In this document: in pieces, positions 1-4,837 of the stretch | How positions within the stretch are numbered: position 1 is the first letter of the stretch | Layout of the letters: every line of letters begins with the position of its first letter | Source of the DNA: a virus | Taxonomy: Duplodnaviria; Heunggongvirae; Uroviricota; Caudoviricetes | Virus record (IMG/VR): IMGVR_UViG_2663762648_000008 | DNA: 4,837 nucleotides | Reading direction: 5' to 3' (one strand) | Notes under the pieces: model-generated | Told to the model about the DNA's origin: nothing | The model's input: only the letters and a program-made list of their open reading frames with translations | Database searches by the model: none | Translations under genes and position numbers: made by a program

Positions 1-241
1 TGGTCTGAAAACATCAATGTCGCGTAAAGGTAACTGTTACGACAACGCTCCGATGGAAAGCTTCTGGGGAACGCTGAAAAATGAGAGCCTGAGCCACTAT
101 CGTTTTAATAACCGGGATGAAGCCATCTCAGTAATACGGGAATACATTGAGATTTTCTACAATCGTCAGCGTCGTCACTCTCGTCTGGGGAATATCTCCC
201 CGGCAGCCTTCAGGGAAAAATATCATCAGATGGCTGCTTAA
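1..241 (+). CDS. IS3-family transposase (OrfB, DDE integrase-type), C-terminal fragment; 5' end lies outside the window
   Basis: Frame open from position 2 (GLKTS-MSRKGNCYDNAPMESFWGTLKNE...), stop TAA 239-241. The SRKGNCYDNAPMESF..LKNE block is the conserved C-terminal region of IS3-family OrfB transposases as I recall it. Confidence 0.8.
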   Translation, partial: GLKTSMSRKGNCYDNAPMESFWGTLKNESLSHYRFNNRDEAISVIREYIEIFYNRQRRHSRLGNISPAAFREKYHQMAA

Positions 242-279
242 AAAAAGAACAAATGGTAGTGTCCGCTATTGCCAGTACA
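1..279 (+). mobile_element. Right end of an IS3-family insertion sequence (IS150-like); terminus inferred near 273-279
   Basis: Transposase 3' end followed 38 bp later by CAGTACA (273-279), the reverse complement of the TGTACTG terminus I recall for IS150-type elements; IS3-family ends are 5'-TG...CA-3'. Exact boundary is not verified. Confidence 0.5.
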
Positions 280-483
280 CCTCATCCATCACCGAAAAAA
301 ATTGGCTTTTACACCATTGGCGATAAAAGCATTTACCTGTATGACCTACGCCGCATGGATGAAATCATGGAGGCTCTTGATAATCGTTCGTCGATGGATT
401 GGTGTGTTGCTGTTCATGATATGAATGCAGGGTTTGATGAAAAGATTTTGTTCCCCTCATCAGTTGAAAGCACTGCGGGTTAA
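253..483 (+). pseudogene. Hypothetical ORF, probably the 3' remnant of a gene interrupted by the IS insertion
   Basis: The ATG at 253 lies inside the presumed IS terminus and has no Shine-Dalgarno (A-rich run). The frame stays open from the IS junction to TAA 481-483 and encodes ...DLRRMDEIMEALDNRSSMDWCVAVHDMNAGFDEKILFPSSVESTAG, which looks protein-like. Confidence 0.3.
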
Positions 484-493
484 GGAGTAACAC

Positions 494-661
494 ATGACCA
501 CTATTACCAAAGAACGTATTGAATTGTTCATTAAAAACCCGCTTGAAAACGGGCTTACCCGTGGTGAACAAATGGAACTGGCACGGATTGCGCTGGCATC
601 GCTGGAAGCAGAGCCGGTTGTGTTCTGGTTTGAAAAATATCAAGAAGGGGCTACGGCATGA
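494..661 (+). CDS. Small hypothetical phage protein, 55 aa ([55 protein letters not shown])
   Basis: Below the length cutoff of the supplied ORF track; found by hand. AAGGAG at 482-487 sits 6 nt upstream of ATG 494. Stop TGA 659-661 overlaps the next ATG (ATGA at 658-661). Shares an N-terminus and an IAL-SL-AEP core with the next ORF. Confidence 0.55.
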
Positions 662-1002
662 CGACTTTTACCAGAGAGCAGTTAATAGCTCACGCAGAGG
701 AGACTATTGAAGCACAGAGACTGTGCATACCGGGCACAATCGACCATGACATCATCCGCACATATAAGATGGATATTGCTGTTCTGGAAATCGCACTGGT
801 ATCGCTGGCAGCAGAGCCAGCCGGTAAATTGCATGAATACAAACCAGTGGGATATCAGCGTCTGGTCGATGAGTTAACCATGCTGGTAAAGCAGTTAACC
901 TGGCAACTGAGGAAAGCGAAGCCAGACTGCAAATTACCGGATAAGGCGATGAGTTATCTGGAGCGGAACGGACTGATAAGCGTGGAGGATATTTTACGAT
1001 GA
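658..1002 (+). CDS. Hypothetical phage protein, 114 aa, paralogous in part to the preceding 55-aa ORF
   Basis: ORF track 658..1002; purine-rich SD (GAAGGGG 644-650) 7 nt upstream; start overlaps the upstream stop (ATGA). Protein-like composition; shares MTT-T-E N-terminus and [10 protein letters not shown] core with the 494-661 ORF. Confidence 0.65.
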
Positions 1003-1082
1003 CCTGGCCTGAAGCATTAACAACGGTAGGAATTGCGATGGCGGTGGCGCTGGTGGTGTATTCGATTTGCCGCTGGGGATAA
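999..1082 (+). CDS. Putative 27-aa hydrophobic peptide ([27 protein letters not shown]), possible single-pass membrane peptide
   Basis: ATG 999-1001 overlaps the stop TGA 1000-1002 of the upstream ORF (ATGA), suggesting translational coupling. It has an 18-residue hydrophobic core followed by CRW. Too short for the ORF track, and coding status is unproven. Confidence 0.3.
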
Positions 1083-1293
1083 AAACGGTTTGCGGGAAAA
1101 GGAGAGTTAAGTAGAATTGCAGCGGGTGCTTGAGGCTATCTGTCTCAGGCATGAACACCAAAAGGCAGATAGAGAAAAGCCCCAGTTAACATTACGCGTC
1201 CGGCAAGACGCTTAACATTAATCTGAGGCTCAATCTATGAACGGCAAATCTAGGTTAGCCTCTTACGTGCCGAAAGGCAAGGAGAAGCAGGCT

Positions 1294-1449
1294 ATGAAGC
1301 AGCAAAAGGCGATGTTAATCGCCCTGATCGTCATCTGTTTAACCGTCATAGTGACGGCACTGGTAACGAGGAAAGACCTCTGCGAGGTACGAATTCGAAC
1401 CGGCCAGACGGAGGTCGCTGTCTTCGTAGACTACGAATCCAGGAAGTAA
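1294..1449 (+). CDS. hokD: Hok-family type I toxin (HokD/RelF-like), 51 aa
   Basis: Translation MKQQKAMLIALIVICLTVIVTALVTRKDLCEVRIRTGQTEVAVFVDYESRK matches my recollection of E. coli HokD/RelF over the first ~44 residues, including the TM helix and the conserved Cys; the C-terminus differs (VDYESRK vs TAYEPEE). AAGGAG 1279-1284 lies 9 nt upstream of ATG 1294. The track's longer ORF 1237..1449 is the same frame with a 19-codon in-frame extension. Confidence 0.85.
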   Translation: MKQQKAMLIALIVICLTVIVTALVTRKDLCEVRIRTGQTEVAVFVDYESRK

Positions 1450-1457
1450 GAGTGACC

Positions 1458-1485
1458 GGGCGGGGAGCTGATCCCATCCCCGCCC
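1458..1485 (+). other. Perfect 8-bp stem / 12-nt loop RNA hairpin in the hok 3' UTR, not a terminator
   Basis: GGGCGGGG (1458-1465) pairs with CCCCGCCC (1478-1485) and no U-run follows. The homologous position in copy B (2375-2396) forms a different but still pairing stem (GGCGGGGG / CCCTCGCC with one G-U), so the structure is kept despite sequence change. Confidence 0.45.
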
Positions 1486-1525
1486 ACCTCTGATGTGTCA
1501 GGCATCCTCAACGCACCCGCACTTA

Positions 1526-1580
1526 ACCCGCCCATCGCTGTGATCTCTCAGCGTTTCGGCGGGTTTTTTGTTGTTTATTT
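1526..1580 (+). terminator. Rho-independent terminator downstream of hok (extended hairpin with inner stem-loop)
   Basis: ACCCGCC (1526-1532) pairs with GGCGGGT (1558-1564), followed by TTTTTTGTTGTTTATTT. The 25-nt loop contains an inner 5-bp hairpin (CGCTG...CAGCG). Copy B has the same outer stem with a simple TTCG loop. Confidence 0.55.
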
Positions 1581-1589
1581 CCGGTGAAT

Positions 1590-1617
1590 TTGATTCGCGC
1601 ACCTTCGCAGATAGAAT
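1590..1617 (+). promoter_or_regulatory. Putative sigma70 promoter for the downstream rem-position gene
   Basis: -35 TTGATT (1590-1595), 16-bp spacer, -10 TAGAAT (1612-1617). Located just after the terminator and ~80 nt upstream of ATG 1699. Motif match by eye only. Confidence 0.4.
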
Positions 1618-1651
1618 CGACTCACTTAAGTAGCGCGCAGGGAGAAGAGGG

Positions 1652-1696
1652 ATGGACCCCGAACAGGGGAGAGCTATTTATCTGGAAGGATTCTGA
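1652..1696 (+). CDS. Putative 14-codon upstream/leader ORF (MDPEQGRAIYLEGF) in the 5' UTR of the 1699 gene
   Basis: GGAG 1641-1644 is 7 nt upstream of ATG 1652. Stop TGA 1694-1696 ends 2 nt before the main ATG 1699, and the ORF covers the main gene's SD (GGAAGGA 1684-1690). It is conserved in copy B (2541-2588). Confidence 0.3.
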   Translation: MDPEQGRAIYLEGF

Positions 1697-1698
1697 AG

Positions 1699-1986
1699 AT
1701 GAAAATCGAAGAATTGCGTGAAATTTTTAGTGAAAATGGCCTCTATGCTGTGCGCGTTGAGAATGGAGCGATTGTCAGCCATTGCCGCATTAGATGTTTG
1801 CAATCTCAACAAAGGAAGAGCGGTGCTGTGTTATTTTATTTTTGTAATGGACTTCTGACGGACGGTTTTATTTTGCGTGAGGACGAATTTGTCACATCAT
1901 TACGGGTTTTGAAAGAGATTGGTTTTAAGGCTGGTTTTCTGCTTTTGCTGAAGAATAAACTCATCTACAATCTTGAGCAGGATTGA
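1699..1986 (+). CDS. Hypothetical protein, 95 aa, in the position between hok and the DUF968 gene (rem-like position in Qin-type prophages)
   Basis: ORF track 1699..1986; SD AGGA 1687-1690 with 8-nt spacer. The first 29 codons are near-identical to the ORF at 2588; the remainder is unique and AT-rich. Confidence 0.5.
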   Translation: MKIEELREIFSENGLYAVRVENGAIVSHCRIRCLQSQQRKSGAVLFYFCNGLLTDGFILREDEFVTSLRVLKEIGFKAGFLLLLKNKLIYNLEQD

Positions 1987-2024
1987 ACTCCTGCTGTGTA
2001 ACACCGTGCCACCGGAGAAAGCCG

Positions 2025-2360
2025 ATGGCACATATACAACTGGTCAAACAAACCTCTTCCGGATTACTTCTCCCGGCGACGCCGGAGAGTTGCGATTTTC
2101 TGCATCAAATCAAAATAGGTGAGTGGATACACGCAGACTTTAAGCGTGTGTGTAACTACGCATTCCACAAGCGTTTTTTCAAACTCCTGCAACTGGGTTT
2201 CGATTACTGGACTCCGGTCGGTGGGGCGATCACGCCTCGCGAACGAAGTCATCTGTTTAACCGTCATAGTGACGGCACTGGTAACGAGGAAAGACCTCTG
2301 CGAGGTACGAATTCGAACCGGCCAGACGGAGGTCGCTGTCTTCACAGCTTACGAACCTGA
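2025..2360 (+). pseudogene. Truncated/chimeric ORF: ~74 well-formed N-terminal codons (MAHIQLVKQTSSGLLLPATPESCDFLHQIKIGEWIHADFKRVCNYAFHKRFFKLLQLGFDYWTPVGG...) running into the hok remnant out of frame
   Basis: Strong SD (GGAG 2014-2017) 7 nt upstream of ATG 2025. The protein-like sequence continues to ~2248, where repeat copy B begins; beyond that the frame reads hok-homologous DNA in a non-hok frame (low-complexity tail) until the stop at 2358-2360. Confidence 0.4.
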
Positions 2361-2367
2361 GGAGTAA
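2248..2367 (+). pseudogene. Hok toxin 3' remnant (encodes the C-terminal ~39 aa, ...VICLTVIVTALVTRKDLCEVRIRTGQTEVAVFTAYEPEE), lacking start codon and N-terminus
   Basis: Identical over 97 nt to hok copy A, with a C-terminus as I recall for K-12 HokD (TAYEPEE) and stop TAA 2365-2367. The upstream in-frame sequence is unrelated to hok and no hok start or SD is present. Confidence 0.8.
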
Positions 2368-2436
2368 GAGACCTGGCGGGGGAGAAATCCCTCGCCACCT
2401 CTGATGGGGCAGGCATCCTCAATGCACCCACACTTA

Positions 2437-2465
2437 ACCCGCTTCGGCGGGTTTTTGTTTTTATT
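2437..2465 (+). terminator. Rho-independent terminator (copy B)
   Basis: ACCCGC (2437-2442), loop TTCG, GCGGGT (2447-2452), then TTTTGTTTTTATTTT. Confidence 0.6.
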
Positions 2466-2475
2466 TTCAACGCGT

Positions 2476-2505
2476 TTGAAGTTTTAGATGGTGCCGGAAT
2501 AGAAT
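2476..2505 (+). promoter_or_regulatory. Putative sigma70 promoter (copy B)
   Basis: -35 TTGAAG (2476-2481), 18-bp spacer, -10 TAGAAT (2500-2505). The -10 is conserved with copy A while the -35 region has diverged. Confidence 0.4.
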
Positions 2506-2540
2506 CAAAAATACTTAAGTAGCGCGCAGGGAGAAGAGGG

Positions 2541-2588
2541 ATGGACCCCGAACAGGGGAGTGCTATTTATCTGGAAGGATTCTGTTGA
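2541..2588 (+). CDS. Putative 15-codon upstream/leader ORF (MDPEQGSAIYLEGFC), copy B
   Basis: Same SD and ATG context as copy A. Stop TGA 2586-2588 overlaps the main ATG 2588-2590 (TGATG). Confidence 0.3.
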   Translation: MDPEQGSAIYLEGFC

Positions 2589-2869
2589 TGAAAATCGAAG
2601 AATTACGTGAAATTTTTAGTGAAGATGGCCTCTATACTGTGCGCGTTGAGAATGGCGCTATTGTCAGCCACTGCCTTCCAGACTACACAATTCTGATAAT
2701 TCAGCCGTCTTTGCCAGCAGGCACGGGCGGCGCTCTCACGCATTTAAATCTGATTGGTACCAGCATCCCCCATGCACTGAAGAACAGGCCGAATGGCTCA
2801 TTCAGTGTTACCGCAGGCGCGGATGCGAGGTTAAAAAAGCCCTTAGCCTCGACTACCGTCACTGGATAA
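2588..2869 (+). CDS. Hypothetical protein, 93 aa, paralogous over its first 29 residues to the 1699 ORF; C-terminal part looks low-complexity and may not be genuine
   Basis: The track ORF 2585..2869 starts at TTG; ATG 2588 with SD AGGA 2576-2579 is the more likely start. N-terminus MKIEELREIFSEDGLYTVRVENGAIVSHC is shared with copy A, but the tail (…PSLPAGTGGALTHLNLIGTSIPHALKNRPNGSFSVTAGADARL...) is G/T/S/A/P-rich. Confidence 0.45.
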   Translation: MKIEELREIFSEDGLYTVRVENGAIVSHCLPDYTILIIQPSLPAGTGGALTHLNLIGTSIPHALKNRPNGSFSVTAGADARLKKPLASTTVTG

Positions 2870-2944
2870 TCTCCGTCAGGCTCCCTTACTCCGAACGGCC
2901 AACGCGTCCGTCCCGCACATTCCAGCAACGGATCTGGAGGTAAT

Positions 2945-4003
2945 GTGCGGGTATTACTTCGACCTGTTCTGGTACCGGAACTCGGTCTGGTTATCGTTAA
3001 GCCAGGCCGTGAATCAATGTCAGCATTCCATAACGGCAGAATACTGGTGGAGCCGGAACCAAAAAGCATGCGTAATCTGCCGTCCGGGGTCGTTCCTGCC
3101 GCTCGCCAGCCGCTGGTGGAAGACAAAACATTGCTGCCGTTTTTCAGTAACGCACGGGTGATTCGTGCTGCTGGTGGTGCTGGTGCATTGTCTGACTGGC
3201 TGTTGCGCCATATTAAATCCTGCCAGTGGCCACACGGCGATTATCATCACAGCGAAACCGTCATTCACCGTTATGGTACCGGCGCAATGGTGTTGTGCTG
3301 GCACTGCGACAACCAGCTGCGTGACCAGACATCCGAATCACTCGAGCAACTTGCTCATCAAAACCTGTCAGCATGGATGATTGACGTCATCGGTCACGCA
3401 ATAAGCGGTACGCAGGAGCGTGAATTATCTCTGGCTGAATTATCCTGGTGGGCGGTCCGCAATCAGGTGGCGGACGCGCTACCGGAAGCGGTATTACGTC
3501 GTTCGCTGGGGTTGCGTGCGGAAAAAATTCGCTCTGTGTACAGTGAAAGCGACATCATACCGGGAGAGCAGACAGCCACCAGCATACTGAAGCAGCGCAC
3601 AAAAAATATTGCGTTACTGCCTCACGTCCACCAGCAACAGAACCCACCACAGGAAAAGACGGTGGTCAGCATTGCCGTTGATCCGGAGTCACCGGCTCAG
3701 TATCTCCAGCGCCAGAAACCACAACGGGAAGAGATGCCTGTATACACGCGTTGGGTAAAAACGCAGAAATGCATGACGTGCGGTAATCAGGCAGATGATC
3801 CGCATCACATCATTGGTCATGGACTGGGAGGGATGGGAACAAAGGCTGATGATTTGTTTGTTATTCCGTTATGCCGTAAATGCCGTAACGAACTACATGC
3901 CGGAGTAAAAGATTTTGAAGAGAAACACGGCAGTCAGCTGTTGTTGCTGATTCGTTTTTTAATGCACGCGAGAAATTCGGGTGTTCTGAAGTGGAAAGCA
4001 TAA
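2945..4003 (+). CDS. DUF968/YdfU-like prophage protein, 352 aa, with a C-terminal HNH-like Cys/His motif
   Basis: Long ORF with protein-like composition; GGAGG 2936-2940 upstream of GTG 2945 (short 4-nt spacer, so the start is uncertain). C-terminal region has C-x2-C ... HH ... C-x2-C ... H (CMTCGNQADDPHHIIGHGLGG...CRKCRNELH). The stop TAA 4001-4003 is immediately followed by the rusA ATG. Confidence 0.8.
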   Translation: MRVLLRPVLVPELGLVIVKPGRESMSAFHNGRILVEPEPKSMRNLPSGVVPAARQPLVEDKTLLPFFSNARVIRAAGGAGALSDWLLRHIKSCQWPHGDYHHSETVIHRYGTGAMVLCWHCDNQLRDQTSESLEQLAHQNLSAWMIDVIGHAISGTQERELSLAELSWWAVRNQVADALPEAVLRRSLGLRAEKIRSVYSESDIIPGEQTATSILKQRTKNIALLPHVHQQQNPPQEKTVVSIAVDPESPAQYLQRQKPQREEMPVYTRWVKTQKCMTCGNQADDPHHIIGHGLGGMGTKADDLFVIPLCRKCRNELHAGVKDFEEKHGSQLLLLIRFLMHARNSGVLKWKA

Positions 4004-4384
4004 ATGACCGAGCGCATAGAATTTGTTTTACCTTACCCGCCGACGGTGAACACTTACTGGCGTCGTCGTGGCAGCACATATTTTGTATCAAAAGCCGGGG
4101 AGCGTTATCGCCGGGCAGTGGCGCTTATTGTTCGCCAGCAGCGGCTGAAATTAAGCCTGTCCGGAAGGTTGGCAATAAAAATTATTGCAGAACCACCGGA
4201 TAAGCGCCGCCGTGACCTGGACAATATTCTGAAAGCGCCGCTGGATGCGCTGACGCATGCGGGGTTGCTAATGGACGATGAGCAGTTTGATGAAATCAAT
4301 ATCGTTCGTGGTCAGCCAGTATCTGGTGGACGTCTGGGGGTGAAGATTTATCCCATAATGCTTGAAGGGCAGGTCAAAAAATGA
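4004..4384 (+). CDS. rusA: RusA-family crossover junction endodeoxyribonuclease (Holliday junction resolvase), 126 aa
   Basis: The translation contains the RusA signature PDKRRRDLDN followed by the acidic cluster MDDEQFDE, matching the catalytic Asp positions I recall for E. coli RusA (D70, D72, D91). It sits in the typical position just upstream of Q. Confidence 0.9.
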   Translation: MTERIEFVLPYPPTVNTYWRRRGSTYFVSKAGERYRRAVALIVRQQRLKLSLSGRLAIKIIAEPPDKRRRDLDNILKAPLDALTHAGLLMDDEQFDEINIVRGQPVSGGRLGVKIYPIMLEGQVKK

Positions 4385-4837
4385 AACTGGAAGATTTACC
4401 GAAATACTACTCCCCAAAATCCCCCGGCCTGACTGATGCATCGGCCTCAACGTCGAAAGATGCGCTGAGTATCACTGATGTGATGGCCGCGCAGGGCATG
4501 ACACAGAATCGGGCTGAGATGGGGGTTTCTGCGTTCCTTGGGAAAATGGGCATTAGTATGAATGACAGAGAGCGGGCAACAGAATTGCTGACAGAATATG
4601 CACTCAGTCGGTGTGATCGCGTGGCGGCGTTAAGAAAACTCCCGGCAGAAATAAAACCGGCAGTGATGCGTATTATGGCTTCGTATGCGTTTGAAGATTA
4701 TGCCCGTAGCGCGGCGAGCAAAAAACAGTGCCCCTGCTGTCACGGAAAAAAATTTATTGAAAGCGAGGTTTTTACAAACAAGATCCAGTATCCGGATGGT
4801 AAGCCGCCGGTATGGGCAAAGTGTACGAAAGGTGTGT
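4381..4837 (+). CDS. Antitermination protein Q family (lambdoid late-gene regulator), N-terminal 152 codons; 3' end outside the window
   Basis: ATG 4381 overlaps the rusA stop (ATGA). The frame is open to the window end and contains a C-x-CC-H-G-K zinc-finger-like cluster (KKQCPCCHGKKF...C) typical of Q-type antiterminators. Gene order DUF968 - rusA - Q is the canonical lambdoid nin-to-Q layout. Confidence 0.8.
   Translation, partial: MKLEDLPKYYSPKSPGLTDASASTSKDALSITDVMAAQGMTQNRAEMGVSAFLGKMGISMNDRERATELLTEYALSRCDRVAALRKLPAEIKPAVMRIMASYAFEDYARSAASKKQCPCCHGKKFIESEVFTNKIQYPDGKPPVWAKCTKGV

What the first reader, a model, noticed from the sequence alone, without database searches (positions are those of the whole stretch)
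494..1002. Tandem paralogous small ORFs sharing an N-terminus and an IAL-SL-AEP core
The 55-aa and 114-aa ORFs both begin MTT-T-(K/R)E and share the core (E)(L/I)A-IAL(A/V)SL(E/A)AEP, with ~80% nucleotide identity in that core (ATTGCGCTGGCATCGCTGGAAGCAGAGCCGG versus ATCGCACTGGTATCGCTGGCAGCAGAGCCAG). Their stop and start overlap (ATGA). This looks like a local duplication producing two related small proteins of unknown function. Their position just upstream of a toxin gene, where K-12 Qin has relBE, makes a regulatory or antitoxin-like role worth testing.
Basis: seen in the sequence. Interest (0 to 1): 0.5.

Follow-up and report, generated by a model that had tools for sequence, protein, structure and literature searches.

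The report
Two mosaic EaA-type prophage accessory genes
The two small overlapping genes are ordinary members of a large, shuffled family of lambdoid/P22-like phage accessory proteins (EaA-type). They share a 42-57-residue N-terminal two-helix module whose conserved end is a recombination junction, and nothing ties them to control of the neighbouring hok toxin.

Summary
ORF55 (494-661) and ORF114 (658-1002) overlap in ATGA, both start MTTxT(K/R)E, and they share a 31-nt core that is 26/31 identical (587-617 vs 790-820).

This is not a recent local duplication: the proteins are 33% identical over 54 residues. Both carry the N-terminal module of the phage P22 EaA family. ORF55 is 86% identical to EaA residues 1-44. 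The module is always at residue 1 and occurs in at least 1,081 protein clusters, joined to many different C-terminal parts (DUF551, dATP/dGTP pyrophosphohydrolase, others).

The shared core closes the second helix of a predicted helical hairpin, and it is a mosaic junction: 57 of 132 homology breakpoints fall at 618-620. A natural hybrid gene, P0151, is an exact 203-bp deletion between the two copies.

ORF55 is the module plus a 14-residue tail that also ends an HNH endonuclease gene in other phages. ORF114 adds a C-terminal module shared with N15 gp45/45.1.

Only 285 of 563 ORF114-carrying E. coli genomes have it beside hok. hok has its own sok RNA region, and other prophages carry different toxin-antitoxin cargo in that slot. 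Biochemical function remains unknown; an oligomerisation or adaptor role for the hairpin is inferred. Ordinary, low interest.

The parts
494..661 (+). ORF55: an EaA-type N-terminal module followed by a 14-residue tail. A strong Shine-Dalgarno sequence (AAGGAG) lies 7 nt upstream of the start.
   Evidence: tblastn gives 86% identity to P22 eaA residues 1-44. Sources name relatives 'EaA/Eaa protein' and 'Truncated P22 EaA protein'.
494..619 (+). N-terminal module of ORF55 (residues 1-42, [42 protein letters not shown]).
   Evidence: Matches in IMG/VR loci stop at residue 42-44 in most relatives. The profile finds 1,081 cluster representatives, nearly all matching at residues 1-42. Selection on the protein is strongly purifying (dS up to 0.82 with dN 0.03).
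587..617 (+). Core motif copy 1 ([10 protein letters not shown]). It closes helix 2 of the module and is a mosaic junction.
   Evidence: 57 of 132 blastn HSP ends fall at 618-620. The Salmonella phage VSe13 match ends at 607 and the ArgO145 match starts at 617. E. coli matches end at 607-620 or start at 611-617.
617..661 (+). Tail of ORF55 ([15 protein letters not shown]) with the ribosome-binding region of ORF114. In other phages the same DNA forms the 3' end of an HNH endonuclease gene.
   Evidence: ArgO145 locus L003 shows HNH ...[19 protein letters not shown] followed by ORF114. The same tail sits behind two other N-module variants (P0110, P0120).
658..1002 (+). ORF114: a divergent EaA-type N-module, a disordered linker and a C-terminal helical module.
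   Evidence: dN/dS is 0.22-0.33 against 90-95% variants. The AlphaFold2 model has mean pLDDT 74.
658..828 (+). N-module of ORF114 (residues 1-57), predicted as a helical hairpin (H6-26, H30-51).
   Evidence: pLDDT is 86-91 over residues 11-50. The same module is joined to DUF551 or other C-terminal parts in P0182, P0184 and P0186.
790..820 (+). Core motif copy 2 ([10 protein letters not shown]).
   Evidence: 26/31 identical to copy 1. It is the crossover partner in the hybrid P0151. Other N-modules join the ORF114 C-terminal part here (P0156, P0168, P0178).
865..1002 (+). C-terminal module of ORF114 (residues 70-114, [43 protein letters not shown]).
   Evidence: tblastn matches over residues 70-114 to N15 gene 45/45.1 and H19J, and over 58-114 to ST64B sb31/32, with further matches in Rac. 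It forms the C-terminus of many longer Eaa-type proteins (P0185-P0221). Predicted helices H64-87, H95-103, H109-113.
999..1082 (+). Unannotated 27-aa hydrophobic ORF ([27 protein letters not shown]). Its start overlaps the ORF114 stop (ATGA), and it travels with the ORF114 cassette.
   Evidence: Read. It is intact, and always 27 aa, at all 44 matches found in the loci held, in 10 protein variants. Cassette homology ends at 1082-1087.
253..483 (+). 5'-truncated copy of the 87-aa gene that normally precedes ORF55 (phrog_1714), cut by the IS3-family element to its left.
   Evidence: Homology to intact loci starts at window 285.

Best explanation
ORF55 and ORF114 are two translationally coupled members of the EaA-type family of non-essential, highly mosaic accessory proteins of lambdoid and P22-like prophages.

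Shown here:
- Each begins, at residue 1, with a version of the same ~42-57-residue module. In ORF114 this module is confidently modelled as an antiparallel two-helix hairpin.
- The conserved core (I/V)AL(A/V)SL(E/A)AEP is the end of helix 2 plus the helix-breaking proline that leads into a flexible linker.
- The protein sequence of the module is under strong purifying selection.
- The module is joined to many unrelated C-terminal parts.
- Because its 3' end stays similar at the DNA level between otherwise different genes, it acts as a crossover point: homology breakpoints pile up there, and a natural hybrid gene is an exact 203-bp deletion between the two copies in this very arrangement.
- ORF55 is the module alone, joined at the junction to a 14-residue tail that elsewhere ends an HNH endonuclease gene.
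- ORF114 is a divergent module plus a small helical C-terminal module, also a shuffled cassette.

Inferred, not shown:
- The hairpin is an oligomerisation or adaptor domain that presents variable C-terminal domains. This is by analogy with lambda Ea22, whose shared N-terminal and coiled-coil part goes with tetramerisation while its C-terminal domains vary.
- The module-only ORF55 either pairs with other module-bearing proteins or is a tolerated by-product.

The genes sit at the end of an accessory cluster, just before a cargo slot that often holds toxin-antitoxin genes. They are neighbours of hok by position, not partners.
For: Identity of the module:
- ORF55 residues 1-44 are 86% identical to P22 EaA, and 76-100% of the query matches many 'EaA/Eaa' genes.
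- P22 EaA is the module followed by a dATP/dGTP pyrophosphohydrolase domain and DUF551.
- The two ORFs cross-hit the same PHROG families.

Family size and architecture:
- A profile of the module finds 1,081 representatives of 50%-identity clusters, 342 of them at E <= 1e-10. Nearly all match at residues 1-42, and protein lengths run from 53 to 457 aa.
- Of 125 representatives, 36 carry DUF551, 15 carry the pyrophosphohydrolase domain and the rest have no Pfam domain.
- At least 58 different sequences follow the motif.

Selection:
- For the module, dS reaches 0.82 while dN is 0.03. ORF114 has dN/dS 0.22-0.33.

Structure:
- The hairpin is H6-26/H30-51 with pLDDT 86-91, and the linker 52-63 has low confidence.

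Junction:
- HSP ends cluster at 618-620 (57 of 132). Partial matches end or start at 607-620.
- Hybrid P0151 lies between the same 87-aa gene and hok. Its two homology blocks (window 285-615 and 790-1766) overlap by 29 nt, so the crossover falls inside ATCGCTGG.
- Combinatorial hybrids exist on both sides of the motif.

Context:
- The same cassette occurs on the replication/nin side and on the exo-xis/int side of prophages.

Analogy:
- Ea22 mosaicism and oligomeric state are described in PMC10834534.
Against: - No experiment or solved structure bears on the module. Fold searches return only generic helical hairpins (E > 0.07) and there are no PDB sequence relatives, so the oligomerisation/adaptor role is inference only.
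- The attempt to see whether the two hairpins pack together failed: the natural fusion P0121, folded without an alignment, gave pLDDT 39.
- ORF114's module is only weakly similar to ORF55's (E = 1e-5), so their equivalence in function is assumed.
- The direction of the event linking the tandem pair and the hybrid (deletion or its reciprocal) cannot be told from sequence.
- In this particular window an IS3-family element separates the genes from the upstream operon, so their expression here is uncertain.
Confidence: 0.75

Rival explanations
1. ORF55 is a non-functional recombination scar: the 5' stump of an eaA-type gene joined to the 3' end of the HNH gene module. Only ORF114 is a working gene, and the apparent 'pair' has no joint function.
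For: ORF55 is the module alone. Its tail and the ORF114 ribosome-binding region are the 3' end of an HNH endonuclease gene elsewhere. Other truncated module-only ORFs with different ends exist: 53 and 64 aa in IMG/VR loci, and P0114 fused to the end of the 27-aa ORF. ORF114 occurs without ORF55 in about 240 of 563 genomes. Phage g341c annotates a relative as 'Truncated P22 EaA protein'.
Against: The architecture 'module + [14 protein letters not shown]' recurs with three different module variants (ORF55, P0110, P0120). ORF55 is intact in 324 complete genomes, has a strong Shine-Dalgarno sequence and is coupled to ORF114 by ATGA. A tandem 'module-only then module-bearing' arrangement is also seen fused in frame in unrelated representatives (P0241, P0242). 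None of this proves function; near-clonal prophage spread could explain the intactness.
Confidence: 0.3
2. One reading: the two small proteins regulate or neutralise the downstream Hok toxin, in an antitoxin-like or transcription-factor role. They would occupy the place that relBE holds in K-12 Qin.
For: ORF114 lies 235 nt upstream of mok/hok in this window and in 285 genomes. In a sample of 80 IMG/VR loci carrying the module, 35 have a hok within 2.5 kb. Other prophages have another toxin-antitoxin pair directly downstream of ORF114.
Against: Hok is a type I toxin controlled by antisense RNA, and the sok/hok regulatory region is present and complete here (Rfam RF01794, 112 bits, 1124-1299). 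There is no Pfam, NCBIfam or PADLOC hit to any antitoxin or regulator. Only 285 of 563 ORF114 genomes pair it with hok, and hok-like regions occur at 10,346 places in 4,503 genomes, almost all without ORF114. The cassette boundary (1082-1087) separates ORF114 and the 27-aa ORF from the hok locus. The same genes also sit next to DUF4222/DUF1233/integrase with no toxin. P22 eaA lies in the early-left operon with no hok. Varied toxin-antitoxin cargo in one slot argues for a hotspot, not a partnership.
Confidence: 0.03
3. The conserved core is kept mainly as a DNA element, a selected 'linker' for homologous exchange of cassettes between co-infecting phages. On this view the protein similarity is a side effect.
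For: Breakpoints concentrate at the motif. Motif-only nucleotide matches of 33-42 nt at 98-100% identity occur inside otherwise unrelated DUF551 genes (H222-H224). The hybrid P0151 shows that the two copies do recombine.
Against: The whole 42-residue module, not just the core, is conserved at the protein level while synonymous sites diverge (up to 15.5 synonymous against 2.5 non-synonymous differences). The two copies in the window differ at 5 of 31 positions, 3 synonymous (third-codon) and 2 that change the residue. Selection therefore acts on the peptide, and junction use follows from conservation rather than causing it. The two readings are not exclusive.
Confidence: 0.1

Closest known systems
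Salmonella phage P22 EaA (317 aa) and its homologues (HK620 hkaE, 'Eaa/EaA protein' of many P22-like and lambdoid prophages)
   Same: ORF55 residues 1-44 are 86% identical to the EaA N-terminus, including IALASL(D/E)AE. Both lie in a non-essential accessory gene cluster of a temperate enterobacterial phage. The function of EaA is listed as unknown (PMC4837284).
   Different: P22 EaA continues into a dATP/dGTP pyrophosphohydrolase domain (PF04447) and DUF551 (PF04448); ORF55 and ORF114 have neither. ORF114's module is a distant variant (33% identity). P22 eaA is in the early-left operon near xis/int, whereas here the genes follow the replication genes and precede hok and the DUF968-RusA-Q genes.
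Lambda Ea22 and the 'ead/Ea22-like' proteins of the exo-xis region
   Same: The design principle is the same: a shared helical N-terminal part with interchangeable C-terminal domains (one variant carries DUF551), mosaic between phages, early-expressed and non-essential. Full-length Ea22 is tetrameric (PMC10834534). Ead_Ea22 genes sit in the same clusters as the genes studied here.
   Different: There is no sequence membership: neither ORF hits PF13935 or an NCBIfam model. The Ea22 N-terminal part is a long coiled coil, whereas here it is a short hairpin. A pro-lysogenic role is documented for Ea22 only.
Phage N15 gene 45/45.1, ST64B sb31/sb32 and H19J ORFs
   Same: They share the C-terminal 45-57 residues of ORF114 at 53-78% identity.
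   Different: The N-terminal parts differ, and these proteins are also uncharacterised.
Classical mosaic-boundary recombination of lambdoid phages (modular evolution with short conserved sequences at module joints; cited from general knowledge, not read here)
   Same: A short conserved stretch shared by otherwise different genes coincides with homology breakpoints and with an observed crossover product.
   Different: Here the joint lies inside coding sequence, at a domain boundary of a protein module under purifying selection, rather than between genes.

Membership tests
EaA-type (P22 eaA) accessory protein family | N-terminal ~42-residue module homologous to EaA residues 1-42, positioned at the start codon | tested here: met
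   ORF55: 86% identity over residues 1-44 to P22 eaA. ORF114: weaker, with BLASTP E = 1e-5 to ORF55 and reciprocal PHROG hits; intermediates such as P0185 and P0191 bridge the two.
EaA-type (P22 eaA) accessory protein family | C-terminal dATP/dGTP pyrophosphohydrolase (PF04447) and/or DUF551 (PF04448) domains, as in P22 EaA itself | tested here: not met
   No Pfam hit for either ORF at E <= 0.1. Only 51 of 125 module-bearing representatives have these domains, so they do not define the wider module family.
EaA-type (P22 eaA) accessory protein family | Location in an accessory gene cluster of a temperate enterobacterial (lambdoid/P22-like) phage | tested here: met
   Flanked by a Cro/CI-YdaT-replication block upstream and hok, DUF968, RusA and Q downstream, in near-identical prophages and in phage vB_EcoS-689R5.
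ead/Ea22-like family (PF13935, NCBI 'ead/Ea22-like family protein') | Significant match to the Ead_Ea22 profile | tested here: not met
   No Pfam or NCBIfam hit. Neighbouring genes in related loci do carry PF13935.
   No Pfam, NCBIfam or PADLOC hit. There is no fold match beyond generic hairpins.
   285 of 563 ORF114 genomes have hok adjacent. Hok-like regions occur at 10,346 places, almost all without ORF114. The same gene also sits beside other toxin-antitoxin types or none.
   Needs co-expression or deletion experiments. The hok locus already has its RNA antitoxin region (Rfam sok).
Recent tandem gene duplicates | Nucleotide similarity along the whole shared region, and the two copies each other's closest relatives | tested here: not met
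   Only a 29-31-nt island aligns. ORF55's module is 85-100% identical to modules of genes in other phages but 33% identical to ORF114's.

The most novel reading that the evidence does not exclude
The 42-residue hairpin is an undescribed portable domain (absent from Pfam and NCBIfam) that brings very different effector domains to one common partner or assembly. Those effectors include a dNTP pyrophosphohydrolase, DUF551 and the ORF114 C-terminal module. The module-only ORF55, made just before and coupled to ORF114, would act as a small competitor or partner that tunes the other module-bearing proteins of the same prophage, a phage 'microprotein' regulator. The recurrence of 'module-only followed by module-bearing' arrangements (P0241/P0242 fusions, P0110, P0120) would then be selected rather than accidental.
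Probability: 0.12. Interest if true: 0.5.

Novelty: new member of a known kind. Interest (0 to 1): 0.22.

Why it matters
It matters little for the original question, because the hok link falls away. Three modest points remain.

1. A strongly conserved, always N-terminal module present in over a thousand protein clusters of enterobacterial prophages has no Pfam or NCBIfam model and no known function. RefSeq therefore labels these genes 'hypothetical'.
2. The locus gives a clean, sequence-resolved example of how a conserved domain end acts as a crossover point for domain shuffling. It includes an exact 203-bp deletion product found in nature.
3. The site just downstream is a variable cargo slot for toxin-antitoxin genes, which explains why unrelated small genes repeatedly appear 'next to a toxin'.

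Tried and rejected
- Pfam, NCBIfam and PADLOC scans of both ORFs found nothing.
- Foldseek searches of the ORF114 model against BFVD and PDB returned only generic two-helix hairpins (best E = 0.076 and 0.44).
- PDB sequence and profile searches found nothing below E = 0.4.
- The natural ORF55-ORF114 fusion P0121 was folded to see whether the two hairpins pack. I submitted it without an alignment and the model is unusable (pLDDT 39, pTM 0.26).
- The promoter/terminator scan of 200-1700 showed nothing above shuffles. The one 'terminator-like' hit (601-618) lies inside the motif and is weak.
- Literature searches for EaA function found only genome annotation tables listing it as unknown.
- Programmed frameshift or read-through between ORF55 and ORF114 was considered because 167-168-aa fusions exist (P0121, P0122, P0144). 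I rejected it because each fusion has a different indel and all come from raw assemblies, while the standard ATGA overlap explains the coupling.
- I considered the motif as a Chi-like site and rejected it: it does not contain GCTGGTGG. True Chi sites lie elsewhere.

Full report
**What is in the window.** The window is a stretch of an E. coli lambdoid (Qin/Rac-like) prophage. In order it holds:
- the 3' end of an IS3-family transposase gene (17-241);
- a 5'-truncated 87-aa gene (253-483);
- ORF55 (494-661) and ORF114 (658-1002);
- a 27-aa hydrophobic ORF (999-1082);
- the sok/mok/hok locus (Rfam sok 1124-1299; mok/hok 1237-1449);
- a rem-like ORF, a DUF1367 fragment fused to a second, 5'-truncated hok copy, and another rem-like ORF;
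- then DUF968/HNH, RusA and the start of Q.

Near-identical DNA without the IS lies in 241 complete E. coli genomes. There it sits downstream of a Cro/CI-YdaT-replication block in a prophage that also carries dicB-ydfABC. It is also present in phage vB_EcoS-689R5, whose record calls ORF55 'EaA protein'.

**Check of the observation.**
- The two ORFs overlap in ATGA.
- They start MTTITKE and MTTFTRE.
- They share the cores [14 protein letters not shown] and [16 protein letters not shown].
- The two 31-mers (587-617 and 790-820) are 26/31 identical. The local alignment score is 38, against 17.2 +/- 2.2 in shuffles (family D4, spacing 203).
- BLASTP gives 18/54 identities, E = 1e-5.
- Each protein hits the other's best PHROG family through its first ~55 residues.

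So the homology is real. Outside the short core it is visible only at the protein level.

**What the shared part is.** ORF55 residues 1-44 are 86% identical to the N-terminus of Salmonella phage P22 EaA. They are 76-98% identical to the starts of many 'EaA/Eaa', 'DUF550' and 'DUF551' proteins in P22-like and lambdoid phages. P22 EaA (317 aa) consists of this module, then a dATP/dGTP pyrophosphohydrolase domain, then DUF551.

A profile of the module, searched against 1.84 billion cluster representatives, finds 1,081 proteins at E <= 1e-3 and 342 at E <= 1e-10. These proteins are 53-457 aa long, and the match is almost always at residues 1-42. Of 125 representatives, 36 carry DUF551, 15 carry the pyrophosphohydrolase domain and the rest carry nothing Pfam knows. 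At least 58 different sequences follow the motif. Neither Pfam nor NCBIfam has a model for the module.

**It is a protein domain, not just conserved DNA.** Among 29 nucleotide variants of the ORF55-type module, synonymous differences reach 15.5 while non-synonymous differences stay at 0-2.5 (dS up to 0.82, dN about 0.03). ORF114 compared with 90-95% variants gives dN/dS 0.22-0.33.

AlphaFold2 with a 23-sequence alignment models ORF114 as follows (mean pLDDT 74):
- a helical hairpin (H6-26, H30-51) with pLDDT 86-91;
- a low-confidence linker (52-63);
- three further helices (64-87, 95-103, 109-113).

The shared core is therefore the C-terminal end of helix 2 plus the proline that ends it. No fold or sequence relative with a solved structure was found.

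**The core is a mosaic junction.**
- Partial matches in phage records stop or start at it. Salmonella phage VSe13 shares window 289-607 and continues as a DUF550 protein. Stx phage ArgO145 shares 617-1083 only.
- In ArgO145 the gene upstream of ORF114 is an HNH endonuclease that ends with the same 15 residues as ORF55, [15 protein letters not shown].
- Against 80 IMG/VR loci that carry the module, 57 of 132 blastn HSPs end at window 618-620.
- In E. coli genomes, sampled matches end at 607-620 or begin at 611-617. Some are motif-only islands of 33-42 nt at 98-100% identity inside other genes.
- At the protein level the database holds the full combinatorial set. ORF114's module is found joined to DUF551 or other C-terminal parts (P0182, P0184, P0186). 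Four other N-modules are found joined to ORF114's C-terminal part (P0151, P0156, P0168, P0178).

**The two copies in this arrangement do recombine.** P0151 (101 aa) is ORF55's module fused to ORF114's C-terminal part. It is encoded between the same 87-aa gene and hok. Its DNA aligns to window 285-615 and to 790-1766, and the two blocks overlap by 29 nt. The switch lies inside the identical octamer ATCGCTGG (597-604 / 800-807), which makes it an exact 203-bp deletion or its reciprocal. The hybrid cassette also occurs on the integrase side of another prophage, next to DUF4222 and DUF1233. So the cassette moves between the two early operons.

**What each gene is.**
- ORF55 is the module alone plus a tail. 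That tail, together with the ORF114 ribosome-binding site, belongs to the cassette 617-1083.
- It may be a by-product of recombination. However, the same tail follows two other module variants (P0110, P0120). In-frame 'module then module' fusions also exist in other lineages (P0241, P0242). I therefore keep both readings open.
- ORF114 adds a C-terminal 45-residue module that is itself a shuffled cassette. It is found at the ends of longer Eaa-type proteins and in N15 gene 45/45.1, ST64B sb31/32, H19J and Rac.

**The link to hok.** Of 5,426 complete E. coli genomes, 563 carry ORF114, 324 carry the ORF55-ORF114 pair, and 285 carry ORF114 joined to the hok leader. Hok-like regions occur at 10,346 places in 4,503 genomes. 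Homology of the cassette ends at 1082-1087, just before the hok/sok locus, which is complete in itself.

Downstream of ORF114 variants, other prophages carry:
- a Doc-type toxin pair;
- a RelE/ParE-type pair on the opposite strand;
- hok;
- no toxin at all.

P22 eaA has no hok nearby. In 58 module-bearing IMG/VR loci without ORF114, 15 have a hok within 2.5 kb. The association is positional: the accessory cluster ends at a cargo slot that often holds toxin-antitoxin genes. No antitoxin, regulator or defence family matches either ORF.

**How it most likely works.** The following are shown: two translationally coupled, selected protein-coding genes; a shared N-terminal helical hairpin; and a conserved hairpin end that serves as a crossover point.

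The following is inferred: the hairpin is an oligomerisation or adaptor domain for variable C-terminal domains. The analogy is lambda Ea22, where a shared N-terminal/coiled-coil part goes with a tetrameric state and the C-terminal domains vary between phages, one variant carrying DUF551 (PMC10834534). I could not test the pairing of the two hairpins, because my one attempt used a single sequence and failed.

**Verdict.** The paralogy is right, 'local duplication' is not, and the hok-control idea is not supported. These are new members of a known but uncharacterised kind, and the finding is of low interest.

Noticed in passing
window 999-1082 (+): A 27-aa hydrophobic ORF ([27 protein letters not shown]) starts in an ATGA overlap with the ORF114 stop. 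It is not annotated in the RefSeq locus examined (L001). It is intact, and always 27 aa, at all 44 matches found in the loci held, in 10 protein variants. Cassette homology ends just after its stop. It also precedes hokW in phage 933W. It is likely a real small membrane-protein gene.
   Followed up: partly
window 1049-1056, 3112-3119, 3170-3177 (+); 3576-3583, 3628-3635 (-): There are five exact Chi sequences (GCTGGTGG) in 4.8 kb, against 0.14 expected from shuffles. One lies inside the 27-aa ORF and four inside the DUF968/HNH gene.
   Followed up: no
window 1330-1786 vs 2248-2675: A partial duplication of the hok 3' half and its downstream region (repeat families D1-D3 and D5, 79-94% identical). 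The second hok copy lacks its 5' end and is joined to the first 74 profile positions of a DUF1367 gene (2025-2250). This points to a rearrangement or illegitimate join in this prophage.
   Followed up: partly
window 17-284: The 3' end of an IS3-family transposase gene (NCBIfam transpos_IS3). The element has cut off the first ~20 codons of the 87-aa gene that normally precedes ORF55; homology to intact loci starts at 285. ORF55 and ORF114 are thereby separated from the upstream operon.
   Followed up: partly
downstream of ORF114 homologues: L003 3591-4102, L091 3177-3860, L093 3136-3291, window 1124-1449: The slot just after ORF114 holds different toxin-antitoxin cargo in different prophages: RelE/ParE-type, Doc-type or Hok/Sok. 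In L087 and L089 it holds none. It looks like a cargo hotspot at the end of the accessory cluster.
   Followed up: partly
window 1124-1299: The Rfam 'sok' match is reported on the + strand, the strand of the mok/hok mRNA. The 933W record annotates sokW as an antisense RNA on the opposite strand over the equivalent position (L004 2937-3007). The model seems to cover the hok leader/sok overlap region rather than giving the strand of Sok itself.
   Followed up: no
window 1699-1986 and 2585-2869: Two rem-like ORFs (95 and 94 aa) share their first ~30 residues (MKIEELREIFSE.GLY.VRVENGAIVSHC) and then diverge completely. This is another case of a shared N-terminus with different continuations, here produced by the duplication boundary at about 1786/2675.
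   Followed up: no
IMG/VR loci L028-L084 and proteins P0182-P0221: Eaa-type proteins contain further short conserved linkers between variable blocks, such as (P)LYAAPPAPVVPEE, GWNACRAAMLQ(G/S) and NSPVTPDGWISCSERMPE. These look like additional shuffling joints in a beads-on-a-string architecture.
   Followed up: no
proteins P0121, P0122, P0144, P0131, P0149, P0114: Database variants fuse ORF55 to ORF114, ORF114 to the 27-aa ORF, or the N-module to the end of the 27-aa ORF, each through a different indel or deletion. Most come from raw assemblies. They may be sequencing errors or real decay of the cluster.
   Followed up: no

Follow-up and report, generated by a model that had tools for sequence, protein, structure and literature searches.

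We observed that a micro-ORF of 27 codons, lying 5' of the hok/sok locus in a lambdoid prophage, is kept and exchanged among phages as a cassette of its own, consisting of a Shine-Dalgarno (SD) sequence and the 27 codons. The cassette is conserved, carries a coding signature, behaves as a module and is independent of hok. Our overall reading, which we consider reasonably probable, is that it is an accessory early-gene module, autonomous and unrelated to hok/sok, whose product is a single-pass inner-membrane micro-protein that probably acts through its conserved ends.

The DNA analysed was a stretch of 4,837 nucleotides (hereafter the window), which is a segment of a lambdoid prophage. The features that bear on the micro-ORF are collected in Table 1. 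The IS element lies about 700 nt 5' of the micro-ORF, so the copy in the window may be severed from the phage promoter. Between the two, three small phage genes with Ea22-like N-termini run in the same direction. In phage 933W, sokW, mokW and hokW are annotated where the window has the hok leader/sok region. The 3' end of hok and the ORF downstream of it are partly duplicated in the window, and after this region come DUF968, RusA and Q. The hok promoter is putative. It was read from the sequence together with the start of the Rfam match, and it was absent from the output of a simple sigma-70 promoter scan, which reported neither the hok nor the sok promoter and is too insensitive to exclude promoters. 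The stop of the micro-ORF is separated by 7 nt from the putative hok -35 box and by 42 nt from the hok transcript region, so the micro-ORF would belong to the upstream operon.

Table 1. Features around the micro-ORF in the window
Feature	Position	Strand	Remarks
IS3-family transposase, 3' end	1-241		Inserted relative to an otherwise near-identical prophage; homology back at ~286
Upstream phage gene, 114 aa	658..1002	+	Hypothetical; phrog_660; Ea22-like N-terminal motif; candidate coupling partner
Shine-Dalgarno-like GGAGG	984..988	+	10 nt before the ATG; inside the last codons of the upstream gene
Micro-ORF, 27 codons and stop	999..1082	+	ATG 999-1001, TAA 1080-1082; predicted single TM helix
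Putative hok promoter	1089..1117	+	-35 TTGCGG ~1090-1095, -10 TAGAAT 1112-1117; begins 7 nt after the micro-ORF stop
hok mRNA leader / sok antisense region	1124..1299	+	Rfam RF01794, 112.4 bits, E 7e-26
hok toxin gene, 51 aa	1294..1449	+	Pfam HOK_GEF, 81.2 bits; in-frame mok extension from 1237

An earlier note on this DNA, made from the letters of the window, had reported the 27-aa frame with its ATG inside the stop codon of the preceding ORF. This was confirmed, as the upstream TGA (1000-1002) shares bases with the micro-ORF ATG to form an ATGA overlap. The translational coupling proposed in that note fits the arrangement (overlap and SD), the coupling itself being read from the layout. The frame had also been placed immediately upstream of hok. 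The two are indeed neighbouring ORFs, but a promoter and the leader/sok region lie between them, and both hok and its mok extension start further downstream. The note had further expected the frame to fall below the usual annotation thresholds, and PGAP does omit it: in near-identical (99.8%) prophages it calls the 114-aa gene and hokD, and nothing between them.

In the ORF listing, 23 ORFs of at least 20 aa overlap positions 500-1700 of the window. A length of 27 codons is by itself within chance, and hence the case for a gene rests on comparative evidence. We scanned IMG/VR with a degenerate pattern that fixed several codons, codons 7-24, which the pattern leaves unconstrained, serving as the control. 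The scan yielded 128 copies, which represent 56 different DNA sequences and 34 different peptides; nearly every copy has exactly 27 codons. Variation among them was biased to the wobble position, with column entropies of 0.38, 0.27 and 0.85 at codon positions 1, 2 and 3. The in-frame pN/pS ratio was 0.32, and the two alternative forward frames gave 1.0 and 1.8 (among copies that are not independent of one another by phylogeny). For codons 7-24 only, it was 0.40 as against 0.66 and 1.64. A set anchored only on the hok promoter gave 0.32 in frame, and 1.43 and 1.46 in the other two frames. Judged from these ratios, purifying selection on the micro-ORF would be only moderate.

We also examined how often the frame is broken. 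Apart from rare disrupted copies, all indels were in frame; these were a 6-nt deletion and (GCGATG)n expansions that lead to forms of 29, 31 and 35 aa. The hok-promoter-anchored sample, which is unbiased, had the micro-ORF at 99 of its 123 sites, and 83 of these 99 copies were canonical and intact. The remainder carried W3R (6), P4S (3) or an in-frame deletion (2), with a few true disruptions. When the C-terminus of DUF551 was used as the anchor, all 24 copies behind it were intact. The disrupted copies had a 1-nt deletion in codon 2 (phage 689R5, L211 and L260), a TGA at codon 3 (L261 and one more) or a TAG at codon 3 (POCJ13 and phiSTEC1589). The earlier note had asked whether the ORF, rather than only the DNA, is conserved in related prophages, and had taken frameshifts or stops beside conserved neighbours as telling against a gene. 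The ORF itself is conserved, with frame-specific variation, a fixed length, and start, stop and SD retained. Frameshifts and stops do exist in relatives, but at about 5%, and at the 85 loci that allowed the scoring of both genes, hok and the micro-ORF were disrupted equally often (in 4 loci each).

We searched 5.8 billion predicted proteins twice, using in-frame 40-aa extensions and an alignment as queries; no match was longer than 78 aa, and none was the tail of a complete larger protein. The matches were labelled 'hypothetical', 'bacteriophage protein' or 'prophage protein', or, wrongly, 'DUF551 ... partial'. We considered a fusion to DUF551, as the representative of one cluster is a 185-aa DUF551 protein, and rejected it: those proteins end in ...PEPPQEVNQ*, in a different frame and without a hydrophobic tail. 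The peptide had no DUF551 match in Pfam, and no DUF551 fusion was present among about 120 database clusters. In a predicted protein of 78 aa (P0118), the C-terminal part of the peptide stands behind another sequence. The 'DUF551' label stems from partial gene calls that span the junction, and the fragments annotated in this way hide a separate gene. From these comparisons of sequence, the micro-ORF is very likely a genuine protein-coding phage gene.

The start signals are also retained. The ATGA overlap was found in 180 of 225 family copies, behind at least five different upstream C-terminal types, while at least the copy of the VT1-Sakai type (L009) has a TGATG overlap instead. Of the 225 copies, 212 have an SD-like motif at -16..-5. 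In most contexts other than that of the window, the motif GGAGGTG stands 6 nt 5' of the ATG and moves together with the ORF. The 'CAGGAGGTGAATCA-ATG' junction is usually kept by the micro-ORF, even behind unrelated upstream proteins.

The peptide has a GRAVY of 1.13 and a mean Kyte-Doolittle hydropathy of 2.16 over residues 6-24. The same residues form the best 19-residue segment in an unweighted sum of Hessa dG values, which was about 0 kcal/mol and therefore borderline (family median, -0.13). The single-helix composition read earlier from the sequence, for which a TM prediction had been suggested as a check, is thus plausible, as an only moderately hydrophobic helix between Trp3 and Trp26. 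By its composition, the product is likely to be a transmembrane peptide. Its size and its one predicted TM helix would place it, by prediction only, in the class of small single-pass inner-membrane proteins (at most about 50 aa).

Conservation along the peptide is concentrated at its two ends. Trp3, Pro4, Arg25 and Trp26 are invariant, and Gly11, Tyr/Phe21, Cys24 and Gly27 nearly so, in a set that the search pattern had picked out. In the hok-anchored set, which is unbiased, Trp3 or Pro4 was substituted in 9 of 99 copies. Entropy is low at positions 1-7 and 21-27, where the motifs MxWP[E/D]A (N-terminal) and YSICRWG (C-terminal) are found, and high at positions 8-20, where the length polymorphism also sits. 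There was no peak near 100 degrees in the helical periodicity of conservation, so a single conserved face of the helix is not claimed here. Variable length in the centre of the helix would speak against a long and precise helix-helix interface.

We searched for relatives of known function. Pfam, NCBIfam, PHROG and PADLOC had no family for the 27-aa peptide. The best matches were all poor: the glycine-zipper region DUF883_C (PF19029) at 14.5 bits as against a threshold of 27 (E 0.029), and KdpF (TIGR02115) at 12.5 bits as against a cutoff of 26.85 (E 0.12); MgtU and others gave nothing. In PHROG, the best E-values were 0.01-0.02, to families of unknown function that were inconsistent between variants (phrog_4612, E 0.011-0.019); phrog_22915 followed at E 0.1. 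We found no literature on the micro-ORF using peptide strings. It is not mentioned in the supplements of the Sakai RIBOseq paper, in the hokW-sokW paper or in the text of the CFT073 small-protein preprint. The two novel peptides with printed coordinates in that preprint are of 108 nt (SMP3) and 192 nt (SMP7), not 84.

The earlier note had suggested that such a peptide might be a toxin or holin-like. As a membrane-damaging product, it would oligomerise in the inner membrane and depolarise or permeabilise it, as a type I-like toxin or a factor in lysis timing. Among type I toxins, DinQ has 27 aa and TisB 29 aa, and the peptide with its single hydrophobic helix falls in this range. The helix is also rich in small residues (G11, A13, A15, A17), as reflected in the weak sub-threshold match to PF19029. 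All nonsense variants lie at codon 3 and W3R recurs, which could reflect counter-selection of a harmful product; we take the clustering as a slight sign that it is at times advantageous to lose the product. A second small transmembrane ORF clusters with hok at the micro-ORF site, and this would also suit a toxin.

Against this, neither the Hok/Gef models (PF01848; NF007279) nor any other toxin or defence model matched the peptide, while the neighbouring hok scored 81.2 bits. Type I toxins are recognised by a transcript of their own, an antisense RNA and a leader that limits translation. At the micro-ORF, we found no antisense RNA, long leader or conserved RNA structure. Type I toxins are tightly repressed, whereas the micro-ORF, with a good SD, is coupled to early genes of an ordinary kind. 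A holin is expected in a lysis cassette beside the endolysin and with a charged cytoplasmic tail. The micro-ORF was never found in a lysis cassette; its neighbours are Ea22-like, DUF551 or HNH genes, followed by hok, xis-int or other early genes. The peptide is without a charged C-terminal tail, is only moderately hydrophobic, and is shorter than the holins known to us. It is also kept intact at up to 7 copies per genome. With no family match, no antisense or leader architecture and no lysis-cassette context, the toxin or holin suggestion was not borne out, and we consider it unlikely.

We next turn to the distribution of the micro-ORF. The 84-nt unit was present in 1634 of 5426 complete E. 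coli genomes (~30%), at 3110 places and in no more than 7 per genome; at least 80% of its length was covered in 1694 of 1695 matching records. Using tblastn, full-length homologues of 55-100% identity were found in 95 phage and 196 plasmid records. Stx phages of the 933W/Sp5 type carry it adjoining hokW. In phages of the VT1-Sakai/BP-4795 type, its place is between DUF551 and xis-int, and the 1.5 kb fetched on either side contains no hok. Some copies neighbour DUF4222-xis-int. In xis-int contexts the micro-ORF is an internal cistron, the next gene following 4-5 nt later. It is also found in the P1-like Punavirus SJ46, in IncY and related phage-plasmids, and in the virulent Vequintavirinae Av-05 and TH18. 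None of the four cryptic lambdoid prophages in K-12 MG1655 (Rac, DLP12, e14 and Qin) carries the micro-ORF, which would explain why small-protein screens in K-12 have missed it. A degenerate-pattern scan of genome contigs gave at least 120 chance matches in unrelated taxa, and no real homologue was among the matches listed. The host range surveyed was effectively Escherichia, Shigella and Salmonella.

The limits of blast similarity between different phages fall at the ends of the micro-ORF. Matches start exactly at the ATG (query 70), end at the stop (query 149-154), or both; others end just past the stop of the upstream gene (query 73-75). Recombination breakpoints thus coincide with the start and the stop of the micro-ORF.

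The position next to hok had implied a link to the type I toxin. Such a link could take two forms: the peptide might modulate Hok, or translation or transcription through the ORF might set the activity of the hok promoter. In favour of this, 99 of 123 hok promoters of the type seen in the window have the micro-ORF directly 5', the ORF and the hok promoter stay together, as a single inherited block, behind various upstream genes (query 70-196 matches), and a deletion chimera of the micro-ORF and hok exists (P0139). However, when copies were found without reference to hok, the hok promoter followed in only 29 of 116 (~35 of 116 if near-variant promoters are counted), and about 70% had other neighbours. 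The copies in the xis-int region, in P1-like plasmids and in Vequintavirinae have no hok within the 1.5 kb fetched on each side. In the window itself, the micro-ORF lies outside the hok/sok RNA module, the RF01794 match beginning 42 nt past its stop, and it is not part of the hok mRNA. A purely cis-acting role would also not account for the conservation of amino acids. We therefore set aside the implied link, and regard a functional tie to hok/sok as very unlikely. From its sequence contexts, the micro-ORF is in all likelihood a module independent of hok, and the adjacency incidental.

The 84 nt could instead be conserved as DNA or RNA: as a linker for recombination where two modules meet, a 5' element of the hok promoter, an RNA with structure or an antisense ORF (994..1161). 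The clustering of breakpoints at the ends of the ORF would suit this. The Pro4 codon is always CCT, and TGGCCTGA, which includes this codon, is invariant at the nucleotide level beyond what the protein needs, so that part of the 5' conservation is unexplained by the protein. The antisense frame that shares wobble positions is open in all copies, with a pN/pS of 0.375, and the window has an antisense ORF of 55 aa. On the other side, variation is wobble-biased and conservative for amino acids across copies with a protein identity of only 55-65%, the length stays at 27 codons with indels in frame save for the rare disrupted copies, ATG, stop and SD are conserved, and the unit is kept without hok. 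An RNA element was rejected as such: the consensus energy was -2.4 kcal/mol, there was no covariation, and the region in the window folds worse than shuffled sequences (z = +2.4). The antisense ORF was likewise rejected, having no conserved start or end and a length from 13 to more than 80 codons, while the bounds of the sense ORF are those of the module. A role for the 84 nt as DNA or RNA is thus extremely unlikely.

Equally improbable, in our estimate, is that only the act of translation matters, with a terminal cistron that shields the mRNA from Rho or RNases or tunes read-through and a peptide without function: the conserved ATGA coupling and SD, the position at the end of the operon in hok contexts, and the tolerance of length polymorphism and many central substitutions are in line with it, but in xis-int contexts the micro-ORF is an internal cistron, pN/pS is 0.3-0.4, distant variants keep their hydrophobic character, and the residues Trp3, Pro4, Arg25 and Trp26 are invariant, with Gly11, Cys24 and Gly27 nearly so, in the pattern-selected set.

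We return to the reading that we favour, an accessory early-gene module for a membrane micro-protein, for which we infer translation, membrane insertion, topology and mode of action as follows. The micro-ORF would be the distal cistron of an accessory early operon (of Ea22-like, EaA, DUF551 and HNH-type genes), which in the window would be placed between the replication genes and Q. Ribosomes that end the upstream gene at its TGA would reinitiate at the overlapping ATG, aided by the module's own SD. The product would then insert as a single helix that has Trp3 at one membrane interface and Trp26 at the other. From the positive-inside rule, its topology is probably N-out/C-in, with Glu/Asp5 periplasmic and Arg25 cytoplasmic. 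Since the peptide is conserved at its ends and variable, in sequence as well as in length, in the middle, we propose that the peptide acts through its interfacial motifs. The core of the helix would be mainly a spacer, and the end motifs would engage a membrane partner or process in early lytic growth (the weakest step of the proposal). That the peptide acts on such a partner as a modulator, of the host-takeover type, rather than as a bulk poison of the membrane, is a doubtful point which we put forward with reserve. The neighbourhood of hok would come from modular recombination, which has placed both at the end of a block of accessory genes.

The presence of the micro-ORF in temperate, plasmid-like and strictly lytic phages points to a general function in infection rather than one in lysogeny or with hok. 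Tentatively, we suggest a new family of phage micro-proteins, MxWP[E/D]A-helix-YSICRWG, that may target a specific inner-membrane machine of the host and so affect phage development, superinfection or the evasion of defence. The family has so far been in databases only as scattered calls, unnamed or mislabelled. Although about 30% of complete E. coli genomes carry it, often more than once, as do the best-studied Stx phages, it is not called by NCBI's pipeline. Among regulators, small membrane proteins form a class that is growing fast, and its phage-encoded members are almost unexplored.

When we compared the peptide with known systems, we observed likenesses to several of them. Like Hok/Gef, TisB, DinQ, Ibs and ShoB, it is short and hydrophobic, and hok is the next gene in the window. 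Unlike those type I toxins, the micro-ORF is without an antisense RNA or a structured leader, has its own SD, is coupled to ordinary operon genes, and in most of its copies does not stand beside hok. With holins, pinholins and antiholins it shares only that all are membrane helices encoded by phages. The micro-ORF lies outside the lysis cassette, in operons of early or accessory genes, whether the phage is temperate, plasmid-like or virulent, and its product has one short helix and a tail of three residues (R-W-G).

T4 Imm, HK97 gp15 and P22 SieA are small membrane proteins of phage early or accessory regions. The micro-ORF product resembles them in being phage-encoded, non-structural, modularly spread among accessory early genes and predicted to be in the inner membrane. 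However, it is much smaller, and it has no significant match in PHROG (phrog_22915, one of its sub-threshold matches, we take to be a 'moron' membrane protein).

Small single-pass modulators such as AcrZ and MgtS act by binding larger membrane proteins. The peptide is like AcrZ, MgtS, KdpF, PmrR, MgrB and CydX in having fewer than 50 aa, one helix with aromatic or charged residues at the interfaces, and a gene missed by annotation. These proteins form a functional class and not a family by homology, and the peptide has no sequence relationship to them. It differs from them in being phage-borne and modular rather than chromosomal, and in having a helix whose centre is polymorphic in length.

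When we examined the relatives of the 27-aa micro-ORF, we observed that the Pro4 codon was CCT in 56/56 distinct sequences, the search pattern behind them having permitted CCN at this position. The stretch TGGCCTGA (window 1005-1012) was nucleotide-invariant across all relatives. This invariance exceeds the needs of the protein, and it could be a constraint of translation initiation or of a recombination boundary.

All nonsense variants observed among the relatives fell on Trp3 (window codon 1005-1007): Shigella phage POCJ13 and phiSTEC1589-Stx1c have TAG there, and two IMG/VR backgrounds have TGA. W3R was seen recurrently (n=6), and the relatives with codon-3 variants include the loci L012, L018 and L261, among others. 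A frameshift in codon 2 was present in phage 689R5 and at loci L211 and L260. These codon-2/3 variants may reflect either early knockout that recurred or a single 5' segment that recombination has spread.

The helix itself also varied. We observed 29-, 31- and 35-aa forms of the micro-protein, which arise from in-frame expansions of a hexanucleotide repeat (GCGATG / GCGGTG) in mid-helix, e.g. …IAMAMAMAMAVAL…, a naturally occurring polymorphism in the length of the transmembrane segment. P0139, a 44-aa predicted protein labelled 'Hok family toxin', is a chimera created by a deletion, in which the micro-ORF's N-terminal half runs directly into the C-terminal half of Hok (junction ...|LVTRKDLCEVR...).

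Features in the window, at related loci and among predicted proteins
Feature	Location or members	Basis or identity
IS3-family element, transposase C-terminus	window 2-241	Pfam rve_3 + rve_2
Second hok copy, 5'-truncated	window 2248-2370	93% identical
34-aa transmembrane ORF	L056 6628-6732; L024 10511-10615; 21 other IMG/VR loci	
Expanded-helix proteins	P0056, P0058, P0059, P0064, P0066, P0068, P0070	

A second unannotated small transmembrane ORF, of 34 aa (MSDDISLAMEGALAV[VI]AVVGVYCLVVFLMDRLGN; 23 IMG/VR loci), sits 35 nt 3' of the 27-aa ORF and has its own AAGGAGG. The hok promoter directly follows it in 11 of the 23 loci, and the predicted proteins P0107 and P0112 are read-through fusions of the two ORFs.

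The window also carries a partial duplication (2248-2675 versus 1330-1786). The truncated second hok copy, where ORF 2119-2367 matched Pfam HOK_GEF, is followed by a repeat of the 3' UTR and of the beginning of the downstream ORF (MKIEELREIFSE...), the duplicated segments lying ~890-918 nt apart. This arrangement has the look of a scar left by recombination between two hok loci. In the 3' UTR/terminator region of the truncated copy (2376-2457), the Rfam model of the prophage sRNA IsrK matched weakly, its 25.8 bits falling below the gathering score of 50.

At the other end, the first base of the window is already within an IS3-family element, and similarity to the near-identical, IS-free sister prophage picks up again only at ~286; the insertion thus cuts short the phage gene that lies 5' of the Ea-type cluster of small genes. 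The element may have severed the window's operon copy from the phage promoter.

PP818812.1 ('Actinobacillus phage vB_Apl-pPE4') matched the E. coli prophage stretch of the window with 98.5% identity at 13037-13232. It looks as if either the host label is doubtful, or this phage is an E. coli prophage acquired during isolation.

Among the IMG/VR loci recovered behind the DUF551 C-terminus, different phages carry different genes directly 3' of the '...PEPPQEV' end. The occupants of this position include the 27-aa ORF, other short hydrophobic ORFs (MDSFAKYTIIDWIAFLQVLLIWF... and MNKCNALLYAMVIGFGLAAGIRVY...) and, by eye from its sequence (MNNLMTTKQVADFCGVS...), a putative Xis/AlpA-like gene. Small membrane-protein cassettes may have a hotspot at this position.

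Follow-up and report, generated by a model that had tools for sequence, protein, structure and literature searches.

The window, i.e. the whole 4,837-nt stretch of DNA that was analysed, carries two sok/mok/hok–rem modules (copies A and B) one after the other, and this "mosaic tandem duplication", as it was called in a preliminary description, is most likely an assembly artefact and not a real feature. The best explanation, to which we give a probability of roughly 0.7, is a false scaffold join that set in series two sequences which each continue one shared hok segment. The public record has an N at the joint, each half of the arrangement corresponds to a separate single-copy locus (alleles X and Y), and the joint is absent elsewhere.

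Anatomy and comparison of the two modules

All features lie on the plus strand. Copy A begins with the 5′ leader of the hok mRNA (1124–1299), which includes the Sok-complementary region with tac at 1124–1135 and matches Rfam RF01794 (sok) over its full length (112.4 bits against a GA of 59, E = 7e-26). The 70-aa mok (1237–1449), found in the ORF list and in the gene calls of the source record, overlaps an intact hok of 51 aa (1294–1449, likewise called in the source record), the product of which covers profile positions 1–42 of 42 in Pfam PF01848 (HOK_GEF, E = 1.1e-22). Folding of the 3′ UTR gave a hairpin at 1458–1485 and, downstream of fbi at about 1505–1520, a terminator at 1525–1565 with a nested hairpin arising from a 23-nt insert (−22.8 kcal/mol, z = −6.1). 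The tac–fbi duplex was calculated at −26.4 kcal/mol against −16.7±3.4 kcal/mol for shuffles, 3 of 500 of which reached this value. With toxin ORF, leader, mok, fbi–tac pair and terminator, copy A has the full anatomy of the hok/sok/mok type I TA loci exemplified by hok/sok of plasmid R1, hokD/relF of Qin and hokW of 933W, and is predicted to be such a locus; its hok region matches annotated hokD, mokW/hokW/sokW or gef in phages and genomes.

A promoter (1590–1617, by promoter scan) and a leader (1624–1698) precede rem (1699–1986), which is followed by the first 74 codons of a DUF1367 gene (2025–2246; Pfam profile positions 1–74 of 198). The 95-aa Rem of copy A is identical to a product in 4,517 blocks of the collection, where it is on record as PF27490 (Rem); a local Pfam search with the same protein gave no match. 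The rem leader is conserved across 36 distinct alleles, and folding showed no stable structure in the leader RNA (z +0.5 to +0.9). An upstream ORF in this leader, MDPEQGRAIYLEGF, the stop of which lies next to or overlaps the rem start, was considered and rejected as it is not conserved across alleles: only 3 codons of it remain in the K-12-type allele, and others carry a frameshift. A 57-aa form of rem shares only about the first 23 codons.

Copy B starts inside hok. Its homology begins at codon 13, and the remnant of codons 13–51 (2248–2367) continues into an X-type 3′ UTR (2368–2460) with a hairpin at 2374–2397, fbi at about 2414–2430 and an intrinsic terminator at 2436–2453, found by terminator scan; the duplex of this 3′ UTR with the 5′ tac was calculated at −34.0 kcal/mol. 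Rfam sok had no match in copy B, and the only in-frame start for its hok, a GTG at 2119, has no Shine-Dalgarno sequence. Because the start codon, mok, the Sok target and the promoter are absent, copy B cannot work as a TA locus.

The rem promoter of copy B (TTGAAG-18-TAGAAT, 2476–2505) and the conserved rem leader (2513–2587) lead into rem′ (2588–2675), of which only the first 29 codons are present. The sequence beyond codon 29 is not the remainder of a Rem domain but orfX read out of frame, and the resulting 93-aa product (2588–2869) recurs in three other contigs (L025, L104, L126) and in chromosome-scale assemblies. The gene orfX (2676–2943), upstream of DUF968, lacks its start codon and first 4 codons, a 5′ loss that corresponds in blastn to a 250-bp deletion relative to L003.

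On the left, the contig begins with the 3′ end of an IS600-family (IS3-like) element (1–284), with the C-terminus of transposase OrfB at 17–241 (Pfam rve_2/rve_3) and a 100% match to an annotated "IS3-like element IS600 family transposase". The X-type left flank (285–1100) contains small prophage ORFs at 253–483, 494–661, 658–1002 and 999–1082 in the ORF list, and matches the single-module contig L104 and the chromosome-scale loci L320–L325 at 100% identity. Right of orfX, Pfam and the gene calls placed a DUF968/HNH-like gene (2945–4003), RusA (4004–4384) and the 5′ part of antiterminator Q (4381–4837), which runs off the contig.

The repeat is truly present in the window, and aligning it block by block bore out the alternation of conserved and diverged segments that had been described. 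The internal hok block (R, codons 13–44) is identical at 96 of 96 positions between 1330–1425 and 2248–2343, giving a length of 96 nt and not the 97 first reported. The segments named beforehand have diverged: the hok C-terminal codons (15/24 identical), the 3′ hairpin (20/36, with 7 gaps), the terminator loop (23-nt insertion in copy A) and the −35 region with spacer (13/39). The fbi region (42/46), the terminator 3′ arm with its T tract (15/17), the 5′ UTR of rem (72/75) and rem codons 1–29 (81/87) are conserved. A second exact block of about 160 nt, said to span the 5′ UTR and the first 29 codons, did not hold, as leader and codons together agree at 153 of 163 positions (94%), and no exact run in them exceeds 48 nt. 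The reading of copy A hok as intact and copy B hok as a 3′ remnant stands, with the Rfam and Pfam matches in A and only codons 13–51 in B.

The joint and the loci on either side of it

The window is the entire draft contig CXFX01000244.1 (L127; assembly GCA_001261315.1), from which it differs at a single position, 2247, where the public record has N and the window A. The N sits exactly at the boundary between the end of the copy A unit and the start of copy B, where the Y-type tail (1426–2246, from the hok C-terminus to DUF1367′) is joined to the X-type tail. Because this position is N, only a scaffold join, and no read-through sequence, places the two copies side by side; the junction between them was never sequenced, and CXFX01000244.1 offers no continuous read across it of the kind expected from a genuine tandem duplication. 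The abutting ends at 2247/2248 meet exactly, with neither overlap nor microhomology, and the hok remnant of copy B is out of frame with DUF1367′.

Both parts of the contig are found as single-copy loci in other genomes. Positions 1396–2247 are 100% identical to a Y locus with the order QueH–hok–rem(95 aa)–DUF1367 in Shigella sonnei 53G (HE616528.1) and relatives (the Y locus is also in CP032523.1, CP102341.1 and others), in a context that differs from the window and with DUF1367 running on beyond the position equivalent to 2247; the Y loci L310–L313 and L315, and also L094, are identical over the same stretch. Positions 1–1425 and 2344–4837 are colinear, without gaps and at 99.8% identity, with an X locus in chromosome-scale assemblies, e.g. 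LR213449.1 (4.84 Mb), in the order IS600–hok–rem′–orfX–DUF968–RusA–Q; the single-module contigs L104, L025 and L126 match the same arrangement. Two related prophage modules had been proposed as the source of the pattern, which agrees with a Y-type tail of copy A (100%) and an X-type sequence from copy B onward (99.8%). Patchy gene conversion after duplication, the other origin proposed, is not needed, as single-copy X and Y alleles show the same mosaic between themselves; the single-copy locus L002 aligned with copy B at 80.9% identity with 8 gaps, in the mosaic seen between A and B. When X and Y loci were sought together in one finished genome, the look-up lists had no overlap, and the two were seen in sister assemblies only.

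Copy A hok is itself chimeric, carrying the X-type SNPs 1383C and 1395T and then, 30 nt on, Y-type sequence. Such an X/Y chimeric hok allele was present in no other genome searched, and both R blocks carry identical X-type SNPs. In some strains the X and Y alleles are identical over up to 238 nt (1145–1382), and natural Y alleles with X-like sok/mok segments (L334, L335, L338) are evidence that material does pass between X and Y hok loci. Co-variation of tac and fbi, i.e. a mismatch of an X-type 5′ end with a Y-type 3′ UTR, gave no signal (x5–a3 −26.4 kcal/mol, y5–a3 −25.4 kcal/mol).

The joint was in no collection searched. With a 161-nt junction query, no place covering at least 80% of it was found in 5,426 complete E. 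coli genomes, and searches of GTDB species representatives, IMG/VR and JGI metagenomes did not return the 2247/2248 junction either. Exact look-up of the three possible fused ORFs across the joint returned none on record in 153 billion gene positions. No independent assembly in these collections reproduces the joint, as would be expected for a tandem duplication, and the comparison with related prophages that had been suggested recovered each module separately as a single copy and nowhere the joint. The form lacking the segment between the direct repeats, predicted earlier as a deletion product, does exist and is the normal form in chromosome-scale assemblies; the real adjacency of modules from which it would have been deleted is unsupported.

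Two hok copies were present in only 4 of 276 loci with the hok block (the window, L251, L291 and L307), and in each of the four a single N separates the copies, whereas only 2 of the 272 single-copy loci have an N at a distance of up to 2.5 kb (Fisher p = 6e-8). Neither the L291 nor the L251 N-junction was present in any of the complete E. coli genomes. Among the single-N joins in the sampled contigs, 6 of 20 are followed by earlier scaffold sequence repeated without change over 96 to at least 200 nt; five of these are outside the window, in L203, L230, L251 and L307. The window thus shows what an artefact would leave, a gap at the joint followed by repeated sequence (the 96 nt after the N are those of 1330–1425), and each branch is a separate single-copy locus in finished genomes, in different assemblies.

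The two inner contig ends are both 96 nt from the nearest polymorphic or divergent site known (2344–2248 and 2247–2151). A spacing of 96 nt is the expectation for a de Bruijn fork with k=97. The outer ends (the 284 nt of IS600 and position 4837) have no k=97 signature, and a k=97 fork, which fits the inner ends and not the outer, is kept as a suggestion. A recombination hot spot at hok nt 37 was also considered and rejected, since an IMG/VR scan for a non-native base two positions upstream returned one contig, a plain SNP variant. A real int′–′hok remnant in O111 strains (L004) begins at essentially the same base as copy B, which is now thought to be chance or to mark a graph branch point.

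Origin of the arrangement

From the N, the two single-copy loci and the absence of the joint elsewhere, we infer a false join, and not just an unsequenced one, and likewise how the scaffolder would have made it. The window would then be a scaffolded short-read contig in which two sok/mok/hok–rem alleles from different prophage remnants were laid serially. The true context of 1–1425 and 2344–4837 would be the X-type cassette, in the full order IS600–small ORFs–sok/mok/hok–terminator–P_rem–leader–rem′(29 codons)–orfX–DUF968–RusA–Q, and the 821-nt Y-type tail (1426–2246) would be the other route out of a hok segment that the X and Y loci share exactly. On this reading the 96 nt preceding the fork were repeated by the assembler or scaffolder, which left a single N at the abutment, and DUF1367′ past 2247 should continue as AACTGGTGTCC. 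That the second copy might be an assembly artefact was foreseen in the preliminary description; with an N at the joint and the joint absent elsewhere, this is the most likely outcome.

The patchy identity of the copies is real and ordinary divergence between paralogous lambdoid cassettes, in which the Hok core, fbi, the terminator stem, the −10 box and the rem leader with the Rem N-terminus form conserved islands and the sequence outside them is free to vary or has been swapped by lambdoid prophage recombination.

Assembly is known to turn divergent copies into false duplications (Kelley & Salzberg 2010, PMC2864568). For a Velvet/SSPACE/GapFiller pipeline in wide use, its authors state that these greedy tools may join falsely and that an N is left where sequences are joined (Page et al. 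2016, PMC5320598). The window resembles the artefacts of both reports in having diverged versions side by side, a gap between them, a repeat at the gap edge and no counterpart in finished genomes. It differs in that those reports concern diploid haplotypes or joins in general, whereas here paralogous prophage cassettes of a haploid genome are involved.

Some observations speak against a plain false join. A scaffolder normally wants several read pairs, and it could not be reconstructed which pairs would link DUF1367′ to the X-type tail if the loci are distant. The outer contig ends, as noted, lack the k=97 signature. Among the genomes searched the copy A chimera occurs in this contig alone, which implies that the isolate has undergone some real X/Y exchange or has a Y allele missing from the sample. 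A rearrangement, duplication or gene conversion between the X and Y hok segments could have produced a real X-left/Y-tail joint beside a normal X locus, the tandem layout still being an artefact. This would account both for the unique chimeric allele and for an N-join with a repeated 96-nt prefix, and an X/Y identity of up to 238 nt (1145–1382) would be enough for RecA recombination; it has no direct evidence and calls for one more event than a simple false join, and we regard it as somewhat unlikely. A reciprocal crossover is excluded, because the R block of copy B has X-type and not Y-type SNPs.

A true insertion would account directly for the chimera. In this case a Y-type fragment (hok 3′ end–rem–DUF1367′) would have recombined into an X-type prophage hok through a homologous left crossover in hok 1396–1425 and an illegitimate right join, either of DUF1367 nt ~222 to hok nt 37 or inside the unsequenced gap. 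An intact hok and an intact rem would then precede a non-functional hok remnant and a shortened rem, and the 918-bp unit would be deletable via the direct repeats. The contig is indeed unbroken from the X-type left flank through 1383C/1395T into the Y-type tail, the R blocks share X-type SNPs, which an X-locus origin of both would predict, L334, L335 and L338 show that X and Y hok loci swap sequence, and a scaffold join normally has read pairs behind it (PMC5320598). The right-hand joint is what speaks against this account: its base is N although crossing reads would have let the assembler or gap-filler close a real and unique joint, the contig ends abut exactly with no overlap into the 96-nt repeat and no microhomology, none of the four large collections contains it, and all comparable two-hok scaffolds carry an N, the two tested likewise having no finished-genome support. 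We consider an insertion unlikely, and more doubtful still that the isolate really carries a Y-type patch with an intact, promoter-bearing rem inside an X-type hok, its X-type rem being a 29-codon stump. If it did, RecA-mediated deletion between the flanking direct repeats of 96 nt and 163 nt could undo the rem-plus state, and the prophage would have a gain/loss switch for its antirepressor.

A simple tandem duplication of recent date, in which the copies then decayed by point mutation or underwent patchy gene conversion with each other, has only the 96-nt exact block and the 94% block in its favour and is practically untenable: the diverged segments differ by indels and at up to about 65–95% of positions, and because each copy matches a separate single-copy allele elsewhere (99.8–100%), their divergence is older than any juxtaposition. 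The preliminary description was right that no recent simple duplication is seen.

Known prophage systems and what the finding means

The two modules can be placed individually among known systems. Copy B has only codons 13–51 and the 3′ UTR of a hok/sok/mok locus, and K-12 hokD is reportedly truncated otherwise, with the whole hok ORF kept and sok and mok lost. In Salmonella Gifsy-1, isrK–orf45–anrP, a small structured RNA lies upstream of an antirepressor gene with antiterminator Q downstream, a layout broadly like that of the window. Membership of the copy B hok 3′ UTR in isrK was rejected (Rfam 25.8 bits against a GA of 50), only two hairpins being common to both.

The gene 3′ of hok is rem, as it matches annotated rem in phage records and PF27490 is on record for both products, which links the module to Rem, the DicA repressor antagonist of the Qin prophage. 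Ectopic K-12 Rem derepresses dicBp 165-fold (PMC10448788). Compared with Qin Rem, the predicted product of copy A (95 aa) has an altered C-terminal tail, and that of copy B would comprise 29 Rem codons fused out of frame to orfX.

The surroundings conform to the mosaicism of the lambdoid "nin" region. Among 120+ IMG/VR contigs the hok-to-Q segment occurs in many combinations (hok–orfX–DUF968, hok–rem–orfX–DUF968, hok–rem–DUF1367 and hok–DUF1367, and in L001 a 1.8-kb insert between duplicated terminators), with near-identical blocks adjoining unrelated sequence. Unlike the usual "nin" mosaics, the apparent DUF1367′/′hok joint of the window has no sequence verification.

The case is a cautionary one, in which a hidden N let a striking duplication stand until it dissolved against the source record and finished genomes. 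The single-N pattern affects other IMG/VR prophage contigs, including all sampled two-hok contigs, and surveys of TA copy number or of prophage mosaic joints on scaffolded short-read assemblies could count false duplications. The underlying biology is already known in kind: hok enrichment in prophages has been described (bioRxiv 10.1101/2025.08.07.668861), and in lambdoid prophages the hok/sok–rem cassette is a module that recombines extensively.

Organisation of the window

The 4,837 nt of the window are lambdoid prophage DNA from the late-regulatory region. Their biology is not new in kind, as prophage hok genes, the Rem antirepressor and lambdoid mosaicism have already been described. At the left is an IS600-family element, of which the 3′ end is present (1-284), followed by four small ORFs and a complete sok/mok/hok locus with its leader (1124-1299; Rfam RF01794, 112 bits), mok (1237-1449) and hok (1294-1449). 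Next are rem, which encodes 95 amino acids (1699-1986), and a DUF1367 gene of which only the first 74 codons are present (2025-2246). A remnant of the hok 3′ end (2248-2367), with its own 3′ UTR and terminator, then precedes a second rem promoter and leader, 29 codons of rem (rem', 2588-2675), the start-less orfX (2677-2943), which is fused out of frame to rem', DUF968 (2945-4003), RusA (4004-4384) and the start of the antiterminator gene Q. In the Qin prophage, Rem is the antirepressor that counteracts DicA (PMC10448788).

Self-alignment confirmed the repeat of the preliminary description, with a first hok–rem module from ca. 1330 (copy A) and a second from 2248 (copy B). Positions 1330-1425 and 2248-2343 were identical, over 96 nt instead of the 97 nt reported at first. 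The second conserved block (1624-1786 versus 2513-2675), which had been described as ca. 160 nt of exact identity covering the rem 5′ UTR and first 29 codons, was 94% identical, and no exact match in it was longer than 48 nt. The divergence noticed elsewhere was real: the copies were identical at 15/24 in the hok C-terminus, at 20/36 (gapped) in the 3′ hairpin and at 13/39 in the −35 region, and the terminator loop of copy A had a 23-nt insertion relative to copy B. Folding was predicted for the terminators and 3′ hairpins of both copies, and fbi, the element pairing with the 5′ end of hok mRNA, was kept in both 3′ UTRs.

Two alleles of one cassette

In blastn comparison, window 178-1425 was 100% identical to single-module contigs (e.g. 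L104), and 2248-4837 was 99.8% identical to these contigs as well (L104, L025 and L126). With 1426-2343 left out, the remaining 3,919 nt aligned gap-free and end to end (99.8%) with chromosome-scale assemblies (L320-L325, e.g. LR213449.1), in which the gene order is IS600–small ORFs–hok–rem'–orfX–DUF968–RusA–Q (X-type). Window 1396-2247 was 100% identical to a locus of Shigella sonnei 53G (HE616528.1) and other finished genomes, with the order QueH–sok/mok/hok–rem (95 aa)–DUF1367–YbcO–DUF1133 (Y-type). In Y loci the DUF1367 gene continues beyond the equivalent of window position 2247, and in some strains it is interrupted by the same IS600, 84 nt past this point. In Shigella-type Y loci (L094 1-191; L311, L312 and L315 around 5634), the IS600 end of the window start is inserted in DUF1367 in the opposite orientation.

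Since each half matches a different single-copy locus, copies A and B are two alleles of one cassette, each normally housed in a prophage remnant of its own. The mosaic identity pattern is allelic divergence which existed beforehand; it was seen equally when single-copy X and Y loci of different genomes were compared. The earlier proposal of two related prophage modules brought side by side, instead of a fresh duplication, agrees with these matches; the single-module form also foreseen there does exist in finished genomes, as their normal form and not as a deletion derivative. As judged by homology, the X-type 5′ region with either 3′ UTR (loosely, copy A) would have all that a hok/sok locus needs, and copy B alone would not be able to produce toxin.

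Variation around hok and rem

The rem gene is preceded by its own predicted sigma-70-like promoter (promoter scan: TTGATT-16-TAGAAT and TTGAAG-18-TAGAAT). Its 75-nt leader was near-invariant across 36 distinct alleles from IMG/VR loci and gave no stable predicted fold; in these alleles near-invariance extended from the −10 box to the first ca. 23-29 codons (window 1612-1786 and 2500-2675). Past this conserved start there were at least three unrelated continuations: Rem of 82-86 aa, a form of 95 aa, and one of 57 aa that ends in …FIEYLERLGFKVVRE. The leader also holds a short upstream ORF (MDPEQGRAIYLEGF; 1652-1696 and 2541-2588); in copy A its stop comes 2 nt ahead of the ATG of rem, and in copy B the two overlap (TGATG). 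This ORF is probably not a conserved coding feature, because the K-12-type allele retains only three codons of it.

X-type prophages have rem reduced to a stump of 29 codons by a 250-bp deletion which also took the orfX start. The deletion, seen in the window within 2588-2943 and corresponding to 3658-3907 of the comparison locus L003, lacks microhomology and removed codons 30-86 of rem, the intergenic region and four codons at the orfX start, leaving a 93-aa out-of-frame fusion and an orfX without start codon. The fusion product was found in 965 blocks of the gene collection, chromosome-scale assemblies included, and the X-type form is widespread. Between the window, L126 and chromosome-scale X loci, differences were clustered, with 4 SNPs inside 66 nt of DUF968 (3719-3784) and 3 SNPs inside 18 nt of RusA/Q (4351-4368), which suggests gene conversion between paralogous prophage genes or consensus-mixing of paralogs by the assembler.

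The 23-nt loop insertion of the Y-type hok terminator (1532-1554) forms a nested hairpin (−22.8 kcal/mol, z=−6.1), and the X-type terminator has a plain loop of 4 nt. The hok 3′ UTR immediately upstream of the rem promoter gave a sub-threshold Rfam match to isrK, an sRNA of Salmonella Gifsy-1 (2376-2457; 25.8 bits, GA 50). In gene order, with a small structured RNA first, then an antirepressor and further on Q, the window is similar to the isrK–anrP–antQ region of Gifsy-1, and a link by ancestry is possible.

A sequenced hok 3′ remnant occurs in the finished genomes of E. coli 95NR1 (NZ_CP021339.1; L004 2440-2640), 95JB1 and O111:H8 strain 8B, fused to a phage integrase fragment beside potC and carrying the annotation of a Hok/Gef protein of 49 aa whose N-terminus is new. 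It begins at essentially the same hok position as window 2248 (…GAAC/GTCATCTG), which could be chance or a shared weak point. In E. coli TUM10008 (L001 2756-4569), a 1.8-kb insert coding for a 216-aa protein and an HTH/Peptidase_M78-like protein separates the hok terminator from the rem promoter. With a 21-nt terminator sequence duplicated at its borders, the insert resembles a moron-type insertion into the hok–rem boundary.

The joint at 2247/2248

X- and Y-type sequences abut at 2247/2248 without microhomology. Sequence searches did not find this junction in 5,426 complete E. coli genomes, GTDB representatives, IMG/VR contigs or JGI metagenome contigs, and exact look-up returned no record of the possible fused ORFs across it. 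The public record CXFX01000244.1 (draft assembly GCA_001261315.1, 4,837 nt), to which an exact look-up of the DUF968 protein led, matches the window at all positions but 2247, where it has N and the window has A. Given this N, the “tandem duplication” is defined by a junction that was made in scaffolding and not read as sequence.

The 96-nt hok block was present twice in only 4 of 276 carrier loci (the window and the IMG/VR contigs L251, L291 and L307). All four had a single N between the hok copies, whereas among the 272 single-copy loci two had an N at a distance of up to 2.5 kb (Fisher p=6e-8). For L291 (DUF968'/QueH') and L251, the junction at the N was absent from all complete E. coli genomes, many of which matched each side separately. 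In 6 of the 20 single-N joins of these contigs, the N is directly succeeded by 96 to at least 200 nt that exactly copy earlier scaffold sequence, as expected if alternative continuations of a shared segment are placed serially. The inner ends in the window abut exactly, without overlap, and the closest site of divergence or polymorphism is 96 nt away from each (2344 and 2151). Such spacing would arise from a de Bruijn fork at k=97, but is only a hint since the outer contig ends do not show it. Authors of a Velvet/SSPACE/GapFiller pipeline, which may not be the one behind this record, state that such greedy tools can produce false joins and that N is left at joins (PMC5320598), and a known type of mis-assembly is false duplication out of divergent copies (PMC2864568). 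The adjacency of copies A and B is thus most likely a scaffolding artefact (probability ca. 0.7), a figure that includes the variant with a real joint of X-type left part and Y-type tail in a false tandem layout.

A real tandem-like insertion is unlikely, with its junction lying at the N and missing from the genomes searched. In its favour, scaffolders require read pairs, and with the loci far apart it is not apparent which pairs would connect DUF1367' with the X-type tail. Moreover, copy A is chimeric, with the X-type bases 1383C and 1395T followed by Y-type sequence from 1426, whereas every Y allele sampled has T and C there; the chimeric stretch was not found in any other genome searched. 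X and Y hok loci do swap sequence, as shown by naturally occurring Y alleles whose sok/mok segments are X-like (L334, L335, L338). Because of the chimeric copy and this natural exchange, the isolate may have a converted Y allele, creating a perfect fork and inviting the false join; other possibilities are an X/Y rearrangement on a larger scale and a true insertion with its junction inside the gap. A reciprocal X/Y crossover is excluded because the copy B block carries X-type SNPs, and a recent simple duplication was rejected, whether or not gene conversion came later.

Single-N scaffold joins were common in the IMG/VR contigs L203, L230, L251, L291, L307 and L124, and in several of them the sequence after the N was an exact repeat, 114 to at least 200 nt long, of an earlier part. 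Apparent duplications in such UViGs are not to be trusted unless checked.

Follow-up and report, generated by a model that had tools for sequence, protein, structure and literature searches.

The stretch of viral DNA analyzed here (the window; 4,837 nt of the Caudoviricetes record IMGVR_UViG_2663762648_000008) carries an intact hok toxin gene with its regulatory regions, copy A, followed downstream by a truncated second hok, copy B (Table 1). The Rfam family of the sok antisense RNA (RF01794) matches the 5′ region of copy A at 1124–1299 with 112.4 bits against a gathering score of 59 (E = 7e-26). The hok ORF (1294–1449) encodes a 51-aa protein of the Hok/Gef family, as judged from the ORF list, and this protein is 100% identical to Hok of the E. 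coli ECMA0423 and S. flexneri SFBU1023 loci (L001 and L002); its identity to HokD-type proteins is 90%. The nearest annotations of the copy A region are hokD and hokW/mokW/sokW. The mok start codon at 1237 lies in frame with hok, so that Mok corresponds to Hok with an N-terminal extension (70 aa). We take this in-frame arrangement to resemble that of mokC/hokC in K-12, the mok of R1 presumably being out of frame.

Table 1. Features of the two hok copies in the window (positions are those of the whole stretch).
Feature	Position	Strand	Description	Basis
hok mRNA 5′ regulatory region	1124–1299	+	tac 5′ end (1124–1136), overlapping sok antisense region, mok/hok start region	
mok and hok, copy A	1237–1449	+	mok (ATG 1237, in frame) and hok (ATG 1294, stop TAA 1447–1449); intact toxin gene	
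Hairpin A	1458–1485	+	Predicted 3′-terminal road-block stem-loop of the processed hok mRNA; 1458–1466 with 1477–1485	Folding; covariation; positional homology with R1 stem 342–359; PMC1635323, PMC9841398
fbi (fold-back inhibitory) box, copy A	1506–1518	+	CCTCAACGCACCC, complementary to the 5′ end 1124–1135	
Intrinsic terminator, copy A	1525–1569	+	Stem AACCCGCC (1525–1532) with GGCGGGTT (1558–1565), inner hairpin, T-run	Folding
Copy B	2248–2367	+	3′ two-thirds of a hokD-type hok frame, from ...ICLTVIVTALV to EPEE; stop 2365–2367	
Hairpin B	2374–2397	+	Ordinary hokD-type allele of the road-block stem-loop, in a remnant	Folding
fbi box, copy B	2417–2429	+	CCTCAATGCACCC; orphan, no cognate 5′ end upstream in cis	Alignment
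Intrinsic terminator, copy B	2436–2462	+	AACCCGC TTCG GCGGGTT, then T-run	Terminator scan; folding

Between the stop codon and the fbi box of each copy lies a GC-rich hairpin. In copy A, GGGCGGGG (1458–1465) pairs with CCCCGCCC (1478–1485), exactly the perfect 8-bp stem with a 12-nt loop that the initial annotation had described, and an additional A1466–U1477 pair extends it to 9 bp with a 10-nt loop. Hairpin A has a minimum free energy (MFE) of −19.4 kcal/mol (z = −3.2; 1 of 200 shuffles folds equally well), begins 8 nt past the hok stop codon and ends 20 nt short of the fbi box. In copy B, GGCGGGGG (2375–2382) pairs with CCCTCGCC (2389–2396) around a 6-nt loop; this stem had also been described, though without mention that one of its pairs, G2379·U2392, is a wobble. 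With A2383–U2388 and U2374–A2397 included, the stem of hairpin B reaches 10 bp and is capped by a GAAA loop (−17.3 kcal/mol, z = −4.3; 0 of 200 shuffles as good). The two hairpins occupy homologous positions of a duplicated segment, 6–8 nt past the hok stop codon and about 20 nt 5′ of the fbi box in both copies. The 10-nt loop of copy A (1466–1477) apparently arose via a tandem ATCCC-ATCCC duplication.

Folding of the copy A transcript separates the hairpin from its neighbors. In the predicted MFE structure of 1124–1518, the 5′ end (1124–1135) pairs in silico with 1506–1518 over 12 bp, and the isolated tac–fbi duplex is predicted at −21.5 kcal/mol. The same pairing appears in modeled forms ending at 1518 or at the terminator. 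Hairpin A is an independent local stem in both full-length and truncated folds. When the RNA is cut at 1487, 2 nt past the stem, the 5′ end refolds into a tac hairpin (1124–1136 with 1142–1159), and hairpin A is the last structure remaining once fbi and terminator have been removed.

The initial annotation had proposed that the hairpin is a stability or a fold-back element of the hok mRNA, and the second half of this proposal does not stand. Although the hairpin is located in the 3′ UTR, where a fold-back inhibitory element is to be expected, it is 1506–1518, about 20 nt downstream, and not 1458–1485 that is complementary to the mRNA 5′ end at 1124–1135. In every fold the hairpin pairs only with itself, and in R1 the fbi box (391–398) and the stem (342–359) are likewise separate. 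We therefore regard it as extremely improbable that the hairpin constitutes the fold-back inhibitory element, or a part of it, that pairs with the 5′ end. Nor is there much to recommend the reading of the hairpin as an intrinsic terminator or attenuator for hok. A GC-rich stem directly past a stop codon would fit such a function, but no U-tract follows hairpin A (ACCUCUGAUG), a T-run is missing after either hairpin, and the terminator scan calls neither of them. A canonical terminator is instead present some 40–70 nt downstream in both copies, and the fbi box, which is necessarily transcribed, also lies downstream of the hairpin. The chance that the hairpin terminates transcription appears negligible.

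Across the whole window, dinucleotide shuffles lead one to expect 0.73 ± 0.98 perfect 8-bp hairpins, and one such locus is observed. A single 8-bp hairpin is thus within chance for a 4.8-kb window, and the case for a function must rest on homologues. To this end we used the single Hok protein of the window as query and collected 47 loci from one-per-species genomes (genera Escherichia, Shigella, Kluyvera, Citrobacter, Pantoea, Erwinia, and Photorhabdus), to which 80 viral contigs, the plasmid loci of R1-type hok, pndA, srnB, and IncHI2 hok, and one Vibrio hok were added. A GC-rich hairpin is found 6–9 nt past the stop codon in every intact locus examined.

Covariation analysis across many hok loci, which the initial annotation had put forward as a check, gave a clear signal. 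In a MAFFT alignment of 67 distinct hokC/D/W-type 3′ UTRs, 90.5% of the alignment cells are paired, the unpaired ones belonging mostly to one facultative outer pair, and two-sided changes occur at 5 pairs. The covariation score is 0.237, compared with 0.145 ± 0.008 in shuffles, which ignore phylogeny (0 of 500 reach the observed value), and 0.07–0.14 in slid controls. Over 72 distinct homologous 3′ UTRs, pairing at the eight core pairs reaches about 99%. In copy A and L001, which have a 6-nt loop insertion, the 3′ arm is misaligned by MAFFT; a CM-fitted alignment of 73 matches gives the same statistics and agrees with MAFFT, with 569 of 575 core cells paired (summed per-pair counts). Two pairs are variable in the CM alignment, one occurring as GC, GU, and AU (55, 10, and 7 cases, respectively) and the other as GC, AU, and GU (56, 9, and 7), and Erwinia tracheiphila carries one C–G to U–A change in the stem. 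On the opposite strand, the 23 wobble cells (G·U or U·G) would be A·C mismatches, which points to a constraint on the hok-sense RNA. Since most positions of the stem do not vary in the closest subfamily, pairing there is in part a matter of conservation rather than covariation, and one relative (L011) carries a C·A mismatch in the stem. A GNRA tetraloop closed by an A–U pair is present in 50 of the 67 distinct relatives. The 10-nt loop of copy A is unusual in this respect, and its hairpin allele is common to nine loci (L001, L002, L062–L067, and L142).

These comparisons also bear on whether the hairpin could be a GC-rich palindrome that arose by chance, or a DNA-level site for protein binding or recombination, with no role as RNA. 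The frequency of such hairpins in the window would allow it; however, the element recurs at the same position in all intact hok members examined while its stem sequences differ, its compensatory and wobble changes are specific to the mRNA-sense strand, and genetic results for R1 attest to its importance there (PMC9841398). It would be most surprising if a palindrome without an RNA role accounted for all this. The suggestion of a functional RNA structure is instead borne out: the hairpin is a constrained element of the hok mRNA whose pairing is kept in homologues.

Beyond the prophage subfamily the stem changes completely in sequence, and the CM built on that subfamily did not recover the R1-type stem on the + strand above E = 10. 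Homology across the family as a whole therefore rests on position and architecture. The common layout consists of the stop codon, 6–9 nt, a GC-rich hairpin of 7–13 bp, usually 17–23 nt, and the fbi box, with the terminator beyond it, and was found in 12 of 16 representatives; these 12 include prophage, chromosomal, and plasmid hok loci. The fbi spacing was measured with 13-mer tac/fbi probes, which picked another duplex in srnB, L015, L042, and L093; these four have the hairpin at the same place past the stop codon and were excluded from the spacing count. The layout is present, with different stem sequences, in R1 hok, pndA, Vibrio, Photorhabdus, Erwinia, Pantoea, and Kluyvera. Examples of these subfamily-specific stems are GGCGGGC in R1, GGCGGCAG in pnd, GCGGGGAC in srnB, AGAGGGGGG in IncHI2, and AGGAAAGGCGGU in Vibrio.

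Several loci of the collection depart from this pattern. In the K-12-type hokC loci (L014 and L140), the hairpin is broken within its 3′ arm by foreign sequence (...CCCATAAGCGCTAACTTAAGGGTTG), and neither the normal 3′ arm nor the fbi box is present. This interruption is presumably the known IS186 insertion that lies just downstream of hokC in K-12. With both stem and fbi lost, a stable processed hok mRNA is not to be expected from these loci. Tandem hok copies and remnants occur in Photorhabdus (L028, 1331–1510; L038, 5–133; L039, 376–490), where one partial hok (residues 23–50) keeps the hairpin and diverges right after it, and another second copy has an internal deletion. E. coli-type hok was also detected in near-identical form on contigs assigned to Acinetobacter idrijaensis (L013, 275 bp) and Xanthomonas pisi (L018, 431 bp); these contigs are probably assembly contaminants rather than evidence of real hosts.

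The corresponding stem has been characterized in the hok system of plasmid R1, where processing converts hok mRNAs of 441 nt and 398 nt into a mature form of 361 nt (Faridani et al., 2006; PMC1635323). The R1 stem is the road-block at which 3′ exonucleases stop, yielding the 361-nt active mRNA (PMC1635323; PMC9841398). Truncated hok mRNA (Tr-hok) is absent in the R1 mutants G345A and C358A, and disruption of the stem abolishes toxicity (Le Rhun et al.; PMC9841398). For the R1 terminal stem-loop itself, passages of PMC1635323 and PMC9841398 cite Thisted 1994/1995 and Franch 1997. For comparison we numbered the intact R1-type locus L055 from +1 (GGCGCTTGAGG). On this scale the stop codon is at 330–332, the stem at 342–359, and the fbi box (GAAGCGCC) at 391–398, and G345 and G343 pair with C356 and C358, respectively. 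The stem thus ends at 359 in the L055 numbering, 2 nt from the end of the 361-nt mature form (PMC1635323). Two further R1-type plasmid loci (L048 and L053) have IS150 upstream of hok, so that they cannot be numbered from +1.

The locus in the window and R1 parB hok have much in common. Both have a GC-rich stem of 7–10 bp placed 6–9 nt past the stop codon and about 20 nt before fbi, which folds independently in both forms of the mRNA and includes a common core, GGCGGG...CCCGCC. The order of elements (tac, sok, mok/hok, stem, fbi, terminator) is also the same. The stems differ in sequence, that of R1 being GGCGGGC-GCAG-GCCCGCC, that of copy A GGGCGGGGA with its 10-nt loop, and that of copy B GGCGGGGGA-GAAA with a G·U pair. 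Moreover, the R1 locus is carried on a plasmid, whereas the locus studied here lies in a lambdoid prophage. The nearest sequence relatives are hokW/sokW of the Stx phage 933W / Sp5 and hokD (relF) of the E. coli Qin prophage. Copy A is about 92% identical to the hokW region, copy B shares the HokD C-terminus (...AYEPEE), and the hairpin alleles of the window are the same as in these relatives. Unlike hokW and hokD, the window joins two modules in tandem, the second of which is truncated inside hok. Truncated hokW RNAs have been seen and are uncharacterised (PMC8621323).

Considering its position, fold, and conservation together, hairpin A is very probably the homologue, in position and in function, of the terminal stem-loop of the truncated R1 hok mRNA. 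Stable GC stems stall 3′ exonucleases on bacterial mRNAs. Generic 3′ stem-loops that block PNPase and RNase II share this proposed mechanism with hok (for hok, PMC1635323); unlike in these generic cases, the stall point in hok is a regulatory switch as well, since removal of fbi activates the mRNA. By analogy with R1, the hok mRNA starting near 1124 would be made as an inert full-length form in which tac (1124–1135) is paired with fbi (1506–1518). Exonucleases acting 3′ to 5′ (PNPase and RNase II in R1) would then slowly remove the terminator and fbi and would stall at the base of the GC-rich stem at 1458–1485, so that the mature 3′ end of the copy A mRNA is predicted near 1487. Once fbi is lost, the 5′ end could refold and expose both the mok/hok translation start and the target of Sok, and the hairpin would shield the now active mRNA from further decay from the 3′ side. 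Exonuclease stalling, the mature 3′ end, and stabilization of the active mRNA at copy A are thus expected through homology with R1, and on the same grounds the stability half of the original proposal can be retained. The predicted base-paired structure, its conservation and covariation, its place between the stop codon and fbi, and the in silico tac–fbi pairing come from the present analysis of this locus and its homologues. The element and its role are already known and are not a new discovery, both having been established for R1 hok during the 1990s and borne out by saturation genetics in 2022. For annotation, the layout is of use in predicting the mature 3′ end of a hok mRNA (~1487 here), and it helps to separate intact loci from remnants like copy B and from K-12-type hokC loci with an insertion in the stem.

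The initial annotation had drawn attention to the hairpin because pairing appeared to be preserved, with changed sequence, between copies A and B. Such preservation is seen across many loci, but the A/B pair taken alone is not a case of simple covariation. When the two stems are anchored on a shared C–G pair, the difference between them is not a plain column-by-column exchange: copy B has one extra internal pair (the G·U) and has gained one nucleotide per arm, copy A has one extra G–C pair at the base of the stem, and the closing pair U2374–A2397 of copy B uses an A that is left unpaired in copy A. The ATCCC duplication of copy A accounts for the 6-nt difference between the loops. Both alleles are common in functional hok lineages, the B type in hokD-type loci. 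They arose in two functional hok lineages before these were joined, and not in the toxin-less copy.

The copy B segment starts inside the hok frame about 918 nt downstream of copy A, to which it is ~93% identical. Its hok homology begins at ~2248, near codon 13, with a DUF1367 fragment upstream. Copy B has no start codon, mok, sok, or tac of its own, and a second RF01794 match was not found in the window; to judge from its sequence, it is a remnant and not a complete hok/sok locus. The rearrangement joint lies near 2245–2248, where the first ~74 codons of the DUF1367 gene (ATG 2025) run into hok. In the related prophage L142 the usual order is hok, a 95-aa ORF, DUF1367, DUF1364, and DUF1133. 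A 161-nt probe across the joint had no joint-spanning match in 5,426 E. coli complete genomes, and all of its E. coli matches start on the hok side, at query positions 76–79. This absence suggests a recent, lineage-restricted event. At the protein level, 1983–2367 holds the DUF1367 N-terminus fused out of frame to the 3′ part of the hokD-type hok, and a second ORF (GTG 2119–2367) reads the hok frame and ends ...ICLTVIVTALVTRKDLCEV...AYEPEE.

Retention of the hairpin beside a truncated hok had been read as a further sign of function, and this argument fails. Stem-loops identical to hairpin B occur in six intact loci (L117, L119–L121, L130, and L134), and hairpin B matches the CM with 59.9 bits. 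The retained 223 nt of copy B are 97.8% identical to the intact hokD locus L006 (5 mismatches), and with 5 changes in 223 nt only ~0.4 substitutions are expected in the stem of copy B, so that this divergence gives no power to see selection on its hairpin. The hairpin next to the truncated gene is most simply explained, on sequence grounds, as left over from a recent rearrangement, which would have cut away the 5′ part of a hokD-type locus and spared the 3′ part with the hairpin. In copy B the hairpin would then be without a hok-related role.

We also considered whether hairpin B is under selection for a new role, as a 3′ stabilizer of a chimeric DUF1367′-′hok transcript, as part of a 3′-derived sRNA, or in an fbi decoy acting in trans. 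Copy B has an intact hairpin, fbi, and terminator, its fbi is complementary to the 5′ end of copy A (predicted duplex −21.5 kcal/mol, as strong as that with the cis fbi), and a weak isrK-like Rfam match (25.8 bits) covers 2376–2457. However, the near-identity of the retained segment to intact hokD, the occurrence of the same stem-loop in intact loci, and the lack of the joint in all 5,426 E. coli complete genomes of the collection weigh against this, as do the similar hairpin-keeping hok remnants of Photorhabdus and an isrK match that falls under the gathering score and has an unrelated true context. Selection for a new role is consequently very unlikely, and we favor the leftover of a rearrangement. 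A specific version, in which the copy B 3′ module, as the tail of a chimeric DUF1367′-′hok RNA, acts in trans with fbi 2417–2429 re-closing the processed copy A hok mRNA, and thus serves as a Sok-independent antitoxin RNA protected by hairpin B, seems highly improbable.

As a candidate identity for the copy B 3′ module, the isrK sRNA (RF01394) was rejected, with 25.8 bits against a gathering score of 50. True isrK is found in Gifsy-1 downstream of antQ, overlapping c4-a1b1, and the Salmonella hok remnant L143 has no isrK match. A weak Rfam match to rsmX also covers hairpin B and its terminator (2376–2457). Both matches were judged to reflect a generic resemblance to a hairpin followed by a terminator.

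The ORF at 17–241 (...YNRQRRHSRLGNISPAAFREKYHQMAA) we take to be the 3′ end of an apparent IS3-family transposase gene, and the prophage segment would accordingly abut an IS element. This IS element and the 100% identity of Hok to that of an S. flexneri genome jointly suggest a Shigella-like, IS-rich source. Just past each hok terminator there are promoter-like sites, TTGATT-16-TAGAAT in 1590–1698 and TTGAAG-18-TAGAAT in 2476–2587, each followed by a 94%-identical leader (ACTTAAGTAGCGCGCAGGGAGAAGAGGGATGGACCCCGAACAGGGGAG...) and by the start of a small ORF (MKIEELREIF...). The two small ORFs (1699–1986 and 2585–2869) diverge completely past about codon 30, with a mosaic boundary near 1786 and 2675, respectively.

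Follow-up and report, generated by a model that had tools for sequence, protein, structure and literature searches.

A conserved 5' leader with a variable upstream reading frame at prophage genes of the Rem family of putative antirepressors

The two leader copies and the gene they precede

The window, that is, the whole 4,837-nucleotide stretch of tailed-virus DNA analysed here (Caudoviricetes; IMG/VR record IMGVR_UViG_2663762648_000008), appears to contain, in duplicate, the promoter and 5' leader that serve a Rem-family antirepressor gene. The rem-like gene of copy A (1699..1986, + strand) encodes a 95-aa protein, 68% identical over 80 aa to Rem (b1561) of E. coli K-12 (E = 2e-34), and homologues of this protein carry PF27490 in precomputed Pfam annotation. 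Rem is, to our knowledge, the only known antirepressor of a DicA-type repressor (Qin-like prophages). Discovered by its similarity to GfoA, K-12 Rem relieves DicA repression of dicBp in experiments and works from its own native RBS (PMC10448788). Mitomycin C does not induce K-12 dicBp, and the condition that induces Rem is stated as unknown by its discoverers (PMC10448788). The sole match to a LexA box (CTGT-N8-ACAG) at up to one mismatch in the window lies at 3534, inside a DUF968 gene, with none at either promoter, which fits this account of K-12 Rem (PMC10448788). The window gene is best described as a Rem-family member and a putative antirepressor, the activity being known from K-12 Rem alone.

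A consensus scan places a predicted sigma-70 promoter for this gene at 1590..1617 (+ strand), composed of a -35 element TTGATT (1590-1595), a 16-nt spacer and a -10 element TAGAAT (1612-1617). From its position, transcription is predicted to start near 1624, which is also the first base of BLAST homology with other prophages, and the predicted 5' untranslated leader accordingly comprises 75 nt (1624..1698, + strand). A purine-rich core, GCGCGCAGGGAGAAGAGGGATGG (1633..1655, + strand), holds an SD-like GGGAG (1640-1644) and an upstream ATG (1652-1654). This ATG opens a short upstream ORF (uORF; 1652..1696, + strand) of 14 sense codons, MDPEQGRAIYLEGF, read directly from the sequence and closed by TGA at 1694-1696; two nucleotides (AG) separate the stop from the main ATG at 1699. 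Starting 5 nt after the upstream ATG, a GC hairpin (1657..1669, + strand) is formed by CCCC (1657-1660), the loop GAACA and GGGG (1666-1669). The SD of the rem-like gene, AAGGA (1686..1690, + strand), lies 8 nt ahead of ATG 1699 and within uORF codons 12-13; it is nearly invariant among rem-type leaders.

The second copy repeats this arrangement on the same strand. Its promoter (2476..2505, + strand) has a -35 element TTGAAG, an 18-nt spacer and a -10 element TAGAAT at 2500-2505; its leader (2513..2587, + strand) includes the core at 2522-2544 and the hairpin at 2546-2558. The copy B uORF, MDPEQGSAIYLEGFC (2541..2588, + strand), has 15 sense codons, and its TGA (2586-2588) overlaps the main ATG (2588-2590) as TGATG. 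The reading frame that follows (2588..2869, + strand) retains homology to rem only to about codon 29, with unrelated sequence beyond; its translation departs after AIVSHC, and 2675 is the last base of the direct repeat D1. Strain TUM10008 carries an equivalent stretch whose annotation is that of an incomplete CDS, and the hok gene of copy B is truncated at its 5' end. By these sequence features copy B is a decayed paralogue, and its leader is the common EDL933-type allele.

The anatomy given in the preliminary description withstood re-examination. A short ORF with its own SD is present in both copies, GGGAG lying 7 nt 5' of the ATG in each, and the stop-start geometry (a 2-nt gap in copy A, a TGATG overlap in copy B, the main SD inside the copy A uORF) is as first reported. 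The claimed leader conservation of about 97% comes to 96%, 3 of 75 positions differing between 1624-1698 and 2513-2587, and the promoters have indeed diverged, the -35 to -10 sequences of the two copies being unrelated. That both copies keep the uORF is likewise true as an observation; it does not count as independent evidence, because copy B is a decayed paralogue with a common allele.

Variation of the upstream frame among homologous leaders

Of 5426 complete E. coli genomes, 3038 carry the leader, with 3624 copies in all. In 809 records the best match reaches at least 99% identity to the window allele, and in 2090 records it falls at 80-90%; among the matches listed, all rows of the 80-90% class stand at 89.4%, which is the value of the K-12 allele, MG1655 and BL21 included. 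The sequences upstream of 211 homologous leaders form 13 clusters that have in common only a TTGnnn -35 element and a TAGAAT -10 element, the latter invariant and the former 16 or 18 nt upstream of it. The context of copy B is the commonest, with 129 of the 211 instances. Finding one leader behind 13 different upstream clusters upholds the earlier proposal that selection acts on the leader itself, and constraint on the leader is supported by this comparison.

Searches further afield added little. A Klebsiella phage homologue has an unrelated upstream region and is therefore uninformative on the leader, while a divergent Rem relative (P0054) gave no confirmed loci among viral contigs. A scan of genome contigs with the 14-mer GTAGCGCGCAGGGA gave nothing beyond chance hits in unrelated bacteria, and a full-text literature search for the uORF peptide and the core sequence found no paper.

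Neither the length nor the frame of the uORF is conserved in the homologues. Among 185 leaders it spans 3, 4, 8, 11, 12, 14, 15, 18 or 22-25 codons or, in some, continues in frame into rem. By geometry these comprise 98 stop-start arrangements, 60 stops more than 5 nt upstream, 17 in-frame fusions and 10 out-of-frame overlaps; as the 185-211 instances include many close relatives, locus counts do not equal independent events, and at least 8 independent frame changes are estimated. In a sample of 96 leaders seeded by DNA pattern, and hence unbiased as to rem type, the uORF has 14-15 codons in 28 and 3-4 codons in 47. The K-12 MG1655 version reads ATG GTC CCT TAA (MVP and a stop), three codons ending 31 nt before rem, and the same MVP version occurs in the isolated temperate phages mEp460_ev081, HannyBb and PhiR42_1. 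Other breaks consist of TAG or TGA after 3-4 codons, of a +1 G by which the uORF becomes fused to rem, and of a -1 variant that extends it to 22-25 codons overlapping rem out of frame. Where the uORF is intact, substitutions are mostly non-synonymous (E4K, Q5K, R7S/G/K, A8V, L11P), and the upstream SD is itself polymorphic among lineages (GGGAG, GGGAT, GGGAC).

An open frame at this place is no more than chance would give, because 1652-1696 is open in all three frames and, in shuffles at the base composition of the leader, the 13 sense codons after the ATG remain open in 45% of cases (P = 0.45). The attenuation that had been suggested can also be set aside. A terminator scan detected no intrinsic terminator at 1624-1698 or 2513-2587, the CCCC/GGGG hairpin having no U-tract after it; since no terminator lies between the transcription start and rem, attenuation is excluded.

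These results bear directly on the initial interpretation, according to which a conserved leader-peptide ORF is under selection and termination at the rem start couples translation or drives attenuation. The window alleles do have what such an ORF requires, namely a good SD (GGGAG, spaced by 7 nt), an AUG, and a stop that overlaps the rem AUG or lies 2 nt from it; the geometry recurs in the 98 leaders counted above, and the Rac-SA53 leader retains a 14-codon frame, MAPIKGNAIYLEGF, with a TAATG junction despite a diverged 5' half. There is also a precedent in Gifsy-1 orf45-anrP, where coupling was shown by mutation (PMC4825925). Against this, a disrupted frame is seen in about half of the leaders sampled and in the majority of E. 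coli genomes, K-12 and the three phages among them, while the nucleotide sequence is otherwise retained, which is the very pattern that the preliminary description had named as pointing away from a peptide. The range of lengths, from 3 to 25 codons or a rem fusion, together with the mostly non-synonymous substitutions, the polymorphic SD and the chance-level openness, argues against constraint on the peptide. The stop-start geometry, kept in 28 leaders of the unbiased sample and lost in K-12 and the three phages, seems no better preserved. As a conserved feature, the leader peptide is on this comparative evidence largely refuted, and we consider the model quite unlikely; a tempting wrong lead is thereby removed. 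Coupling by termination and reinitiation is physically possible for the two window alleles, as neither a conserved nor a required property.

Conservation of the core, the hairpin and the early rem codons

The 23-nt core, GCGCGCAGGGAnAAGAnGGATGG, is present in every leader found and is polymorphic at two positions only, GGGA[G/T/C] and AGA[G/T/A]GG; its GGATGG occurs in 185 of 185 instances recovered by a search that tolerated 5 mismatches. The core is kept even where the 3' half of the leader and the downstream gene differ, two unrelated 3' halves being represented, and it is invariant in the most diverged lineages (Rac-SA53, Rac 442/2 and the leaders of a 55-aa gene), in which flanking leader bases differ. 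The alternative downstream proteins of 55 and 57 aa gave no alignment with each other in BLASTP despite their likeness by eye.

The CCCC/GGGG hairpin is predicted in every fold, and its stem is able to form in all lineages. Its loop varies between 3 and 5 nt (GAACA, GAGCA, AAACA, GAAUA, GAGA, GAAA, UUAA, UAA, GAA, AUAA), and the stem changes solely from C to U in the 5' arm, where pairing with G would still be possible in + strand RNA. The fold energy of the leader as a whole is not unusual (z-scores -1.2 to +1.6 in six lineages); the leader is purine-rich and largely unstructured, with 6 GGA motifs where 2.9 are expected (P = 0.03).

Low divergence extends from just after the -10 element to rem codon 20. 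Over codons 2-20 synonymous sites are almost invariant while amino acids change, and mean synonymous diversity is 0.09 for these codons against 0.27 in the comparison (Mann-Whitney P = 2e-4, with codons taken as independent). Minimum-energy and consensus folds contain a hypothetical long-range helix in which the 5' core (1631-1649) would pair with a candidate 3' arm in rem codons 15-21 (1741..1759, + strand). This duplex exceeds shuffled sequences in strength in three rem-type lineages (P = 0.016, 0.026 and 0.005) and is absent in Rac-SA53 and in the leaders of the 55-aa gene. In a covariation analysis of the hairpin and the long-range helix, 98% of cells were paired, 0 pairs had changed on both sides and shuffles were indistinguishable, the sequences being too similar; both RNA structures are thus compatible with the data rather than proven. 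No sequence complementary to the core, and hence no antisense partner, was found on the leader strand in about 1.2 Mb of flanking prophage DNA. Taken together, the conservation signature points to an RNA on the + strand, because the stem is kept while the loop varies, the stem changes are C to U only and the synonymous sites are almost frozen.

Candidate modes of control and related systems

With little more than even confidence, we favour the view that the conserved block is a 5' leader through which rem translation is controlled at the RNA level and that the 14-15-codon ORF is its by-product. The conserved unit would consist of a strong-looking sigma-70 promoter, the 23-nt core near the transcript 5' end and a 4-bp GC hairpin just past the AUG. 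The leader being G/A-rich and stop-poor in all three frames, a frame opened by the AUG would tend to run on, which may account for the uORF. On the + strand RNA this module could act as a platform that sets the level of Rem translation, either through ribosome loading at the upstream SD and AUG or through a trans-acting factor binding the purine- and GGA-rich single strand, in rem-type genes possibly aided by base pairs between codons 15-21 and the 5' core. In the window alleles, ribosomes from the upstream AUG would end on or next to the rem start and could reinitiate there; such stop-start coupling may be specific to the window lineage and dispensable. With the SD-like tract and the ATG so strictly kept, upstream initiation could matter everywhere, even as a 3-codon mini-ORF, in which case "by-product" understates its role.

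The same invariant block could instead be read as DNA. A host or widely shared phage repressor bound at about +10 to +45 would block a promoter that is otherwise constitutive, leaving the ATG and the hairpin incidental. Such an operator would explain how an antirepressor with a strong-looking, conserved promoter stays silent in the lysogen, as it must; and since the spacer and upstream DNA vary by lineage, a shared operator would have to sit downstream of the -10 element, precisely where the invariant block is. Antirepressor promoters of Gifsy prophages are under a DNA-binding repressor, LexA (PMC3121763). The window promoters lack a LexA box, however, and dyad symmetry in the core is confined to GCGCGC, while the CTTAAG palindrome beside it is not conserved (TTTGAG, CTTAGT and CTTGAT are also seen). 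The CCCC and GGGG arms still pair at spacings of 3 to 5 nt, which suits an RNA hairpin and not half-sites, and the reduced divergence continues into the coding region over about 140 nt. An operator is for these reasons unlikely. Still less probable is an absence of dedicated regulation, in which a good promoter and ribosome-binding region would serve as a recombination joint of lambdoid mosaic modules and be homogenised by exchange. The block does lie exactly at a mosaic boundary, between 13 upstream clusters and two downstream leader/gene types; several C-terminal bodies share the first ~25 rem codons, and the two main clades differ at ~9-10 of 75 leader positions and ~7 of 60 in the first 20 codons (~12% each, counted from the alignment), the remainder of rem being visibly more divergent between them. 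Exchange should nevertheless lower synonymous and non-synonymous diversity alike, whereas only the former collapses in codons 2-20, and it would not predict a core that is invariant in the most diverged lineages while flanking leader bases differ.

Within the RNA-level reading, the identity of a trans-acting partner can be narrowed only speculatively. Host CsrA, bound to the core and to the rem SD (AAGGAUU), would tie prophage derepression to the Csr system. The six GGA motifs in 75 nt are in excess of expectation, as given above, and four of them are invariant across lineages (read by eye from the aligned leaders, with no computed count); the core segment AGAGGGAUGG agrees at 8 of 10 positions with the SELEX consensus ACARGGAUGU. 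The main SD is GGAU in nearly all leaders, most of those of the 55-aa gene included, and the leader is unstructured. This evidence is of motif level, and purine richness inflates GGA counts; moreover, in the predicted folds no GGA lies in the loop of a stable hairpin, and the SD of one leader type, AUAGGGUUUU, has no GGA. Control by CsrA in particular consequently seems improbable. In a broader form, the core and hairpin would be a sensor for some host factor controlling Rem translation, be it a small RNA of the host or, like CsrA, a protein that binds GGA or purine stretches, a suggestion that is doubtful though not negligible. If true, it would be the SOS-independent induction signal so far missing for prophages with a DicA-type, non-cleavable repressor, including some that are carried alongside Stx phages. 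A constitutive-looking promoter followed by an essentially invariant leader across many prophage lineages offers in any case a defined target in the search for the Rem signal.

Several familiar elements were considered for the leader and rejected. In classical attenuation systems (trp, his, pheA) a short ORF with its own SD also stands in the 5' leader; the leader analysed here has no terminator/antiterminator pair and no regulatory codon run, and the peptide is not conserved. The lambda boxB hairpin is GCCCU-GAAAA-AGGGC, and some alleles (CCCU-GAAA-AGGG, CCCU-GAGA-AGGG) resemble it, as does CCCC-GAACA-GGGG of the window. A lambda-type nut site was dismissed all the same, as a search upstream of the hairpin found no boxA-like sequence, the loops of many alleles are not GNRA-like (UUAA, UAA, AAACA, AUAA), and the hairpin lies downstream of a separate promoter in a nin-like region, which is not the position of a nut site. 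Agreement with an RfaH ops element is limited to GTAGCG; a sigma-dependent pause element, a Q-binding site and an intrinsic attenuator were dropped on reading the sequence, and a promoter scan found no antisense promoter inside rem.

The closest parallels come from Salmonella prophages. In the isrK-orf45-anrP locus of Gifsy-1 (Hershko-Shalev et al. 2016, PMC4825925), as in the window, a short uORF precedes a prophage antirepressor-like gene upstream of the Q antiterminator, the uORF stop and the AUG of that gene overlap, and the nucleotides are conserved while the peptide varies; regulation there is post-transcriptional. That uORF has 45 codons, however, and stands behind a terminated sRNA, IsrK, which originates at the same promoter and targets an alternative RNA structure in trans (PMC4825925), whereas in the window there is no sRNA or terminator between promoter and uORF, the 75-nt leader has little predicted structure and the stop-start overlap is not conserved. 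The dinI-gfoA/gftA modules of Gifsy prophages (Lemire et al. 2011, PMC3121763) share with the window a small antirepressor gene placed between replication genes and Q and expressed from its own promoter right after a terminator-like palindrome. Like tum of 186, they are controlled by LexA, whereas neither promoter of the window has a LexA box and the conserved element is downstream of the start site and not over the promoter. The Rfam isrK model (RF01394) scores 25.8 bits, against a gathering threshold of 50, at 2376-2457, which corresponds to the 3' end and terminator of hok, outside the leader.

Short coupled upstream ORFs are also found outside these prophages. The iraD gene is reportedly repressed by CsrA via such an ORF, idlP, and in the icd-ant system of P1 a short coupled ORF works with the C4 antisense RNA. 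In both, the uORF peptide is irrelevant, and a trans-acting factor represses translation of the uORF, which hands ribosomes downstream. These systems rely on a conserved stop-start junction, while leaders of the window type lose the junction in most lineages. The 3-codon, 15-codon, fused and out-of-frame versions constitute natural alleles that can serve as ready "mutants" for comparing Rem output.

Upstream frames in the window and in homologous leaders

The sequence statements of the preliminary description on both copies of the promoter-leader module are all correct. In copy A, an SD-like tract GGGAG (1640-1644) precedes an ATG at 1652 that opens 14 codons closed by TGA at 1694-1696, followed by AG and the rem-like ATG at 1699; in copy B, the ATG at 2541 opens 15 codons whose TGA (2586-2588) overlaps the ATG at 2588. 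The Shine-Dalgarno sequence of rem, AAGGA, sits within this upstream ORF (uORF). The two 75-nt leaders (1624-1698 and 2513-2587) differ at 3 of 75 positions, and the DNA from -35 to -10 is unrelated. As copy B is a decayed duplicate, the copies are not independent witnesses, and the open frame alone carries little weight, because purines make up 67% of the leader, none of the three frames is closed over 1652-1696, and in 45% of shuffles matched for composition the ATG is still followed by 13 sense codons.

The 95-aa protein encoded downstream (1699-1986) is 68% identical to K-12 Rem across 80 residues. When supplied ectopically, Rem counteracts the DicA repressor, which lifts dicBp expression 165-fold, and filaments cells by way of DicB and DicF, and K-12 Rem is active when made from its native ribosome-binding site (PMC10448788). 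The Rem-like product and the known role of Rem thus place the finding in a prophage antirepressor control region.

Homologous leaders were collected through Rem-like protein similarity in IMG/VR, through an exact leader 14-mer in IMG/VR, and from annotated E. coli genomes and phage records. Among 185 leaders the uORF takes three-codon forms (MVP, MAP or MEP, then a stop), a four-codon form (MDPE, then a stop), lengths of 8, 11, 12, 14-15 (window type) and 18 codons, and a 22-25-codon form that enters rem out of frame; an extra G in the G-run fuses it in frame to rem (MDPEQGECYLSGRILLMKIEEL...), and some gene annotations list these fusions as proteins of 98 and 101 aa. Seeding by protein skews the sample to leaders of the window type; in the sample seeded by DNA pattern, 14-15 codons occur in 28/96 leaders and 3-4 codons in 47/96. 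The leader is present in 3038 of 5426 complete E. coli genomes, with the best match to the window allele at 99% identity or more in 809 records and in the 80-90% band in 2090, where the matches listed all stand at 89.4%, the identity of the K-12 allele. The MG1655 leader reads ATG GTC CCT TAA, with its stop 31 nt 5' of rem, a three-codon type also found in the isolated temperate phages mEp460_ev081, HannyBb and PhiR42_1; in Stx2a/PPompW phages the uORF is of the 15-codon type, while Rac-SA53 encodes MAPIKGNAIYLEGF and Rac 442/2 MDPSGERY, each followed by a stop. Changes within intact 14-15-codon uORFs are mainly amino-acid replacements (E4K, Q5K, R7S/G/K, A8V, L11P).

The frame is therefore broken while the nucleotides are kept, an outcome that the preliminary description had itself set as a refutation of the peptide, and neither the conservation of the uORF nor the significance given to it is upheld. 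With frames this variable, and with the stop placed between -4 and +5 nt relative to the rem ATG in only 98/185 leaders and elsewhere in 87 (many sampled loci are close relatives, so that independent frame-changing events number at least 8, not 87), neither a leader peptide nor a stop-start junction appears to be the selected feature.

Constraint on the promoter, the leader and the start of rem

Among 211 instances, the DNA 5' of the -10 forms 13 clusters, which share two hexamers only, TTGnnn placed 16 or 18 nt 5' of an invariant TAGAAT; since these alone are common to the clusters, the comparison strongly supports a real sigma-70 promoter. Past the -10 follow 8-9 variable bases, CTTAAGTA (variable in some lineages), the invariant GCGCGCAGGGAnAAGAnGGATGG and a CCCC...GGGG hairpin. 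In 21/21 loci found with the protein of a different, 55-aa gene, the leader 5' half is shared and its 3' half is wholly different. The stem can form in all leaders, and its loop is free in sequence and in length (3 to 5 nt); within the stem, C to U changes in the 5' arm are the sole substitutions, with G pairing retained in the plus-strand RNA. This argues for selection on the stem and not on uORF codons 3-6; loop changes give rise to uORF stop codons (UAA, UAG, UGA) and frameshifts. The chief origin of frame changes is the G-run forming the hairpin 3' arm (1666-1669), with alleles GGGG, GGGGG, GGGGGG and GGGGAAG (1-nt loss), of which the +1 allele joins the upstream ATG to rem. In one IMG/VR sequence (UViG_2630968414_000003), AAGAGGGATGGCCCCCAT is tandemly duplicated in the leader, giving two upstream ATGs and two hairpin 5' arms.

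The low-divergence block runs past the rem ATG into coding sequence. Across 57 unique rem sequences, synonymous diversity is near zero in codons 2-20 (1702-1758) and ~0.5 from codon 21 onward (means of 0.09 for codons 1-25 vs 0.27 for codons 26-80; Mann-Whitney P = 2e-4, the codons being not fully independent), whereas non-synonymous diversity is similar along the whole length. Clades differ within codons 2-20 by K2N, E8K, S11C, N13D, A17T and R19C/H. Nearly frozen synonymous sites beside changing amino acids are the reverse of what ordinary coding constraint predicts. The first ~25 rem codons also recur in 57-aa proteins with another C-terminus.

In minimum-energy and consensus folds, 1631-1649, largely within the purine-rich core of the leader, pairs with rem codons 15-21 (1741-1759). 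This duplex exceeds dinucleotide shuffles in the window (P = 0.016), K-12 (P = 0.026) and Rac 442/2 (P = 0.005), and is no stronger than shuffles in Rac-SA53 and in leaders of the 55-aa gene. No covarying pairs were found, with counts indistinguishable from shuffles, as mean sequence identity is 90%; the leader alone does not exceed its shuffles in structure (z from -1.2 to +1.6). The small hairpin is well supported by its variation pattern, and the long-range helix is a hypothesis confined to rem-type genes.

Selection on the leader itself, also proposed earlier, is borne out by promoter hexamers, core and hairpin stem kept across lineages. Judged by this conservation, what is really kept is a promoter-plus-leader module belonging to the Rem antirepressor, a worthwhile lead to the signal for DicA-type prophage induction.

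Possible modes of action

We lean, at slightly better than even confidence, towards the leader being an RNA-level element that would set Rem translation, with the uORF a by-product of variable length. The transcript would present a largely single-stranded, purine- and GGA-rich platform (6 GGA motifs vs 2.9 expected, P = 0.03), with an SD-like tract and AUG and then the small hairpin, ahead of the rem ribosome-binding site, and would act by loading ribosomes or through a trans-acting repressor that binds it. The by-product view leaves the invariant SD-like tract and ATG unexplained, and initiation at the upstream ATG may be important even when only three codons follow. In window alleles, a ribosome that began at the upstream ATG would terminate at the start codon of rem and might initiate again there, a likeness to Gifsy-1 orf45-anrP, where stop-start coupling is proven and the nucleotide sequence, not the peptide, is conserved (PMC4825925); in the present leaders the junction is dispensable.

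A conserved coupling, as first proposed, is improbable, and control by CsrA specifically is equally so. A DNA operator 3' of the start site is unlikely too, if the foremost of the alternatives. Least probable is a recombination joint with function limited to promoter and ribosome-binding site.

Other candidates were rejected. The leader is without a terminator, which disposes of an intrinsic attenuator. For a nut site, boxA is absent and hairpin loops are not consistently GNRA-like, and no nearby antisense partner was found. An Rfam isrK match (2376-2457) is sub-threshold (25.8 bits vs 50, E = 0.013) and outside the leader, covering the copy B hok 3' hairpin and terminator just 5' of the rem promoter, and is probably a generic hairpin-plus-terminator resemblance; in Salmonella Gifsy-1, IsrK lies upstream of an antirepressor-like gene. 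No LexA box was found, in agreement with the published absence of mitomycin C induction (PMC10448788).

Surroundings of the module

The window is a lambdoid prophage segment between replication genes and Q. At its left edge an IS3-family transposase gene ends, followed by several small ORFs and a complete hok/sok type I toxin-antitoxin module (1124-1449), identified by Rfam sok (1124-1299; 112 bits vs a gathering score of 59) and a Hok/Gef domain, its hokD-like ORF (1294-1449) lying within a longer mok-like ORF (1237-1449). Copy A then runs from a terminator-like palindrome through promoter and leader to the 95-aa gene. Next, a DUF1367 gene (ATG 2025) contributes its first 75 codons, joined in frame to a 5'-truncated hok copy; 3' of this fusion, copy B repeats the terminator-promoter-leader arrangement, and its rem diverges past ~codon 29 into unrelated sequence (remnant 2588-2869), followed by DUF968/HNH, RusA and Q-like protein genes. 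The counterpart of the remnant in E. coli TUM10008 (L332 3523-3597) is annotated as an incomplete CDS, and a two-gene cassette (hypothetical protein and HTH protein) lies there between hokD and the rem remnant.

The DUF1367-hok fusion (2025-2367) is a recombination scar whose hok copy has lost sok, mok, its promoter and its first ~12 codons; 2248-2370 repeats 1330-1452 at 93% identity. Compared with its copy B equivalent (2436-2457), the copy A hok terminator (1529-1575) has an apparent ~19-nt loop insertion, CCCGCC...GGCGGG then a T-run, and the consensus terminator scan picked up the copy B one only. At 494-1002, adjacent ORFs of 55 and 114 aa with overlapping ATGA junctions, neither with a Pfam match, have in common a 29-nt repeat (587-615 and 790-818) coding a 10-residue stretch. 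Klebsiella phage ST405-OXA48phi1.2 carries a distant, unannotated Rem-like ORF of 60 aa (ATG 1159); 5' of it, at 840-1110, AAATAGGGGGTTG(C/A) occurs three times at intervals of ~120 nt, in each case with an AAATGTG-like sequence behind it, a candidate operator or promoter set unrelated to the E. coli leader.

Follow-up and report, generated by a model that had tools for sequence, protein, structure and literature searches.

A stretch of 97 sense codons that contains no start codon and ends one base before an intact gene raises the question of whether it still belongs to a functional coding unit or is what is left of one. The stretch lies in a DNA of 4,837 nt (the window, by which we mean the whole sequence analysed) from the IMG/VR virus record IMGVR_UViG_2663762648_000008 (Caudoviricetes). 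A scan of the reading frames shows that the frame is open at 2650–2940 on the plus strand without ATG, GTG or TTG, bounded by TGA at 2647–2649 upstream and by TAA at 2941–2943 downstream. It is the −1 frame of the ORF that starts at 2588, the TAA of which sits at 2867–2869, and among the stop-to-stop stretches of at least 80 codons in the six frames of the window it alone has no canonical start. An earlier note on this DNA had described the start-less frame and its stop just before the DUF968 gene correctly, both in coordinates and in kind. A start-less open stretch of equal length occurred in 47 of 2000 mononucleotide shuffles; by itself, the length of the frame is only mildly unusual. A search with Rfam found no non-coding RNA within 2650–2943. 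We find that the frame 2650–2943 is almost certainly the remnant of a separate 92-aa gene of lambdoid prophages, which one 250-bp deletion fused out of frame to the gene rem.

The identity of the frame follows from homology. The translation of 2677–2940 matches residues 5–92 of WP_032156506.1 with 85/88 identities (97%, E = 7e-64), and the start-less frame matches the profile phrog_1212 over positions 1–66 of 66 (E = 7.2e-35), covering residues 32–97 of the 97-aa translation and placing the conserved core 3′ of the deletion. It is these two matches, and not the length, that identify the frame as a real coding remnant, and the impression of a protein-like sequence was thus correct. Based on protein match, phrog_1212 and dN/dS, positions 2677–2943 (plus strand) correspond to the decapitated 3′ part of the 92-aa prophage gene, namely codons 5–92 plus TAA. 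The homology begins at residue 10 of the translation; the preceding positions 2650–2676 are wrong-frame Rem codons (EWRYCQPLP), and because these contain no stop by chance, the open frame reaches back to the TGA at 2647–2649. Apart from one substitution, P80T, at a nearly invariant proline, the remnant is undamaged, a state that would fit a fairly recent deletion. The 88-residue translation matches 158 protein clusters, and a profile search finds 175; nearly all of the matched clusters have 90–92 aa, begin with M-A and are Escherichia or Shigella proteins under the name hypothetical. The remnant thus resembles the 92-aa family (phrog_1212) in its match to profile and members and in its position directly ahead of DUF968/ydfU, a single base separating its stop from the GTG. 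The family's own start (M-A…) and upstream GGAG ribosome binding site (RBS) are missing, since the deletion extends over the spacer, the ATG and the 8 nt that follow it. Because it has neither start codon nor RBS, 2677–2943 is, judging from its sequence, a pseudogene remnant of the phrog_1212 family and not a functional member.

The arrangement from which the remnant derives is preserved in its intact relatives, which comprise 846 complete E. coli genomes, Stx and ompW prophages and the K-12 prophage Qin. Their gene order is rem (83–87 aa), a 69-nt spacer with an RBS, a separate 92-aa gene and DUF968 (ydfU). By megablast, 846 of 5,426 complete E. coli genomes cover positions 2560–2960; among the best matches listed, the query is covered as two pieces over 651 bp, compared to 401 bp in the window, and the best listed E. 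coli matches fall under two “hypothetical protein” CDSs followed by DUF968. In E. coli 2011C-4251 (locus L001), the order is hokD, an 86-aa rem-like CDS (3026–3286), the 92-aa CDS (3356–3634, WP_032156506.1), DUF968, RusA and antiterminator Q. The intact counterparts in the phage collection are “PPompW” prophages, and in relatives the annotation ahead of DUF968 consists of one CDS for rem and a separate one for a hypothetical protein of 92 aa. The view that a gene of the 2588 region originally continued in the −1 frame is contradicted by these loci, in which rem and the 92-aa gene, the latter with its own ATG and RBS, are two separate genes.

Base-level alignments to E. coli 2011C-4251, an Stx2 phage and K-12 Qin reveal one clean 250-bp gap in the window with 97–98% identity on both sides. 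The junction lies between 2675 and 2676 on the plus strand and reads CACTGCC on its left and TTCCAGAC on its right. The segment absent from the window corresponds to 3117–3366 of the 2011C-4251 locus and consists of (i) 170 nt of rem, from codon 30 to the stop, (ii) the 69-nt spacer with its GGAG RBS and (iii) 11 nt of the 92-aa gene, which loses its first 11 nt, ATGGCGCAAAA (ATG GCG CAA AA). Since 250 mod 3 = 1, the rem stump and the stump of the 92-aa gene are joined out of frame. The deletion ends share no microhomology and do not point to a particular mechanism. The 250-bp segment is not an insertion in the other genomes, because the conserved main part of rem and the beginning of the 92-aa gene lie within it; it is also without flanking target-site duplications. 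The closest intact allele found is 98% and not 100% identical, so that the direct ancestor of the deletion allele is inferred and not observed. The E. coli 2011C-4251 gene (WP_032156506.1) and that of the Stx2a phage Stx2_14040 (BCI48951.1) share with the window remnant the position and the TAA-N-GTG layout at its end, whereas the remnant lacks the first four codons including the ATG as well as the upstream spacer and RBS, and carries P80T.

Mosaic boundaries recur in the segment between hok and the 92-aa gene, also among relatives in which the latter is intact. In E. coli TUM10008 (L002, 3723–3955), rem breaks off at around codon 25 and gives way to unrelated sequence, and PGAP flags this rem as “incomplete, missing C-terminus”; this break falls within about 15 nt of the left end of the S. 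sonnei deletion. In phage vB_EcoS-640R1 (L005, 1320–1490), rem is altogether absent.

The 92-aa gene itself is under selection as a protein. Six intact copies (E. coli 2011C-4251, TUM10008, K-12 Qin, the Stx2a phage, vB_EcoS-640R1 and a second prophage of the S. sonnei assembly L006) yield pairwise dN/dS values of 0.13–0.47 (about 0.2) in the frame of the 92-aa gene, whereas the other two frames have medians of 1.7 and 1.1. Purifying selection acts on the family in this frame only. Neither Pfam nor NCBIfam contains a family that matches the 92-aa protein, and the PHROG families that it matches are without known function. An AlphaFold2 model built from 29 sequences is of moderate confidence only (mean pLDDT 66), with a small, more confident beta-beta-alpha-beta-beta core at residues about 30–75 (pLDDT 86–90) and a disordered N-terminus. 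Foldseek against the PDB returned nothing significant (best E = 0.25), and against BFVD a borderline match to Orf QD1 of phage N15 (E = 1.1e-3), the function of which is unknown. One phage record labels the 92-aa gene “toxin to Rem”; we found nothing in support of this label, and the literature on rem and ydfU contained nothing on the 92-aa gene.

Two further observations concern the family as a whole. The RefSeq annotation of MG1655 has no CDS between rem (b1561) and ydfU (b1560), and an intact 92-aa ORF of the family is present there on the minus strand (L003 3307–3585; NC_000913.3 about 1644306–1644584), its stop separated by one base from the GTG of ydfU; the gene appears to have been overlooked in that annotation. 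The last 26 residues of the family (WIISVRLPYSERPPRPSRTFQQRIWR; alignment A4, columns 67–93; window 2860–2943) are almost invariant across some 30 members that are otherwise 70–90% identical. This C-terminus runs into the RBS and start of DUF968, and it may be under a dual constraint, as protein and as translation-initiation region.

On the other side of the junction, alignment to intact rem assigns 2588–2675 (plus strand) to a 5′ rem stump that consists of the ATG, 29 intact codons in all (MKIEELREIFSEDGLYTVRVENGAIVSHC) and the first base of codon 30. Its upstream region contains an SD-like GGAAGGA at 2573–2579, a sigma-70-like promoter, TTGAAG-18-TAGAAT, at 2476–2505 (plus strand), proposed from its consensus match only, and a terminator-like hairpin with T-run at 2436–2453 (plus strand), which ends the truncated second hok unit and is kept in the aligned relatives. 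Compared to Rem of E. coli K-12 Qin (b1561, 83 aa; PF27490, phrog_340), positions 2588–2674 encode the first 29 residues of a homolog with the native upstream region and start codon retained, whereas the codons from 30 to the end are deleted and the ORF runs on in the wrong frame of the next gene. The result is a chimeric 93-aa ORF at 2588–2869 (plus strand; stop TAA 2867–2869), composed of 29 Rem residues and 64 residues from the +1 frame of the 92-aa gene. PF27490 (Rem) is on record for the 93-aa product among precomputed hits. The match does not extend over a full-length Rem domain (PF27490/phrog_340, about 83–95 aa): phrog_340 matches residues 1–29 only (E = 4.9e-7), in contrast to intact copies, which match along their length with E = 1e-20 to 1e-22. 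The 64-residue tail finds three clusters only, namely the S. sonnei cluster to which it belongs, one further S. sonnei protein that is partial, and an odd 105-aa protein of an E. coli O26:H11 draft, and the median dN/dS in its frame is the value of 1.7 given above. The tail has no family and is not genuine protein sequence, in agreement with the doubt that the earlier note had cast on it. The comparison suggested there, homologs of the −1-frame translation against those of the annotated product, speaks for the −1 frame, with homologs found for the former and none for the tail of the latter.

The 3′ end of the remnant leads directly into DUF968. GGAGG (2936–2940), TAA (2941–2943), one base and GTG (2945–2947) follow each other within 2936–2947 on the plus strand, and the same layout is annotated in the loci L001, L002, L004 and L005; a TAA-N-GTG arrangement of this kind is typical of translational coupling. 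The DUF968 (ydfU-like) gene at 2945–4003 (plus strand, 352 aa, PF06147) is intact, and the stop of the chimeric ORF lies 75 nt before it. On the minus strand, a 141-aa ORF at 2701–3126 overlaps the remnant and the 5′ end of DUF968; its K-12 counterpart has 137 aa (L003 3232–3645), and in TUM10008 a minus-strand CDS (WP_251122102.1, L002 3824–4030) is annotated partly over the 5′ end of the 92-aa gene. The antisense ORF at 2701–3126 is probably a shadow ORF of the coding strand.

We determined how widely the deletion allele is distributed. In the assembly collection, 965 blocks record the exact 93-aa chimera. It is carried on 679 contigs, for which Shigella sonnei is the only organism named. 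All eight fetched loci (L006–L013) have the identical junction and the identical 97-codon frame. A 40-mer centred on the junction occurs in no complete E. coli genome (0 of 5,426), nor is the junction present in the GTDB species representatives, which probably do not include S. sonnei. In S. sonnei the element adjoins ompW and is bracketed by transposase genes of the IS3 family and IS1. In two NCBI assemblies (L006, L007), the gene on record has 356 nt, not a multiple of 3, and equals window positions 2588–2943.

The window as such is a three-part mosaic of two S. sonnei prophages, with switch points at 1396–1425 and at 2247/2248. Bases 1–1425 are 100% identical to the ompW-side prophage (L012), bases 1396–2247 are 100% identical to a different prophage with the order hok-rem-DUF1367/NinB (L019, HE616528.1), and bases 2248–4837 return to the ompW-side prophage at 99.7%, resuming inside hok. 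The first switch falls where both prophages share hok sequence, and the second is a blunt jump from codon 74 of DUF1367 into hok. The mosaic accounts for the “two rem positions” of the window, for a truncated second hok without sok and for a chimeric ORF at 1983–2360; a full-length rem homolog (1699–1986, 95 aa) belongs to the segment from the different prophage. The 2247/2248 junction is absent from the complete E. coli genomes, from the GTDB species representatives and from every other collection searched, and chimeric ORFs across it are not on record; a genuine but rare rearrangement or a chimeric assembly would explain it. Positions 1–241 contain the 3′ end of an IS3-family transposase orfB (the last 74 codons, with an rve domain in full copies), which abuts prophage genes at 253–1002, and identical copies of a 284-bp orfB end occur elsewhere in S. 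sonnei loci. The one sok antitoxin RNA that Rfam detects (1124–1299) scores 112 bits and overlaps the first hok unit in its 5′ part. In the second hok copy (2248–2370), about 31 codons at the start are missing, as are the leader and sok, which leaves a dead toxin fragment.

Among the explanations that compete with a deletion-derived remnant, some involve heptamers in the overlap of the start-less frame with the 2588 ORF. Two X_XXY_YYZ heptamers, T_TTA_AAT at 2743–2749 and A_AAA_AAG at 2833–2839 (plus strand), are in phase with the 2588 frame; the latter equals AAA AAA G in the Lys-Lys-Ala codons of the 92-aa gene. In E. coli, A_AAA_AAG, the dnaX-type motif, ranks with the most slippery heptamers, and frameshift-prone heptamers without stimulators reached only 2–10 times a 0.055% background there (PMC4066793). 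Trace −1 read-through at this site into the last 36 codons of the remnant is possible. We consider it very unlikely, if somewhat less so than the alternatives below, that an occasional −1 slip at A_AAA_AAG, or a slip of RNA polymerase or replisome on the A6 run, finishes at TAA 2941–2943 and partly restores the coupling to DUF968. If it did, the accidental heptamer would act as a “savior” site and dampen the deletion's polar effect, and P0137, a protein from a public contig, gives exactly the 118-aa product in question. The A6 run (2833–2838) has rare A5 and A7 length variants in public S. sonnei assemblies, on 1–2 contigs each: P0133 (85 aa) reads …RLKSP and then stops, and P0137 (118 aa, A7, one public contig) reads …RLKKALSLDYRHW… into the native frame. 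These variants could be homopolymer sequencing errors or real slippage mutants.

A stronger form of this idea, and one that the earlier note had raised, is a programmed −1 frameshift, in which the 2588 ORF slips at T_TTA_AAT or A_AAA_AAG to yield a functional trans-frame protein that ends at TAA 2943. The two in-phase heptamers and the end of the −1 frame immediately before the DUF968 start speak for it, and the proposed search for a heptamer with downstream structure was borne out in its first half. The second half was not: the 60 nt after 2749 fold with −15.3 kcal/mol (z = −0.82) and those after 2839 with −9.2 kcal/mol (z = +0.51), no better than shuffles in either case. An SD element of the dnaX type stimulates −1 shifting from a distance of some 10 nt or more. 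The nearest SD-like motif, GAGG, ends just 2 nt 5′ of the heptamer. The window thus shares with dnaX- and IS-type signals an in-phase A_AAA_AAG and an open −1 frame downstream, and differs from them by having no downstream hairpin, no properly spaced SD-like element and no conserved overlap. The homologs are organized as two non-overlapping genes with their own starts and a 69-nt spacer, and none has a two-frame architecture. The zero-frame stretch from the junction to either heptamer has no family and a dN/dS >1, and a slip product would carry a wrong-frame middle of 52 residues (about residues 30–82), with neither a conserved overlap nor a coherent product resulting. The A6G run is already present in the intact alleles of 2011C-4251 and TUM10008, and the heptamer therefore predates the deletion; in the K-12, Stx2-phage and 640R1 alleles, it is replaced by AAG AAA or AGG AAA. 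By our count, three of the four hallmarks of a frameshift cassette that could be assessed here were missing. We give scarcely any credence to programmed frameshifting and treat A_AAA_AAG at 2833–2839 as incidental, because it has no stimulatory structure and predates the deletion.

Equally slight is the probability that a shorter product of the start-less frame is still expressed, either through initiation at a non-canonical codon (CTG 2671, ATT 2800) or because ribosomes reinitiate past the chimeric stop at 2867–2869. Near-cognate codons are present in frame within 2650–2940, limited to CTG 2671, ATT 2800, ATA 2866, ATC 2869 and ATC 2932, the conserved core (the 66 positions of phrog_1212, residues 32–97) lies downstream of the deletion, and the remnant is intact apart from P80T. 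However, inspection of the sequence revealed no Shine–Dalgarno motif before CTG 2671 or ATT 2800, a start at ATT 2800 would cut the predicted helix 39–52 of the folded core, and reinitiation at 2866–2871 would yield a peptide of about 25 aa only. The intactness of the remnant is equally expected from a recent deletion, since the S. sonnei copies are all identical.

The least probable alternative, that a single-nucleotide frameshift or a homopolymer sequencing error disrupted one gene that originally spanned 2588–2943, can draw on the 356-nt gene record of L006 and L007, treated as one frameshifted gene, and on the few assemblies with A5 or A7 at 2833–2838 (P0133, P0137), but the only length difference in the alignments is the 250-bp gap across two genes, with no indel of 1–2 nt inside one gene, the halves belong to different families (phrog_340/Rem and phrog_1212), the sequence is identical on 679 contigs, and the rare A7 variant still encodes a protein with 52 junk residues in its middle. 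The junction is not a sequencing error, because it is identical in many independent S. sonnei assemblies. Both the single-nucleotide indel and the homopolymer error that the earlier note had asked about are thereby dismissed, and of its frameshifted pseudogene the pseudogene stands and the origin does not, this being a 250-bp deletion that joined two genes.

We return to the deletion-derived remnant and to its consequences for the prophage. As the alignments show, a single 250-bp deletion in the ompW-side cryptic prophage of S. sonnei took away the last two-thirds of rem, the RBS-bearing spacer and 11 nt of the 92-aa gene. Ribosomes that start at the rem ATG would then read 29 Rem codons and continue in the +1 frame of the 92-aa gene to TAA 2867–2869, and the product would be a functionless 93-aa chimera. 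The chimera is probably translated, because the rem upstream region, the SD-like GGAAGGA and the ATG are intact; the true frame of the 92-aa gene would remain untranslated, since it has no start. Rem and the 92-aa protein would thus both be lost from this prophage, together with the translational coupling between the 92-aa gene and DUF968; the GGAGG of DUF968 itself is retained.

The decay of cryptic prophages in Shigella proceeds by deletions and IS insertions that leave fused or truncated ORFs, and the locus in the window is an ordinary example of it with nothing unusual: an IS-flanked remnant, a small internal deletion, an out-of-frame fusion and an allele common to S. sonnei assemblies. 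It is a deletion-generated pseudogene in a decaying Shigella prophage, known in kind and flagged in some annotations. The NCBI annotation as a single disrupted gene reaches the right verdict, a pseudogene, with the wrong anatomy. The 93-aa “hypothetical protein” of S. sonnei should carry a pseudogene label that describes it as remnants of two genes and not as one frameshifted gene. Because the junction is found in S. sonnei assemblies and in none of the 5,426 complete E. coli genomes, CACTGCC joined to TTCCAGAC could serve as a lineage marker for the ompW-side prophage remnant.
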